Source: an uncultured delta proteobacterium (lineage in GTDB: Bacteria > Myxococcota_A > Polyangia > Haliangiales > Haliangiaceae). From it: a stretch of DNA of 64,000 nt. Positions within the stretch are counted from its first letter, which is position 1. Every line of letters begins with the position of its first letter. Both the position numbers and the translations under genes were made by a program. The notes under the pieces are model-generated. The model did not search any database, was not told where the DNA came from, and saw only the letters and a program-made list of their open reading frames with translations. Positions 1-64,000 of this stretch are shown here, piece by piece. The stretch spans positions 5,470-69,469 of the forward strand of contig CAVZFC010000035.1 of NCBI GenBank assembly GCA_963774445.1, read 5' to 3'.

Positions 1-111
1 CCCGGTGGTCGGGGGCGTGAGCTTCTGGTAGCTGGCCATACGTCCTCTATTCTTGGCGGTGCGGCGATACGGTCGGGTTCGGGCGCGCTGTTTATCGTGT
101 AAGCCCGCTAT

Positions 112-747
112 TTGCAAGCGAATTCGCGGCGCATCCCCGGCGACGCAGGCCCCTCGAGTCTGGTAATGTGGGCCCCCGGAAAGGGGGGCTTCCGCGTGCC
201 CGAGAACATCGAGGTCGTGAGCGAATGGGTCGAGACGTTCCGCGAGGATGTCGAGGCCGTGAAAAAGGTCGTGGATGACGAGGCAGTGTCGGAGGACGCG
301 CGCAAGTACGCGGCTGCGGCCCTGAACTACCTGGTCTCGCGCATGGACCTGATTCCGGATTGGACCGACACCATCGGCGTCGTCAACGACGTCATGGTGC
401 TGCGAACCTGCGTCGCCCTGGCCAGCCAGTACGGCCTGCACGACGACCTGCACGACGCCGACGCGCTGGTCGCCGTCGGCCGACTGGCCAACGAGGCGGA
501 CAAGATCGAGGCGATCCTGGGCCACGATCTCGAGGCCAAGTTCCGCAAGTTCTGCGCCCGCATGACCGACACGGCTGTCCGCGGTCGCACGCCCGAGACG
601 ATCGTCACCGACGCCGACGCGCGCAAGAAGCTGTACGCCGAGATCGAGGACGATCTCAAGCGCATGCCGGCGGCCACCTTCACCGACGCCGACGGCGTGA
701 AGGCCAAGCTGGTCAGCTACCTGACGGCCAAGCTCAAGGACCTCTAG
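112..747 (+). CDS. DUF1232 (YkvA-like) domain protein
   Basis: The ORF contains the DUF1232 signature 'DLIPDW.D.IGVVNDV'. Start codon is uncertain (ATG at 112 or 166). Confidence 0.5.
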   Translation: MQANSRRIPGDAGPSSLVMWAPGKGGFRVPENIEVVSEWVETFREDVEAVKKVVDDEAVSEDARKYAAAALNYLVSRMDLIPDWTDTIGVVNDVMVLRTCVALASQYGLHDDLHDADALVAVGRLANEADKIEAILGHDLEAKFRKFCARMTDTAVRGRTPETIVTDADARKKLYAEIEDDLKRMPAATFTDADGVKAKLVSYLTAKLKDL

Positions 748-792
748 TTCCGCCTCGCCGGAGCGGCGATCCGGATCCGTACGGAGCCAGGG

Positions 793-3700
793 GTGGCTCG
801 AGAACCACAGGTTCCGGGGACGTTGGGGGTCCTGGACGAGCGTTTCGAGCTGCTCTCGCAGCTGGGGCGGGGCGGCATGGGCATCGTCTATCGCGCGTTC
901 GACCGCGAGCGCGGGGTGCAGGTGGCGGTCAAGACGCTGCAAAGCCTGGAGCCCGATCAGGTGCTACGGCTCAAGGCCGAGTTTCGCGCGCTGCGCGACC
1001 TGCGCCATCCTAACCTGGTCGAGCTCGGCGAGCTGATCGAACAGAACGGCAACTGGTTCTTCACCATGGAGCTGGTCGAGGGGGCGACCTTCATCGACCA
1101 CGTACGCGGCGCGGTGCAGCTCCAGGACTGGAGCGTCTCCAGCGAATCGATGGAGGGCAGCGCGACGGCGTCCGAGACCGAGGCCACGCTTCCGTCCGCC
1201 GACCGCGGCGCCGATCGGCCGACGGTGCGCGAGCTGGGCGGGCGAGCGCAGCAACCGCAGTGCGACTTGCAGCGACTGCGGAAGGCGCTGGCCGGGCTCG
1301 CGCGCGGTCTGGTCAGGCTGCACGAGGCGGGCAAGGTCCACCGCGACGTCAAGCCGTCGAACATCGTGGTCGCGCCCGACGGTCGGGTGGTGCTGCTCGA
1401 CTTCGGCGTGGTTGCAGAGCTGGCCGCCTCGCGCGCGTTCGAGCGCGGCCGGTTGATCGGCACCGCCAGCTACATGGCGCCGGAGCAGGCCGCGCGCGCC
1501 GAGGTTGGTCCCGCCGCGGACTGGTACGCGGTCGGGGTGATGCTGTTCGAGGCGCTGACCGGGCGGCTGCCGTTCGCCGGCGACCGCGACGACATCCTGG
1601 CGCGCAAGCAGGCGTTCGGCGCGCCGTGGCCGAGCGACGTCGCCGACGGTGTGCCCGCCGAGCTGGATCGCCTGTGCGCGCAGCTGCTCGAGCGTGATCC
1701 GGCGCGGAGGGCGACGGCGCCCGCGGTGTTCGACGTGGTCGGTGCCGATCGGTCGGCGGAGGCCGCGGCGTGGGTGCCGCCGTCCACGGAGGGGCGGTTG
1801 TTCGTCGGCCGCGCCGAGCAGCTCGACGCGCTGCGCGGCGCCTTCGCCGCCAGCCGGGAGCACGCGGTTTGCGTCTTCGTCGAGGGCGAGTCCGGAGTCG
1901 GCAAGAGCGCGCTGGTCGATCACTTCGCCCGCACCGTCAGCGCCGAGGACGAACATCTGCTCGTCCTCCGCGGTCGCTGCCACGAGCGCGAGCGCGTGCC
2001 GTACAACGCGTTCGATGGCGTGGTCGACGATCTGACGCGCCATCTGCTCGGGCGCCTGCCGTCCCGGGTCGATCGCCTGGTGCCCGACGGCGTCGATGCC
2101 CTGCTGCAGCTCTTCCCCGCGCTGCGAACGGTCGAGTCGTTCGCCCGGCGCGCCGGCGAGCGCCCGACGCGGTCCGCGTCCGAGGTGCGCCGGGATGCGT
2201 TCGCCGCGGTGCGTGCGCTGCTGGGACGCCTGGGCGCGCGGCGCGCGGTATTGCTCGTCGTTAACGACGTGCAATGGGCCGATGGCGACAGCGTCGTGCT
2301 GCTCGAAGAGATCGCGCGCGGTGCCGACGCGCCGGCCGTCTGCATCGTTGCCACTCAGCGCAGCGGAACCGGACGCGCGGTGTCGGCCGAGGTTGGCCGC
2401 GTTGCCCAGGAGCTGCGGCGGATCGAGCTGGGTGGGCTGACCGAGGCCGAGAGCTCGGCGCTTGCGGAGAAGCTACTGGCCGGGGTGGTGCGGTCGGTTG
2501 ACGCTGGCCAGATCACGGCCGAAGCGGGCGGGCACCCGATGTTCATCCGCGAGCTGGTGCACCACGCCGCGCAGCGCCACGCGGCGGGGGAGCCGTTGCT
2601 CCTGGACGAGGCGCTGCGCACGCGGGTGCGGGCGCTGGACGCCGACGCCCGCGCCCTGCTCGAGGCGGTCGCCGTGGCCGGCGCGCCGATCGCGCAAGAG
2701 ATCGCGTTCGCAGCGGCCGGCACGAGTCGCGCCGCGGTCGCAGCCAGCGTGCCCGCGTTGCAGTCGGGCCGACTGATTCACGTCCGCGGCGGGCGCCGGA
2801 CCGATCCGATCGAGCCCTACCACGATCGGGTCCGCGAGGCGGTCTACGTCAGCCTCGACGACGACCGCCGCCGGCAGCTCCACGGCGCCATCGCCTCCGG
2901 GCTGGAGGCGGCGGGCGCGCCGCCGGAGGCGTTGTTCGAGCATTTCGAGGCCGCTGGCCTGGCCGACCGCGCACGGCAGTACCTCGAGGCTGCCGCCGAC
3001 GCAGCGTTTGTCAGCATGGCGTTTGCGCGCGCCGCCGAGCTGTACCGCCGGGCGCTGGCCGAGGAACACGACCCCGACCGTCGGGCCGCGCTGCACGAGA
3101 CCCTGGGCGACGCGCTGTCGAACGACGGCCGCTCGGTCGAGGCGGCCGAATGCTACATGGACGCCGCGCGCGCCGCCGGCGATCCGATGCACGCGCTCGA
3201 CCTGCAGCGCCGCGCGGCCGAGCGATTCCTCATGAGCGGGCACCACCAGCGCGGGCTCGAGGCGGCGCGGCTGGTGCTGCGCGAGCTGGGCATGTCGATG
3301 CCGTCGTCGACGGCGCGGATCATCGCCGGTATCCTGTGGAACCAGTATCGCTTACGCCGCCACCCGCTGACCTGGACGCAGCGCTCGCCGACGGAGCGCG
3401 GGCGGCTGGCGGCCAACGTCTTCTGGTCGTTCGGCTCGGGCTTGTCGATGGTCGAGATCCTCCGCGGCGCCTACTTCGCCAGCCGCTCGCCGCTGCTCGC
3501 CCTCGAGCACGGCGAGCCGACCGAGATCGCGCGGGCGCTGAGTGGCGCGGCAGTCAGTGCCGCCATCACGGGGCGCGGCGACGAGGTCGACAAGCTGCTC
3601 GACGCCACCCGCCGCGCCGCCGACGAGGCCGACACACCGCTGGCGCGCTACTGGGCGCAGCACGCGCGGTCGGCGACCCTGTTCGTCCACCACAACGACT

Positions 3701-4563
3701 GGCGCGGCTGTCTCGAGCTGGTGCCCGAGATCCGGCGCTTGTGGCGCGAGTGCGGCCGCGGGTCGGGCTGGGAGACCGACGTCATCACCCACTTCGAGTG
3801 CTCGTCGTACCAGCTGCTGGGCGAGTACGGCCGGCTGGAGGGGCGCGTACGCGAGGCGGTGCGCGAGGCCGAGCTGACCGGCAACCTGTTCCTCGAGGTC
3901 AGCCTGCGGGTGCGCTTCGCCGGCCGGTTCCTCGTCCGCGGCGACTGGCAGCGGGCCAAGAGCGAGATCGACGACGCCCTCGCGGCGTGGCTGCCGGAGA
4001 GCGACACCTTTGGCAACCAGCGCGCCTGGGCGCTGTGGAGCATGACCCGGGTGGCGCACTGCTCGGACGACTTCGATCGCTTCGTCCCCGAGCTCGACGA
4101 CCAGTGGCGGACCATGCGCCGGTCGCTGACCGCGCGGGTCAAGCTGATGCAGATCGAGTGGCGCGCCACCCACGGCACCTATCTGTGCGGCAAGGCGCTG
4201 TCGGCCCGGCGCCGCGGCGCCGGCAGCGAGCACGCCCGCGCGCTGGGCGAAGCCGAGCAGCACGCCCGGGCGCTGGCGCGCCTGTCGATGCCGGCTGCGG
4301 CACCGACCGAGTGGCTGCTGCGCGCCGCCATCGCCTGGGCGAAGGACGATCAAGACCGCGCGCTGGTCGACACCCGCCGCGCCCTGCGCGAAGCGCGCGC
4401 GCATCCCACCACCGTGTTCGAGACCCCGCTGATGCTGCGCCTGGGCGAGCTCCTCGGCGGCAGCGAGGGCGAGGCGTTCATCGCCGAAGCCGAGCGCATC
4501 GCCACCGCCCGGGGAATCAGCGACTTGCGACTCTTCGCCGAGCTGGCGATCCCGACGCGCTAG
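793..4563 (+). CDS. Ser/Thr protein kinase with C-terminal AAA+ ATPase and TPR-like regulatory region
   Basis: N-terminal Hanks-type kinase motifs are present: G-loop GRGGMGIVY, VAVK, HRDVKPSNIV and DFG. The downstream Walker A (GESGVGKSAL) is followed by a long helical repeat region, which is typical of large myxobacterial STKs. Confidence 0.85.
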   Translation: MAREPQVPGTLGVLDERFELLSQLGRGGMGIVYRAFDRERGVQVAVKTLQSLEPDQVLRLKAEFRALRDLRHPNLVELGELIEQNGNWFFTMELVEGATFIDHVRGAVQLQDWSVSSESMEGSATASETEATLPSADRGADRPTVRELGGRAQQPQCDLQRLRKALAGLARGLVRLHEAGKVHRDVKPSNIVVAPDGRVVLLDFGVVAELAASRAFERGRLIGTASYMAPEQAARAEVGPAADWYAVGVMLFEALTGRLPFAGDRDDILARKQAFGAPWPSDVADGVPAELDRLCAQLLERDPARRATAPAVFDVVGADRSAEAAAWVPPSTEGRLFVGRAEQLDALRGAFAASREHAVCVFVEGESGVGKSALVDHFARTVSAEDEHLLVLRGRCHERERVPYNAFDGVVDDLTRHLLGRLPSRVDRLVPDGVDALLQLFPALRTVESFARRAGERPTRSASEVRRDAFAAVRALLGRLGARRAVLLVVNDVQWADGDSVVLLEEIARGADAPAVCIVATQRSGTGRAVSAEVGRVAQELRRIELGGLTEAESSALAEKLLAGVVRSVDAGQITAEAGGHPMFIRELVHHAAQRHAAGEPLLLDEALRTRVRALDADARALLEAVAVAGAPIAQEIAFAAAGTSRAAVAASVPALQSGRLIHVRGGRRTDPIEPYHDRVREAVYVSLDDDRRRQLHGAIASGLEAAGAPPEALFEHFEAAGLADRARQYLEAAADAAFVSMAFARAAELYRRALAEEHDPDRRAALHETLGDALSNDGRSVEAAECYMDAARAAGDPMHALDLQRRAAERFLMSGHHQRGLEAARLVLRELGMSMPSSTARIIAGILWNQYRLRRHPLTWTQRSPTERGRLAANVFWSFGSGLSMVEILRGAYFASRSPLLALEHGEPTEIARALSGAAVSAAITGRGDEVDKLLDATRRAADEADTPLARYWAQHARSATLFVHHNDWRGCLELVPEIRRLWRECGRGSGWETDVITHFECSSYQLLGEYGRLEGRVREAVREAELTGNLFLEVSLRVRFAGRFLVRGDWQRAKSEIDDALAAWLPESDTFGNQRAWALWSMTRVAHCSDDFDRFVPELDDQWRTMRRSLTARVKLMQIEWRATHGTYLCGKALSARRRGAGSEHARALGEAEQHARALARLSMPAAAPTEWLLRAAIAWAKDDQDRALVDTRRALREARAHPTTVFETPLMLRLGELLGGSEGEAFIAEAERIATARGISDLRLFAELAIPTR

Positions 4564-4677
4564 GGGCGGCGGGGGCAAGAGACTCGCGGATTGCGGTTGC
4601 GTGCGCCTGCGGTGGATCGTCGTCGCCTGCCGCGGGATACTGCCCCGACGGGTTGTCCCGTTGGGATCGATGCACCA

Positions 4678-6028
4678 ATGGATCTGTGGACCGCGCTCGG
4701 CGACGAGCTTCACGCTGCGTTTCCCGGAGGCCGCGACCTCCTGCCGGCGACGCTGCTCTACGGCGAGGACGCCGCGGCCCAGCTCCCCGCGGCCATGGCG
4801 CCCCACGCGGCGCGCCGCGAAGTGCTGGTCTACGCCGACCAACGCACGCGCGCTGCCGGCGCCGCCGCGATCGACGCGCTCCGCGCCGCCGGCTGGACCG
4901 TTCACGAGCGCCAGGTCGCCGATGGCCCGGACGGCGCGATACCGCGGTGCGACGAGGAGACCAAGCGGCAGCTCGCGGCGGAGCTGCCGCCGGCCGCGAT
5001 CGTCCTGGCGGTCGGCTCGGGCGTCGTCAACGACCTCAGCAAGTGGATCGCCGCCGAGGCCGGTCTGCCGTACGCGGTGTTCGCCACCGCGGCGTCGATG
5101 AACGGCTACGCCGCCGCCAACGTCGCGCCGTCGATCAACGGCGTGAAGTCGCTGTTTCGCGCCCGCGCCCCGCGCGTGATCGCCGCCGACCCGCGGGTCC
5201 TGCAGGGCGCCCCGCACGAGCTGACGACGGCCGGCCTCGGCGACGTGATCGCCAAGCCGGTGTCGACCGGCGACTGGCTGATGAACCACCGCCTGTTCGG
5301 CGAGAGCTACACCCAGAGCGTCGCCGACGTGATCGCGCGCGTCGAGCCGGCCTACCTCGATCATCCCGACGAGCTCGCACGCGGCGACCAGGCCGCCGTG
5401 CGCGGCCTGTTCGAGGCGCTGGTCTACTCCGGCTGCGCGATGACGCTGCAGGGCTCGAGCCTGCCGGCGTCCGGCGGAGAGCACCTGATCAGCCACACCC
5501 TCGACATGATCAGCCACGTGGACGGGTTCGACCACGACCTGCATGGCCGCCAGGTTGGCGTGTCGACGATCCTGGTCGCCGCGATCTACCAGGAGGTGCT
5601 CGCGATCGACCGCCCCACCTTCACCGCGGCGTGCGCGCCACTCGACCCCGGGTACTGGGGCGACCTCGCCGCGAGCGTGAAGCCGCAGCACGACAAGAAG
5701 CGAGAGTCCGCGGCCCGGGCTTGCGCGCTCCTCGCCGAGCCCGGCCGCTGGGACGCGCTGCGGGCCGAACTCGCCGCGATCTTGCCGCCGCCGGAGCGGA
5801 TCAAGGACTGCCTGCGCCGCGCCGGCGCCGCCCACCGCATCGCCGACCTCGGCATCACGCGCGAGCGCTACCTCGCCGCGCTCACCCACTGCGGCGCGAT
5901 CCGCGGCCGCTACACCTCGATCGATCTCGCCTGGTCGGTCGGCGTCTTGCCGGCGCGCGGGCCGGCGCTCGCCGATCACTGGTTGCTCGACCTGACCGCG
6001 CGCCGCGCGGCTTCGCCCCGGAGACGCC
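4678..6028 (+). CDS. sn-glycerol-1-phosphate dehydrogenase (AraM/EgsA, DHQS-like superfamily)
   Basis: Motifs GSGVVNDLSKW (GGGxxxD-type NAD loop), ATAASMNGYAAANVAPSI (matches G1PDH PTAASHDGIASP) and GDWLMNH are present. The frame continues without a stop to 6555 as low-complexity sequence overlapping the next real gene, so the 3' end is uncertain (possible frameshift or fusion). Confidence 0.6.
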
Positions 6029-6706
6029 ATGGACTTCATCTTCATGCTCACGCGCGACGATCAGACGGTCGAGGATTGCCTCGAGGTCTACGACGCCATC
6101 CGCCCGCTCGGAATCACCCACGTCGGCTGCAAGGATGTCGGCGTATCGCCGGAGGTCCTCGGCGAGCTGTTCCGCCGCATCCGCGCCGACGGCGCGACCG
6201 GCTACCTCGAGGTGGTGAGCACCTCCCCCGAGGCGTGCCTGCAGTCGGCCCAGGTCGCGCGCGATCTCGGCGTCGAGCGCCTGCTCGGCGGCACCGCGGT
6301 CGAGGAGATCCTCTCGATCCTGGCCGGCTCGGACGTGAGCTACTACCCGTTCCCGGGCGCGCCGGTCGGTCACCCGACCAAGCTCGGCGGCACGCCCGAG
6401 CGGGTCGCCGCCGATTGCGCGCGGTTCGAGCAGCTCGGCTGCGCCGGCGTCGACCTGCTCGCCTACCGGGCCACCGAGGCCGAGCCGATCGAGCTGGTGC
6501 GGGCAGCGCGCGCGGCCCTTGGCGGCAGCCTGATCGTCGCCGGCAGCATCGGTGACGCCCAGCGCATCCAGGCGCTCGCCGCGGCCGGGGTCGACGCCTT
6601 CACCATCGGCTCGGCCGCCTTCGACGGCTCGTTCTCGCCGCGCCAGGGTCTGTTGACCTCGCAGCTCCGCGCGATCCTGGCCGCGTGCGCGGCGCCGCCC
6701 GCCTGA
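6029..6706 (+). CDS. PcrB/GGGPS-family (hepta/geranylgeranyl-glyceryl phosphate synthase-like) TIM-barrel protein
   Basis: N-terminal FMLTRDDQT..HVGCKDVGVSPEVLGELFRRIR and YLEVVSTSPEA align with the PcrB motifs FKLDPNKDL..IIGGSDGVTEDNVLRMMSKVRR and LLEVSAIEA. The C-terminal AGSIGDAQRI...AFTIGSAAF phosphate-binding pattern is also present, and GC3-rich codon usage supports this frame. Confidence 0.55.
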   Translation: MDFIFMLTRDDQTVEDCLEVYDAIRPLGITHVGCKDVGVSPEVLGELFRRIRADGATGYLEVVSTSPEACLQSAQVARDLGVERLLGGTAVEEILSILAGSDVSYYPFPGAPVGHPTKLGGTPERVAADCARFEQLGCAGVDLLAYRATEAEPIELVRAARAALGGSLIVAGSIGDAQRIQALAAAGVDAFTIGSAAFDGSFSPRQGLLTSQLRAILAACAAPPA

Positions 6707-6779
6707 GGGCGCTGGGCGGCCGCCTCCGGGCTCGACACCCGCTGCTACCTCTGTTACGACCCCCTCTCAGGAGGATCTG

Positions 6780-7787
6780 ATGACGCGACTGGGGATGGTG
6801 AGCGCGGCTGCGCTCGTGCTGAGCATGGGCGGCGCCGCGTGGGCGCAGAGCTTCGACGGGGTCGCGCAGAAGGCGCGCCCGGTGGACGGCGACCGCGCGC
6901 TGGGGGCGCTCTTCTGGTCGCACGAGGTCACCTGCGGCAAGGCCGGCGGCGAGCTGGAGAAGCGCCAGTGCGAGGCGGTCCGCGACGCGCGCAAGGCTTC
7001 CATCGCCGGGGCGACCTATCTGGCCGACGCGGAGCCCGGGTCGGTGTCGGTCGGCGCCTACGACGCCAAGGCCAAGTCCCTGTCGCTCACCGTGCGCGCC
7101 TGCCTGGCCTGCGCCACGCCGGTCGATGCCGGGACCAAGCCGCTGGTGATCATCGGCGGGACGCCGACGCCGGACAAGGGCAAGATCGTGGCTGCGCCGC
7201 TGACCACCGCGCACGTCAAGGTGGCCACGCCGGCCGCTGCCAAGCGTTTCACGTCCGAGGTCGCGCCGCGCCTGCGCACCGAGATTCTGTTCCAGCTGGG
7301 CGACAAGCCGGCGCGATGGAAGGCCGGAGGCGCCTCGGGCTACCAGGTCACCATCGCCGGCTACCGCGTGGTCGATCCGTGCACCGGCAACGTCTACGCC
7401 GCCAGCCCCAAGTCGGGGACGGTGGCGCCGGACAAGCGCACCTGCGGCGACCAGCCAGCCCAGGAGGCCAAGGTCGACGACAAGAAGAAGGCGGCCGAGC
7501 CTGCCGAGCCCCAACTGCCCCGGCGGCTGTCGTCCGATCAGATCCGCGATGCCCTGCAGCCGGCGCGCAACGCCGCCCGCAAATGCTACGAGGCGTTCGG
7601 CATCGCCGGTACCGCTCGCTTCAAGATCACGATCAGCAGCGACGGCTCGGTGATCGGTCTGCGCCAGAGCGGCGACTTCACGGACACGCCGACCGGCGCG
7701 TGCGTCGCCAAGGCGGTCAAGGCCACGGTCTTCCCCAAGAGCCGCAAGCCGCAGACCTCGATCGACTACCCGTTCATCCTCCGCTGA
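6780..7787 (+). CDS. secreted hypothetical protein (signal peptide)
   Basis: AGGAGG RBS precedes the ATG. The N-terminal signal peptide is MTRLGMVSAAALVLSMGGAAWAQ, and the protein is Cys-containing and secreted-type. Confidence 0.55.
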   Translation: MTRLGMVSAAALVLSMGGAAWAQSFDGVAQKARPVDGDRALGALFWSHEVTCGKAGGELEKRQCEAVRDARKASIAGATYLADAEPGSVSVGAYDAKAKSLSLTVRACLACATPVDAGTKPLVIIGGTPTPDKGKIVAAPLTTAHVKVATPAAAKRFTSEVAPRLRTEILFQLGDKPARWKAGGASGYQVTIAGYRVVDPCTGNVYAASPKSGTVAPDKRTCGDQPAQEAKVDDKKKAAEPAEPQLPRRLSSDQIRDALQPARNAARKCYEAFGIAGTARFKITISSDGSVIGLRQSGDFTDTPTGACVAKAVKATVFPKSRKPQTSIDYPFILR

Positions 7788-7882
7788 GCGGCATTCGCGC
7801 CAGGGTGGGACAACTCTTCCCCCCGCGGCAGCGGTAGAGGCAGGTCCACTAGCCGCCGGCGGCCGGTTGTCCCCAGCCAGCG

Positions 7883-7898
7883 GGCAACTCGAGTTGCC
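7883..7898. promoter_or_regulatory. perfect 16-bp palindrome GGCAACTCGAGTTGCC flanked by three GTTGTCC/GGACAAC half-sites, upstream of the lipoprotein gene
   Basis: The palindrome and half-sites are seen directly in the 7790-8050 leader region. Confidence 0.35.
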
Positions 7899-8050
7899 GG
7901 CAAGGGGGGACCGTTGTCCGCATGTAGGCCGATGTGCGGGCGGAGCCTCCCGAGATCACACATGAAGCACCTTTCCCTTCGCCTTGGCATGGCCGCTGCA
8001 CAAAGGGGCTGCGCAACGCGAAACCCGCACTACCGAGGGGAAGGTATCCA

Positions 8051-9400
8051 ATGAAGACCGCAAGCAAGTTGAGCGCACTGTTCGTCGCCATCGCCATCGC
8101 CGGCATGGGCTGCTCGTCGTCCGAGAAAGACCCGGGCGGCGGCAACAATCCCGATCCGGGCAACGCCTATCTCACCATCGTCGGCGACGCCAACGTGTTC
8201 ATGGAGTCCGGCTGGACCCAGAAGATCACCGTTCGCTACCACGACGGCAACGACGGGCCGCTGGCCGGCGGAGTTGACTTCAGCGTGGTCGGCAACTCCA
8301 ACGGCGGCACCATCTCGGCGCCGTCGTCGGTGACCAACTCCAACGGCGAGGCGTCGATCAACGTGATCGCCCCGGCCCAGGGCGAGGCGGCCTTCACCAT
8401 TCGCGCCGAGGCGCCGTACGCCGACGCCGTCGAGTGGACCATCGCGATCAGCGCCGGCGACCCGCCGCTGCCGCCGCTCGACGTGACCGGCCGCTACACC
8501 GTCACCTCGGACATCGATCTGGTCTCGGGCCTGCCCGGTCCCGTCGGTGACGTGGTCAACGGCTTCATCGACATGACCGACGACCCGTACGACCCGGCCA
8601 CCTGGCTCATCGACGTCGCCCTCGACAAGATCAACAACGGCACTGTCGTCTCGGTGGTCAACAGCTTCCGCCCGGCGCTCGACGGCTTCCTCAACAGCGT
8701 GCTGCTCGACCTGGCGCCCAACTTCGTGCAGAACATCCTCGACATCGGCGACAAGTTCGGCCAGGTGTCCCGTCACTTCGGCGTGGTCTCGACCCTGGAC
8801 GTCCACCCGAGCAGCGGCATCGATCCCGGCGAGCTGGCCGCGACCCACACCATGACCGGCATGTTCTTCAACATCGACTCCAGCCGCTACAGCTACTCGA
8901 TGGCCGACCTCGGCCTGCAGAACCAGGCGGACGACGGCCTGTCGTTCCGCATGGAGAACGAGAACAAGATCTTCATCGGCGAGCACACCTTCAACATGCC
9001 GTACGGCGCGATGCTGCTGGTTGCCCTAGACGACGTCATCATCCCGATGGTCGATCCGAACGCCAGCAACCTGGCCGAGATGCTCGCCGACTCCATCGAC
9101 TGCACTGCGATCGGCGTCCAGATCTCCGACTACGTCGGCTTCGGCTCGCCCAGCCTGTACGAGGGCGCCTGCCAGCTGGGCATCAGCGCGGCCGCCGGCT
9201 ACATCGAGGATCAGGTCCGCAACCTGCAGGGCATGGACCTGACGCTCTCGACCGGCGAGGCCAAGCCGATGGACACCAACACCGACGCGCTGGTGGACGT
9301 GCTGCTGAACGGTCAGTGGACCGGCAACATCAGCTACTTCAACACGCCGGCCCCGCTCTCGGGCGCGACCTTCCGCGGCGAGCGCCAGGCCCTTCCGTAG
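8051..9400 (+). CDS. lipoprotein, hypothetical
   Basis: An RBS (GAGGGGAAGG) precedes the ATG at 8051. The lipobox is IAGMGC and the mature protein is Gly/Asp/Asn-rich. The ORF-track start at 7934 lacks an RBS. Confidence 0.6.
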   Translation: MKTASKLSALFVAIAIAGMGCSSSEKDPGGGNNPDPGNAYLTIVGDANVFMESGWTQKITVRYHDGNDGPLAGGVDFSVVGNSNGGTISAPSSVTNSNGEASINVIAPAQGEAAFTIRAEAPYADAVEWTIAISAGDPPLPPLDVTGRYTVTSDIDLVSGLPGPVGDVVNGFIDMTDDPYDPATWLIDVALDKINNGTVVSVVNSFRPALDGFLNSVLLDLAPNFVQNILDIGDKFGQVSRHFGVVSTLDVHPSSGIDPGELAATHTMTGMFFNIDSSRYSYSMADLGLQNQADDGLSFRMENENKIFIGEHTFNMPYGAMLLVALDDVIIPMVDPNASNLAEMLADSIDCTAIGVQISDYVGFGSPSLYEGACQLGISAAAGYIEDQVRNLQGMDLTLSTGEAKPMDTNTDALVDVLLNGQWTGNISYFNTPAPLSGATFRGERQALP

Positions 9401-9467
9401 CGAACTGCGCGGGGACGGTCACTCGACCTAGACCATCACCTCCCCAACGCGTTCCCGACCGTTCCCG

Positions 9468-11168
9468 TTAGTCTGCAGCGCCCGGCTTCGTGCCGGGCGC
9501 TTCTTCGTTTCGGCGCCCGCGCTTGCGCCCGCGCCCGACGCGCGGCCAGACCAGCCATGCGAGCCCGATGGCGATGACGCACAGGAAGCCGAAGATGTTG
9601 CCGAAGCGGGCGAACAGGCCGCGGCCGCCGTCGAGCAGGGCGACGGTGACCAGGTGGCCTTCGGGTGGGTGCGGATCGTTGGCGGGGTCGATGACTTCGC
9701 TGATCGACCTCACCCGGCCGGCGGCGTCGATGTGCGAGGTCACGCCGGTGTTGACCGCGCGGACCATCTCGGCGCGTAGCTCCACCGAGCGGAAGACCGC
9801 CAGCGCCAGGTGCTGCCACGGCTCGCTGGCGCCGAACCAGGTGTCGTTGGTGACGTTGACGAGCAGGTTCGGGTGCAGATCGGCGACCCGGTGGCTGAAG
9901 GCGGGCAGGGTGTCCTCGAAGCAGATCAGCGGCACCAGGTTCCAGCTGCGGCCATCGGCTTCGAACGGAAAGGCGACCACCTCCTGGCCGGGCGACAGGT
10001 TGCCGCTGCCGCGGGGCAGGGCGTGCCGCAGCCAGGTAAAGGTGTCGGCGCCGGGGATGTGCTCGCTGAACATCACCAGGTAGTTCTTGTCGTAACGGCC
10101 GACGTAGTCGTCGCCGACCTCGAGCAGGGCGCTGTTGTAGGGCGGGCGATCCTGGTCCTGCCGGTCGCCGGTGAGGGCGCTGAAGATCAGCGGCGCGGTG
10201 AACGCCGGCTGCGGCTCGAGGCCGGTGCCCGGCCACGGTCGATGGCGGACGATGTTGTCGGCCGGCCCGGGGACCATGCCGCGCTCGAGCATGTAGGGGA
10301 AGCCGGACTCGGGCCAGACCAGGAGCTGGGCGCCGTCGGCCTGGAGCTTGGCGCTGGCGTCCTGGGTCTGGCGCAGGCGCGCGAGCTCGGCGTCGTTGTC
10401 GCGGGCGGCCGCGCCGTCGAACGGAACATTGGTCTGCACGAGGCCGACCTTCAGCGTGGGCGCGTGATCGCGAGCGGCGTCGAGCTGGCCGATGCGGACG
10501 AAGCCGTAGACCAGCGACGCGGCGACGACCGCCGCGGCCGCCGCGACCGGGATCAGACGGCGCCGCCGTTCACGCTCGGTGAAGAGGTCGTAGAGGGCGC
10601 CGCCGAGCGCGAACAACAGCGCGGTGACGCCGACCGGGCCGACTAGCTCGGCGATCTGGATCACCGCCGTCACCGGCGCCTGGGTGACGCCCAGGTTGAA
10701 GGGAAAGATCTGTGGCCAGATGGTCTCGAAGCAGACCATCGCCACCGGCGCCAGCAGCGCCATCGGCAACGGCGCGCCCAGGCGCTCGCGGCTGATCTGG
10801 CGCAGCCGGCGGACCGTCCAGCCGTAGGCCCAGTACAGCAGCCCCTGGTAGACGCTGAAGGCGGCCAGCGCCAGCCACGACAGCGCCCCGGGAAAGCTCG
10901 AGTAGCGGGACAACAGCTCGGTGACCCAGGGGAAGCCGCCGAAGCTGATGACCGTGCCGGCCAGCCAGGCGTAGCGGCGCGCGCGCTTGTTGGACGGCGC
11001 GCGATCGATCAGCCAGAGCAGCGGCACCGGCGCCAGCCAGGCCAGCGGCCAGAGATCGAGCGGTGGCGCGGCCAGCGCCCACAGCGCGCCCGCGGCGATG
11101 GCCACCGCCAGGGCGATCATCGTGGGGCGGCGCCCCCTCGTCGCGATCGCGTCGGCCCAGCCGTCCAT
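9468..11168 (-). CDS. lnt: apolipoprotein N-acyltransferase
   Basis: N-terminal multi-TM region plus a C-terminal nitrilase/CN-hydrolase domain (VWPESGFPY, ICFEDTLP, NVTNDTWFG). Confidence 0.85.
   Translation of the reverse strand: MDGWADAIATRGRRPTMIALAVAIAAGALWALAAPPLDLWPLAWLAPVPLLWLIDRAPSNKRARRYAWLAGTVISFGGFPWVTELLSRYSSFPGALSWLALAAFSVYQGLLYWAYGWTVRRLRQISRERLGAPLPMALLAPVAMVCFETIWPQIFPFNLGVTQAPVTAVIQIAELVGPVGVTALLFALGGALYDLFTERERRRRLIPVAAAAAVVAASLVYGFVRIGQLDAARDHAPTLKVGLVQTNVPFDGAAARDNDAELARLRQTQDASAKLQADGAQLLVWPESGFPYMLERGMVPGPADNIVRHRPWPGTGLEPQPAFTAPLIFSALTGDRQDQDRPPYNSALLEVGDDYVGRYDKNYLVMFSEHIPGADTFTWLRHALPRGSGNLSPGQEVVAFPFEADGRSWNLVPLICFEDTLPAFSHRVADLHPNLLVNVTNDTWFGASEPWQHLALAVFRSVELRAEMVRAVNTGVTSHIDAAGRVRSISEVIDPANDPHPPEGHLVTVALLDGGRGLFARFGNIFGFLCVIAIGLAWLVWPRVGRGRKRGRRNEEAPGTKPGAAD
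9478..9510 (+). terminator. intrinsic-terminator-like hairpin (GCGCCCGGC-ttcgt-GCCGGGCGC) followed by a T-rich tract
   Basis: The stem is a perfect 9-bp GC-rich palindrome followed by TTCTTCGTTT, lying between the convergent lipoprotein and lnt genes. It overlaps the last codons of lnt. Confidence 0.4.
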
Positions 11169-11175
11169 TGATTCC

Positions 11176-12123
11176 TCAGCCGGGGACCACCAGCGACAGC
11201 GCCGCCGGCAGGATGCGGAAGGTCGCCGGCAGCACGCCAGGGGTTTCGCCGTCGACGTCGAGCTCGATCAAGTCACCGCCCAGCGGCTCGGCGCGCAGGG
11301 CCTTGGCCCGCCGGTGGCTGACCTTGTCGAGGCCCAGGTGAGTGCCGTTGTAGATGCGCCGGGCGTGGACGATGAAATCTTTGGTGGTCAGATCGCCCAG
11401 GGCGACGACGTCGAAGCGGCCGTCGTCGAGCTCAGCCTCCGGCGCGATGTACATGCCGCCGCCGAAGTAGCGGCCGTTGGCCACCGCCACGGTGTTGATG
11501 GTCATCTCCACCGGATTGGCCTCGTCGTCGTCGAACACCAGGCGCACCCGCTGGTTCTGGTAGCGAATGCTGGCCCGCGCGGTGGCCAGCATGAACGACA
11601 GCCGTCCGCCCAGCGCCTTGGACGACTCGTTGACCAGGCGGTCGATGATTCCGCTGATGCCGAACGAGGCGATGTTGGCGAACACGCGCGACTCGGTCGC
11701 GCCGTCGCGGGTGGTGTAGTCGATCAGGCCGACGTCGATCCGGCGGGTATTGCCGCGCGCCAGGATCGAGGCGGCTCGCCCGATCTCCTTGGGCAGGTGG
11801 AGGGACTTGCGGAAGTCTCCGCCCGTGCCGAACGGCAGCACGCCCATCGACGCCTCGGGCGCTACCGGGCGGTCGCCGTCGAAGAAGCCGTTGACCACCT
11901 CGTTGATGGTGCCATCGCCGCCGATGGCGACCACGCACGAGGCGCCGGCCTCGAGCGCCTCGCGGGTCAGCCGGGTGGCGTCTCCGGGGCCCTCGGTGCG
12001 GACCTCGTCGAAGGCGACATCGCGGCGGATGACGCTGGAGATCGCGGGCCAGCGGCGGCCGAGGGATCCGTTTGCCGACTGCGGGTTGACGATCAGGACG
12101 GTGCGGCCGCGGGAATCGCTCAC
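11176..12123 (-). CDS. diacylglycerol kinase catalytic-domain family lipid kinase (YegS/BmrU-like)
   Basis: Motifs GGDGTINEVVNG and GVLPFGTGGDF are present. Start is placed at the GTG (VSDSRGRTVLIVNP); the long upstream ORF extension overlaps other genes. The gene lies 8 bp upstream of lnt on the same strand. Confidence 0.8.
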   Translation of the reverse strand: MSDSRGRTVLIVNPQSANGSLGRRWPAISSVIRRDVAFDEVRTEGPGDATRLTREALEAGASCVVAIGGDGTINEVVNGFFDGDRPVAPEASMGVLPFGTGGDFRKSLHLPKEIGRAASILARGNTRRIDVGLIDYTTRDGATESRVFANIASFGISGIIDRLVNESSKALGGRLSFMLATARASIRYQNQRVRLVFDDDEANPVEMTINTVAVANGRYFGGGMYIAPEAELDDGRFDVVALGDLTTKDFIVHARRIYNGTHLGLDKVSHRRAKALRAEPLGGDLIELDVDGETPGVLPATFRILPAALSLVVPG

Positions 12124-12183
12124 GGCGCGGAGTATAGCCGAGCTGCCGCGGCCGCTGCGGCCGGGTCCTGGTACGATTGCGCC

Positions 12184-13887
12184 GTGTTGACCCGCGGCGT
12201 GCTGGAGGAGCTGCAGCGACAGCTCGATGCCCCGGCCGCGGCGGGCGCCGACGCCGCCCTGGAGCGGCGTGGCCGGCGCGCCCGCGGAGCCTACTTCACG
12301 CCCGCGCCGCTGGCGGCGCTGGTGGCGGGGGCGGCGCTGGCGGCGCGCCTCGAGGGCGCCGAGGTCGACTGGGACGACGACGGCGCACCGGCCTTGCGGG
12401 TGCTCGATCCGGCCGCCGGCGACGGTCGTTTCCTCGCCGCCGCCGCCGACTGGCTGGCCGACCGCGCCGCCGCGCGCGGCTTCGACCGAGAGCGCGCGCG
12501 TCCGGCGATCGTCGCCCGCTGCCTGATCGGCTTCGAGCGCGATCCCGAGTTCGCGGCGCTGTCGCGCGAGCGGCTTCCGGGCGCGGCGATCCACTGTTGT
12601 GAGGCGCTGCTCGAGGCTCCCGACCCGGGGCCGGTTGACGTCGTCGTCGGCAACCCGCCGTACCAGCGATCGATCCATCTGGCGCGCACCGACCCGGCGC
12701 TGTGGCAGGCGCTGCGCGGGCGGTACGCGGCCACTTCGCACGGCGAGTGGGATCTCTACGGCGCCTTCCTCGAGCGGGCGCTGGCCTGGACCGGCGACGA
12801 CGGCGAGGTCGGCATGGTCGTGCCGTCGCGATGGCTGACCGCCGGCTTCGCCAGCCCGTTGCGCGCAGCGCTGGCCGGCGCCGGGGCGGTGCGCGCGCTG
12901 GTCGACTTCGGGCCCGGACAGGTGTTCGCCGGGGCGACGACGTACGCCTCGCTGGCGTTCCTGTCGCATCGCCGGCAGGCGGCGGTGACGGTGCTCCGGC
13001 GGTGGGACGGCGGTTGGCGCAGCGGCGCCGTCGACGCCGCGTCGCTGGGCGCCGCGCCGTGGCGGCTGACCGTGGGCCGGCCGCGCGCGTTGCTCGATCG
13101 CCTGGCCGGCGCGGGGCCGACGCTGGGACAAGTGGCGCGCATCGCCAAGGGCGCCGGCACCAACGCCGACCGGGTCTACGTGCTCGAGCCGCGGGGCGAG
13201 CTCGGCGACGGGCTGATCCGCGTCTGGTCGCCGGCGCTCGGCGAGGAGGTGGCAGTCGAGGCCGCGCTGTGTCGGCCCGTCTACCGCGGGCGTGACGTCG
13301 AGCCGCTCGCGCGCACCGCGCCGCCCGCGCTCTGCCTGGTGCCGTACGATCGCGACGGCCGGCTGCGTGGGCCCTGCGAGCTGGCCGCGCGCTTCCCCGC
13401 CGCCTTCGACTACCTGGAGACCTGCCGGCCGCGACTGGATTCGCGCGAGCACGGCCGCTTCTCCGGAGAGACCTTCTACCGCTTCGGCCGCCCGCAAAAC
13501 CTGGCCCTGCTCGGCGGCCGCGCGCCGCGCGTGGTGGTGCCGGACGTGGCCAAGAGCGGGCGCGCGCTGGTCGACCGCCGCGGCGCGTTCGTGCTGGACA
13601 CGGCCTACGTCGTCTGTCCCGGCGACGGAGACTACTCATGCGAGCTCCTGGCCGCGGTGCTGTCGTCGCCGATGGTCGCGCTGTGGCTGCGCGAGACCGG
13701 AGTTCCCCTGCGCGGCGGTTACGTGCGCATGAAGACCGCCTATTTGCGAGAAATGCCGCTGCCGCCGCCGGGGCCGCTCGCTGGTGAGATCGAAAGCGCG
13801 GCAACTGCCGGCGACCTGGTCGCCTGCACCGAGCTGGTCCGCCGCGCCTACGACGTCGCTGCCGCCGACTGGCGGGCGGCGGCCTGA
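12184..13887 (+). CDS. gamma-class N6-adenine DNA methyltransferase (Eco57I/TaqI-like) with C-terminal target-recognition domain
   Basis: Motif I is VLDPAAGDGRFL and motif IV is VVGNPPYQ. The 5' ~1.2 kb of the listed ORF (from 10987) overlaps lnt and the lipid kinase on the opposite strand and is rejected, so start is placed at GTG 12184. Confidence 0.8.
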   Translation: MLTRGVLEELQRQLDAPAAAGADAALERRGRRARGAYFTPAPLAALVAGAALAARLEGAEVDWDDDGAPALRVLDPAAGDGRFLAAAADWLADRAAARGFDRERARPAIVARCLIGFERDPEFAALSRERLPGAAIHCCEALLEAPDPGPVDVVVGNPPYQRSIHLARTDPALWQALRGRYAATSHGEWDLYGAFLERALAWTGDDGEVGMVVPSRWLTAGFASPLRAALAGAGAVRALVDFGPGQVFAGATTYASLAFLSHRRQAAVTVLRRWDGGWRSGAVDAASLGAAPWRLTVGRPRALLDRLAGAGPTLGQVARIAKGAGTNADRVYVLEPRGELGDGLIRVWSPALGEEVAVEAALCRPVYRGRDVEPLARTAPPALCLVPYDRDGRLRGPCELAARFPAAFDYLETCRPRLDSREHGRFSGETFYRFGRPQNLALLGGRAPRVVVPDVAKSGRALVDRRGAFVLDTAYVVCPGDGDYSCELLAAVLSSPMVALWLRETGVPLRGGYVRMKTAYLREMPLPPPGPLAGEIESAATAGDLVACTELVRRAYDVAAADWRAAA

Positions 13888-13907
13888 GCGGTGCTAGAGT
13901 CGAACAG

Positions 13908-14303
13908 ATGCGCTCCCTTCTCGCCGTGCTCGCCATCGCCGTCGCCGCCGCCACCGGGATCGTCGCCTGCAGTGACAACGCCGATGACCTGGGCGTGGGC
14001 GCCGAGTGCACCGCCGCCGGTGACTGTCAGAGTTCCGACTCGTTCACCCAGGAATGCCTGACCGAGTTCAAGGGCGGCTACTGCGGGCTCACCGACTGCG
14101 CTACCGACGACGACTGCCCGCCGCTGTCGGCCTGCATCGACCACGGCGGCGGCACGACGTATTGCTTCCGCACGTGTGTGGACAAGGTCGACTGCAACGC
14201 GAATCGCACCGTGGACAACGAGTCCAACTGCTCGTCGAACGTCACGTTTACGGACGGCGCGCAGGGGCGCAAGGCGTGCGTCCCACCGTCGTCGGGCATC
14301 TGA
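13908..14303 (+). CDS. small Cys-rich lipoprotein
   Basis: Signal peptide plus lipobox (GIVAC), with about 14 Cys in 131 aa. Confidence 0.5.
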   Translation: MRSLLAVLAIAVAAATGIVACSDNADDLGVGAECTAAGDCQSSDSFTQECLTEFKGGYCGLTDCATDDDCPPLSACIDHGGGTTYCFRTCVDKVDCNANRTVDNESNCSSNVTFTDGAQGRKACVPPSSGI

Positions 14304-14406
14304 GCGAGGCTCGCTGCCGCGACGTCTTCTGGCGCTGGTCAACTTCGCCGGCACCCGGATGAGCCGAGTCGTCGGTCTACCGGCTGCGGGGCCACAGCTG
14401 CTGGCC

Positions 14407-15510
14407 TCAGTCGCTGATTAGGTCGAGCAGGGCGCGGGGCAGGTCGCGGACTTCGACGCCGTCGGGCGCGTTCTGCTTGAGCATGAAGCTGCAGGTGCCG
14501 CACGAGGTAACGATGGTGCCACCGCCCTGGTTGGCGACCTCGGCCAGGCGGCGGCGGGCCATGGCGTCGGCGACGTCGGGCATCGTCTTGGACAGGAGGC
14601 CGCCGCCGCCGCAGCACTCGGTCTCGCGACCGGACCACGCCAGCTCGCGCACCTCGGCCACGCGGGACAGCACCGCGCGCGGCTCGTCGATGACGCCGAC
14701 GTAGCGGGCCAGGTAGCAGGGGTCGTGGTAGTAGACCGGCTTCTTCTCGGCCTGCTTGGGGATTTCGCGCCGCTGCTGGGCGAGGTATTCGGACATCGCC
14801 ACCACCTGGCAGCCCAGCTCGACGCCTTCGGCGGGATAGAGCGCGCGCATGGCGTAGACGCAGGCCGAGCAGTTGACGACCACGGTCTGGAAGCGGGCCA
14901 GCGCCTTGGCCACCTTGGCCGCATGCCAGCGGAACATCTCCGGGTAGCCGGCGGCGAGCAGCGGATAACCGCCGCAGGCCTGACCGGCGGCGACCAGGCG
15001 CACGTGCTCGGCGCCGATGCGATCGAACAGCTCGAACGTCTCGACGACGTCGCCCATCGCCTTGTCGGCGGCGTCGCAGCCGGGCCAGAATCCGACCAGG
15101 GCGTCGTCTGAGATCCGCTGTGATGGCACTCGCTCGCGCAGCTGGCGCACCAGCCGCTCGTCGCGGTTGCGGAACCGATCCGGGTACGCCTCCAGCTTGG
15201 GATGTCCGGCGCCCCGGCGTTGGGCCTCGGCGCGGCCGGCCAGCAGCACCAGCCCCGGCTCGTTGCCGTGTTCGCAGTAGTTGGTGCACTCGCGGCAGCC
15301 GGTGCAGCCCCAGATCGGCTCGGTCGACGCGGCGGTCCAGGGGACGTTGCCCTTCACCGCCTGGTTGAGCCGGTCCATCTTGGCCTGCGGGATCAGCGTC
15401 TCGCGCCCGCTGGCGTTCGACACCGGGCAGGCGTGCCTGCACATCTTGGGGCAATAGGTGCAGTAATCGAGCTGTTTGGCGACGCCAGCTGCGGATAGGG
15501 GCGCGGACAC
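14407..15510 (-). CDS. glcF: (Fe-S)-binding protein, glycolate oxidase GlcF / CCG-domain family
   Basis: Two 4Fe-4S ferredoxin-type Cys clusters ([21 protein letters not shown]) and two CCG cysteine-rich domains (CSAC, CCGGGG, CGTC). Confidence 0.8.
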
Positions 15511-15534
15511 GTGCGCGCACTATACCATCGCGCC

Positions 15535-16698
15535 ATGTCCCGCCCCCCCGCGTCCCGACTCGAACCGTCTTCGCTCGCGCCGGCCACACTGTGCGCCCAC
15601 GGCGGCGCGCCGCGCTCGATCGATCTGGGCGGCGACGCGCGCGCGCACGTCAGCCCGATCGTGCAGACCACGGTGTTCGACTTCGCCACCATCGCCGAGT
15701 CGGAGCCGGCGCTGGGCGGCGACGGCTACGTCTACCGGCGCAACGGTATGCCCAACGCCGACGAGCTCGGCGCCGCGGTCGCGCTGCTCGAGGGCGCGGA
15801 GGCTGGCCAGGCGACCAGCTCCGGCATGGGTGCCGTCGCCGCCGTGGCCATGGGCCTCTTGGCGGGCGGAGCGCGAGTGCTGGTGCAGCGCGATGCCTAC
15901 GGCGGCACGCCGGCCTTTCTCGACGAGCTCGGGCGCTTCGGCGTCGTCGTGCGCGCCGTCAACGTCTACGATCCGGCCGCGCTCGAGCCCGCGCTCGATG
16001 GCGCGGCGATGCTGCTTTGCGAATCGATCGCCAACCCGCTGCTGCGCCGGGCGCCGATCGAGGCGCTGGCCAGCCGCTGTCATGCGCGCGGGGTCGCGCT
16101 GGTGGTCGACAACACCTTTGCCACGCCGCTGGGCGAGCGCCCGCTCGAACGCGGCGCCGACCTGGTGTTGCATTCGGCGACCAAGTTTCTCGGCGGCCAC
16201 CACGACGCCTGCGCCGGGGTCGTGGTTGGGGACGCCGCCCGGGTCGCCCGCGTGGGCACGGTCTGCCGGCGGGCCGGGCTGATCGCCTCGCCGCTGGACG
16301 CCTGGCTCGCCGTCCGCGGCATCCGCACCCTGGAGGTACGCATGCGGCGGGCGTGGCAGACCGCCGCCGAGCTGGCCGATCGCCTCGAGCAGTACCCGGC
16401 CGTGACCCGCGTGCACCGCGCCGACCGCTGCGCCCTGGTCACCTTCGACGTCGGCTCGCGCGCCGCCGCCGAGGCGGTGGTCGCCGCCTGCCGCCTGATC
16501 ACACTGTCGCCCAGCCTCGGCGGCACCACCACCACGCTGTCGCATCCGGCCAGCTCGTCGCACGTGGCGCTGCCCGCCGAGGCGCGCGCCGCCGCCGGCA
16601 TCGGCGACGGCCTCCTGCGCATGTGCGTCGGCCTCGAGGCGCCGGACGATCTCTGGCGCGACCTCGAGCCGGCGCTGGCTACAGCACCCCGGGGTTGA
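15535..16698 (+). CDS. PLP-dependent Cys/Met metabolism enzyme (cystathionine gamma-synthase/beta-lyase family)
   Basis: Trans-sulfuration family pattern, including the SATKFLGGH Lys motif. The 3' end overlaps the convergent glcE-like gene by 20 bp. Confidence 0.8.
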
Positions 16699-17971
16699 AG
16701 ATCCCCTTGGGGTCCAGCTCGTGGCGCAGGTGCTGGAAGTACGGCTCGAGCTGGGCGTTGGTGCTGCCCAGGAGGTAGGCGCCGGCCGCGATCGCCGCCT
16801 CTTTGACGGCGACGCAGAGAGGGCCGGCGGTGGCCTCGTCGAGCGGTGTTCCTTCGCCGTCGGTGAAGCCGGCGAACAGCACCGCGCCGTCGGCGTCGAA
16901 GCGGGAGATGTGCGCGCGGGTGTGGGCGCCGTTGGCGGTCGCGGCGTCGACCACGGCGTGGTAGACGCGGGCCAGCGCTGGCGGGGCGGCGCTGAGCTGG
17001 AGCTGGGGGCGCGGCACGGCGCCGCTCTGCCCGGTGCGCTGCTCCCACCAGGTGCGCGCCACCGATTCGGCCAGCGGGCGGCCGTTCATCGCCTCGCTGG
17101 CACTGGCGACCAGGTCGCGGTCGCACGCCGCCAGGTCGGTCGGGCCGGCGGTGGCGACCACCAGCACTGCCTCGCCGTCGCGGATCTCGATCGGTCCGAG
17201 GTGGGCGCGCGCCTCGGCGCCGTCGTAGACGCGGACCGCGGCCGGCGACGCTTCCTCGCGCAGCGCCAGGCGCACGGCGGCCAGCGCGGCGTCGACGTCG
17301 GGCAAGGCGTGGGCGGCCAGGTAGCGCGCCTCCGGCCGCCGGTGAATGCGCAGCACCGCCGAGGTGATCAGCCCCAGCGTTCCCTCGCTGCCGAGCAGCG
17401 CGCGCGCCAGGTCCGGAACCCGTCGACCGCCGCGGCGCCACCCGCGTGTGAATCGTGCGGCCGTCGGCCAGCACCGCCGAGATGCCGAGCACGGCGTCCT
17501 CGATGAAGCCGTGGCGCGGCGACGCCTTGCCCGGCGTGCGCACCGACAACAGGCCGCCCATCGTCGAGCCCAGGGTCGCCGGAGGGTAGTCGCCCATGCT
17601 CAGCCCGCGCGGCGACAGGATCTTCTCCAGCGCGATGGCGGTGATGCCGGCCTGCACGTGGGCGACCAGCGACGTCTCGTCCAGGTGCAGGACCTGATCC
17701 ATGCGCCGGATGTCGACGTAGATGCGGGCGCGATCGCGCAGACTGGCCATGCGCGGCGCGCGGGCGGCGTTGCCCACCGGGACCACGGCCAGCGACTCCT
17801 CGTAGGCCAGCCGCACCACGTCGGCGATCTCGGCCGCCGAGCCCGGGGTCACCAGCCAGGCAGGGGCCTCGTCGCCGGCCGGCGGCGAGGTGAGGGCGTC
17901 GAGTGCCTGGCCGCCGTGCACGTGCGACTCGCCGACAAGCTCGGCCAGGCGCGCGGCGATCTCCGGCCTGC

Positions 17972-17975
<4 letters not shown>
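16679..17975 (-). pseudogene. FAD-linked oxidase (GlcE/GlcD-like), apparent 1-bp frameshift near 17400
   Basis: The N-terminal FAD_binding_4 region (VVPVGN...RMD) lies in one frame. The conserved [22 protein letters not shown] continues in another frame. GTG start at 17975 overlaps the upstream gene stop (GTGA). Confidence 0.55.
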
Positions 17976-19680
<1,705 letters not shown>

Positions 19681-19688
19681 CTCGGCCC

Positions 19689-20585
<897 letters not shown>

Positions 20586-20623
20586 AACGGCGATCGGTTT
20601 GCGTTCGTAATCCGGTCGGCGCT

Positions 20624-21481
20624 CTACAGCCCGACCCGTGCCCGATCGGCGGCGCGCCGGTCGGTTGGGCTGGGCGGCGGCAGCACGGCAAACGCGTTGA
20701 TCGGGTCGATCGGCTCGCCGTCGACCCGCACCTCGAAGTGCAGGTGCGGCCCGGTCACCCGGCCGCTGGCGCCGGAGTTGCCGATGTGCGCGCCCGGCGC
20801 GACGTAGTCGCCGACGTGGACCAGGACGCGCGACAGGTGGGCGTAGCGGGTGTGCACGCCCATGCCGTGGTCGATGATGACGATCCGCCCGTAGCTGCTC
20901 CAGCGTCCAGCCCGGACGACCACCCCCGGCGCCGCGGCCATGACCGGCGTGCCCCGATGGGCCTCGAAGTCGCAGCCGGCGTGCAGCTTGCGGCGGTGCA
21001 AGACCGGGTGGTAGCGGACGCCGAAGGTCGAGGTCAGCTCGCCGCCGACCGGGCGGACGGTGAGGATCCGGTAGCGCTCGAGGCCCAGCCGGGGCAGGGC
21101 ACCCTGGGGATCGAGCAGGTCGAGCATCTGGTCGAAGCCGGTGGCCGCCTCGCGCACCCAGCCGGCGCGGCTGCCGTGGCGCAGCTCCCACAGCGACAGG
21201 TTGCGGGTGAAGCCGCGCGCCTGATGGTCGGTCGCCGTCAGATCGTGCTCGAGCCGGTCGAGGACGTCGAGCGCGTCGCCGACCCGGGCGGCCACGGTCT
21301 GGGTCAGGCTGGTGCTGGCCCGGTGCGAGCGCACGGGTCGATGACCGGCGCGCGCAGGGCTGCTCGTTGCCAGGGCAATGCCGCCCGCGGCCAGGACCAG
21401 GGCGACGTGCGTCGAACTGAAACGCACAGTGGCGCGAGGGTCGCCAAGCGCCTCCGGCCGGTCAAGGCGACTGGCCGGCAA
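20624..21481 (-). CDS. M23 family metallopeptidase (LytM domain)
   Basis: Motifs HAGCDF..G.PV and [35 protein letters not shown]. Start is uncertain (GTG inside the signal region is possible). Confidence 0.75.
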
Positions 21482-21520
21482 ACTACTATCCGGCCCCAGG
21501 CTGGCCCCGGGCTGCCTATA

Positions 21521-22255
21521 TTAATGTTGCAGGCGGACCCCAGCGGCCTCTGCGGCGTCGTCAGCGTGGAGCGCGCGCCGGGCCATCCCTCTCAGGAGGA
21601 GGGCGCCGAGGCCGACGCTGGCCAGCGGCAGGAGGAGCAGCGCCCCGGCCAGCCCGTCCAGGCCGTCGGCCCGGAGCGGCGGCCCGAGGAAGATCGCCAG
21701 GTCGTACAGGCTGTGCAGCGCCACCGCTGCCAGGTAGCCGCCGGGCAGACCGGGGCCGGCGTTGTCGAACCGCTTGCGCGCGCCCCAGTAGCCCATCACC
21801 CCGGCCCAGATCGCGTGGCCCGGCACCGCCAGCACCGCGCGCAGGACGTAGATACGGATGAACTCGTTGCCACTGTTTGCCTGCAGCAAGTAGAGGACGT
21901 TCTCGACCAGGGCGAAACCGAGGCCGGCGCGGGCGGCGTAGACGATGCCGTCGAGGCGCTCGTCGAACTCCGGCGTGTGCCAGACGAACCAGTAGACGCA
22001 CAGGACCTTGGCCATCTCTTCGACGGCGGCGGCCACCAGAACCCCCTGCCACACTGCGTTGGCGTAGGTACCGGCGGGCGGCGCCAGCGAGAGCAAGAGC
22101 AGCTCGACGATGATCACCGGGATCACCGACAGGGCGCCGGCCAGCGCGACTTTGCGCAAGGTCCACCGCGGCTCGGGCCGCTTGGCGTCCAGGCGGTCCA
22201 CGTACCACATGGCGAGCAAGGCGGGGAGAGCCCCGGTGAACGCCCAGCCGTGCAT
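21521..22255 (-). CDS. PrsW family intramembrane metalloprotease
   Basis: The protein is multi-TM with AVEEMAK and FALVENVLY motifs. Start is placed at the internal ATG (MHGWAFTG). Confidence 0.7.
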   Translation of the reverse strand: MHGWAFTGALPALLAMWYVDRLDAKRPEPRWTLRKVALAGALSVIPVIIVELLLLSLAPPAGTYANAVWQGVLVAAAVEEMAKVLCVYWFVWHTPEFDERLDGIVYAARAGLGFALVENVLYLLQANSGNEFIRIYVLRAVLAVPGHAIWAGVMGYWGARKRFDNAGPGLPGGYLAAVALHSLYDLAIFLGPPLRADGLDGLAGALLLLPLASVGLGALLLRGMARRALHADDAAEAAGVRLQH

Positions 22256-22439
22256 TTCCGCGAGTATACGCCCAGAGGGGGGTGGGAATAGCGGCGGTGG
22301 CGCCGGGGGTTGTTGGTTCCAGGGGCAGACAGCGGTTTTGCGCTTTGCAAAGGCCCGCTCTTGAATCAAACTGCCGCGCGTCCGTCGTAAGCCTGGGCTC
22401 CCCTCCATCGTGGGGCCCCACCGAGGAGGAGCTAGAGGA

Positions 22440-23354
22440 ATGAAGAGAATTAGCGCGCACGTCGTGGGTGCGGCCGTCCTGGTCGCGGGGTTGGTGCTCG
22501 CTCAGCCGGCGCAGGCCGGCAATGGGCGAAGCGCTCTGGCGCGGCTTCCGGCCGACACCGCCATGGTGCTGACCATCAATGTAGACCGGGCCAAGGGGTC
22601 GGGGATGTTCAAGGACGTCCTGGCCATGGCCAAGAAGAACGCCGATACCGCCAAGGGGCTCGACCTGCTCAAGGCGCAGGCGCAGTTCGACGTTGCCAAG
22701 GACCTGAAGACCGTCGTCATCGGCTTCGACAAGGACTTCCAGACCAACGAGCACGCGGTCCTGGTGGTCGAGGGCAACTTCGACGCCAAGAAGATCATGG
22801 CGTTCGCCAAGACCACGGCCAAGGTCGCCAGCGCCAAGCACCGCGGCGTTTCGTACTACAAGGTCGACAACGACGCCGAAGTGATGTTCGGCAAGGGCTA
22901 CATGATCATGACCAAGGGCGGTCACATGGACAGGGTCATCGACACCCAGAAGAGCCGCAAGAGCATCACCTCGAACAAGGCGTTCATGCGCCACTACAAG
23001 GGCGCCGACACCGGCAAGGACTTCTGGTTCGTCGGGCTGGTCCCGGCCTCGGCCAAGAACCAGATGATGGGCATGAACCTGGACGCCATCGTCGCCAGCG
23101 TCAACATCGCCAAGGGCCTGGTCGCCAAGATCCGGCTGGCCGCCGCCGACGCCGCTACCGCGCAGTCGATGGCGACGATGATGCAGGCCGGCCTGGCCCA
23201 GGGCTCGAGCGATGCCACCATCAAGTCGCTCGGCCTGGGTGACGCGATCAAGAAGGTCACCATCAAGGCCAACGCCGCCAACGTCAACGTGGGCGTCAAC
23301 CTCAACGACGCCGAGCTGGCCAAGATCAAGGGTCTGCTCAAGTCCTTCATGTAA
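22440..23354 (+). CDS. secreted Lys-rich hypothetical protein (possibly DUF3352-like)
   Basis: A GGAGGAG RBS precedes the ATG. The signal peptide is MKRISAHVVGAAVLVAGLVLAQPAQA. The protein is unusually Lys-rich and lower in GC than the surrounding genes. Confidence 0.55.
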   Translation: MKRISAHVVGAAVLVAGLVLAQPAQAGNGRSALARLPADTAMVLTINVDRAKGSGMFKDVLAMAKKNADTAKGLDLLKAQAQFDVAKDLKTVVIGFDKDFQTNEHAVLVVEGNFDAKKIMAFAKTTAKVASAKHRGVSYYKVDNDAEVMFGKGYMIMTKGGHMDRVIDTQKSRKSITSNKAFMRHYKGADTGKDFWFVGLVPASAKNQMMGMNLDAIVASVNIAKGLVAKIRLAAADAATAQSMATMMQAGLAQGSSDATIKSLGLGDAIKKVTIKANAANVNVGVNLNDAELAKIKGLLKSFM

Positions 23355-23482
23355 GGCGCTACTCGGCGCAACCGTGGCGGGCGCCCTCCGGGGCGCCCGT
23401 TCTGCGTTTCGGCGTGCGCGTGACGTTCGCTCAAACCGGCAGCACCTTGCCCCGTCAGCGCTGACGGTCTAACGTCCAGGCG

Positions 23483-25747
<2,265 letters not shown>

Positions 25748-25859
25748 ATCCCCCTCGCAGGTGGCGCGGGTCCGATCCGGAAAAAGTCGGACAGGGCGCC
25801 CCGCGACCTACGTGGTAGGCTGGCGCTCCGATAGGGCATTTCAGCCGGGAGGAAGACCG

Positions 25860-27395
<1,536 letters not shown>

Positions 27396-27475
27396 CGCTC
27401 CCCGCGCGCCGAAGGCGTGGGGGGGGGCGGAGCGGCCCTGCGGCGCCTCGGTCCGGATCCGCGACCGGGTGCGAG

Positions 27476-28432
<957 letters not shown>

Positions 28433-28492
28433 CTCGTTACTCTACACGGCGTGGACTGGTTATAGTCGCCGCAAACCGAGGAGGAGAGACCG

Positions 28493-29254
28493 ATGAAGCT
28501 TCAGGAATCCAGCGCAATCGTCACCGGTGGCGCGTCCGGCCTGGGGGCGGCCACCGCGCGGCGGCTGGCCGCGGGCGGCGCTCGCGTGGTCGTGGTCGAC
28601 CGCGACGAGGACAAGGGCAAGGCGCTCGCCGCCGAGCTCGAAGGCGGTTCGTTCGCCCAGGCCGACGTCACCGACCCCGCCCAGGTGCAAGCGGCCCTCG
28701 AGGCGGCGGGCCAGCTGGCCCCGCTGCGAGTGGCCGTCAGCTGCGCTGGAGTCGGCTGGGCCTCGCGCACGCTCAACAAGCAGGGCGAACCGCACGCCCT
28801 CGACCTGTTCGAGACGGTGATTCGCATCAACCTGATCGGCACGTTCAACGTGCTGCGGCTGGCAGCGGCGGCGATGGCCAAGAACGACCCGGTGGACGGT
28901 GAGCGAGGCGTCATCGTCAACACCGCGTCGGTCGCGGCGTTCGAGGGCCAGGTCGGCCAGATCGCCTACGCGTCGTCCAAGGCCGGCGTCGTGGGCATGA
29001 CCCTGCCGGCGGCGCGCGATCTGGCGCCGGTCGGCATCCGCGTCTGCACCATCGCCCCGGGCATCTTCGACACGCCGATGCTGGGCACGCTGCCCGAAGA
29101 GGTGCGCCAGGCGCTGGCGGCCAACGTCGTCTTCCCCAAGCGCCTCGGCGACCCGGCCGAGTACGCCAACGCGGTGGCGTTCGCCGTCAACGCCGGCTAC
29201 CTCAACGGTGAGGTCATCCGGCTCGACGGAGCCCTGCGAATGCAGCCCAAATGA
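28493..29254 (+). CDS. SDR family oxidoreductase (3-hydroxyacyl-CoA dehydrogenase type-2-like)
   Basis: Motifs TGGASGLG and YASSKAG, and an HSD17B10-like sequence throughout. An RBS (GAGGAGGAG) precedes the start. Confidence 0.85.
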   Translation: MKLQESSAIVTGGASGLGAATARRLAAGGARVVVVDRDEDKGKALAAELEGGSFAQADVTDPAQVQAALEAAGQLAPLRVAVSCAGVGWASRTLNKQGEPHALDLFETVIRINLIGTFNVLRLAAAAMAKNDPVDGERGVIVNTASVAAFEGQVGQIAYASSKAGVVGMTLPAARDLAPVGIRVCTIAPGIFDTPMLGTLPEEVRQALAANVVFPKRLGDPAEYANAVAFAVNAGYLNGEVIRLDGALRMQPK

Positions 29255-30203
29255 TCGACGCCGCCTTGGGCGCGGGGGCCTCGGCCGCCGGCTTGGACGG
29301 CGGCACCCGGGTGGCCTGGTGGCCGCGGGCGGCCAGCTGGGCGAGGACGCCGTCGTCGCCAAATAGATGACCCGCGCCCACGGCGATGAAGACGTTGCCC
29401 CCTTCGAGGTACTGCTCGATCTCGGGTACCCACTTGGTGTTGCGGTCCTTGAGGATCGGGTCGTCCTCGTCGCCCTTCATGTCGTCCTGGAACAGCGTGA
29501 CGAAGCGGTCCAGGTCGCCGGTGCGGTAGGCGTCGACCACGTCGCGCAGGTTCTTCTGGTTCTTGTCGAACTCGTCGATCGCTTCTTTCAGATCGTCGAG
29601 GTCGCTGGTGTTCTCGATGGCGTTGATCTGATCCTCGGCGGTCTCGAGCTGGCCCAGGGTGATGCCGTGCTGCTTGGCGTAGCCGAGGAACTCGAGCTCC
29701 ATCGACTTCGACGGATCGACGCCGACCACCTGGAGCAGCATGGCGGCGAGCCACGGCTTCATCTTGGTCAGCACGGCCGGCGGCAGCTTGGTCAGCTTGG
29801 TCAGCACGGCCCAGCGCTCCGGCCCGAGCTGGTGTTCGAGATCCGGCCCGTCCTTGATCATCGCCCGGCCGATCAGCGCCATCTGATCGATCGACGTCGG
29901 ATCGATCTCCAGCACCAGCTGCTTGCACGAGGTGAACGACGACCAGACTACCGGATCCAGGTCGTCCTTGGCCGACACTTCCATGTGAATGGTGCCGAAC
30001 AAGTAGACCGGGCCGGTCTTGCCCTCGAGCCGGTAGAGGAACGGTCCCTTCGGCGACGGCGCCTTTTTGGCGACCGGCGCCCGAGCCTTGTCGGGCGTCT
30101 TCGACGTGGGCGCGGCGGGGCCGGGGGCAGAGGAGCCGCCGCAACCGGCGTAGAGGACGAACGAGACAGCGAGCGCGAACCCGCGCCTACGGCGAGACTT
30201 CAT
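29214..30203 (-). CDS. TraB/GumN family lipoprotein
   Basis: Lipobox YAGC, and the C-terminal FIAVGAGHLFGDDGV TraB motif. Start is placed at the internal ATG (MKSRRRRGF). Confidence 0.65.
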   Translation of the reverse strand: MKSRRRRGFALAVSFVLYAGCGGSSAPGPAAPTSKTPDKARAPVAKKAPSPKGPFLYRLEGKTGPVYLFGTIHMEVSAKDDLDPVVWSSFTSCKQLVLEIDPTSIDQMALIGRAMIKDGPDLEHQLGPERWAVLTKLTKLPPAVLTKMKPWLAAMLLQVVGVDPSKSMELEFLGYAKQHGITLGQLETAEDQINAIENTSDLDDLKEAIDEFDKNQKNLRDVVDAYRTGDLDRFVTLFQDDMKGDEDDPILKDRNTKWVPEIEQYLEGGNVFIAVGAGHLFGDDGVLAQLAARGHQATRVPPSKPAAEAPAPKAASIIWAAFAGLRRAG

Positions 30204-30271
30204 GGCCGAGATAGTAGCCAAACTCGGCCGACATGCACGCCCTAGTGTCCCGACCCGGGCGTAGTGATTCG

Positions 30272-31840
30272 TCAATACCAGGCGGTGATGCCCAGGCTCA
30301 TCAGCACATAGCCGGATTGGTAGGTGCCGGCGTTGAACGGGCTCTCGAGCTGGTTGCGCGAGCCGCGCAGCGGCTGGCCGGGATCCGGCTGGATCCGGTC
30401 GGCGAACGGGATATCGGCGCCGCCCGGGCCGCAGCCGGTCATCTCCACCGTCGGCCCGTCGGGCGGCAGGCAGGGCGCCACGGTGATGTCCGGCTCGAGC
30501 GAGGCGCCGCCGCCGAGGTCAATCCGGTAGTGCCGGGTTTCGAACGCCAGACCGCCGGTCAGGGTAGTGCGCGCCTTGCCGTCGATGTCGACCCGGGTCC
30601 AGCTGTCGGGGGCGGCGGCGGTGTCGTAAGCGGCGCCCGCGCGGAGAATCAATCGGTTGTCGCCCACGTCGATGGCGTACGAGCCGCCCAGTCGGGTCAA
30701 CAGGACGTCGCGGAAACCGTGGCGGTTGAGGCTCTCGTTGAGCGGCAGCAGGCCGCCGTTGGTGTCGACCTGGCCGTCGACCTGGATGATGGTGTTGCTG
30801 GCGTGGGACCACTGCTCCCAGCGGAAGTCGAGCTCGACGTCGGCGCGCTCGCGGCCGCGGTGATCGCGGGCGATGAAGCGGCCGCCCACGCTGAGCATCT
30901 GCGGCACATCGATGTACAGGCACGCCTTGAGCTTGTCGATCTCGCCGCCTTTCTGGCAGCGGGCGTACTGGTCGTCGACCGGGATGGTGCGCAGCCCCTG
31001 AATGATGCCGCCGCCGACCATCGAGTTGCCGGTGCCCTTGGAGCGGACGTGTACCGGCGCGTAGTAGCTGGCGCCCAGCTCGAACGCCGTGGCCGGGCGA
31101 TAGAGCGCGCCGAGCCCGAACGACGGCACGAACGGATCCTTCGCGTGCAGGGTGAAGACGCTGTCGGAGCCGGGCGCCTCCTCGTAGTTGCGCACCGACC
31201 AGACCGCTTTGCGCCCGCTCGTGGTGGCGTACCCCCACGACACTCGCGCGCCGAGGTCGAGCGACGACAGCGGCGAGTAGGCGACCGCCAGCGACGGCAG
31301 CACCGTGGTCGCGGTCTGTTCGATGATGTCGTAGCGCTGCGGCGCCGGCGCCGGATCGGCGATGCCGGGCAAGTCGACCTGCAGCGGGTATTTGCGCGCC
31401 GGATAGCCCTGCGGCGTGAACAGCCCGAAGCCGAAGCGCAAGGGCCACTCGGGGTGGCCCAGGTCGGTGGAGATGACGATGCTCGGTGTCGCCTGGAAGC
31501 CGCCGATGCCGAAGCTCGGCTTGGACTGGTCCTCGATCACCGGGTACGGCTGCCCTTCGTAGGCGGGGCCCATCGCGCCGGTCAACTCGTAGCTACCGTA
31601 GCGGGCAAAGCGCATGTGGTAATCGACGAAGTTCGCGCCGGTGAGCACGACCATCCCGTCCATCTTGGCGAAGCCGGCCGGGTTGTGCGCCATCGCGCTG
31701 GGGTCGTCGGCCTTGGCCACGAACGCGCCCGCGCGCGCCTGCGCCTGCGGCCCGGCGCCGGGCACGATGAATCCACCGGCACGCGCGACCGCGGGCGACA
31801 TGGCGAGCGCCACGACGCCCGCGAACCACAACTGCTTCAT
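30272..31840 (-). CDS. outer-membrane beta-barrel protein (FadL/OmpP1-like)
   Basis: Signal peptide MKQLWFAGVVALAMSPAVARA, alternating beta-strand pattern, and an aromatic C-terminal residue (..AWY). Confidence 0.6.
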   Translation of the reverse strand: MKQLWFAGVVALAMSPAVARAGGFIVPGAGPQAQARAGAFVAKADDPSAMAHNPAGFAKMDGMVVLTGANFVDYHMRFARYGSYELTGAMGPAYEGQPYPVIEDQSKPSFGIGGFQATPSIVISTDLGHPEWPLRFGFGLFTPQGYPARKYPLQVDLPGIADPAPAPQRYDIIEQTATTVLPSLAVAYSPLSSLDLGARVSWGYATTSGRKAVWSVRNYEEAPGSDSVFTLHAKDPFVPSFGLGALYRPATAFELGASYYAPVHVRSKGTGNSMVGGGIIQGLRTIPVDDQYARCQKGGEIDKLKACLYIDVPQMLSVGGRFIARDHRGRERADVELDFRWEQWSHASNTIIQVDGQVDTNGGLLPLNESLNRHGFRDVLLTRLGGSYAIDVGDNRLILRAGAAYDTAAAPDSWTRVDIDGKARTTLTGGLAFETRHYRIDLGGGASLEPDITVAPCLPPDGPTVEMTGCGPGGADIPFADRIQPDPGQPLRGSRNQLESPFNAGTYQSGYVLMSLGITAWY

Positions 31841-31877
31841 CCCCCGATGGCCTCCGGGGCCAGTATACACGTCGAGA

Positions 31878-32789
31878 CTAGGTCGGACGGCGGCGCGGCG
31901 GCAGGAACCATACCGGGCTGCGTCCAACGCGGTGGCGGAGCAGCAGCGGCACGGCGAAGAAGCCGGAGGCCCCGGCGTAGAACAGGCAGGTGTAGAGCAC
32001 CTGGCCGTTGGCCGGCGTCCCGGGGAAGAAGAAGCGGACCATCAGCAGCGCGACCGCGATGTTGCGCACGGTGACCTCGATGCCGACCGCGACCGTGTCG
32101 TCGTCGTAGCGCCGGGCCAGGCGACAGGCCAGCGGCACCAGCACGCCGATCGTGGTGCCGAAGAGCAGGATGAGTAGCGGTGGCGTCGCGCCGTACTCGA
32201 GCACCTTGATCCGGCCGCTGCCAAGGGCGCTGATGGTGATGAGGATGATCAGCAGCAGGCTGCCGCGAATCGCCCAGCGCGACAGGCCCGGCGCCAGCCG
32301 CGGCAGGTTGCGATAGATCACCATGCCCAGCGCCAGTGGCACGAGCAGGTAGGCGAAGATCTCGATGACGATCCGGTGGATGGGAAAGACGAAGTCGGGC
32401 GGCATGTACGACTCGGCGGTCAGGCGCAGCACCAGCGGCACCGTGGCGATGCAGCCGAGGGTGGCGACCACGGTCATGCTGATCGACAGCGGTGTGTTGC
32501 CGCGGCCGAGAAAGGTCAAGAGGTTGGAGAAGGCGCCGCCCGGCACCGCCGACACCAGCAGCAGGCCGACCGCCCAGCCCTCGGACATGCCGAAGATGCG
32601 GGTGAAGCCGAGCGCGATCAGCGGTACGCAGACGATCTGCAGGAACAGCCCCAGCACCAGGCCACGCGGATCGCGGGCGATGCCGGCGAAGTCGCCGGGG
32701 CTGAGCGTCGCGCCCATCCCCAGCATGGCCAGCGCCAGCTGCAGGGGGACCAGGTAGGCCTCGACGAACGCGTGGAGCTCTGCGAGCAA
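31878..32789 (-). CDS. bile acid:sodium symporter (BASS) family transporter
   Basis: About 10 TM helices with BASS-like pattern throughout. Confidence 0.8.
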   Translation of the reverse strand: MLAELHAFVEAYLVPLQLALAMLGMGATLSPGDFAGIARDPRGLVLGLFLQIVCVPLIALGFTRIFGMSEGWAVGLLLVSAVPGGAFSNLLTFLGRGNTPLSISMTVVATLGCIATVPLVLRLTAESYMPPDFVFPIHRIVIEIFAYLLVPLALGMVIYRNLPRLAPGLSRWAIRGSLLLIILITISALGSGRIKVLEYGATPPLLILLFGTTIGVLVPLACRLARRYDDDTVAVGIEVTVRNIAVALLMVRFFFPGTPANGQVLYTCLFYAGASGFFAVPLLLRHRVGRSPVWFLPPRRRPT

Positions 32790-32798
32790 GACCCGAGT

Positions 32799-33974
32799 CT
32801 ACATGTCGCCGGCGTACGCGCGTTCGTAGACGGCGCGGATGTCATCCGCGTCGGCGGGCCGCGGGTTGGTCGCCAGGTAGGCCTTCTCGTCGGCGGCGCG
32901 CGGCGTGAGCTCGGCGATCAGCGCGGCGTCGGCGGCGCCGGGCACATCGGCCAGCCGGTCGGGGATGCCGACGGCGGCGCGGAGCTCGCGCACCCAGCCG
33001 AGCACGGCGTCGTGGCCCGGCGCGGCCAGGCCCAGGTGCTCGGCCAGGCGCTCCATTGGCGCCGCGATCGCCGGTCGGTTGTACTGCAAGACGTAGGGCA
33101 GGAGCACCGCGTTGGCCAGGCCGTGGTGGGTGCCGGTGAGCGCGCCCAGCGGGTGGGCCATGGCGTGGACCAGGCCGAGCCCCTTGTGAAAGGCGATCGC
33201 CGCCATGCTGGCGGCGGTCATCATGTCGGTGCGGGCGGCGGCGTTGGACGGCTCGCGGTAAGCCAGTGGCAGCGCGTCACCGATCAAGCGGATCGCTTCC
33301 ATCGCCACGCCGTCGGCGATCGGGTTGTAGGCCGGGGAGCAGAGCGCCTCGAGGGCGTGGGTCAGCGCGTCCATGCCGGTGCCGGCGGTCAGCGCGCGGG
33401 GCAGGCCGAAAGTCACCTCTGGATCGGCGAGGACTGCGACCGGCGTCAGCGCGGGGTGGAGCAGGGTGCGCTTGACGCCCTGCTCGTGATCGGTGACCAC
33501 GGCGCCGGAGCTCATCTCCGAGCCGCTGCCCGACGTGGTCGGCATCGCCACCATCGGCGGCAACAGCGCGGCGCGAAACTCGCGGTGGGCGGTGCCGCGC
33601 GCCAGCTCGTACTCGAACAGCGGCGCCGGATGGGTGGCGGCGAGCGCGATCGCCTTGCCGGCGTCCATCACCGAGCCACCACCGATCAGCACCAGGCCGT
33701 CGGGCTGGTGGGCGCGGTAGCGCTCGACGCCGGCGAGCACGTTGGCGAGATCGGGGTTCGGCTCGACGTGGGAGAAGAACTCGATCTCCATGCTGGCGGC
33801 CAGCTTCTCGGCCAGCTTGATGAACCAGGGCAGGGCGGCGATCCCCTGGTCGGTGACCACCAGTGGGCGGCGGATGCCGGCGCCCGCGACGAGCCTGGGC
33901 AGCTCCAGGCGGCGGCCGCAGCCGAGCCGGTAGTTGACGTGGAAGCGGAAGTTCGCCTGGGCGGCGTCGATCAT
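32799..33974 (-). CDS. iron-containing alcohol dehydrogenase
   Basis: Motifs GGGSVMDAGKAIA and the metal-binding His cluster (HAMAHPLG...H). Start is placed at the internal ATG (MIDAAQANF). Confidence 0.8.
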   Translation of the reverse strand: MIDAAQANFRFHVNYRLGCGRRLELPRLVAGAGIRRPLVVTDQGIAALPWFIKLAEKLAASMEIEFFSHVEPNPDLANVLAGVERYRAHQPDGLVLIGGGSVMDAGKAIALAATHPAPLFEYELARGTAHREFRAALLPPMVAMPTTSGSGSEMSSGAVVTDHEQGVKRTLLHPALTPVAVLADPEVTFGLPRALTAGTGMDALTHALEALCSPAYNPIADGVAMEAIRLIGDALPLAYREPSNAAARTDMMTAASMAAIAFHKGLGLVHAMAHPLGALTGTHHGLANAVLLPYVLQYNRPAIAAPMERLAEHLGLAAPGHDAVLGWVRELRAAVGIPDRLADVPGAADAALIAELTPRAADEKAYLATNPRPADADDIRAVYERAYAGDM

Positions 33975-34185
33975 CGGAGCGAGCTTACGATCCCTTCCGG
34001 CAGTGGGGCATTCTGGGGCGGTGGCAACTCGAGTGGCCGGTCTGCTGTGCCCAGTGCGCCGGGTGCGGCGCGACGTCGCCACCTGATTTCAGATAGTTGC
34101 AGGGATTGCGCAGCTGGCACGGATCCGGCTATAGCAATCACCGTCATAAGCGCGGGGCCCCGCCGAGCGGTTCCCCGGGTATTTG

Positions 34186-34228
34186 GACGAGCGATCCTCC
34201 CCTTGGGTCGCTCGTCTTGTTTTTCGGG
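34186..34228 (+). terminator. intrinsic-terminator-like hairpin (GACGAGCGA-13 nt loop-TCGCTCGTC) followed by TTGTTTTTC, in the tex leader
   Basis: A perfect 9-bp stem followed by a T-tract lies on the plus strand about 20 bp upstream of the tex start. No plus-strand gene lies upstream. Confidence 0.4.
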
Positions 34229-34246
34229 ACCGCGCGTCGGTAGCCT

Positions 34247-36550
<2,304 letters not shown>

Positions 36551-36564
36551 GCTATCATTGATCG

Positions 36565-38823
36565 ATGCGCTGTGCGGTCGTCCTGGCAGCCGGCGCGCTG
36601 GTTGCCGGCTGTGGTAGCGACCACGGCGACGAGCGTGTGGGTCGCGATGGCTCGGTGATGCAGGTCGCCGAGGCTCCTTCGACGGTACGTATCGACGCGG
36701 GAGTGCCGCCGCTGGAGCGGTCGTTGTTCGACCTGGTCAACAACCGTCTGCTGGTCCACCGCGAGCGTGGCGACGCGGTGGTGATCGATGCCGGGTCGCC
36801 CACGTTCGCCCGCAACACCCGCTTCCACCGCTTCCACCGTCCCACGCACTGGCACCTGGGGCGTCACGTCGGCGACGTGGCGGTGGCAAAGATGGAGCCG
36901 TACGCCGAGCTGGTGATCCCGCTCGACGCCGATCGCGTGGCCGCGACCCGCGCGATCACCTTGCACATGTGGTCACCCGAGCGGCGGTCGCTGCGGGTGG
37001 CGATCAACCGCAACACCCACGACCGTGGGGTGTTCGTCGGTCACCTGGCCGCCGGCTGGCAGAACCTGACCGTGCCGGTGGTCGAGGGGATGCTGCACGC
37101 CGGTACCAACGTCCTCGCGCTGCGTGGCAGTCGCGACCTGGCGCTGTCGTGGGCACAGGTCGGTGGCGACCCGCCCGACGTCAACGCGCTGCCACCGATC
37201 CACGACGGCAACGCGCTGCTCTTGCGCGGCGGCGAGCGACTGGTCTACTACGTCTGGGTGCCGAAGAAGTCGGTGCTGCGCGGCCAGGTAGCGGGGCACG
37301 GTTGCCGGGTGTCGGTGCACGCGCGCACCGAGGACGGCGGCGAGGCCGAGGGGACGATGGGCGAGGGCGTCGAGTTGGGCGCGCTGGCAGGCAACGTGGC
37401 GCGGCTCGAGCTGGCGGCCAAGGGCTGCGACCAGGCGCGCCTGACCGACGCGGCCATCGCCGTGCCCGGCGACGAGCCGGAGCCCGCGCAAGGGCCGCCG
37501 CCCAAGTACGTCATCGTGTGGATGATGGACACCCTGCGCGGCGACAAGGTGCGCACGGTCAACCCGGATGCCCGCGCCGAGGTGCCCAACATGATGGAGC
37601 TGGCCAAGACCGGCGCCACCTTCCGCCAGTACTACACCCACGGCAACGAGTCGCAGACCTCGCACGCGTCGCTGTGGACGTCGCTGTTTCCGGTCAACCA
37701 CCACGTCATCACGTCGGGCCCGACCACGCACTACCAGCTGTCCAAACGGTTCGACGCCATCGGCCGGCAGATGAAAGAGGCCGGGCTGCGGACCATTGCC
37801 ACGACGTCGAACGGCACCATCACCAACTGGAGCGGCTACACCCGCAACTTCGACGTGTTCGACAACCTGATGCACGACGGCACCGGCAAGAAGCTGGGCT
37901 GGCGGGTGCCGGGCAACGTGGTGCTGGACCGGGCGTTCGCCAAGATCAAAGAGTCGGGCGGGCACGACGATCCGTTCTTCCTGTTCATCGGCACCACCGA
38001 CACGCACAAGCCGTGGTACGGCCACGAGCCGTGGCTGTCGCGTTACAGCCCCGACTACAAGGGCGAGTTCCAGACCCACGTGCTCAGCGCCCAGCTGGGC
38101 ATCCCCAAGGGGACCCACATCTGCAAGCGCAAGCTGAAGAAGCGCGACTTCGATCGCGTGCTCGCGATCTACGACTCGGGGGTGAGCTTTCAGGACGCGC
38201 AGCTGGGGCGGCTGGTCGATCAGCTGAAGAAGTGGGGTATCTTCGATCAGACGCTGCTCATCGCCACCGCCGACCACGGCGAGGAGCTGTGGGAGTACCC
38301 GCGCCGTTGCGGCCACGGTTCGTCGCTGCGCGAGAGCTTGATCCACGTGCCGCTGCTCATCCACTACCCAGCGCGTGTGCCGCACGCCATGGTCACCGAG
38401 GGCGTCGACGAGGTCGACATCTTGCCGACGATCCTCGACGCGCTGGGCCGGCCGGAAATGCCGGAGGCCCAGGGCGAGTCGCTGATCCCGCTGATCTCGG
38501 GGGTCGGGCGCGGCTATCCGCGGCCGTCGTACGCGACCATGAACGGCTGGTCGCACACCTTCCGCATGGATCACTGGAAGGCGACCATCGATGCGCGCGG
38601 CCAGCTGTTCCTGTTCGACGTCACCGCCGATCCGAATCAGCGCCACGACCTGGCCGACACCAAGCTGTACGAGCGGGCGATGCTGACCGATGCGCTGTCG
38701 CTGTTCGTGCCGCGCCGCGCGGTGTGGAAGAAGCGGCGCTGGGACGTGGCCTCCAACCTGCCGCCCGGAGCGGCCGACGAGATCGAGGCCGGTGAAAGCG
38801 GCGGAGCGGAGGCGCGCCGGTGA
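36565..38823 (+). CDS. sulfatase family lipoprotein with N-terminal extension
   Basis: Lipobox VAGC, sulfatase core (VIVWMMDTLRGD, ATADHGEELWEY, HVPLLIHYP), and an additional N-terminal domain of about 280 aa. Confidence 0.75.
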   Translation: MRCAVVLAAGALVAGCGSDHGDERVGRDGSVMQVAEAPSTVRIDAGVPPLERSLFDLVNNRLLVHRERGDAVVIDAGSPTFARNTRFHRFHRPTHWHLGRHVGDVAVAKMEPYAELVIPLDADRVAATRAITLHMWSPERRSLRVAINRNTHDRGVFVGHLAAGWQNLTVPVVEGMLHAGTNVLALRGSRDLALSWAQVGGDPPDVNALPPIHDGNALLLRGGERLVYYVWVPKKSVLRGQVAGHGCRVSVHARTEDGGEAEGTMGEGVELGALAGNVARLELAAKGCDQARLTDAAIAVPGDEPEPAQGPPPKYVIVWMMDTLRGDKVRTVNPDARAEVPNMMELAKTGATFRQYYTHGNESQTSHASLWTSLFPVNHHVITSGPTTHYQLSKRFDAIGRQMKEAGLRTIATTSNGTITNWSGYTRNFDVFDNLMHDGTGKKLGWRVPGNVVLDRAFAKIKESGGHDDPFFLFIGTTDTHKPWYGHEPWLSRYSPDYKGEFQTHVLSAQLGIPKGTHICKRKLKKRDFDRVLAIYDSGVSFQDAQLGRLVDQLKKWGIFDQTLLIATADHGEELWEYPRRCGHGSSLRESLIHVPLLIHYPARVPHAMVTEGVDEVDILPTILDALGRPEMPEAQGESLIPLISGVGRGYPRPSYATMNGWSHTFRMDHWKATIDARGQLFLFDVTADPNQRHDLADTKLYERAMLTDALSLFVPRRAVWKKRRWDVASNLPPGAADEIEAGESGGAEARR

Positions 38824-39941
38824 AGGCGACCGCGGTGGTGGCCGCCGCCGGCCTTGGCGCGCTGGCCATCGCCTGGTCCTGTGCGCACGGAGGGTCGCCA
38901 GCGCCGGTCGCCGCCATGCCCGCGGATGCCGGAGTCGCGCGGGCGCCGGATGACGCCGCGGCTCCGTCGGGGCCGCGCTGGCTCAAGGGCAACACCCACA
39001 CCCACACCGGCGTGTCCGGCGACAGCCAGACCGATCCCGACGACGTCGTGCGCTGGTACAGCGAGCACGGCTACGACTTCGTCGTCTTCACCGATCACAA
39101 CATGGTCACGACCCACGCCGGCAACGACCGGTTGCTGGTGCTGCCCGGCGTCGAGCTCACGCACAACCCGGAGCACTGCGAGCCGCCGCCGCCGGAGCCC
39201 AACGGCAAGTGCCGCATCCACGTCAACGCGCTGTTCGTGCGCGAGCATCCGACCGAGAAGCTGGAGTGGCAGGACGACAAGGTGGTCAACCGCGTGGGCA
39301 AGTACCAGCTGGCATTCGACGAGGCCAAGCGGCTGGGCGGGTTGATCCAGGTGAACCACCCCAACTGGCACTGGGGCGTCAACGGGCCGCTGTTGACCGA
39401 GCTGGCGCGGCGGGGCGCGGTGCTGGTCGAGATCGCCAACCAGGCGTTCGTTCCCTGGAACGTCGGCCGGCCGGGCAAATACCCGTCAACCGAGGAGGTG
39501 TGGGATCAGGCGCTGACGGCGGGCGCGCGGATCTGGGGCGTGGCGTCGGACGACGCGCACAACTACTACGACGTGCCGTTCCAGCGCGAGCACGGCTACG
39601 GCTACGGCTACCCGCCCGGCTACGGCTACGTCATGGTCTGGGCGAAGAAAGAGCCGGCCGCCATCCGCGCGGCGATGGAGGCGGGGCGCTTCTACGCATC
39701 GACCGGCGTCCAGCTCGAGCGCGCCGAGGTCGAGGACGGCGAGCTGGTGGTAGCGGTCGCGCCCGGCGGCTTCCCGCCGTACACCATCGTCTTCATCGGC
39801 ACGGGCGGCGCCGAGCTGTCCCGTCACGAAGGCGTCGACCGCGCCGCCCAGCCCCTCGTCGCCGACGGCTACGTGCGCGCGGTCGTCATCGACAAGTACG
39901 GCCAACGCGCCTGGGTCCAACCGCACGGGGACGCTCGTTAA
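38820..39941 (+). CDS. PHP-domain metal-dependent phosphoesterase (CehA/McbA-like), secreted
   Basis: The GTG start overlaps the sulfatase stop (GTGA). Motifs GNTHTHTGVSGD and FTDHN, plus a signal peptide. The protein contains an internal GYGYGYPPGYGY repeat. Confidence 0.7.
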   Translation: MKATAVVAAAGLGALAIAWSCAHGGSPAPVAAMPADAGVARAPDDAAAPSGPRWLKGNTHTHTGVSGDSQTDPDDVVRWYSEHGYDFVVFTDHNMVTTHAGNDRLLVLPGVELTHNPEHCEPPPPEPNGKCRIHVNALFVREHPTEKLEWQDDKVVNRVGKYQLAFDEAKRLGGLIQVNHPNWHWGVNGPLLTELARRGAVLVEIANQAFVPWNVGRPGKYPSTEEVWDQALTAGARIWGVASDDAHNYYDVPFQREHGYGYGYPPGYGYVMVWAKKEPAAIRAAMEAGRFYASTGVQLERAEVEDGELVVAVAPGGFPPYTIVFIGTGGAELSRHEGVDRAAQPLVADGYVRAVVIDKYGQRAWVQPHGDAR

Positions 39942-40105
39942 CCGCACGGGGACGCTCGTTAGTTTTTCACTTTCTTCTCCCGCAATTTCGGGGCCTTGAC
40001 TCCCCCCTAGTCGCACCTTCTCCACAGCCTGCGACAGGGGGTGACTCAACCCCACGGAATCCAACGGAAAAGAAGTGGAAAACTAACGAGCGTCCCCAAA
40101 TGGGG
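39919..40105. repeat. MITE-like / structured intergenic element: 21-bp tandem duplication + ~33-bp terminal inverted repeats + nested internal palindrome
   Basis: An exact tandem copy of AACCGCACGGGGACGCTCGTT lies at 39919-39939 and 39940-39960. The left arm (39947-39980) pairs with the right arm (40066-40097, reverse-complemented) at about 30 of 33 positions. An inner inverted repeat pairs TTGACTCCCCCCTAGTCGCA with TGCGACAGGGGGTGACTCAA. The element is AT-richer than the genome, and the arms supply the GDAR-stop codons of both convergent flanking genes. Confidence 0.6.
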
Positions 40106-40946
40106 TGGTGCAGGGGGGGCCGGGGGCGAACTGGTAGTGGGCGACGGTGCCGGGGGCCAGGGCCAGGAGGGTGGCGGAGCGGGTGCCGTAGTTGGGGGTG
40201 TGGATGCAGACGGCGTGGAGCTTGCGCACGAAGTCGGCGGCGAAGCGGGAGCCGGGGGGCAGAGACGGGAGGCTGTCCGGGGCAGGCTGCTGGTGGTCGG
40301 CGAGGGCGCCGATGAGGGCAGCGCGCAGCTCGGGCCAGGGGGCGTGCACGGCCGGCTCGACCAGCTCGCGGACGCGCTCGACCTTGGGGAACTCGGGCGA
40401 GTCGATGCAATCGTTGGGCAGGACGTGCAGGCCAGGCGGCATCTCCACGATGTCAACGTGCGCGGCTTCACGTCGGCCGTACGCCACCTCGACCCCACCC
40501 GCGTCTCCATAGATCAGGTTGAACGAGTTGTAGCGCCCCGGGTCCAGGCGCTCGAGCCTCGCCCGCACCGCCTCCCGCGTACCCAGCTCGAGCGCCCCGA
40601 CGACCAGCGGCCCGCGCGACTCGAGTGATGGGTCCGGCCCGGTATACGTCCGCTGGTTGGTCACACCGGCGAAGAAGCCGCCCGGGGTAACCCCGAGCCA
40701 GGTCCCGCCCGAGGAGACGTCCAAGCCACCGATCACACGCGGCTCTTCCACCAGCACCTGCGGCGGCTTCGCCTCGCGCGCGTAGATCTCGTCCCGATTG
40801 GCCGCCAGGACCAGCGGCAGGTCGTCGCGCACCCGGTTCAGCACCACGAAGGTACACACCTGGCCGGCATACCACGCCTCCCCCGCGAAAGCGTTTGACC
40901 ACGCCCCGGCCTTGGCTATGCTCGGACCTTCGTGAGCGCTCCCCAT
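40083..40946 (-). CDS. NRDE family protein (DUF833/TANGO2-like)
   Basis: LAANRDE motif. The product is 287 aa, and its last codons lie inside the right inverted-repeat arm. Confidence 0.75.
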   Translation of the reverse strand: MGSAHEGPSIAKAGAWSNAFAGEAWYAGQVCTFVVLNRVRDDLPLVLAANRDEIYAREAKPPQVLVEEPRVIGGLDVSSGGTWLGVTPGGFFAGVTNQRTYTGPDPSLESRGPLVVGALELGTREAVRARLERLDPGRYNSFNLIYGDAGGVEVAYGRREAAHVDIVEMPPGLHVLPNDCIDSPEFPKVERVRELVEPAVHAPWPELRAALIGALADHQQPAPDSLPSLPPGSRFAADFVRKLHAVCIHTPNYGTRSATLLALAPGTVAHYQFAPGPPCTTPFGDAR

Positions 40947-42993
40947 TCATCGGGCAGGCCGGGCGGATTTCCCAGCACACTCGGCGACTTCCAGCTCCAG
41001 AGCCTGCTCGGCGAGGGCGGCTCGGGGCAGGTCTACGCCGCCCGTTGGGGACACCGCGAGGTCGCCCTCAAGGTTCTGCACCCGAGCCTGGTCGCCACCC
41101 CGCGGGAGCGGGAGCGCTTCTTCGCCGAGGCCCGGCTGCTGAGCGAGAATCGCTCATCCCGGCGTGGTCAAGGTGCTCGGTTTCGGCGCGCTGCCCGACG
41201 GCCGCCCGTACCTGGCGATGGAAAAGCTCGACGGCGAAACCCTCGCCGTCCGCCTTGGCCGCGGCCGCCTGGCCCTGGGCGAGTCGCTGGCGCTGTTCGG
41301 CCAGCTGGCCCGCGCGGTCGATGCGCTCCACGCGCGCGGCCTGGTCCATCGCGACCTCAAGCCGGAGAACGTGGTGCTGGTGCACAACGGCGGCTTCGCC
41401 GTGCTGCTCGACTTCGGCATCGCCAAGGAGATGGACTCGCCCGCGTCCACCGTCACCCAGGACGGAGGTGTCCGCGGCACGCCGGCATACATGGCACCCG
41501 AGCGTTTCTTCGGCCGCCCGGCCACGCCGCAGAGCGACATCTACGAGCTCGCCGTCCTGTTCTACGGCATGCTCGTCGGCGCGCTGCCGTGGGACGATGT
41601 CGCCAATCCGGAAGCGCGGCTCAATCCGCGCACGCCGTCCGAGCGCGGAGTGGCCCTGCCGGGACAGCTCGAGACCGTCATCGCGCGCGCGCTGTCAACT
41701 CGCCCCGAGGCGCGACCGACCTCGGCCGGCGCGTTCCTCCAGCAGGTGGAGACCGCGCTCGGCGCGGCTCCCGGCGAACGCCACACCGCGTCGGCCGACA
41801 GCTCTGCCGCGCCGCGGGTCACCGCCGACGTAGGCTCTGCGGGAATCCAGCCCGCGCCGCAGCCGCCGCCCGCGATCGCACCGACCGGTCATGCGACTCC
41901 CTATGGCTGGGGACCGCAGCCGCCGACCCCGCCCGGCTATGCGCCGCCCGCCGGCTACGTGCAGCCGCCCGGCGCCACCACCACCGCGCAGACCGCGGCG
42001 CGCGGCAAGCGCTGGCCGTGGATCGTCGGTGGTCTGGCCATTGCCGCGGTCGCCGCGGTCATCGTCGTCTTCGCCCTGCAGACCGGCAACGGCAGCGAGA
42101 CGCTGGCCTCCGCCGATGCGCCGGCCATCGCCGAGGACCAGCCGGCCGCCGGTGACGACCTGCCCGCGCAGCCGTTGCCGACCAGCGCCGCCGTCGCGCA
42201 ACCGCCGGCAACCAGTGCGACCAGCGGCCTCGCCGACATCGCCCGCCATCACCCGGCCGACACCCGCTTCCTGGTGGCGGTAGACGTTCGTGCGCTGCTC
42301 GCCAGCCAGTCGTTCGGCGACGTGCTTCGCCAGCAAAAGGACAACCCGCAGGCGGCTCCGCTCCTGCTGATGGGCACGATGTGCAAGGTCAACCCGTTCG
42401 CCGACATCGACGCCATGTCGCTGGGTATCGCCGGCAAGAATCAGGACCAGTACGACGTGACCATCTCGGGGCGCCTCGACCGCCGTGCCATCGAGAGCTG
42501 CATCGGCAGCATGGTCAACCACGCATCGAAGACATGGATCGACGACCACACTCTGTTCGTGACCAACCGCTCGGGTGTCAACGCCGGCTGGCTGGCCGCG
42601 CGGGTCTCCGGTGACGACTCGTACGCCGACACGGCCGGCACCAATCTCAACCGCGTCAACCGCACCGCCACGCTGTGGTTCGCGGGCCTGCCCGGCGACG
42701 CTTTCGGCGAGGTCGGCCCCGGCTTCCCCACCCCCCGCGGCGCGCACGGCGACGTCACCGTCGGCGCCGAGGTCGGCATCAACGTCTTCGTCCGCTACGC
42801 CGCCGCCCGCGACGCGGCGCGCGCCGCCGCCGAGGCCAAGAAGCAGCTGGCCGACGTGCCCGAGGGGCTCATCGGCACCCTGCGCGCCGAGCAAGAGGGC
42901 GAGCAGCTGCACGTCGTGGTCAGGATGAACGCGCTGGTCACCACCATGCTGGCCAAGCAGCTCGCCGCCGAGATGGCGCCGCCCGCCGAGTAG
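40932..42993 (+). pseudogene. membrane Ser/Thr protein kinase with apparent +1 frameshift at ~41144 (pseudogene or sequencing error)
   Basis: G-loop GEGGSGQVY, VALKVL and ...EARLLS lie in one frame. RIAHPGVVKVLGFG, HRDLKPENVV, DFGIAK and TPAYMAPE lie in the next frame. Removing one G from GAGCGAGAAT restores LLSRIAHPGVV. A TM helix and an extracytoplasmic C-terminal domain follow. Confidence 0.55.
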
Positions 42994-43027
42994 CGGCCGT
43001 CAGTTTTGTGTCATATTTGACGGCGCC

Positions 43028-43678
43028 ATGCGCCGCACCGAACGTCTCTTCGCGCTGGCAGAGCTCTTGCGCGCGCGGCGGACCGGCGTCACCGCCGAAG
43101 AGCTAGCCGATCGTTTCGACGTGTCGGTGCGAACGATCTACCGCGACCTCGACAGCCTGCGCGCGGCGGCGCTGCCGGTGATCGGCGAGCGTGGCCGCGG
43201 CGGCGGGCTGGTGCTCGACAGCTCGTACACCCTGCCGCCGGTCAACTTCACCGCCCGGGAGGCGGCGATCCTGGTCACCGCCGGGCGCTGGCTCGAGCGC
43301 GCTCGCCTGATCCCATTCGTCAACACCCTTCGCGCCGCCGTCAACAAGGTTCAGGCGGCGCTGCCCACCGCGCGCCAGCGCGAGGTCGCCCGGCTGGAGC
43401 GGACGCTGGCCTACGTCGGCGTTCCGGTCCGCTCGCCGTCGGCCGCCGTGCGCGCTGCGGTCGAGCGGGCCTGGCTGGAGCAGGCGCCGCTGTTCATCGT
43501 CTACGACGGTGCCCGCGGCCGCACCGAGCGGACCGTCCGCATCGAGCAGGTGATCATGGAGCGGACGATGACCCTGCTCAACTGTCACGACCTGGACAAG
43601 GACGCCACCCGGCAGTTCAAGCTCCACCTCATCCACCGGGCCGAGGTGGTCGAGACGCCCCCGGGGCCAGGCCGCTAG
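43028..43678 (+). CDS. YafY-family transcriptional regulator (HTH + WYL domain)
   Basis: The N-terminal MRRTERLFALAELLRARR..VTAEELADRFDVSVRTIYRDL is a HTH_11/DeoR-like signature. A WYL-like region lies at the C-terminus. Confidence 0.75.
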   Translation: MRRTERLFALAELLRARRTGVTAEELADRFDVSVRTIYRDLDSLRAAALPVIGERGRGGGLVLDSSYTLPPVNFTAREAAILVTAGRWLERARLIPFVNTLRAAVNKVQAALPTARQREVARLERTLAYVGVPVRSPSAAVRAAVERAWLEQAPLFIVYDGARGRTERTVRIEQVIMERTMTLLNCHDLDKDATRQFKLHLIHRAEVVETPPGPGR

Positions 43679-43704
43679 TTTTCCCAGCCGGTCGCCGCGG
43701 GGCC

Positions 43705-44364
<660 letters not shown>

Positions 44365-44377
44365 GATCCATCGGGCT

Positions 44378-45349
44378 CTACGCCGCCATAGACTGCGAGC
44401 GAAAGCGGTCCAGGCGGCTGGCGTGGTGGGCGAACGAGATCGGGCAGGTCGCCGCGCACGGCTTGGGCGTGTGGAACGCGCGGCGAATGTCGTCGGTGCC
44501 GTAGTCGGCCAGCGGCGTCCCGGGGCTGCCGAAGCGCGGAGCACACAGGTGGACCAGACCGTTCTCGCAGACCATGAAGGTGCGCGCGCCCGCCCGGCAC
44601 TTCCAGTTGACAACGCCGTCGCGGACCAGCGGCACGGTGAAGTCGTCGCCCAGTAGTGTGGTCGCGCGCTTGCCCAGGCGGCGAATCTCGTCGTAGGCGG
44701 CGCGCGCTGCGTCGTCGAGCTCGGCCAGGGTGCCGTCGCCGTTGCGCACCAGCGAGCACGACGCGTCGAAGCCGAGCGACAGCGCCACCCGCGTGACTTC
44801 GACCGCCTCTTCGGGCGGGCCCGAGCCGAGCACGGTGTTGATGCGCACGCGGAAGCGCGCGTGCTCCGACAGCAGACGCAACTTCGGCATCAGCGGCTTG
44901 AGCGACTTCACCGTAACCGCGTTGGGCCGCACGTTGTCAACGCTGATCTGCATGCCGTACAGCCCCGCGCGCCCCAGCTCGTCGATCCAGTTGCGGGTCA
45001 ACAGGTAGCCGTTGGTGTTGACCAGCGGCGTCATCCCGCGTTCGCGCACGTACGCCACCAGCGCGGCCAGGTCGGGGTGGAGCAAGCTCTCGCCGCCGGT
45101 CAGGGTGACGAACACCGAGCGAAGCCGGGCCAGGTGATCGATCCGCTCGTGCAGCAGCTCGGTCGGCACCGGCTTCGACACCTTGTCGTACTCCAAGCAG
45201 TAGCCGCAGCTCAGGTTGCACCGCCGGGTTACGGTCAGGTGGGTGATCAGCGGCCGGTCGGTGTCGAGGGCGGACGACGCCACGCGCAGGAACAGGCGTC
45301 CATCTTCGCGGCGGGAGGTGACCTTGCGGGCAGGGAGGGGGAGCTTCAT
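44378..45349 (-). CDS. radical SAM protein with C-terminal Cys-rich (SPASM/twitch-like) region
   Basis: CNLSCGYC (CxxxCxxC) is followed by GGESLL, and a C-terminal CENGLVHLC...CAATC cysteine cluster is present. Confidence 0.75.
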   Translation of the reverse strand: MKLPLPARKVTSRREDGRLFLRVASSALDTDRPLITHLTVTRRCNLSCGYCLEYDKVSKPVPTELLHERIDHLARLRSVFVTLTGGESLLHPDLAALVAYVRERGMTPLVNTNGYLLTRNWIDELGRAGLYGMQISVDNVRPNAVTVKSLKPLMPKLRLLSEHARFRVRINTVLGSGPPEEAVEVTRVALSLGFDASCSLVRNGDGTLAELDDAARAAYDEIRRLGKRATTLLGDDFTVPLVRDGVVNWKCRAGARTFMVCENGLVHLCAPRFGSPGTPLADYGTDDIRRAFHTPKPCAATCPISFAHHASRLDRFRSQSMAA

Positions 45350-45450
45350 GCCGCCGCCCGGGTGCACGCGGTGTGCCGCCGCGCAACTCCCCGAATCTTC
45401 GTCTGCCTGTGTCTGCCAAGCTGACGCCCTGTTGAATTCAGAACACCTGC

Positions 45451-47199
45451 TCAGAACACTTGATCGACGCCGATGAGCAGCCGTCCGGGGAAGCCCGGCG
45501 TCTGCCCGGTCAGTGGAATCGCCCAGTCCAGCCGGTAAGCCAGCGGGCTGAGCTGCGGGATCAGCCAGCGGATGCCGACGCCGACGTCGGCGCGTAGCGA
45601 CAGATCGCTCACGTGGTCGGCGGCGTGCCCGGCGTCGAGGAAGACGATGCCGCCGGCCCGCGCGAACCAGATCTTGAGCGGCATCGACCGCAGCTCGACG
45701 TTGGCGCGCACTCGCCGGTCGCCGATGAACTCGCCGATGGCATAGCCGCGCAGGCCGCTGGTGCCACCCAGGGTGTAGTAGCGGTTTTGCTGATCGTGGA
45801 GCAGCGCGTCGGCCTCCACCCGCGCGACGACCCGGGCGATGCCGCCGAGGCGAGGCGTCGCCAGCTTGGCCGCCAGCTCCAGTCGGCCGTCGTAGAAGTC
45901 GGCGCCGTCGAGCCGCGAGCTGGTGGTGGCGCTCACCCGCACGAAGCCGTCACCAGACCAGTCCAGGGTGTAGCCGGCCGCCACCGAGCCGAACAGGAAG
46001 TTCTTCTCCGAGCCGATCAGCTCGAGCGCGCTGCCCACCGACACCGTCAGGTCAGGACCCAGGCTGGCGTCTTCGCGCAGGTCGTAGGTGTCGATGTCGC
46101 GGTAGGCGACGTAGCGGGGCGTGAACACCTGGTAGCGCGCCACCAGACTGGACGTCCGCTCCGAGCGGGGAAAAACGTCGCGCACGAACGCGTCGCGCAC
46201 GTCCGCGGGCTGGTTGAAGTCCGGTCGCAGCGACGGTCGCTGCACCGCCAGGTCGTAGGCGCCCGATACCCGCTGCACCACCTTGCGGCCGAACGACCGG
46301 GTCACCACCGCTTCGGCCGACACGTTGCGCTGGTCGTAGGTCCACGGCACCTCCTCGACCTCGGGCGTGTCCGGATCGTCGTAGGTGCGCAAAGACAGCC
46401 CCTGGAAGACGCGGACCACGCCGTCGTAGTGGCTGACCGTCAGGCCGCCGCCCCACTTGCTGTCGGTTGACCAGAACGGATAGGTCAACGCGGTGCTGGA
46501 GCGCGAGCCCTCGAGCTTGCCGCTGGCGCGCGAGAACAGCGGGCCGGCGTGCGTTGACAACCTGAGGCGGGTGCCGGCGATGTTCTTGTCGACGTACAGC
46601 GGCCCGACGAAGATCGACCCCTGGTCCATGCTGAACACCGCCGCGGTCTGCTTGCGCAGGCCGAGGAAGTTGTTCTCCGAGATCGATGCGGTGAAGGAGA
46701 CGAACGTCCCCGACTGGAACTCGAAGTTGGTGTTGAAGCGCAGGCTCCAGACGTCGCGGGTCACCACCAGCAGGTTGACCTGTCCGGGCACGCCGCTCTC
46801 GACCGGCATCAGCACCACCAGCGAGGTGAAGATCGGATCGCGCAGCTTGCGCTCGGTCTCCCAGATCTTCTGCGGGTCCCACACGTGGCCCGGCCGCAGC
46901 ACCACCTCACGCTCGATCTGCCGCCAGCGAGTGGTCCGATGGAAGATGTTGAAGAACCGCAGGAAGCCGTCGCGTGGGCTGAAGACCTCGTAGTCGACGA
47001 CCCAGATCCGGTGCAGCACCTTGCCGTCGGGCGCGGGATCGATCTTCAGCTTCAGCTCGGCCAGCGCCCGATCGAGTGCCTGCCGCTCGTAGCTGCCCGG
47101 CGGCGGCAGCTCGCCCGGCTTGCGCGGCTCCTCGCCGCGGGCGGCGCCGGACAGGGCGGCGGCCAGCGCCAGCGCGGCGAGTACGACCCGAAACATCAT
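45451..47199 (-). CDS. BamA/TamA (Omp85, bacterial surface antigen) family outer-membrane protein
   Basis: Signal peptide MMFRVVLAALALAAALSGAARG, a POTRA-like N-terminal region, and a C-terminal beta-barrel ending in an aromatic residue (...GVDQVF). The upstream ORF extension is rejected because it overlaps the epimerase gene. Confidence 0.65.
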   Translation of the reverse strand: MMFRVVLAALALAAALSGAARGEEPRKPGELPPPGSYERQALDRALAELKLKIDPAPDGKVLHRIWVVDYEVFSPRDGFLRFFNIFHRTTRWRQIEREVVLRPGHVWDPQKIWETERKLRDPIFTSLVVLMPVESGVPGQVNLLVVTRDVWSLRFNTNFEFQSGTFVSFTASISENNFLGLRKQTAAVFSMDQGSIFVGPLYVDKNIAGTRLRLSTHAGPLFSRASGKLEGSRSSTALTYPFWSTDSKWGGGLTVSHYDGVVRVFQGLSLRTYDDPDTPEVEEVPWTYDQRNVSAEAVVTRSFGRKVVQRVSGAYDLAVQRPSLRPDFNQPADVRDAFVRDVFPRSERTSSLVARYQVFTPRYVAYRDIDTYDLREDASLGPDLTVSVGSALELIGSEKNFLFGSVAAGYTLDWSGDGFVRVSATTSSRLDGADFYDGRLELAAKLATPRLGGIARVVARVEADALLHDQQNRYYTLGGTSGLRGYAIGEFIGDRRVRANVELRSMPLKIWFARAGGIVFLDAGHAADHVSDLSLRADVGVGIRWLIPQLSPLAYRLDWAIPLTGQTPGFPGRLLIGVDQVF

Positions 47200-47265
47200 C
47201 GACGCGGAAATATCGCATAATGCGGCCCCGCCTGGCCCCCCGTGGCCGCCGCGAAAGGAGCAGAC

Positions 47266-48258
<993 letters not shown>

Positions 48259-48351
48259 ACGCCGCCGAGGATCACAGTTCGGCACACCGCTCGAACGTCA
48301 CCGATCCCACCGTTGACGTTCTCGTTGATTCACGGGCTGGGACACCTATGG

Positions 48352-49977
48352 TGGGAAGTGGGGTTCCCCTTGGTTACGACTGTCGCACTGCCCTCGGACT
48401 TCCTCGCGCCGGGCACTCGTCTGGGCCGCTACGAGCTGCTCAAGCGACTGGCGGTCGGGGGGATGGCCGAGCTCTACCTGGCCCGATCCACCGGCATCGA
48501 GGGCTTCGAAAAGCTGGTCGCGCTCAAGCGCATCCTGCCGCAGTACGCGACCAGCGAAGACTTCGTGACCATGTTCCTCGACGAGGCGCGGCTGTCGGCG
48601 ACGCTGCAGCACGCCAACATCGCGCAGGTCTACGACATCGGCCAGACCTCCGAGGGACTGTTCTTCACCATGGAGTACGTGCACGGCAAGGACGTGCGCG
48701 ACCTGCTCAAGCGATCGGTGCGCCGCGACCAGCCGATCCCGCTCGCGCACGCGCTGTCGATCGTCGCCGGCGCCGCCGCCGGGCTGCACGCGGCTCACGA
48801 GAAGCACGGTCCCGATGGGCGCCCCCTCGGCGTCGTCCACCGCGACGTGTCGCCGGCAAACATCCTGGTCTCGTACGACGGCTGCGTGAAGCTGATCGAC
48901 TTCGGCGTGGCCAAGGCGACGCGCAACAACGGCCAGACTCGCGTCGGCACGCTCAAGGGCAAGATCGCCTACATGGCGCCGGAGCAGTGCCTGGGTGAGC
49001 CGGTCGATCGGCGCAGCGACATCTTCGCCCTGGGCATCGTGCTCTACGAGCTGACCTGCGGCCGGCGGCTGTTCCAGGGCGAGACCGAGTTCGCCATCAT
49101 GAAGCGGATCGTCGGCGAGGACGCGCCGTCGCCGTCGGCCAGCCGCGCGGACTATCCGCCCGGGCTGGAGGTGATCGTCCGCAAGGCGCTGGCCCGCGAT
49201 CGCGCGGCCCGCTACCAGAACGCCCAGGAGCTGCAGCTGGCGATCGAGAGCTTCGCGCGTCTGCACGGCCTGGTGCTGTCGGCGGTGCGCCTGGGCGGCT
49301 ACATGCGCGAGCTCTTCGCCGACAGCTGGTCGGCGGTAGCCACGCCGTCGGCGCTCGCGCCCGGTGACGGCGACGAGCTGCGGTCGGTCACCGGGTCCGG
49401 GGTCGGCGACGACCAGAGCGCCGCGCTCGACCAGCTCATCGTCGAGCTCGACGGCGGCGATGGCGATATCGCCGAGGGCTCCGGATCGGACGCCCCGCCG
49501 ATCGAGACCTGGATGTTCTCCGGTGCCGAAGCGCTGGTCGCGGGCGAGCCGGTGGCAATGGCGCCGCTCGACGACGCCGCGCCGCCTGTCGCTCGCCGCC
49601 GCTGGCTGGCTCCGGCCGCCGCGGCGGTCGCCCTGGCGGCGCTGGCTCTGGTCGTGCTGCTCGTCCACGGGCAGGGTGGAGCGGCCGCCGCGACCCACGC
49701 CGTGCCGCCGCCACCAGCCGCCAGGCCGGTGGAGCCTCCGGTGAAGCCGTTGGCCGCCCCGGTCTACTTGCCGCAGTCGGCGCCGGCCGCGCCCGAGCCG
49801 GCGGCCGTGAAGGAGACGCCGCGGCCCGCGCCCGCCAGCGCTGCAGCCGGCCGCAGGCGACACGCCAGCCACGCGCGGCATGGCCACCGCCCGTCGGTCA
49901 CCGTGCCCGCGGCGCGGGACCGCGGCAGTGCGGACGCTGACCACGATTGGAATCCGGACTCGGCGCTGCCGCCGTAG
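48352..49977 (+). CDS. Ser/Thr protein kinase with Pro/Ala-rich C-terminal tail
   Basis: Motifs LKRLAVGGMAELYLA, VALKRI, HRDVSPANILV, DFGVAKA and YMAPEQ. Start is uncertain (48313, 48352 or 48370). Confidence 0.8.
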   Translation, partial: WEVGFPLVTTVALPSDFLAPGTRLGRYELLKRLAVGGMAELYLARSTGIEGFEKLVALKRILPQYATSEDFVTMFLDEARLSATLQHANIAQVYDIGQTSEGLFFTMEYVHGKDVRDLLKRSVRRDQPIPLAHALSIVAGAAAGLHAAHEKHGPDGRPLGVVHRDVSPANILVSYDGCVKLIDFGVAKATRNNGQTRVGTLKGKIAYMAPEQCLGEPVDRRSDIFALGIVLYELTCGRRLFQGETEFAIMKRIVGEDAPSPSASRADYPPGLEVIVRKALARDRAARYQNAQELQLAIESFARLHGLVLSAVRLGGYMRELFADSWSAVATPSALAPGDGDELRSVTGSGVGDDQSAALDQLIVELDGGDGDIAEGSGSDAPPIETWMFSGAEALVAGEPVAMAPLDDAAPPVARRRWLAPAAAAVALAALALVVLLVHGQGGAAAATHAVPPPPAARPVEPPVKPLAAPVYLPQSAPAAPEPAAVKETPRPAPASAAAGRRRHASHARHGHRPSVTVPAARDRGSADADHDWNPDSALPP

Positions 49978-50006
49978 CCCCGTTGACGACGAGGGAGGGG
50001 ATCATT

Positions 50007-50753
50007 TTGAGGCAGGTGATGGTGCTGGCGCTGGTCGTCGGCGTGGCGATGGTCATGCGTCCGCGCGCGGCGCGCGCCGACCGGTCGAGTGCGAGCGCGG
50101 ACCGCCACCTCAGCACCGGGTTGAGCTACTACCAGCGGCGCGACTACCAGCGCGCCATCAACGAGTTCCACGCCGGCTACGCCATCGCTCCGCGGCGCGA
50201 GTTCCTGTTCGCGCTGGGCCAGGCCGAGCGCCTGTCGGGCGATTGCCGCAGCGCCATCGTCTACTACCGTCAGTTCCTCAGCCGCAATCCGCCCGAGCGG
50301 CAGGCGACCGCGGCGTGGGAGCAGCTCAGACGCTGCAAGCAGGCCCTGGACGAAGGGCCGGGCGCCACTGCGCACCCGGTCGCCCGGCCGGCGCCGGTGG
50401 TTCATCCGGAGCCGCCGCCGCCCGCGCGCGCGGCCTGGTACACCGACGGCCCCGGCGACGCGCTGCTCGGCGGCGGCGTTGCGTTGACCGTCGCCTCGGT
50501 CGGCATGCTCCTGGCGGCCAACGTCGCCGCCGCCGACGCGCGCTCGGCCACTAGCTACCCGCAGTTCGATCAGCGCGCCGCTGCCGTGACCACGCGCCGT
50601 CACCTGGCGGTCGGCTTTGCGGTCGCCGGGGCGTTGGCGGTGAGCGGCGCCGTCTACCGGTTTGCCACGCGGGGCCGGCGCAGTCGGGAGCGCCGGGTCG
50701 CGCTGGTGCCGACCGCGGGCGGCGCGGCCCTGGCGATCGGGGGCATTTTTTGA
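50007..50753 (+). CDS. TPR-repeat protein with signal/TM segment
   Basis: An RBS (GAGGGAGGGG) precedes the start. The protein has an N-terminal hydrophobic segment, TPR-like motifs (YYQRRDYQRAINEF, AIVYYRQFL) and a C-terminal TM segment. It lies immediately downstream of the kinase. Confidence 0.55.
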   Translation: MRQVMVLALVVGVAMVMRPRAARADRSSASADRHLSTGLSYYQRRDYQRAINEFHAGYAIAPRREFLFALGQAERLSGDCRSAIVYYRQFLSRNPPERQATAAWEQLRRCKQALDEGPGATAHPVARPAPVVHPEPPPPARAAWYTDGPGDALLGGGVALTVASVGMLLAANVAAADARSATSYPQFDQRAAAVTTRRHLAVGFAVAGALAVSGAVYRFATRGRRSRERRVALVPTAGGAALAIGGIF

Positions 50754-52033
50754 TGGCGCGCGCGGCCCTCGCCGTCGCCACCGCCGCGCTGGCCGGCTGC
50801 ATCGATCCCGGCGCCTTCATCTGCGCCCAGGACGCCGACTGCGGCAGCGGCGGCGCGTGCGAGCCGGCCGGCTTCTGCAGCTTTGCCGACACCGACTGCG
50901 ACAGCGGGCGCCGCTACGGCGAGCACTCCGGGTCGCTCGCCTCGACCTGCGTCGGCGACACCTCCGGCGGAGACGGCATGGTCGAAATCGCCCTGGGCGC
51001 CGACCACGCCTGCGCCCGCGACGCCGCCGGCGCCATCGCCTGCTGGGGCAGCAACGTCAACGGCGCCCTCGGCGACGGCACCACCGACGACGCTTCCGCG
51101 CCCATCGCCGTGGCCGGCCTGCCCCCGGTGACCAGGCTGGCAGCGGGCGAGCTGCACACCTGCGCCATCGCCGACGGCATCGTCTGGTGCTGGGGCGGCG
51201 GCGACCACGGCCAGCTCGGCGACGGCGACCGCCACGACCGCGGTACGCCGGCGCCGATCGCGGGCCTGACCGACGAGCCGGAGCTGTCGCAGGTGGTCAA
51301 CCTGGCGCTGGGCGAGTTCCAGTCGTGCGCGCTGACCAGCGGCGGCGCCGTCTACTGCTGGGGCGAGAACCAGTACGGCCAGCTGGGGCTGGGCGACACC
51401 GACGAGCGCGCCACTCCCGCGCGCGTGGCGGTGAGCGGCATCGTCTCGCTGGTCGCCGACGGCGACGACACCTGCGCGATCGCCACCGACCACACAGTCT
51501 ACTGCTGGGGTAAGAACCAGTACGGGCAGCTGGGGCTGGGCGACACCGACGACCGGTTGTCGCCGACGCGCGTGCCGTGGCTCGACGACACTGTGTTCGA
51601 CGTCGGCGGCGATCACCTCTGCGCCATCGACGCCGCCGGCGCGACCCGCTGCGCCGGGCGCAACGACTACGGCCAGATCGGCGACGGCAGCATCGAAGCG
51701 CGGTCCCGGCCGGTGGTGGTGCAGGGGATGCCCAGCGCCGTCGAGCTGGCGGCCGGCGACTGGTTCACCTGCGGCCGCACCTTCGACGACGTTCGCTGCT
51801 GGGGCCGCAACGACGACGGCGAGCTGGGCGACGGTCCGGGCGACAACCGGAACAAGCCGAAGAAGCCGGTCGGCCTGGTCGCCCGCGCCGGGCGGATCGC
51901 GGCCGGGGAGCGACACGTCTGCGCCCTGGCCATCGACGGCGCGGTCTGGTGCTGGGGAGCCGACGACCTGGGCCAGCGCGGCGACGGCGATCAGCCGGGC
52001 AACGCGCCGGTGAGCCGGGTCGCCTTCCCCTGA
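50753..52033 (+). CDS. RCC1-repeat (regulator of chromosome condensation-like) lipoprotein
   Basis: Lipobox LAGC. The protein contains six or more repeats of the pattern HxCAxxxxGxxxCWGxNxxGQLGxG. Its start overlaps the TPR gene stop (TGATG). Confidence 0.7.
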   Translation: MARAALAVATAALAGCIDPGAFICAQDADCGSGGACEPAGFCSFADTDCDSGRRYGEHSGSLASTCVGDTSGGDGMVEIALGADHACARDAAGAIACWGSNVNGALGDGTTDDASAPIAVAGLPPVTRLAAGELHTCAIADGIVWCWGGGDHGQLGDGDRHDRGTPAPIAGLTDEPELSQVVNLALGEFQSCALTSGGAVYCWGENQYGQLGLGDTDERATPARVAVSGIVSLVADGDDTCAIATDHTVYCWGKNQYGQLGLGDTDDRLSPTRVPWLDDTVFDVGGDHLCAIDAAGATRCAGRNDYGQIGDGSIEARSRPVVVQGMPSAVELAAGDWFTCGRTFDDVRCWGRNDDGELGDGPGDNRNKPKKPVGLVARAGRIAAGERHVCALAIDGAVWCWGADDLGQRGDGDQPGNAPVSRVAFP

Positions 52034-52230
52034 GCGCGAGAATCGCTCCTTGGCGGGCAATGCCTTCCGTTCGGTTTTCTCAGCCTTTCGCGGAGTTGCC
52101 GTGGCTGGGGGCGGCCGGCCTCGGGCAAAGTTCCCTCGTCAGGACGCGGCGTTAGCTCATAAGTGATGGAATAACAGCAGGTTGGCGAACTGGACGGCGC
52201 CAATGGCGAGGGTAGACTGCCGGCGAAGCC

Positions 52231-53391
52231 ATGAAGCGCACACGAATCCTGGTTCTCTGGAACAACGTCGGCGAAGACATCTACGAGCTGTGGAAGCAGA
52301 CCGGGCCGGCCAAGCTGGCCTGGGATCCCGAGAGCACCGCGGCCGAGGTGGAGACCGTCCAGGAGGAGCTCGACGCCTTCCTCGCCGCCCTGCGCGAGGG
52401 CGGCTACGACGTCCACTGCGTCAACGCCGCCGACGACCTCGAGCGGGTGATGGCCTCGATCCGCCTGTACGAGCCGGATCTGGTCTTCAATCTGGTCGAG
52501 TATTTCAACGAGGACGAGGGGCTCGAGGCCAGCATCGCCGGGCTCTACGAGCTGCTCGGGGTCGAGTACACCGGCAGCCGGGCCCCGACCCTGGCCCTGT
52601 GCCAGAACAAGGTCCGCACCAAGATGCTGCTCCAGGCCGCCGGCCTGCCGACCGCCCGCTACATGGTGGTGGACGCCGAGCCGGTGCCGGACGCCGCCGC
52701 CAGCGGCCTGCGCTTCCCGATGATCGTCAAGCCGGCCCTCGAGGACGCGTCGGGCGGCATCGAGGACGAGTCGGTGGTCCAGGACCAGGCGGCCCTGGAG
52801 GCCCGGGTCCGCCACGTGCTGGAGGTGTTCGAGCAGCCGGCCCTGGTCGAGGAGTATATCGACGGCCGCGAGATCCACGCCGCCGTGCTGGGCAACGACG
52901 ACCCCGAGGTGCTGCCGCTGTTCGAGATGGAGTTCGACGACAGCTACTTCCACGAGGACGAGGACGACGCCTTCCGCCCGCACATCATCTCGTACAGCGC
53001 CAAGTGGGATCCGACGGCCCAGGCGTTCTACACGATGGAAGCCGTCTGCCCGGCGCCGGTCGAGCCAGCCCTGGCGGCGCGCATCCGCGAGGTGGCGACG
53101 CGCGCGTTCAAGGTGATGGATTGCCGCGACTACGCCCGCGTCAACCTGCGCGTGGACCAGGACGGCCAGCCGTTCATCCTCGAGGTCAATCCCAACCCGG
53201 ACCTGGCCAAGGACGGCGCCTTCGAGACCTGCGCGGCTGCGCGCGGCTACAGCTACGCGCAGACCCTGGCCACCATCGTCGAGCAGGCGCTGGCCCGCAC
53301 TCGCGAGGACGAGACCGACCCGGCGACCCCCACGCCGGAGAACACCGACCAAATGTGGCAGCGCCACCGGCGGCGGCAGGACGCGGCGTAG
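52231..53391 (+). CDS. ATP-grasp protein, D-alanine--D-alanine ligase family
   Basis: Ddl_N-like N-terminal domain, ATP-grasp core (MIVKPALEDASGGI, EEYIDGREIHAAVLG, ILEVNPNPD). Confidence 0.7.
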   Translation: MKRTRILVLWNNVGEDIYELWKQTGPAKLAWDPESTAAEVETVQEELDAFLAALREGGYDVHCVNAADDLERVMASIRLYEPDLVFNLVEYFNEDEGLEASIAGLYELLGVEYTGSRAPTLALCQNKVRTKMLLQAAGLPTARYMVVDAEPVPDAAASGLRFPMIVKPALEDASGGIEDESVVQDQAALEARVRHVLEVFEQPALVEEYIDGREIHAAVLGNDDPEVLPLFEMEFDDSYFHEDEDDAFRPHIISYSAKWDPTAQAFYTMEAVCPAPVEPALAARIREVATRAFKVMDCRDYARVNLRVDQDGQPFILEVNPNPDLAKDGAFETCAAARGYSYAQTLATIVEQALARTREDETDPATPTPENTDQMWQRHRRRQDAA

Positions 53392-53413
53392 GCGCTAGCG
53401 CTACCCTGCGGCG

Positions 53414-54151
53414 GTGAACCTGCTGCTCGTGGAGCCCGGCGAGCTCGCCGGCGACGTCGTCTGGCTTGCCGACCGCCGCGCCCGCCACGTGACGGCGGTG
53501 CTGGGTGCCTGTGTCGGCGATCGCGTGCGCGTCGGCGTGGTGCGCGGCGCCAAGGGGTGCGGTGTCGTCGAGACGCTGGACGGCGGGTGCGTCCGCCTGC
53601 GGGTGGAGCTGGAGGACGAGCCGGAGGCGCCGCCGCCCGTCAGCCTGGTGCTGGCGCTGCCGCGGCCCAAGTCGCTGTCGCGCGCCCTCGAGACCGCGGC
53701 GCAGCTCGGCGTGCGCCGCATCGATCTCGTCAACGCCTGGCGCGTCGACAAGAGCTACTTCGACTCGCCGCGCCTGGCGGACGAGTCGCTGCGCGAGGCC
53801 GTGCTGCTCGGGTGCGAGCAAGGCGCGACGACCTGGGTCCCGGAGGTGGCGGTGCACCGGTTGTTCGCGCCGTTCGCGCGAGGCGCGCTGGCCGAGCGCC
53901 TCGGCGACGCACGGGGCATCGTGCTGCATCCGCGCGACGCGGCGCCGATCGAGGCCGTGCTATCGGAGGCGGGCGCTGGCGCGAACGAAGAGATCGTCGT
54001 GGCTATCGGCCCCGACGGCGGCTGGATCGATCGCGAGCTTTCGACGTTCGACGAGATCGGCTTCCGGCGGGCGACCTTGAGCGAGCGCGTCCTGCGCACT
54101 GACGTCGCCGTCGCGGCGGCCCTGGCGCAGCTCGAGCTTCTGCGGCGGTGA
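53414..54151 (+). CDS. rsmE: 16S rRNA (uracil1498-N3)-methyltransferase
   Basis: N-terminal PUA-like domain plus a SPOUT domain. The product is about 245 aa, consistent with RsmE-family proteins. Confidence 0.85.
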   Translation: MNLLLVEPGELAGDVVWLADRRARHVTAVLGACVGDRVRVGVVRGAKGCGVVETLDGGCVRLRVELEDEPEAPPPVSLVLALPRPKSLSRALETAAQLGVRRIDLVNAWRVDKSYFDSPRLADESLREAVLLGCEQGATTWVPEVAVHRLFAPFARGALAERLGDARGIVLHPRDAAPIEAVLSEAGAGANEEIVVAIGPDGGWIDRELSTFDEIGFRRATLSERVLRTDVAVAAALAQLELLRR

Positions 54152-54187
54152 TGGCGTAGTCTCGGGATCTACGTCTGTGCCGACTCG

Positions 54188-54493
54188 TTGCTCGTCGGCA
54201 GTGCGGGCTTCATGGGCCGTCCCGTCGATGGGACGGCCGAGATCGGCTACTCGATCTGCGAGCGATATCGAGGGAGAGGCTTTGCCACCCGCGCGGTCGG
54301 CGCGCTGGTGGGGCGAGCCGAGGCGGCCGGCGTCCCGCGGCTCATCGCCCGCACGACCTCCTCCAATGTCGGGTCGATCATCGTGCTGCAGCGCAACGGC
54401 TTCGCCCCGGCAACGGCCGATCCGGACGGGTCTCTGTTGTTCAGTCGGCGTGCCGTGAGACAGGCGCCGCCGACCAGCGGTCCACGGCTCTAG
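54188..54493 (+). pseudogene. GNAT N-acetyltransferase C-terminal fragment (remnant)
   Basis: Only the C-terminal ~100 aa of a GNAT fold is present (EIGYSI..RYRGRGFATRAV....NVGSIIVLQRNGF). The N-terminal half is missing, and an in-frame stop lies immediately upstream. Confidence 0.4.
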
Positions 54494-55047
54494 GAGGTCG
54501 CATCGGAGCGATCGAGGAGATCCTCGAGAAAGAACGCCGCCAATTCGTGGCGGCCGGCGAGGCCGGCCTTCTTGTACAGGGCTCGCGCCTGCTGGCGCAC
54601 GGTGGTCTCGCCGACGCCGCGCACGGCGGCGATCTCCTTGTGGCTGAGGCCCTTGAGCAGCAGCAGCGCGACGGCGCTCTCGGCGTCGGTGAGCTGCCAG
54701 CGGGCGAGCTGGCGGTCGATGGCGGCGGACAGGCCGGTGATGAGCTCCGCGGCTTCGGTGCGCCAGCGGGAGGCTTCCTCGCGGGAGGCTTCGAGCTGAC
54801 TGCCCAGGGCGTCGGCGAGCGCGGCGGCGTCGCGGGCGTCGCGGCGCAGGCGCGTCATCTGGCGGGCCGCGATCCCGGCGCCGGCCAGGGCTGCCAGCAT
54901 GGCGGCGCCTTCGAGGGCGACGTGGGCGAAGGTGCTGCCGCGCCCGAGATCGGTGGCAATGTCCACTCCCGCGAGCACGGCGACCGCGGCGAACACCAGC
55001 GCCAGGGCGCCGGCGCGCCGCACGTCCGTGGGGGGATGTTCCTCCAA
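54490..55047 (-). CDS. LuxR-family transcriptional regulator with N-terminal membrane segments
   Basis: C-terminal LuxR HTH (LTDAESAVALLLLKGLSHKEIAAVRGVGETTVRQQARALYKKAG) and two N-terminal hydrophobic helices. Confidence 0.7.
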   Translation of the reverse strand: MEEHPPTDVRRAGALALVFAAVAVLAGVDIATDLGRGSTFAHVALEGAAMLAALAGAGIAARQMTRLRRDARDAAALADALGSQLEASREEASRWRTEAAELITGLSAAIDRQLARWQLTDAESAVALLLLKGLSHKEIAAVRGVGETTVRQQARALYKKAGLAGRHELAAFFLEDLLDRSDATS

Positions 55048-55133
55048 GTTGGCGATATTCGGCTTTTATCACATCCGTGCAATGGCGCTCTGCGGGCGAC
55101 AGCGGCAAGGTGGGCGGGCAAGGAGAAATGCCC

Positions 55134-55655
55134 ATGTCCAGCCTGTTCTTCCATCCCAAAGTCGTTCACTTCCCCATCGCCCTCGCGGTCTTGATGCCCC
55201 TCATCAGCGGCGGGCTGCTCCTGGCCTGGTGGCGCGGTTGGTTGCCCAAGCGCACCTGGTGGGTCGCTGTGGTCCTGCAGGCGTTGCTCGTCATCTCCGG
55301 GTTCGTCGCCATCGATGCCGGCGGCGACGACGAGGAGCGTGTCGAAAAGGTCGTCTCCGAGTCGCTGATCGAAGCCCACGCCGACGCGGCGGACCTGTTC
55401 GTCGGGGTGGCGTGCGGCGTGCTGGCGCTCGCGGCGGCGGGCGCCTTGCTCAAGGGCCGCATCGGGGCGGCCGCGGCGGTGGCCGCGGCGGTCGGCACGG
55501 TGGTCGTGCTCGGGCTCGGCTATCGCGTGGGCGAGCGCGGCGGCGCCCTGGTCTACGAGCACGGTGCGGCGCAGGTATGGACGGGCGGTGCGGCCGGCGC
55601 CGGCGCCGGACCGGGGGCGCCCGCGGCAGCGCATCACGACGACGATGATGACTGA
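55134..55655 (+). CDS. membrane protein (DUF2231-like)
   Basis: An AAGGAG RBS precedes the start. The protein has about four TM helices, a poly-Asp C-terminus and a HPKVVHFPIAL motif. Confidence 0.55.
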   Translation: MSSLFFHPKVVHFPIALAVLMPLISGGLLLAWWRGWLPKRTWWVAVVLQALLVISGFVAIDAGGDDEERVEKVVSESLIEAHADAADLFVGVACGVLALAAAGALLKGRIGAAAAVAAAVGTVVVLGLGYRVGERGGALVYEHGAAQVWTGGAAGAGAGPGAPAAAHHDDDDD

Positions 55656-55658
55656 CGA

Positions 55659-57326
<1,668 letters not shown>

Positions 57327-57400
57327 AAGCTATCCCACCGCGAGCGTCCGACCAAGCACGCCTTGACAGCCGGTGGGGCGGCGCCGGACCCTCTTGCCGG

Positions 57401-59635
57401 GTGGGTATGGAACCAGTTTCGCTCGAGTCCCGAATCGACGCCGTCACCGTCTACGCGCAGGGGGCGCGGGTGGCCCGGGCGGCCGTCCTCGCCCGCGGCG
57501 ACGGCTATCCCGCCACCGTGGTCCTCGGTGGCTTGCCGCTCTGTCTGCGCGACGACTCGGTGCGTGTGCGCGTGGAGGCCGACGGCGCCGGGCTGCCGCC
57601 GACGGCAACCGACGTCCACGTGACTCTCGATGCGACCGACCCCGACGAGACCAAGCGGCCGGCGGTGGGCGAGGTGCTGGAGGCGGCGCGCATCGAGGAG
57701 CGCCGACTCGAGGCGCTGGTCGAGCAGGTGCGGCGCGAGCTGGGGCGGTTGGGGCAGCTCGAGCTGTCCGCGCGCGCCGCGCCCGTGGAAGAGGCGCCGC
57801 CGGCCACCCCGGCCAATGCGCGCCTGGCGCTGATCGAGCTGCGCGAGCGCGAGGCCCGCGCGCTGACCGAGGAGCTGGTCGAGCTCGATCGAAAGCTCGA
57901 TGACGCTCGGCGCCGCCGCGCCGATCTGGAGCAAGAGGATCGCGCCGCCACCAGCGCGCGCCAGGTGCGCGAGCACGAGCTGCGCAAGGCGGCGGTGATC
58001 CACCTGTCGTCCGGCGTCGCCAGCGCCCCCGGCGCCCGCGTGGTAATCGAGTACCAGGTGCCCGGCGCGCGCTGGGCTCCGGCCTACGCGCTGCGCATGG
58101 ATCGCGGCATGACCCGCGCGCGCCTGGAGATGCGCGCGGTGATCGCCCAGCGCACGGGCGAAGACTGGAGCGGCGTCGGCCTGACCGTGTCGACCGCCGA
58201 CATGTTGCGCTGGACCGAGTTGCCGGAGCTGCGCAGCGTGCGCATCGGCCGCCGCCAGCCGCCGGTGGCGCGCGCCGGCTGGCGACCTCCGCCCGAAGAC
58301 ACCGGCGAGCTGTTCCGCGACTGGGACCGCGCCTTCCGCGGCAAGCTGCAGGCGCAGGCACCGGCGAGCGAAGCGGCCATGCCGACCGGCGGTGCCGCCG
58401 CCGCGGCGGAAGACACCGGGCGAATGCGCGAGACCGAGATCATGGACATGCTGTCGGCCGACGAGGCGATGGCCGCCGAGATGCCGATGCCGCCGCCGGC
58501 TCCGCAAGCGGCGCCCGCACCGGACTACATGGTTCGCACTTCTGCCGCGCGCGGCGGCGGCGGCCTCCTCGGCGCGGTCTTCGGCGCCGCCCAGTCCGCG
58601 GTCCCGAAAAAGCGGTCGCGCCGCGCCGCTCCCGTCGCCAAGTCGGCGCCGATGCCACCGGGCGCGATGATGAGCGGCGCGGCCGCCTTCTACGACGAGC
58701 CGGCGCCGGAGCCCGAGCCGGAGCCCGCCGGCCTCGCCGTCGGCGACGCGCTGCTCCGCTACGGTGAGCTGCGCATGGCGCCGCCGGACAGCCCGCGGCG
58801 CGGCCACCTGACCGTGGCGACGCGCCAGGAGGTCTACCTCGAGCTGCTCGTTGCCCAGGAGGTGACCGTCGAGGTCGATCTCCTGGGCGCGCTTGCCCGC
58901 GCCGAGCGCCGCGCCGCCGAGCTCGACGATGGCGCCTTGCCGGCCGGCTGTCACTACGTCTGGTCGCGCGACTACGACCACGCCTATCCGGCGGCGACGC
59001 GCATCGACGTGCCGTCCGACGGTAGCTTTCACGCCGTCGCGCTGGCCGCCGCCGACGCCGACGTCCGCCGCCGCTACGTGGTGGTGCCGCGCGAGTCGTG
59101 CGACGTCTTCCGCACCGCCGAGCTGGAAAACCCGCTCGACGCGCCGCTGATGGCCGGCCCGGTCGACGTCTACCTGGGCGACGACTTCCTGCTCACCGCG
59201 CCGCTCGACGTCACCGCCGCGCGCGGCCGGCTCGAGCTCGGTCTCGGCGTAGAGCAGGGGATCAAGGTCGCGCGCAACGCCCGCTTCCGCGAGGAGTCGG
59301 CCGGTCTGATCGGCGGGTCGCTCGAGCTGCACCATCAGATCGTCGTCAACGTCAACAACAACCTCGAACAGCCGGCGCCGATGGAGGTGCGGGAGCGCCT
59401 GCCGGTGGTGCCCGAGGCGCAGGCCGACGAGATCAAGCTGACCGTCGGTCAGGTGACGCCGGAGTGGCAGCCATACGAACAGACTGCGCGCTCGGCCGCC
59501 GAGGTGTCGCTGGAAGGTGGCCACCGCTGGCGGGTCGAGGTCGCTGCCGGTGCCAGCACGTCGCTGCGCGCCGAGTACGTCGTCAAGATCTCGTCCAAGC
59601 ACGAGCTGGTCGGCGGCAACCGGAGGGAGTCGTGA
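57401..59635 (+). CDS. DUF4139 domain protein (MuiA-like) with long Ala/Pro-rich insertion
   Basis: N-terminal DUF4140-like and C-terminal DUF4139-like regions, with a central coiled-coil/low-complexity stretch. Confidence 0.65.
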   Translation: MGMEPVSLESRIDAVTVYAQGARVARAAVLARGDGYPATVVLGGLPLCLRDDSVRVRVEADGAGLPPTATDVHVTLDATDPDETKRPAVGEVLEAARIEERRLEALVEQVRRELGRLGQLELSARAAPVEEAPPATPANARLALIELREREARALTEELVELDRKLDDARRRRADLEQEDRAATSARQVREHELRKAAVIHLSSGVASAPGARVVIEYQVPGARWAPAYALRMDRGMTRARLEMRAVIAQRTGEDWSGVGLTVSTADMLRWTELPELRSVRIGRRQPPVARAGWRPPPEDTGELFRDWDRAFRGKLQAQAPASEAAMPTGGAAAAAEDTGRMRETEIMDMLSADEAMAAEMPMPPPAPQAAPAPDYMVRTSAARGGGGLLGAVFGAAQSAVPKKRSRRAAPVAKSAPMPPGAMMSGAAAFYDEPAPEPEPEPAGLAVGDALLRYGELRMAPPDSPRRGHLTVATRQEVYLELLVAQEVTVEVDLLGALARAERRAAELDDGALPAGCHYVWSRDYDHAYPAATRIDVPSDGSFHAVALAAADADVRRRYVVVPRESCDVFRTAELENPLDAPLMAGPVDVYLGDDFLLTAPLDVTAARGRLELGLGVEQGIKVARNARFREESAGLIGGSLELHHQIVVNVNNNLEQPAPMEVRERLPVVPEAQADEIKLTVGQVTPEWQPYEQTARSAAEVSLEGGHRWRVEVAAGASTSLRAEYVVKISSKHELVGGNRRES

Positions 59636-61179
59636 TGGAGCGGACCGCGCTGTCGGCGCCCGTCGTCGAGGTGGTGCTGCTGGAGGACCGCGCCCACGTC
59701 TACCGCCGGGGCCAGATCGAGCTGCCGGCCGGAGCGGCCCGCCTGGTGATCGACGCCGTCGCCCCGGTGATGGTCGACAAGACGCTGTCGGTCGCCACTG
59801 GCGGCCGCGCCACGGTGGTGTCGGCCCGCGTCGAGCGGCGCCTGATCGTCCGCGATCGCGATGGCGAGGGCGACCTGGCCCAGCTCGAGCGCCAGCTCGA
59901 CGAGGTCGACCGCGAGCTCGAGACGCTTTCGCGCGAGCGGGCCATGGTCCGCGGTCGGGCCGACGCCCTCGACGCCCTGGCCAAGATGACCTACGGCGAC
60001 CTGTCGACCGACGTCTCCTGGGGACGCGCCCCCGCCGGCGACATCGCCGCGCAGCTGGGCGAGCTGCGCGAGCGCGAGCGCGCCGACCGCGTGCGCACAG
60101 CTGAGCTCGAGCGGCAGGAAAACGAGCTGCGCGCGACGCGCGAGCGGCTGGCCTGGCGCGTCGAGCTGGCGACCAACCCGTCGTCGGACGCCCACACCGC
60201 GATCGTGATCGATCTCGAGCTGGCGTCGGCCGCCGCGGTCGAGCTGCGCGTCGATTACGTGGTGCCATGCGCTTGCTGGCGCCCGCAGCATCGCGCCCGC
60301 TTGATCGAAGACGACGACGGCGCGCGGCTCGAGCTGACGACCGACGCCTGCGTCTGGCAGTCGACCGGCGAGGACTGGACCGGCGTGACCCTGGCGCTGT
60401 CGACCGAGCGCGCGTCGCTGGGCGCCGAGCCTCCCCGGCTCATCAGCGATCGCCTGCGCTGGAAGAAGCGCAGCGAGGAGGTCGTGGTCGAGGCACGCGA
60501 GCAAGCGGTCGTCGACGCCGGTCTGGGCAGCGCGCGCGCCGTGGACGAGCTGCCCGGCATCGACGACGCCGGTGAGCCGGTCAGCCTGCGCGCCGAGGCG
60601 CCGGCCGACGTCCCCAGCGACGGCCGTCCGCACCGGATCCCGATGGCGCGCTTCGAGGCGCCGGCCGAGGTCGCGCTGGTCGCCTATCCCGAGCTGACCC
60701 CCACGGTGATCACCAAGGTCACCCTGGTCAACGGTGGCAGCGCGCCGATTCTGGCAGGCCCGGTCGAGCTGATCCGCGCGAGCGGCCCGGTCGGGCGTAC
60801 CTCGGTGCTGTACGTGGCGCCCGAGGAGCGCTTCGAGCTCGGCTTCGGGCCCGAGCCGGAGCTGCGGGTGAAACGGTCGGTCGAGGAAGACAAGGAGAAG
60901 TCGCGGGTGCTCAGCTCCTGGAGCTCGCAGGGGCGGACGGTGAAGGTGACTCTGTCCAACCTGGGCGACGAGGCCCGGCGGATCGAGGTCACCGAGCGGG
61001 TCCCGGTCTCCGAGATCGAAAAGGTCGAGATCGAGGTCGCCGCCAAGCGAACCACCCGGGGCGCCACGCCCGAAGCCGACGGCTTCGTCACCTGGACCGT
61101 CGAGCTGTCCCCGTACGGCGCCGACGAGCTACAGCTCTGTTACACGGTCAGGAAGCACGACGACGTCGTCGGCCTGTGA
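59635..61179 (+). CDS. DUF4139 domain protein (paralog of upstream gene)
   Basis: The start ATG overlaps the upstream stop (TGATG). The protein is collinear with the upstream paralog (VYRRG/VYAQG, coiled-coil, CAC/WRP, GEDWTGV, LSTE/STAD motifs). Confidence 0.65.
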   Translation: MERTALSAPVVEVVLLEDRAHVYRRGQIELPAGAARLVIDAVAPVMVDKTLSVATGGRATVVSARVERRLIVRDRDGEGDLAQLERQLDEVDRELETLSRERAMVRGRADALDALAKMTYGDLSTDVSWGRAPAGDIAAQLGELRERERADRVRTAELERQENELRATRERLAWRVELATNPSSDAHTAIVIDLELASAAAVELRVDYVVPCACWRPQHRARLIEDDDGARLELTTDACVWQSTGEDWTGVTLALSTERASLGAEPPRLISDRLRWKKRSEEVVVEAREQAVVDAGLGSARAVDELPGIDDAGEPVSLRAEAPADVPSDGRPHRIPMARFEAPAEVALVAYPELTPTVITKVTLVNGGSAPILAGPVELIRASGPVGRTSVLYVAPEERFELGFGPEPELRVKRSVEEDKEKSRVLSSWSSQGRTVKVTLSNLGDEARRIEVTERVPVSEIEKVEIEVAAKRTTRGATPEADGFVTWTVELSPYGADELQLCYTVRKHDDVVGL

Positions 61180-61240
61180 TTCCCGGATTCCCGGTTTCGG
61201 GTCTGGCCTTCGCGGCCGCGATGGGTAGAATGCCCCGTCC

Positions 61241-61789
61241 GTGAGCCAGGCAGTAACGCAGACCCGACCCAACGTTCTCATCGCCTCCTGGGGAATCCTG
61301 GGGTTTGGCGCGCTACTGGTCCGGGCCATCTGGAAGCTGTGGCCGCTGGCCTACACCCCCATCCGCGACCACATGATGTCCACCGGGCAGATCGCCCTGT
61401 GGGTCGCTTGGGTGGCGTGGATGTGGTACTCGGAGGGCTACAAGACGTTCCAGAAGATCGTCTCGCCCCGGGTCGTGGCGCGCGGCATGTGGCTGGGGCG
61501 CAACCCCAAGCCGCTGCTGGTGGCGCTGGCGCCGTTCTTCTGCATGGGCCTGTTCCACGCGACGCGGCGGCGGATCATCACCGCCTGGATCGTGGTGCTG
61601 ATGATCGTCGGGCTGATCGTGTCGGTGCACTTCCTGCCCCAACCGTGGCGCGGCATCGTCAACGGCGGCGTCGTCGTCGGCCTGGGCTGGGGGCTCGGAA
61701 CCTTGCTGCTCTATTTCGGGCGCGCCCTGGCCGGCAGCGAGCCCGGTGTCGATCCCGAGCTACCGGCCAGCGTCGCGTCGGCGACATGA
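61241..61789 (+). CDS. hypothetical integral membrane protein
   Basis: About 5 TM helices, with GC3-rich codon usage supporting the frame. Confidence 0.5.
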   Translation: MSQAVTQTRPNVLIASWGILGFGALLVRAIWKLWPLAYTPIRDHMMSTGQIALWVAWVAWMWYSEGYKTFQKIVSPRVVARGMWLGRNPKPLLVALAPFFCMGLFHATRRRIITAWIVVLMIVGLIVSVHFLPQPWRGIVNGGVVVGLGWGLGTLLLYFGRALAGSEPGVDPELPASVASAT

Positions 61790-62736
61790 CGTCCGCCGCC
61801 AGCGAGATGCTGGTCAACCGGGTGCGCAAGCGCGTGCGCCACCTGCGCAAGTGGGCGCGCCGCGAGGGCGTGAGCTGCTACCGCATCTACGACCGCGACA
61901 TCCCCGAGATCCCGCTGACCATCGACTGGTACGATGGCGCGCTCTACGTCGCCGAGCTGTCGCGCGAGGACGAGGAGGTCGACGCCGTGGGCCTGGCGCG
62001 GGCGGTCGCCGTCGCGCTCGAGGTCGCGCCCGGTGACATCCACGTCAAGCAACGCCGCCGGCAGAAGGGGACCGCGCAGTACGAGCGGCTGGCCGAGCGC
62101 GGCGCCGGCGCCGTGGTCGAAGAGGCCGGTCACCGCTTTCGCGTCAACCTGAGCGACTACCTCGACACCGGGCTGTTCCTCGATCACCGCCAGACCCGCG
62201 CCATGGTCGCCGCCGAGGCAGCCGGCAGCCGCTTCCTCAACCTGTTCTGCTACACCGCATCGTTCACCGTCTACGCCGCGGCCGCCGGCGCGCGCTCGTC
62301 GGTGTCGGTCAACCTTTCGAATACGTATCTGTCGTGGGCGGGCGAAAACTTCGAGCTCAACCAGATCGACGAGCGGCGCCATCGCCTGCTCCGCGCCGAC
62401 GCGCTCGAGCTGCTCGCCTCGCCGCCGGCCGACCTCGGCCGCTTCGACCTGGCGGTGCTCGACCCGCCGACCTTCTCCAACAGCAAGGCGATGCGCGAGA
62501 TCCTCGACGTGCAGCGCGATCACGACCGGCTGATCGGCGACACCCTGGCGCTGCTCGATGCCGGCGGCGTGCTCTATTTTTCGACCAACCGGCGGCGCTT
62601 TCGCTTCGACGCCGAGCTGCCACCCGGCGCCACCGTCGAGGAGATCACGCAGCAGACGACGCCGCCGGATTTTCGCGCCCGGCCGCACCGCGCCTGGCGG
62701 ATCAAGCTTCCAGGCGAGCGCGTAGCTGGCGCATGA
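61786..62736 (+). CDS. class I SAM-dependent rRNA methyltransferase, RlmK/RlmL C-terminal-domain-like (m7G2069-type)
   Basis: FLNLFCYTASFTV..A.GA....VSV..S..YL.WA..N, and LDPPTFSNSKAM matching the E. coli RlmKL IDPPTFSNSKRM motif. The start overlaps the upstream stop (ATGA). Confidence 0.7.
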   Translation: MTSAASEMLVNRVRKRVRHLRKWARREGVSCYRIYDRDIPEIPLTIDWYDGALYVAELSREDEEVDAVGLARAVAVALEVAPGDIHVKQRRRQKGTAQYERLAERGAGAVVEEAGHRFRVNLSDYLDTGLFLDHRQTRAMVAAEAAGSRFLNLFCYTASFTVYAAAAGARSSVSVNLSNTYLSWAGENFELNQIDERRHRLLRADALELLASPPADLGRFDLAVLDPPTFSNSKAMREILDVQRDHDRLIGDTLALLDAGGVLYFSTNRRRFRFDAELPPGATVEEITQQTTPPDFRARPHRAWRIKLPGERVAGA

Positions 62737-63316
62737 TCGACGGTGCCGCGGCGCTGACCTGGCCGGCGAGCAGGGGCAGCGCGCGCGCCAGGGCGCGCTC
62801 GTCGGCGGGCGCACACGCCAGCAGCGGCCGCGGCGACAGGATGCGCGCGACGACTTCGCCGACCAGGGCCGGATCGCGGTAGCCGTGGGGCACGCCGCGG
62901 TCGACCAGCCGGCCGTGCAGCGTCTCCCACCCGGCCAGCTCGACCGTGGCATGGCGGGGGGCGCCCTCTGCCAGCGCTTCGAGATAGATGTCGGCGACCT
63001 CCCGGTCGCGCACCAGCTCGCCGTCGAGGAACAGCTCGATCGCCACGTGCGCCCCCCCGCGCGCCGGGCCGCGCGCCGCGCCGGCCGCGCCGAGCAGCCG
63101 CTCGCCCTCGCGGTAGAGGTCGAGGAACGCGCGCAGGCGGTGGAAGGCGGCGTCGGCGTGGTGGTGGTGGCGCACACCATCGGCGACATCGGGATCGCGC
63201 GGCTCGCTCAGCCTGGCTTGACACATCGTCGCGAAGTCGGGAAGCATGGCTCCCAGCCCGAAACGCGGCGACGCGGACTGCCAGCGGGCGATTGCTGCGT
63301 GACCGACGAAGTTCAC
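62702..63316 (-). CDS. acyl carrier protein phosphodiesterase (AcpH)-like protein
   Basis: GTG start gives MNFVGHAAIA, matching the E. coli AcpH N-terminus MNFLAHLHLA, and GAMLPDF matches GNLLADF. The longer ORF to 63337 is the alternative. Confidence 0.6.
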   Translation of the reverse strand: MNFVGHAAIARWQSASPRFGLGAMLPDFATMCQARLSEPRDPDVADGVRHHHHADAAFHRLRAFLDLYREGERLLGAAGAARGPARGGAHVAIELFLDGELVRDREVADIYLEALAEGAPRHATVELAGWETLHGRLVDRGVPHGYRDPALVGEVVARILSPRPLLACAPADERALARALPLLAGQVSAAAPSIMRQLRARLEA

Positions 63317-63338
63317 CTCACCGAGGCTAGAAGGCACA

Positions 63339-63881
63339 GTGCCCGCTGACCAGTGGATTTTTGGCTACGGCTCGCTGGTCTGGCGGCCGGCGTTCCCCTA
63401 TCTCGAGCGCGCGCCCGGGTTCGTGGTCGGCTGGGCGCGGCGTTTCTGGCAGGCGTCGCCGGACCACCGGGGCACCCCCGAGGCTCCCGGGCGGGTGGTC
63501 ACCCTGCTCGAGGCACCGGACGCGGTCTGCTGGGGCATGGGCTACCGCGTCGCCGAGCGCGACCTCGACGAGATCCTCGACGCCCTCGACTATCGCGAGA
63601 AGGCCGGCTACCGGCGGGAGACGGCCGCGCTCTACTTCCGCGACCGTCACGACCCGGTGGATAGCGCGCTGCTGTACATCGCCGGCCGGGGCAACCCGAA
63701 CTTCGTCGGCGAGCGTCCGCTGGCCGAGATCGCCGGGGTCGTCACGCGGGCGCACGGGCCGAGCGGATCCAACCGCGAGTACCTCACCGCGCTGCACGTG
63801 GCGCTGGTCGAGATGGGTGGGCGCGACGATCACGTGGCCGCGCTCGCGGCGCTGGTCGAAGCGCAGGGCGGGGCAGAGTAG
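63339..63881 (+). CDS. chaC: gamma-glutamylcyclotransferase, ChaC family
   Basis: Motifs WIFGYGSLVW and YREKAGY (YxxxxGY), plus the ChaC fold pattern. Confidence 0.8.
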   Translation: MPADQWIFGYGSLVWRPAFPYLERAPGFVVGWARRFWQASPDHRGTPEAPGRVVTLLEAPDAVCWGMGYRVAERDLDEILDALDYREKAGYRRETAALYFRDRHDPVDSALLYIAGRGNPNFVGERPLAEIAGVVTRAHGPSGSNREYLTALHVALVEMGGRDDHVAALAALVEAQGGAE

Positions 63882-63887
63882 GGGCCG

Positions 63888-64000
63888 GTCATCGCCGTCG
63901 TCGGCATCGATATCGGCACCCAGTCGCTCAAGGCGGTGGTCTGCTCGGACGGGCTGGCGGTGCTGGGCGAGGCGGCGTGCGGCTACCCGGTGGCCTACCC
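63888..64000 (+). CDS. FGGY-family carbohydrate kinase, N-terminal fragment (runs off the window)
   Basis: VIAVVGIDIGTQSLKAVV matches the FGGY N-terminal GIDxGT motif. No canonical start codon lies between the ChaC stop and this motif, so the start is unresolved. Confidence 0.4.

Follow-up and report, generated by a model that had tools for sequence, protein, structure and literature searches.

A conserved pairing of a G1PDH-like dehydrogenase with an uncharacterised TIM barrel in a myxobacterium, and its possible role in the breakdown of phosphorylated sugar acids

Positions 4678-6706 of the window, by which is meant the whole 64,000-nt stretch of DNA from an uncultured delta proteobacterium (Myxococcota_A) analysed here, carry a widespread, conserved two-gene cassette of separate proteins (Table 1). 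The first gene is assigned to a distinct subfamily of the G1PDH/AraM (Fe-ADH_2) dehydrogenases and the second to a large, uncharacterised family of phosphate-binding TIM barrels, which in other bacteria is found beside either a G1PDH-like gene or PdxA. For the pair we infer a role in degrading a small phosphorylated sugar acid (probability roughly 0.55). The archaeal-type ether-lipid module that the original prediction proposed for these genes is largely refuted by profile and fold tests.

Table 1. Features of the gene pair in the window
Feature	Coordinates	Strand	Description
Gene 1	4678..5991	+	G1PDH/AraM-like Fe-ADH_2 NAD(P)-dependent dehydrogenase (predicted), 438 codons, MDLWTALG...ADHWLLD
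Frameshift site GACC+TGA	5989..5995	+	Extra C at 5991/5992 or G at 5989 displaces the TGA at 5993-5995
Read-through tail of gene 1 frame	5992..6555	+	Spurious, low-complexity Arg/Pro/Ala; overlaps gene 2 out of frame
GGAGA ribosome-binding site	6020..6024	+	4 nt before the gene 2 ATG, read from the sequence
Gene 2	6029..6706	+	225-aa member of an uncharacterised phosphate-binding (beta/alpha)8-barrel family

Family membership of the two proteins

The original prediction of two adjacent genes on the same strand was confirmed at these positions, and the signatures it had read as marks of the G1PDH family (AVGSGVVND, ATAASMNGYAAANVAPSI and GDWL) were located in the 4591/4678 frame. The true start of gene 1 is the ATG at 4678 rather than the TTG at 4591, as homologs start with MDLWTALG; they are 438 aa long with identical start and end positions. 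Membership of the G1PDH family, also part of that prediction, was borne out by profile searches, in which gene 1 contains the Fe-ADH_2 domain (PF13685; E 1.3e-19, 71.2 bits against a cut-off of 28) and matches the NCBIfam G1PDH equivalog model NF002022 with 170.8 bits, far under its curated cut-off of 413. The nearest solved structures are G1PDHs, not glycerol dehydrogenases or DHQ synthases (9h4x, 3.8e-38; 4rgq, 1.1e-25; 5fb3, 1.8e-23), glycerol dehydrogenase structures matching at 1e-6 or weaker. The motifs GLGD, PASGxEH and LHG, which are metal and substrate ligand motifs in G1PDH, are conserved, and the metal-ligand and PASGGEH motifs of gene 1 align with those of M. jannaschii G1PDH and of 9h4x, which from its aligned sequence we take to be an AraM-like bacterial G1PDH. 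On sequence grounds gene 1 is thus placed as a genuine member of the G1PDH/AraM clade, in which it forms part of a separate 438-aa subfamily, and its product is predicted to be a metal-dependent NAD(P) dehydrogenase.

The barrel encoded by gene 2 belongs to a family of 221-225 aa proteins. With over 4460 clusters at 90% sequence identity and roughly 800 at 50%, this family is present in at least 565 species-representative genomes. The family has no Pfam model, no described function was found for it in the literature searched, and its public annotations include 'hypothetical', '4-hydroxythreonine-4-phosphate dehydrogenase' and 'glycerate-2-kinase'. Conserved residues of gene 2 are D11, T13, K35, D36, E61, S64, H115, D142 and R147, with predicted phosphate-binding loops at G172-S173 and T192-G194, and whichever partner accompanies the barrel, its candidate catalytic residues do not vary. 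Relationships to known barrels are distant. The stretch with the phosphate motif matches HisA, IMPDH, ThiE and NanE with similarly weak scores, HisA is the best Foldseek match, similarity to HPS is marginal, and alignment of the barrel profile to E. coli UlaD by hhalign gave a probability of 0.5%. The D-x-K-x-x-D motif of beta3 that characterises the OMPDC suprafamily is absent, the corresponding strand of the barrel reading LEVVS.

Partners of the barrel and a candidate pathway

Among 80 species-representative loci the barrel lies beside an Fe-ADH_2 gene in 55, either no more than 300 bp away in the same orientation (38 loci) or one gene off (17 loci); both gene orders occur, and stop and start codons often overlap. 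In Mesorhizobium, Devosia and Labrys the pair forms part of an operon with a CUT1-type sugar ABC transporter, a XylB-like FGGY kinase, a HAD-IIB phosphatase and a GlpR/DeoR regulator whose best matches are of the GlpR type; the genes follow the order transporter, barrel, kinase, Fe-ADH_2, phosphatase, regulator. SDR plus FGGY contexts of the pair occur in Kiloniellales. A second arrangement, found in Actinobacteria and Proteobacteria, consists of a LysR regulator gene and, next to it, a DUF1537 four-carbon acid-sugar kinase gene followed by PdxA and the barrel, with or without a HAD or cupin gene. The order DUF1537-PdxA-barrel was seen in Arthrobacter and Streptomyces, whose barrels are 60-65% identical to that of the window, and in Rhizobium, Bradyrhizobium, Gemmobacter and Roseateles; in Gluconobacter the PdxA-barrel order is kept but the DUF1537 kinase is missing. 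An acid-sugar kinase and a dehydrogenase adjoin the barrel in relatives L055, L085, L094, L095, L099 and L100, and the FGGY-Fe-ADH_2 operons place a kinase and a dehydrogenase by it in another form. Fusions of the barrel to PdxA, to methylglyoxal synthase (20 contigs) and to a cupin were also detected. The deepest split of the barrel family has PdxA-linked members in both of its branches, and PdxA and the G1PDH-like gene can replace each other beside the barrel. In the window itself only the dehydrogenase and the barrel are present, with no kinase, transporter or regulator adjoining them.

Some contexts are restricted to single lineages: locus L003 has a HAD gene and two class-III aminotransferase genes near the pair, and glutamine-synthetase-like and PotD-like genes accompany it in Kiloniellales. 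A phosphonate or amino-polyol reading based on these contexts was set aside, the partners being lineage-specific.

In the reading preferred here, the dehydrogenase would oxidise a D-configured hydroxyl beside the CH2-O-phosphate group of a small phosphorylated substrate, with the regiochemistry of the conversion of G1P to DHAP, and the barrel would act on the 2-keto-phosphate so formed by way of an enediolate. The 4-phospho-D-tetronates and sn-G1P have the same D configuration at the carbon that carries the oxidised hydroxyl. In its most specific version, the dehydrogenase would oxidise 4-phospho-D-erythronate or 4-phospho-D-threonate, and the barrel would decarboxylate the product, 3-oxo-tetronate 4-phosphate, to DHAP and CO2; the pair would then do the work of PdxA2, or of the OtnC step, without being homologous to either. 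DHAP as the product of the barrel fits the partner enzymes, of which PdxA2-type enzymes make DHAP and methylglyoxal synthase uses it up. In known pathways, 3-oxo-tetronate 4-phosphate requires the dedicated decarboxylase OtnC, and DeoR regulators govern pathways of this type (PMC12994016, PMC10580937). In Alphaproteobacteria the cassette belongs to a catabolic operon that also encodes a transporter, an FGGY kinase, a HAD phosphatase and a DeoR regulator. The cassette of Myxococcota has no such neighbours, and its substrate would therefore be an endogenous phospho-metabolite; one candidate role is the clearing of 4-phosphoerythronate, which bacteria actively dispose of as a toxic by-product (PMC6449344). 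Only tentatively may the 221-aa barrels be regarded as a novel family of enzymes that free DHAP, by decarboxylation or C-C cleavage, from the 3-oxo product of a phospho-acid-sugar dehydrogenase, a whole subfamily of 'bacterial G1PDH orthologs' as dehydrogenases of 4-phospho-tetronates (or similar compounds) that have displaced PdxA and do not form G1P, and the myxobacterial pair as a repair system converting toxic 4-phosphoerythronate to DHAP.

Several observations count against the preferred reading. Characterised PdxA2 enzymes carry out the decarboxylation themselves, so that it is not evident why PdxA should have another decarboxylase beside it, and the barrel has no OMPDC-type motif. The CUT1-type transporter and XylB-like kinase would suit a neutral polyol or ketose better than an acid sugar, the reading leaves the HAD phosphatase and cupin partners unexplained, and the pair in the window has none of the catabolic neighbours. 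A role for the barrel as an isomerase agrees with most of the same data.

Such an isomerase features in an alternative in which gene 1 is a true G1P/DHAP dehydrogenase and the barrel acts on a triose phosphate itself, for instance as a TPI- or HisA-like aldose-ketose isomerase (substrates DHAP/GAP or an amino-ketone analogue) or as a DHAP-dependent aldolase, the two forming a glycerol- or triose-phosphate shunt that could, for example, scavenge G1P from archaeal lipids. All of the partner enzymes (G1PDH-like, PdxA2-type and methylglyoxal synthase) touch DHAP, the regulator is closest to GlpR, HisA is an Amadori isomerase to which the barrel has weak sequence matches as well as its top structural match, and bacteria are known to take up G1P (PMC12718374). 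Against this stand the score of gene 1, far under the G1PDH equivalog threshold, and the substrates of DUF1537 kinases and PdxA, which are C4 acids and not trioses; moreover, a kinase and G1PDH would already yield DHAP without the barrel. A second isomerase tied tightly to a dehydrogenase would have no clear purpose in a host with an ordinary TpiA, which hosts of the pair presumably carry, and the shunt is considered unlikely.

Less probable again is the catabolism of a neutral tetritol or pentitol, in which the FGGY kinase would form a polyol phosphate, the G1PDH-like enzyme a ketose 1-phosphate, and the barrel would either cleave this in an HPS- or aldolase-like fashion to DHAP and formaldehyde or glycolaldehyde, or epimerise or isomerise it. 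The XylB-like kinase, sugar transporter and DeoR regulator of the alphaproteobacterial operons and the SDR and FGGY contexts of Kiloniellales speak for such a pathway. However, barrels 60-65% identical to that of the window, with the same candidate catalytic residues, follow DUF1537 kinases and PdxA, which require a carboxylate substrate, and the likeness to HPS is marginal.

The ether-lipid reading and the displaced stop codon

According to the original prediction, the product of gene 1 forms sn-glycerol-1-phosphate and that of gene 2, a prenyltransferase of the PcrB/GGGPS type, attaches a polyprenyl chain to it, together yielding the ether-lipid backbone of archaea and Bacillus. Gene 1 does belong to the G1PDH family, gene 2 is, like PcrB, a phosphate-binding TIM barrel of about 225 aa, and there is a precedent for the combination in B. 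subtilis, which has both AraM and PcrB (PMC6431249). The strings in gene 2 said to align motif-for-motif with PcrB exist in the 6029 frame, but the likeness went no further. The PcrB profile PF01884 gave zero matches to gene 2 at E ≤ 1, whereas the genuine B. subtilis PcrB sequence, used as a positive control, scored 354 bits. With the NCBIfam GGGPS model NF003198, gene 2 reached only 16.9 bits against a cut-off of 247 (E 0.0026), over residues 150-197 only. Alignment of the gene 2 family profile with B. subtilis PcrB by hhalign gave a probability of 2.2% over 20 columns, and this sole stretch is out of register, placing beta8 of the barrel on beta2 of PcrB; the only common ground is the generic beta7/beta8 phosphate-binding motif. 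GGGPS was absent from the top structural matches of gene 2. As to synteny, the pair is conserved, but lipid enzymes are absent from its recurrent partners: in 89 related loci no prenyltransferase or polyprenyl synthase recurs near it, and GGGPS/PcrB or other G1P-consuming lipid enzymes neither recur in those loci nor occur in its neighbourhood in the window. The partners that do recur are kinases, a phosphatase, sugar transporters and DeoR or LysR regulators, and the barrel also pairs with PdxA, DUF1537 kinases, FGGY kinases and methylglyoxal synthase. Gene 2 is accordingly assigned by sequence to the uncharacterised barrel family and not to PcrB, and an ether-lipid function for the pair is highly improbable.

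As had been predicted, the frame of gene 1 stays open past the ATG at 6029, with its first stop at 6555. At the frameshift site the window reads CTCGACCTGA, and the corresponding sequences are CTCAGCTGA in relatives L001 and L002, CTCACCTGA in L010 and ATCGACTGA in L011. Relatives with 89-98% identity stop at a TGA that is out of frame in the window, and three close relatives terminate the gene at this usual TGA of the family; homologous proteins finish with WLLS, WLLT or WLLA and the stop at residue 438. The G+C content at third codon positions (GC3) is ~0.95 in gene 1 and stays so in its frame up to ~5940-6000, after which high GC3 switches to the 6029 frame. Over the tail the gene 1 frame falls to 0.38-0.58 and the gene 2 frame rises to 0.92-0.97, and because of this shift the tail is regarded as non-coding read-through. 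An alignment of gene 1 homologs contained the tail in none of them. The stop is lost through the insertion of a single base pair, which is either a very recent mutation or an error of sequencing or assembly; removing one C or G brings back WLLD followed by TGA at residue 438. A hidden 1-bp change was one of two explanations originally offered, and one extra base in the window indeed shifts the TGA that is in frame in relatives. The other, a natural fusion into one bifunctional protein, or its formation by programmed frameshifting, takes its appeal from the lack of a stop ahead of gene 2 and has a negligible probability, as the two genes occupy different frames, the GC3 of the tail is non-coding, close relatives keep the stop, gene 2 has its own ribosome-binding site (its spacing to the ATG kept in L001 and L010), homologs are separate 438-aa and 221-aa proteins, and many relatives have the reverse gene order.

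Significance and relation to known systems

These results remove a false lead, that of archaeal-type ether-lipid synthesis in a myxobacterium, and bring to attention a large barrel family that has neither a Pfam model nor an assigned function. The tight and interchangeable pairing of the barrel with a G1PDH-like enzyme or PdxA suggests a hypothesis open to direct testing, in which the barrel provides a step so far missing from the metabolism or repair of C4 phospho-acids. Bacterial G1PDH homologs serve as markers in phylogenies addressing the 'lipid divide' and the membrane of LUCA (PMC6431249). If a major subfamily of these homologs does act in sugar-acid catabolism, such trees would read differently, and a G1PDH homolog in a bacterial genome would be no evidence for the capacity to make archaeal-type lipids.

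Compared with known systems, gene 1 is homologous to B. subtilis AraM and archaeal EgsA, sharing with them the Fe-ADH_2 domain, the best structural matches and the PASGGEH and GLGD motifs, but it differs in belonging to a separate subfamily (171 against 413 bits on the equivalog model). No relationship of gene 2 to PcrB/GGGPS could be detected with sequence profiles, its fold shows no preference for them, and unlike the AraM-PcrB and EgsA-GGGPS systems, pairs of the window type have no associated prenyl-chain genes. The araM gene of B. subtilis itself shares an operon with araB (FGGY kinase), araL (HAD phosphatase) and ABC transporter genes. With the enediolate enzymes of the OMPDC suprafamily (3-hexulose-6-phosphate synthase, HPS, and 3-keto-L-gulonate-6-phosphate decarboxylase, UlaD/KGPDC) the barrel shares neither the defining motif nor a sequence-profile relationship.

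The closest parallel in logic is provided by the DUF1537 kinase-PdxA2 and OtnK-OtnC pathways for D-threonate, D-erythronate and L-threonate, reportedly described by Zhang et al. in PNAS in 2016, in which a kinase acts first, NAD-dependent oxidation beside the CH2-O-phosphate follows, and loss of CO2 gives DHAP. Many genomes carry the barrel directly after DUF1537-PdxA, with LysR or DeoR regulators present, although no description of its role next to PdxA was found in the literature searched. The cassette in the window differs in having a G1PDH-like dehydrogenase in place of PdxA and in lacking a kinase, and whereas OtnC has a class II aldolase fold, the putative decarboxylase of the pair would be a new TIM barrel.

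Gene boundaries and neighbourhood

The start of gene 1 was placed at the ATG (4678), and the upstream TTG (4591) chosen by the ORF-finder was rejected, because MDLWTALG opens all close homologs. The strings quoted for gene 1 in the original prediction (GSGVVND, ATAASMNGYAAANVAPSI and GDWL) are present in the window. Nearly all gene 1 homologs are 438 aa long and end in WLL(S/T/A) followed by a stop. At the related loci L001 and L002 this end reads CTC AGC TGA, at L010 CTC ACC TGA and at L011 ATC GAC TGA, whereas the window has CTC GAC C TGA, codon 438 being GAC (5989-5991); thus one extra base, either a C at 5991/5992 or a G at 5989, puts the family's usual TGA (5993-5995) out of frame. Third-position GC is ∼0.95 in the gene 1 frame up to roughly 5940-6000, where it switches to 0.92-0.97 in the gene 2 frame, and therefore positions 5992-6555 of the 654-aa ORF are non-coding in the gene 1 frame. 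The frameshift is thus present in the sequence as read and is a 1-bp artefact or mutation, representing either an assembly error or a genuine recent change. The 1-bp explanation offered for the missing stop is correct. The natural bifunctional fusion proposed beside it is wrong: the two reading frames differ, both genes have a start signal of their own, and their order is reversed in many relatives.

Features around the gene pair (window coordinates)
Feature	Coordinates	Strand	Remarks
Ser/Thr kinase–STAND ATPase	793-4563	+	1256 aa, immediately before gene 1; Ser/Thr protein kinase domain at the N terminus, then AAA_16/NACHT-type STAND ATPase and long helical-repeat tail
Gene 1 and gene 2	4678-6706	same strand	2 genes
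Gene 1 (G1PDH/AraM-like)	4678-5991	+	
GGAGA ribosome-binding site of gene 2	6020-6024	+	
Gene 2 (barrel)	6029-6706	+	225 aa
Lnt	9468-11168	-	
ORF	10987-13887	+	966 aa; N-terminal ∼390 aa are a shadow ORF
YegS/DAGK_cat-type lipid kinase	11176-12123	-	315 aa; real gene under the shadow ORF, after Lnt; 89% identical to the L001 gene

The neighbours in the window (the kinase–STAND ATPase, secreted proteins, Lnt, the YegS-like lipid kinase and an Eco57I-type methylase) are unrelated to the pair, which also stands alone in the close relatives L001, L010 and L011 (Kofleriaceae or Haliangiales-type Myxococcota). A similar kinase adjoins the pair on the opposite strand in L004 and L009. The likely start of the Eco57I/N6_Mtase methylase is at about 12.2 kb. 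Neither tRNA or tmRNA genes nor Rfam families at gathering threshold were detected in the whole 64-kb window (1-64000).

Family assignment of the two products

Sequence comparison makes gene 1 a genuine G1PDH/AraM-clade protein that belongs to a distinct subfamily of 438 aa. Pfam Fe-ADH_2 is matched at E 1.3e-19, and among NCBIfam models G1PDH scores best, at 170.8 bits, below the cut-off of 413. The nearest solved structures are G1PDHs (9h4x, a G1PDH by aligned sequence, 3.8e-38; Methanocaldococcus jannaschii 4rgq, 1e-25; glycerol dehydrogenases 1e-6 or weaker), and the GLGD, PASGGEH and LHG motifs of gene 1 align with G1PDH relatives. Source databases name its homologs 'iron-containing alcohol dehydrogenase' or 'G1PDH'.

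The assignment of gene 2 to PcrB/GGGPS does not hold. PF01884 gave no match at E<=1, and the GGGPS model scored 16.9 bits (cut-off 247). Weak matches to His_biosynth, IMPDH, ThiE and NanE are confined to the C-terminal 50-60 residues, a generic beta7/beta8 phosphate-binding motif. A sequence that we take to be Bacillus subtilis PcrB scores 354 bits on PF01884 and is thus a valid control; hhalign of a 53-sequence gene 2 family profile against it gave 2.2% probability over 20 columns, out of register. In the AlphaFold2 model (pLDDT 97, pTM 0.93) gene 2 folds into a canonical barrel of eight strands, for which Foldseek returned HisA, TrpA, OMPDC and ThiE (E about 1e-6, TM 0.6-0.68), GGGPS/PcrB being absent among the top structural matches. 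Alignment of the family with Escherichia coli UlaD (KGPDC) was also negative (0.5%). On all these results, gene 2 falls into a separate family among the phosphate-binding barrels.

This family is large: clustering at 90% identity gives more than 4460 groups and clustering at 50% gives 794, and there are at least 565 matches in species-representative genomes. A typical member has 221 aa, identity across phyla is about 70%, and residues D11, T13, G33, K35, G38, E61, P107, G140, R147, G172, T192 and G194 are invariant. They are annotated as hypothetical or under inconsistent names, and a literature search found no paper describing them. On RefSeq plasmid records including L094, L098 and L100, PGAP labels a barrel gene without PdxA domain '4-hydroxythreonine-4-phosphate dehydrogenase', apparently propagated from PdxA–barrel fusions, and JGI uses 'glycerate-2-kinase' or 'related to proFAR isomerase' for many members; both sets of names are probable annotation errors.

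Genomic partners of the barrel

Among 80 species-representative loci, Fe-ADH_2 lies within 300 bp of the barrel on the same strand in 38, one gene away in 17 and farther in two, and it is missing from the fetched flank in 23. The intervening gene in Mesorhizobium, Devosia, Labrys and other Alphaproteobacteria is an FGGY kinase, XylB-like (333 bits, below the cut-off of 380), in an operon that also carries a HAD-IIB phosphatase and a GlpR/DeoR regulator and adjoins a CUT1 ABC sugar transporter. Elsewhere the gene order is LysR, DUF1537 'four-carbon acid sugar kinase', PdxA, barrel. Identity of these barrels to that of the window is 60-65% in Arthrobacter (where a HAD-IIB phosphatase follows) and Streptomyces, and 40-45% in Rhizobium, Bradyrhizobium (where the barrel is fused to a cupin), Gemmobacter and Roseateles. 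Gluconobacter has LysR, PdxA, barrel and cupin without the kinase.

Fusions join the barrel to PdxA, methylglyoxal synthase, cupin or Ser/Thr dehydratase. The methylglyoxal synthase in the 360-aa fusion protein P0279 is genuine (NF003559, 145 bits, cut-off 84); this fusion occurs on 20 contigs, including L090-L092 (marine metagenome and MAG), where no dehydrogenase gene adjoins. The dehydratase fusion P0288 (537 aa), in which the partner is a PLP-dependent serine/threonine dehydratase (NF006094, 426 bits), is explained by none of the models proposed below.

A rough identity tree places PdxA-linked barrels on either side of its deepest split and groups the Fe-ADH_2-linked ones in a derived clade. 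D11, T13, K35, D36, E61, H115, D142 and R147 are identical in all partnered barrels compared; among barrels compared, S64 and H115 differ solely in an unpartnered Staphylococcus plasmid copy. What stays constant is thus the barrel, accompanied by a DUF1537 or FGGY kinase and by a PdxA or G1PDH-like dehydrogenase, both of the metal-dependent NAD type; the two kinases, and likewise the two dehydrogenases, appear to have replaced one another without being homologous.

A distant homolog (about 30% identity, H115 to R) lies on Staphylococcus warneri plasmid NZ_CP054016 (L096, 10519-11181), flanked by IS257 copies and adjoining a protein annotated as a YqeG-family HAD phosphatase, with no dehydrogenase at the locus. 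At L057, on an 872-kb contig of an assembly labelled Leptospira interrogans strain LS0056, the barrel of a barrel–Fe-ADH_2 pair is 61-63% identical to that of the window and groups with Labrys and Mesorhizobium, so that the contig may be contamination or mislabelled. A ∼684-aa ArnT/PMT-like PMT_2 glycosyltransferase, polyprenyl-phosphate-sugar dependent, recurs just upstream of the pair at Kofleriaceae-type loci (L004, L005, L006, L014, L015, L018, L029, L049), in many cases along with an EamA transporter; the association may simply reflect lineage synteny. In Methylomirabilota (L003, 10001-20126) the pair precedes a 276-aa HAD hydrolase, two class-III aminotransferases and a PotD/iron-type ABC transporter, and in Kiloniellales and Pelagibius (L048, L061, L064, L084) the barrel accompanies DeoR, a PotD-like ABC transporter, glutamine-synthetase-like ligases, SDR and an FGGY kinase, contexts that hint at an amino-polyol substrate in some lineages.

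A possible route to DHAP

PdxA-family enzymes and G1PDH both oxidise a D-configured hydroxyl next to CH2-O-phosphate, the substrates being 4-phospho-D-tetronates, 4-phosphohydroxythreonine and sn-G1P. DHAP is consumed by methylglyoxal synthase, one of the barrel's fusion partners. In the known DUF1537 pathways, which are under DeoR-type regulators, the oxidation yields 3-oxo-tetronate 4-phosphate, whose decarboxylation to DHAP is carried out either inside PdxA2 or by OtnC, an enzyme dedicated to that step (PMC12994016, PMC10580937). As the most economical model we infer that the dehydrogenase would form a 3-substituted 2-keto-phosphate, and that the barrel would stabilise the enediolate of DHAP as CO2, or some other unit of one or two carbons, departs, leaving DHAP. 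We put the general scheme, a dehydrogenase followed by a barrel yielding DHAP, at roughly 55%; its specific form, a decarboxylase acting on 4-phospho-tetronates, is distinctly more doubtful. In Myxococcota the substrate would be endogenous, because the pair has no adjoining kinase or transporter. An attractive candidate is 4-phosphoerythronate, a toxic GAPDH side product removed by dedicated enzymes in B. subtilis and eukaryotes (PMC6449344).

Several points weigh against the DHAP scheme: PdxA2 enzymes can decarboxylate unaided, the structural likeness of the barrel to enediolate enzymes is marginal, and HAD phosphatase and cupin partners are not accounted for. The alphaproteobacterial transporter and kinase resemble neutral-sugar or polyol types more, and a rival is a polyol-phosphate pathway with an HPS-like lyase. 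Alternatively, the barrel could be a triose-phosphate isomerase or aldolase working with a true G1PDH.

With no PcrB relationship for gene 2, the archaeal-type ether-lipid module of the original prediction is not supported; what remains is a widespread, uncharacterised two-enzyme cassette. Bacterial G1PDH homologs have been used as lipid-divide markers (PMC6431249), and if a large subfamily of them were catabolic, this would matter for that debate. The likeness to AraM/PcrB is limited to gene 1 being an AraM homolog and gene 2 a small barrel. In its logic the pair is similar to the DUF1537–PdxA2/OtnC acid-sugar pathways, from which it differs in having another dehydrogenase fold and an undescribed third enzyme.

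What the first reader, a model, noticed from the sequence alone, without database searches (positions are those of the whole stretch)
39919..40105. MITE-like inverted-repeat element that supplies the last four codons of both convergent flanking genes
Between the PHP gene (+) and the NRDE gene (-) sits a ~190 bp AT-richer element in a 70% GC genome.
- A 21-bp sequence AACCGCACGGGGACGCTCGTT is exactly tandemly duplicated (39919-39939 and 39940-39960).
- ~33-bp terminal inverted repeats (39947-39980 and 40066-40097, about 30 of 33 positions matching) enclose a further nested imperfect palindrome (TTGACTCCCCCCTAGTCGCA / TGCGACAGGGGGTGACTCAA).
- A CCCCAAATGGGG palindrome sits at the right end.
- Both flanking proteins end in the identical G-D-A-R-stop encoded by the GGGGACGCTCGTTA arms, so the element or its duplication has rewritten both gene 3' ends.

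This could be a miniature transposable element, a REP/BIME-like repeat, or a structured bidirectional terminator or antisense RNA locus. The spurious ORFs encoding LTSVPVRLTSVPVRL are artefacts of it.
Basis: seen in the sequence. Interest (0 to 1): 0.72.

Follow-up and report, generated by a model that had tools for sequence, protein, structure and literature searches.

The report
Transposon-derived hairpin repeat capping two genes
The 150-bp hairpin between two convergent genes is a non-coding, two-armed copy of a small mobile element whose full-length relative encodes a tyrosine (HUH) transposase, and its ends replace the last codons of both neighbouring genes; it is a new member of a described but little-studied family (TIRYT/TIRtron).

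Summary
Two ~68-nt units lie in inverted orientation (39948-40015, 40030-40097; 14-nt spacer). An exact 21-bp tandem duplication spans the left junction. Both flanking genes end in G-D-A-R-stop, read from the unit terminus GGGGACGCTCGTTAG.

It is not a one-off. A related Myxococcota MAG at ~88% identity holds at least 11 units: solos, two dimers, and one 1.18-kb copy. In that copy the same units bracket a 342-aa gene. Its product models as a REP-associated tyrosine transposase (best PDB match 4er8) fused to a DnaA-domain-IV helix-turn-helix.

This is the TIRYT/TIRtron architecture of Di Nocera 2013, subclass 2.1 of Quentin 2018. Of 60 metagenomic relatives, 39 show the same inward-facing GGGACSS termini.

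Orthologous loci show presence/absence. Two relatives have an empty site where the TANGO2 gene ends ADAL*/ADVL*. Two have the dimer, in opposite orientations. No target-site duplications occur, as expected for HUH transposition.

The hairpin shows no compensatory change, no U-tract and no Rfam match. It is therefore a by-product of the inverted units, not a selected RNA.

All 13 unit ends abut a gene 3' end, eight of them in the GDAR* frame. The one empty site mimics the unit terminus (11/15). This suggests, but does not prove, pseudo-end targeting.

Verdict: new member of a known kind.

The parts
39948..40015 (+). Left unit (arm) of the dimer. Conserved outer block GGGGACGCTCGTTAGTTTTTCACTTTCTTC (39948-39977), a variable middle, then the conserved inner block CCCCTAGTCGCA. 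This is the 'A' subtype (..TTGACTCCCCCCTAGTCGCACC).
   Evidence: Inverted repeat I1. Gapless alignment with 12 other units, 31 invariant columns. nhmmer E 6.5e-19.
40016..40029 (.). 14-nt spacer (hairpin loop) between the two units. The length is the same in the three dimers seen (window, L003, L005), but the sequence differs.
40030..40097 (-). Right unit (arm) of the dimer, read on the minus strand from 40097. GGGGACGCTCGTTAGTTTTCCACTTCTTTT ... CCCCCTGTCGCA. This is the 'B' subtype (..TTGAGTCACCCCCTGTCGCAGGC).
   Evidence: (E 2.9e-17).
39919..39961 (+). Exact tandem duplication, period 21, 2.05 copies. Each copy holds 8 nt of the PHP gene end (AACCGCAC) plus the first 13 nt of the unit terminus (GGGGACGCTCGTT). 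The first copy is a truncated extra terminus and supplies the PHP gene's GDAR codons. The copy junction creates the TAA stop (39939-39941).
   Evidence: Relatives L011 and L012 have ...CCGCA(C/G) TGG AAG AAC TGA at this point.
38820..39941 (+). PHP-domain gene. Its last four codons and its stop come from the truncated terminus copy. Orthologues end ...WVQPHWKN* (L011), ...QWKN* (L012) or ...QWKH* (L003).
40083..40946 (-). TANGO2/NRDE-family gene. Its last four codons and TAG stop (40083-40097) are the terminus of the right unit. Orthologues without the element end PFADAL* (L012) and QFADVL* (L011).
39963..39971 (+). DnaA-box-like 9-mer TTTTTCACT (8/9 to TTWTNCACA) inside the conserved terminal block. 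Its mirror TTTTCCACT lies at 40074-40082 (-). Candidate binding site for the transposase's DnaA-domain-IV-like helix-turn-helix (inference).
   Evidence: 3 of the window's 14 matches fall in this 150-nt element.

Best explanation
**What it is.** The feature is a non-autonomous dimer of terminal-inverted-repeat units from a TIRtron. A TIRtron is a small mobile element whose autonomous form is a ~1.18-kb cassette: unit, gene for a Y1/HUH tyrosine transposase fused to a DnaA-domain-IV-like helix-turn-helix (a 'TIRYT'), inverted unit.

**Unit layout.** Each ~68-nt unit has three parts:
- a family-wide terminal motif, GGGGACG(C/G);
- a T-rich block with two ~8-nt boxes, TTTTTCAC and TTTTTTC;
- an inner GTCGCA block.

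**Proposed mechanism (inferred).** The helix-turn-helix binds the boxes. This positions the HUH domain to nick at or near GGGGACGC. The dimer is moved in trans, probably through single-stranded DNA, and leaves no target-site duplication.

**History at this locus.**
- The dimer landed on the overlapping stop codons of two convergent genes. It replaced 9 nt of a native sequence, GCCGACGCT, that resembles its own terminus.
- The TANGO2 gene therefore now ends GDAR* instead of ADAL*.
- In the window's lineage the alkD-like gene on the other side was then lost, which fused the PHP gene to a unit terminus. The 21-bp junction was duplicated in tandem.

**The hairpin.** It follows from two units lying head to head. 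Any effect on the 3' ends of the two mRNAs is secondary.
For: **Shown**
1. *Multi-copy family.* The 19-mer terminus hits 7 loci of one related MAG and nothing else except one 22-nt chance match. A profile finds 15 units, all E < 1e-14: solos, dimers, and one cassette in each of two genomes.
2. *Autonomous copy.* L002 2681-3857 and the Logan contig L009 carry the same units, inverted, around a 342-aa ORF.
3. *The ORF is a TIRYT.*
   - NCBIfam REP_Tyr_transpos E 5e-7, below its curated cut-off; Bac_DnaA_C E 8e-6.
   - 13 of 32 homologues hit Pfam Y1_Tnp and 26 of 32 hit Bac_DnaA_C.
   - H60, H62 and Y118 (YIHNNPV) are invariant.
   - AF2 model pLDDT 92. Foldseek top hit is 4er8_A, the REP-associated tyrosine transposase (E 7e-6, TMt 0.72), followed by ISDra2 and IS608 TnpA and by DnaA domain IV.
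4. *Family-wide architecture.* 39 of 60 metagenomic relatives have inward-facing GGGAC[GC][GC] on both sides of the gene, followed by direct 8-9-nt boxes. This matches the published TIRtron description (PMC3733652, PMC6006769).
5. *Presence/absence.* L011 and L012 are empty; the window and L003 are filled. The identity quartet is ((window, L011), (L003, L012)). The dimer is inverted between the window and L003: 128/152 against 120/157.
6. *No target-site duplication* at any dimer or cassette (read).
7. *Gene ends.* All 13 outer ends abut the 3' end of a high-GC3 frame. Eight read (G/R)DAR*.

**Suggestive**
- The empty site GCCGACGCTCTATAG matches the terminus at 11/15. It is the single best match in L012. 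The background rate is 18 per 127.6 kb.
- The Asp of that site is native to the TANGO2 family: 73 of 117 homologues.
Against: - No transposase gene lies in the 64-kb window. The window holds only this one copy. The rest of the window's own genome could not be searched, so copy number and activity in this organism are unknown.
- Transposition by a TIRYT has never been shown experimentally (PMC3733652, PMC6006769). The link here is by association.
- The terminal motif GGGGACGC departs from the published GGGGWSAS at one position.
- Pseudo-end targeting rests on one direct empty/filled pair. The second site, XthA in L006, gives only weak indirect support: 13 of 119 homologues end F(G/R)D.
- A JGI metagenome scan for the terminus found nothing. 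The exact family is so far seen only in a few related genomes.
Confidence: 0.8

Rival explanations
1. It is a selected structured element: a bidirectional terminator or mRNA-stabilising hairpin, or a small RNA gene. On this view its repetition reflects function, not mobility.
For: - Very stable hairpin on both strands.
- It sits exactly between convergent genes.
- One weak terminator-like motif (5-bp stem plus T5) at 39946-39969.
- REPs and MITEs are known to stabilise upstream mRNA (background in PMC3733652).
Against: - No Rfam match even at E <= 10.
- The 150-nt hairpin has no U-tract after it on either strand. The terminator-like hit is within chance: 1 found against 0.4 +/- 0.8 expected.
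- Between the window and L003, none of 4 two-sided changes keeps a pair, and most one-sided changes break pairs. The middle 26 positions pair at only 9-14 of 26.
- Close relatives do without it.
- Solo units that cannot form the hairpin are as common as dimers.
Confidence: 0.08
2. It is a classical MITE: an internally deleted DDE-type insertion sequence mobilised by a DDE transposase.
For: Long terminal inverted repeats, small size, AT-richer than the host, located at gene ends.
Against: - No target-site duplication at the window dimer, L003, L005 or the full-length L002 copy.
- The only ORF ever bracketed by these repeats is a Y1/HUH protein.
- Solo units are frequent.
Confidence: 0.04
3. History rival. 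The dimer was inserted once in the common ancestor of all four genomes. It was later flipped by recombination between its identical 30-nt arm ends, and it was lost precisely in the L011 and L012 lineages. On this view there were not two independent insertions at the same site.
For: - The junction on the TANGO2 side is at the identical nucleotide in the window and L003.
- The 26-29/30 identical inverted ends could support inversion.
- HUH elements are known to excise precisely (IS200/IS605; established knowledge).
- The event count (two) equals that of the two-gain scenario on the quartet.
Against: - The filled site lacks 9 native nucleotides, GCCGACGCT. Excision therefore could not simply restore ADAL*, yet both empty sites carry it.
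- The Asp codon in the empty sites is the family-conserved residue.
- This history needs an inversion as a third event.
Confidence: 0.3
4. It is a local scar: a palindrome generated in place by inverted duplication or replication slippage, with no mobile family behind it.
For: An exact 21-bp tandem duplication at the left edge shows that local slippage did occur here.
Against: The same units occur at unrelated loci of a related genome and around a transposase gene. The two arms belong to different unit subtypes that recur elsewhere.
Confidence: 0.02

Closest known systems
TIRtron / TIRYT systems (Di Nocera, De Gregorio & Rocco 2013, PMC3733652). This is subclass 2.1 (2.1.2) of TnpA_REP in Quentin et al. 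2018 (PMC6006769).
   Same: - A RAYT-like Y1/HUH gene with a C-terminal Bac_DnaA_C-type helix-turn-helix.
- The gene is bracketed by terminal inverted repeats that are not themselves palindromes and that start with a GGGG-rich motif.
- The repeats are also scattered in the genome as singles, dimers and groups.
   Different: - The terminal motif is GGGGACG(C/G), not GGGGWSAS.
- The host is an uncultured Myxococcota lineage.
- Documented here but, as far as I found, not in those papers: an empty/filled orthologous site, opposite orientations at one site, systematic placement on gene 3' ends with an in-frame stop, and DnaA-box-like boxes next to the motif. Quentin et al. had noted that GGGGWSAS does not resemble a DnaA box.
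REPIN / RAYT systems (Bertels & Rainey 2011, PMC3116915; Nunvar 2010; the TnpA_REP structure 4er8)
   Same: - Two inverted units form a ~100-150-nt hairpin.
- The element is non-autonomous.
- A related Y1/HUH enzyme gene is flanked by the same repeat.
- No target-site duplication.
- Best structural match of the enzyme.
   Different: - A REP unit is a 20-40-nt palindrome tagged with GTAG. The 68-nt unit here does not fold on its own (z about 0) and has no GTAG tag.
- The enzyme carries an extra DnaA-like DNA-binding domain.
IS200/IS605 insertion sequences (IS608, ISDra2)
   Same: - HUH/Y1 catalytic fold.
- No target-site duplication.
- The insertion target is expected to resemble an element-end cleavage site.
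   Different: IS200/IS605 ends are asymmetric subterminal hairpins without terminal inverted repeats. Those elements have no helix-turn-helix fusion and use a short (4-5 nt) fixed flanking target.
Bacterial MITEs at gene ends (ERIC, Correia/NEMIS, RUP) and Rickettsia RPEs that insert in frame
   Same: A small hairpin-forming repeat co-transcribed with neighbouring genes. It can alter coding ends without destroying the gene.
   Different: Those are linked to DDE transposases with TA or other duplications, or have no known enzyme (RPE). The enzyme family here is HUH/Y1.

Membership tests
TIRtron / TIRYT-associated TIR repeats | The repeat brackets, in inverted orientation, a gene for a RAYT-like Y1/HUH tyrosine transposase. 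| tested here: met
   L002 2681-3857 and L009: units on both sides of a 342-aa ORF. Fold match to 4er8_A E 7e-6. Y1_Tnp hit in 13 of 32 homologues. Seen in related genomes, not in the window itself.
TIRtron / TIRYT-associated TIR repeats | The transposase carries a C-terminal helix-turn-helix of the Bac_DnaA_C/HTH_23 type (subclass 2.1). | tested here: met
   Bac_DnaA_C in 26 of 32 homologues. PDB profile hits to DnaA domain IV, E about 1e-5.
TIRtron / TIRYT-associated TIR repeats | The TIR begins with the GGGGWSAS motif. | tested here: inconclusive
   The terminus is GGGGACGC, 7 of 8 (G where the consensus has A). 39 of 60 metagenomic relatives carry GGGAC[GC][GC] on both sides; a few carry GGGGTCAG. 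The published motif was reported as fitting only some of the TIRs.
TIRtron / TIRYT-associated TIR repeats | The unit is a TIR, not a self-complementary REP. | tested here: met
   Single units fold no better than shuffles, z -0.9 to +1.5. The alignment fold finds only a 4-bp closing helix.
TIRtron / TIRYT-associated TIR repeats | The repeats are dispersed in the genome as single, dimeric or grouped copies. | tested here: met
   Related MAG: 5 solo units, 2 dimers, 1 cassette. For the window's own genome only 64 kb could be searched, which holds 1 dimer plus 1 truncated terminus.
REP / REPIN (RAYT-mobilised) | The unit is a short (20-40 nt) imperfect palindrome with a 5' GTAG tag. | tested here: not met
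   68-nt unit, not palindromic, no GTAG.
REP / REPIN (RAYT-mobilised) | Two inverted units separated by a short spacer form the mobile hairpin. | tested here: met
   Window, L003 and L005 dimers, each with a 14-nt spacer.
DDE-type MITE | Terminal inverted repeats flanked by a target-site duplication. | tested here: not met
   Flanks GCAC/AAAT (window), GTTC/ACTA (L003), CCTC/ATCT (L005), GGCT/TTGC (L002): no duplication.
Rho-independent terminator | A GC-rich hairpin followed directly by a U-tract. | tested here: not met
   The hairpin is followed by AAAUGGGG (+) and GUGCGGUU (-). The scan gives one weak site, within chance.
Curated structured RNA (Rfam 15) | A match to a covariance model, or compensatory base changes. 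| tested here: not met
   No relevant hit at E <= 10. None of 4 two-sided changes keeps pairing.
IS200/IS605 | Asymmetric ends with subterminal hairpins and no TIR; a fixed short target 5' of the left end. | tested here: not met
   The ends are ~68-nt inverted repeats. The 4 nt outside the 11 termini have no consensus.
Active transposition by the TIRYT enzyme | The enzyme binds and cleaves the termini and moves the element. | not testable with these tools
   Only indirect evidence: presence/absence and opposite orientation at one orthologous site.

The most novel reading that the evidence does not exclude
This TIRYT element family may choose targets that mimic its own GGGGACGC terminus ('pseudo-end capture').
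- Asp-Ala codons (GAC GCN) fit that motif. The terminus itself reads Gly-Asp-Ala-Arg-stop.
- Insertions that survive would therefore sit on the last codons of genes, recurrently and in either orientation, and would re-code them almost conservatively (ADAL* to GDAR*).
- The neighbouring TTTTTCAC boxes would be the long-sought binding site of the DnaA-domain-IV-like helix-turn-helix of subclass-2.1 transposases.
- If so, this would be the first concrete target-site and end-recognition model for TIRYTs, and an example of a transposon built to be tolerated at gene ends.
Probability: 0.25. Interest if true: 0.65.

Novelty: new member of a known kind. Interest (0 to 1): 0.42.

Why it matters
- **An untested enzyme class.** TIRYT/TIRtron elements were named in 2013 and placed in the HUH phylogeny in 2018. 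No mobility, target site or role for the DnaA-like domain has been shown.
- **What this locus provides.** It offers a clean natural experiment: the same site empty in two relatives and filled in two, in both orientations. It also gives a defined 68-nt unit with conserved blocks and a full-length partner gene. That is enough to design binding and cleavage assays.
- **Annotation.** In these high-GC genomes, gene 3' ends reading ...GDAR-stop, and short antisense ORFs such as ...LTSVP..., are repeat-derived.
- **Limits.** None of this changes the general picture of bacterial repeats. It extends a known family to Myxococcota.

Tried and rejected
- **Rfam at a permissive threshold**: only a chance miRNA-model hit outside the element.
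- **JGI metagenome scan** for ACGCTCGTTAGTTTTYCACTT and **IMG/VR scan** for the 19-mer: no hits. No extra copies, and no phage link.
- **Source record of the window.** An exact look-up of the window's TANGO2 product found nothing, and P0028 was not on record. The source record and the rest of the genome stayed out of reach.
- **PDB sequence-profile search**: found only the DnaA-like domain. The HUH domain needed a structure prediction and Foldseek.
- **A hairpin inside the single unit.** I looked for a REP-like or IS200-like subterminal stem. Neither alifold nor single-sequence folds support one.
- **A second empty/filled pair through the XthA gene next to the L006 unit.** The closest homologue is only 66% identical, so there is no orthologous empty site. 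Tails of distant homologues give weak support only.
- **A recombination tract to explain the divergent PHP gene.** Identity is patchy: 0.79 at the N-terminus and 0.86 in the last 340 nt. No clear tract.
- **Source names for the transposase** (cluster look-up): none.
- **L007** (Candidatus Cybelea): only 22 nt match, so chance.
Full report
**1.

Between the PHP-domain gene (38820-39941, +) and the TANGO2/NRDE gene (40083-40946, -) lies a 150-nt imperfect palindrome.
- Its arms are 39948-40015 and 40030-40097: 68 nt each, 74% complementary, with a 14-nt spacer.
- It folds at about -99 kcal/mol on either strand. The z-scores are -8.6 and -7.9, and none of 200 shuffles folds as well.
- GC drops to 0.57-0.61 in a 0.70-0.78 background.
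- The 21-bp sequence AACCGCACGGGGACGCTCGTT is exactly duplicated in tandem at 39919-39960.
- Both genes end G-D-A-R-stop, read from GGGGACGCTCGTTA(G/A) in the true coding frames, which have GC3 of 0.93-0.94.
- The PHP stop TAA is created by the junction of the two 21-bp copies.

**2. It belongs to a repeat family**

The terminal 19-mer GGGGACGCTCGTTAGTTTT occurs twice in the window against 0.01 expected. In a collection of 185,579 species-representative genomes it hits seven loci of a single MAG. That MAG is an uncultured deltaproteobacterium, CAVUQH01. One further hit is a 22-nt chance match.

A profile built from the copies recovers 15 units with E between 1e-15 and 1e-19. They align without gaps, with 31 invariant columns. 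Each unit has three parts:
- a conserved outer block of 30 nt, GGGGACGCTCGTTAGTTTTTCACTTYTTTC;
- a variable middle of about 26 nt;
- a conserved inner block, CCCC(T/A)GTCGCA.

The units occur as solos (L001a, L001b, L004, L006, L008) and as dimers with a 14-nt spacer (window, L003, L005). In L002 they flank a 342-aa ORF in inverted orientation, at 2681-3857. A 1168-nt Logan contig from another sample, L009, is one such cassette. It is broken inside both termini, as expected for a repeat that collapses an assembly graph.

**3. The bracketed gene is a TIRYT**
- By sequence it hits NCBIfam REP_Tyr_transpos weakly (E 5e-7, below the curated cut-off) and Bac_DnaA_C.
- Among 32 homologues, 13 hit Pfam Y1_Tnp and 26 hit Bac_DnaA_C.
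- H60-x-H62 and Y118 (in YIHNNPV) are invariant.
- An AlphaFold model has mean pLDDT 92. Its best PDB match is 4er8_A, the E. coli REP-associated tyrosine transposase bound to a REP hairpin (E 7e-6, TM 0.72 on the target). ISDra2, IS608 and IS200 transposases follow. The C-terminus matches DnaA domain IV.
- Some JGI records of homologues are labelled 'REP element-mobilizing transposase RayT'.

**4. The architecture is family-wide and already named**

In 60 metagenomic loci of homologues with enough flank, 39 carry inward-facing GGGAC[GC][GC] on both sides of the gene. The background is 0.65 per kb per strand. Twenty-six of them have more than one terminal copy on a side.

After the motif come two direct boxes of 8-9 nt. 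An exact repeat of 6 nt or more is present in 36% of termini, against 3% of shuffles.

Di Nocera et al. 2013 called such genes TIRYTs and the cassettes TIRtrons. They noted a GGGGWSAS motif and repeat families organised as singles, dimers or groups (PMC3733652). Quentin et al. 2018 placed them in TnpA_REP subclass 2.1, which has Bac_DnaA_C/HTH C-termini and no REP nearby (PMC6006769).

The window element is therefore a TIR dimer of a new Myxococcota member of this family. A single unit is not a palindrome, so it is not a REP in the strict sense. No copy has a target-site duplication, so it is not a DDE-type MITE.

**5. Orthologous loci give the history**

Four versions of the locus are available.

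| Locus | alkD-like gene | Dimer | TANGO2 end | PHP end |
|---|---|---|---|---|
| L012 | intact | absent | PFADAL* | QWKN* |
| L011 | 56-nt remnant | absent | QFADVL* | HWKN* |
| L003 | intact | present | FGDAR* | QWKH* |
| window | absent | present, plus the 21-bp duplication | FGDAR* | HGDAR* |

- In L012 the alkD-like and TANGO2 genes overlap on the palindrome CTATAG, which holds both stop codons.
- By nucleotide identity the quartet is ((window, L011), (L003, L012)). The window and L011 are 95% identical in TANGO2 and 95.5% in the sulfatase gene. L003 and L012 are 90-92% identical. Cross-pairs are 85-92%. Presence or absence therefore needs two events.
- The dimer is inverted relative to the flanks between the window and L003: 128/152 identities in the flipped alignment against 120/157 collinear. 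The diagnostic A and B subtype blocks are swapped.
- The simplest reading is two independent insertions at the same nucleotide, in opposite orientations.
- The alternative is one gain, an inversion and two precise losses. It is weakened because the filled site lacks 9 native nucleotides.

**6. What insertion did to the genes**
- Empty site (minus strand): ccgttc GCCGACGCT CTATAG gtg.
- Filled site: ccgttc [GGGGACGCT...AGCGTCCCC] A CTATAG gtg.
- Nine native nucleotides are replaced.
- The native 15-mer GCCGACGCTCTATAG matches the unit terminus at 11 of 15 positions. It is the only site with 11/15 or better in the 5.2-kb L012 locus. In the window's background such matches occur 18 times per 127.6 kb of positions, about 1.4e-4 per site.
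- The Asp codon within it is native to the family: 73 of 117 TANGO2 homologues have (F/L)xD there. The empty sites are therefore ancestral, not footprints.
- The protein change is conservative: ADAL* to GDAR*.
- The PHP end has a different origin. The alkD-like gene and the last three PHP codons are missing, a unit terminus is fused to ...CCGCAC, and the 21-bp junction (8 nt of gene plus 13 nt of terminus) is duplicated.
- Multiplied, truncated termini are common in the family. L010 has a 30-nt array of 3.9 copies, and 26 of the 39 loci have extra terminal copies.

**7. Gene-end placement is a family trait**

For all 13 outer ends examined, a high-GC3 coding frame runs toward the unit and stops within it or at most 7 nt before it.

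| How the abutting gene ends | Number of ends |
|---|---|
| Reads (G/R)DAR-TAG from the unit terminus | 8 |
| Uses a TAG that straddles the boundary (TA\|G) | 2 |
| Stops 1 or 4 nt before the unit boundary | 2 |
| Runs 11 codons into the unit in another frame | 1 |

- Of the nine genes that read into a unit, eight use the GDAR frame. The chance of this is about 1e-3 if frames were equiprobable. It is about 3e-3 if the TANGO2 site is counted once.
- Two explanations fit, and they are not exclusive. One is purifying selection for the shortest tail. The other is targeting of GACGC-containing pseudo-ends, which in high-GC3 genes are mostly in the Asp-Ala frame.

**8. The hairpin is not a selected RNA**
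- There is no Rfam match at E <= 10.
- No U-tract follows the hairpin on either strand. The single terminator-like hit is within chance.
- Between the window and L003 dimers, none of 4 two-sided changes preserves pairing, and most one-sided changes break pairs.
- Pairing is high only in the conserved blocks: 26-29 of 30 positions in the outer block and 10 of 12 in the inner block. It is poor in the middle, at 9-14 of 26 (gapless register, so approximate).
- Conservation thus tracks the unit's sequence blocks, not the helix.
- A secondary role at the 3' ends of both mRNAs remains possible but was not tested.

**9. Mechanism: shown and inferred**

*Shown:*
- the repeat family;
- the cassette with a Y1/HUH plus helix-turn-helix gene;
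- presence/absence at an orthologous site;
- the absence of target-site duplications;
- the re-coding of gene ends.

*Inferred:*
- The TIRYT moves the dimer in trans.
- The GGGGACG(C/G) motif is the cleavage or recognition site.
- The helix-turn-helix binds the adjacent boxes. In this family those boxes read TTTTTCAC(T), 8 of 9 to the DnaA box TTWTNCACA.
- Three of the window's 14 such near-matches lie in this 150-nt element. The element's AT-richness inflates that count.
- The window has no TIRYT gene, so the status of the system in this genome is unknown.

**10. Verdict**

The element is a new member of the known TIRYT/TIRtron kind.

Three details may be new for that family: an empty/filled site occupied in both orientations, placement on gene ends with a built-in stop codon, and a target that mimics the element's own terminus. 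The targeting model rests on a single direct site, so it is offered as the novel case and not as the conclusion.

Noticed in passing
window 39919-39948 compared with L003 2841-3560, L012 945-1649 and L011 5461-5509: An alkD-like DNA-alkylation-repair gene (Pfam DNA_alkylation) lies between the PHP and TANGO2 genes in L003 and L012. It is reduced to a 56-nt start-plus-end remnant in L011 and is absent from the window. These look like two independent losses in close relatives.
   Followed up: partly
L012 936-950: In the empty site the convergent alkD-like and TANGO2 genes overlap by the palindrome CTATAG, which holds the TAG stop of both strands. The dimer inserts exactly beside this palindrome.
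   Followed up: yes
window 39584-39926 (also 38785-38984): The last ~340 nt of the PHP gene are only 86% identical to L011, although the flanking sulfatase and TANGO2 genes are 94-98% identical. The PHP N-terminal region is 79% identical. This could be local recombination or relaxed constraint next to the element.
   Followed up: partly
unit positions 50-52 (window 39997-39999 on +; 40046-40048 on -): In the +1 frame entering a unit, a stop codon sits at positions 50-52 in 12 of 15 units and at 47-49 in one more. TGA, TAG and TAA alternate inside the otherwise variable region, and T50 is invariant in the 13-unit alignment. This could be a maintained translational stop or a recognition base. 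It remains unexplained.
   Followed up: partly
L010 3817-3925 and 5012-5143: A 48%-identical TIRYT gene has different termini, (C)CCGGAGTTAAG...CTTAACTTTTTTCCTCCGCGATTTCG. Upstream there is a 69-nt duplication. Downstream there is a 30-nt array of truncated termini, 3.9 copies. The ..ACTTTTTTCC..CGCAATTTCG stretch resembles the window unit.
   Followed up: partly
L013-L092 (metagenomic TIRYT loci): 41 of 127 GGGAC[GC][GC] termini are preceded by TA or TAG (for example TAGGGGACGG). Many units also carry CGCAA(C/T) about 25-30 nt inside the terminus, as the window unit does (CCCGCAATT). This extends the published GGGGWSAS description.
   Followed up: partly
window 39963-39971, 40018-40026, 40074-40082: Three of the window's 14 near-matches (at most 1 mismatch) to the DnaA box TTWTNCACA lie within the 150-nt element. 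One is on each arm and one is in the spacer.
   Followed up: partly
L001 4134-4204: A diverged solo unit (GGGGACGCTCATTAG...) is entered by a high-GC3 gene in a different frame. That gene runs 11 codons into the unit (...GRSLVFHFFHE*). It is the only exception to the GDAR or flush-stop pattern.
   Followed up: no
L009 1-1168: A Logan contig consists of exactly one TIRtron. Its product is 81% identical to the L002 one, and the contig is cut inside both terminal repeats. This suggests the termini are repeated in that sample's genome too.
   Followed up: no
L007 6302-6323: The only hit outside the Myxococcota MAG, in Candidatus Cybelea, shares just 22 nt with the unit and nothing beyond. It is treated as a chance match.
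   Followed up: yes
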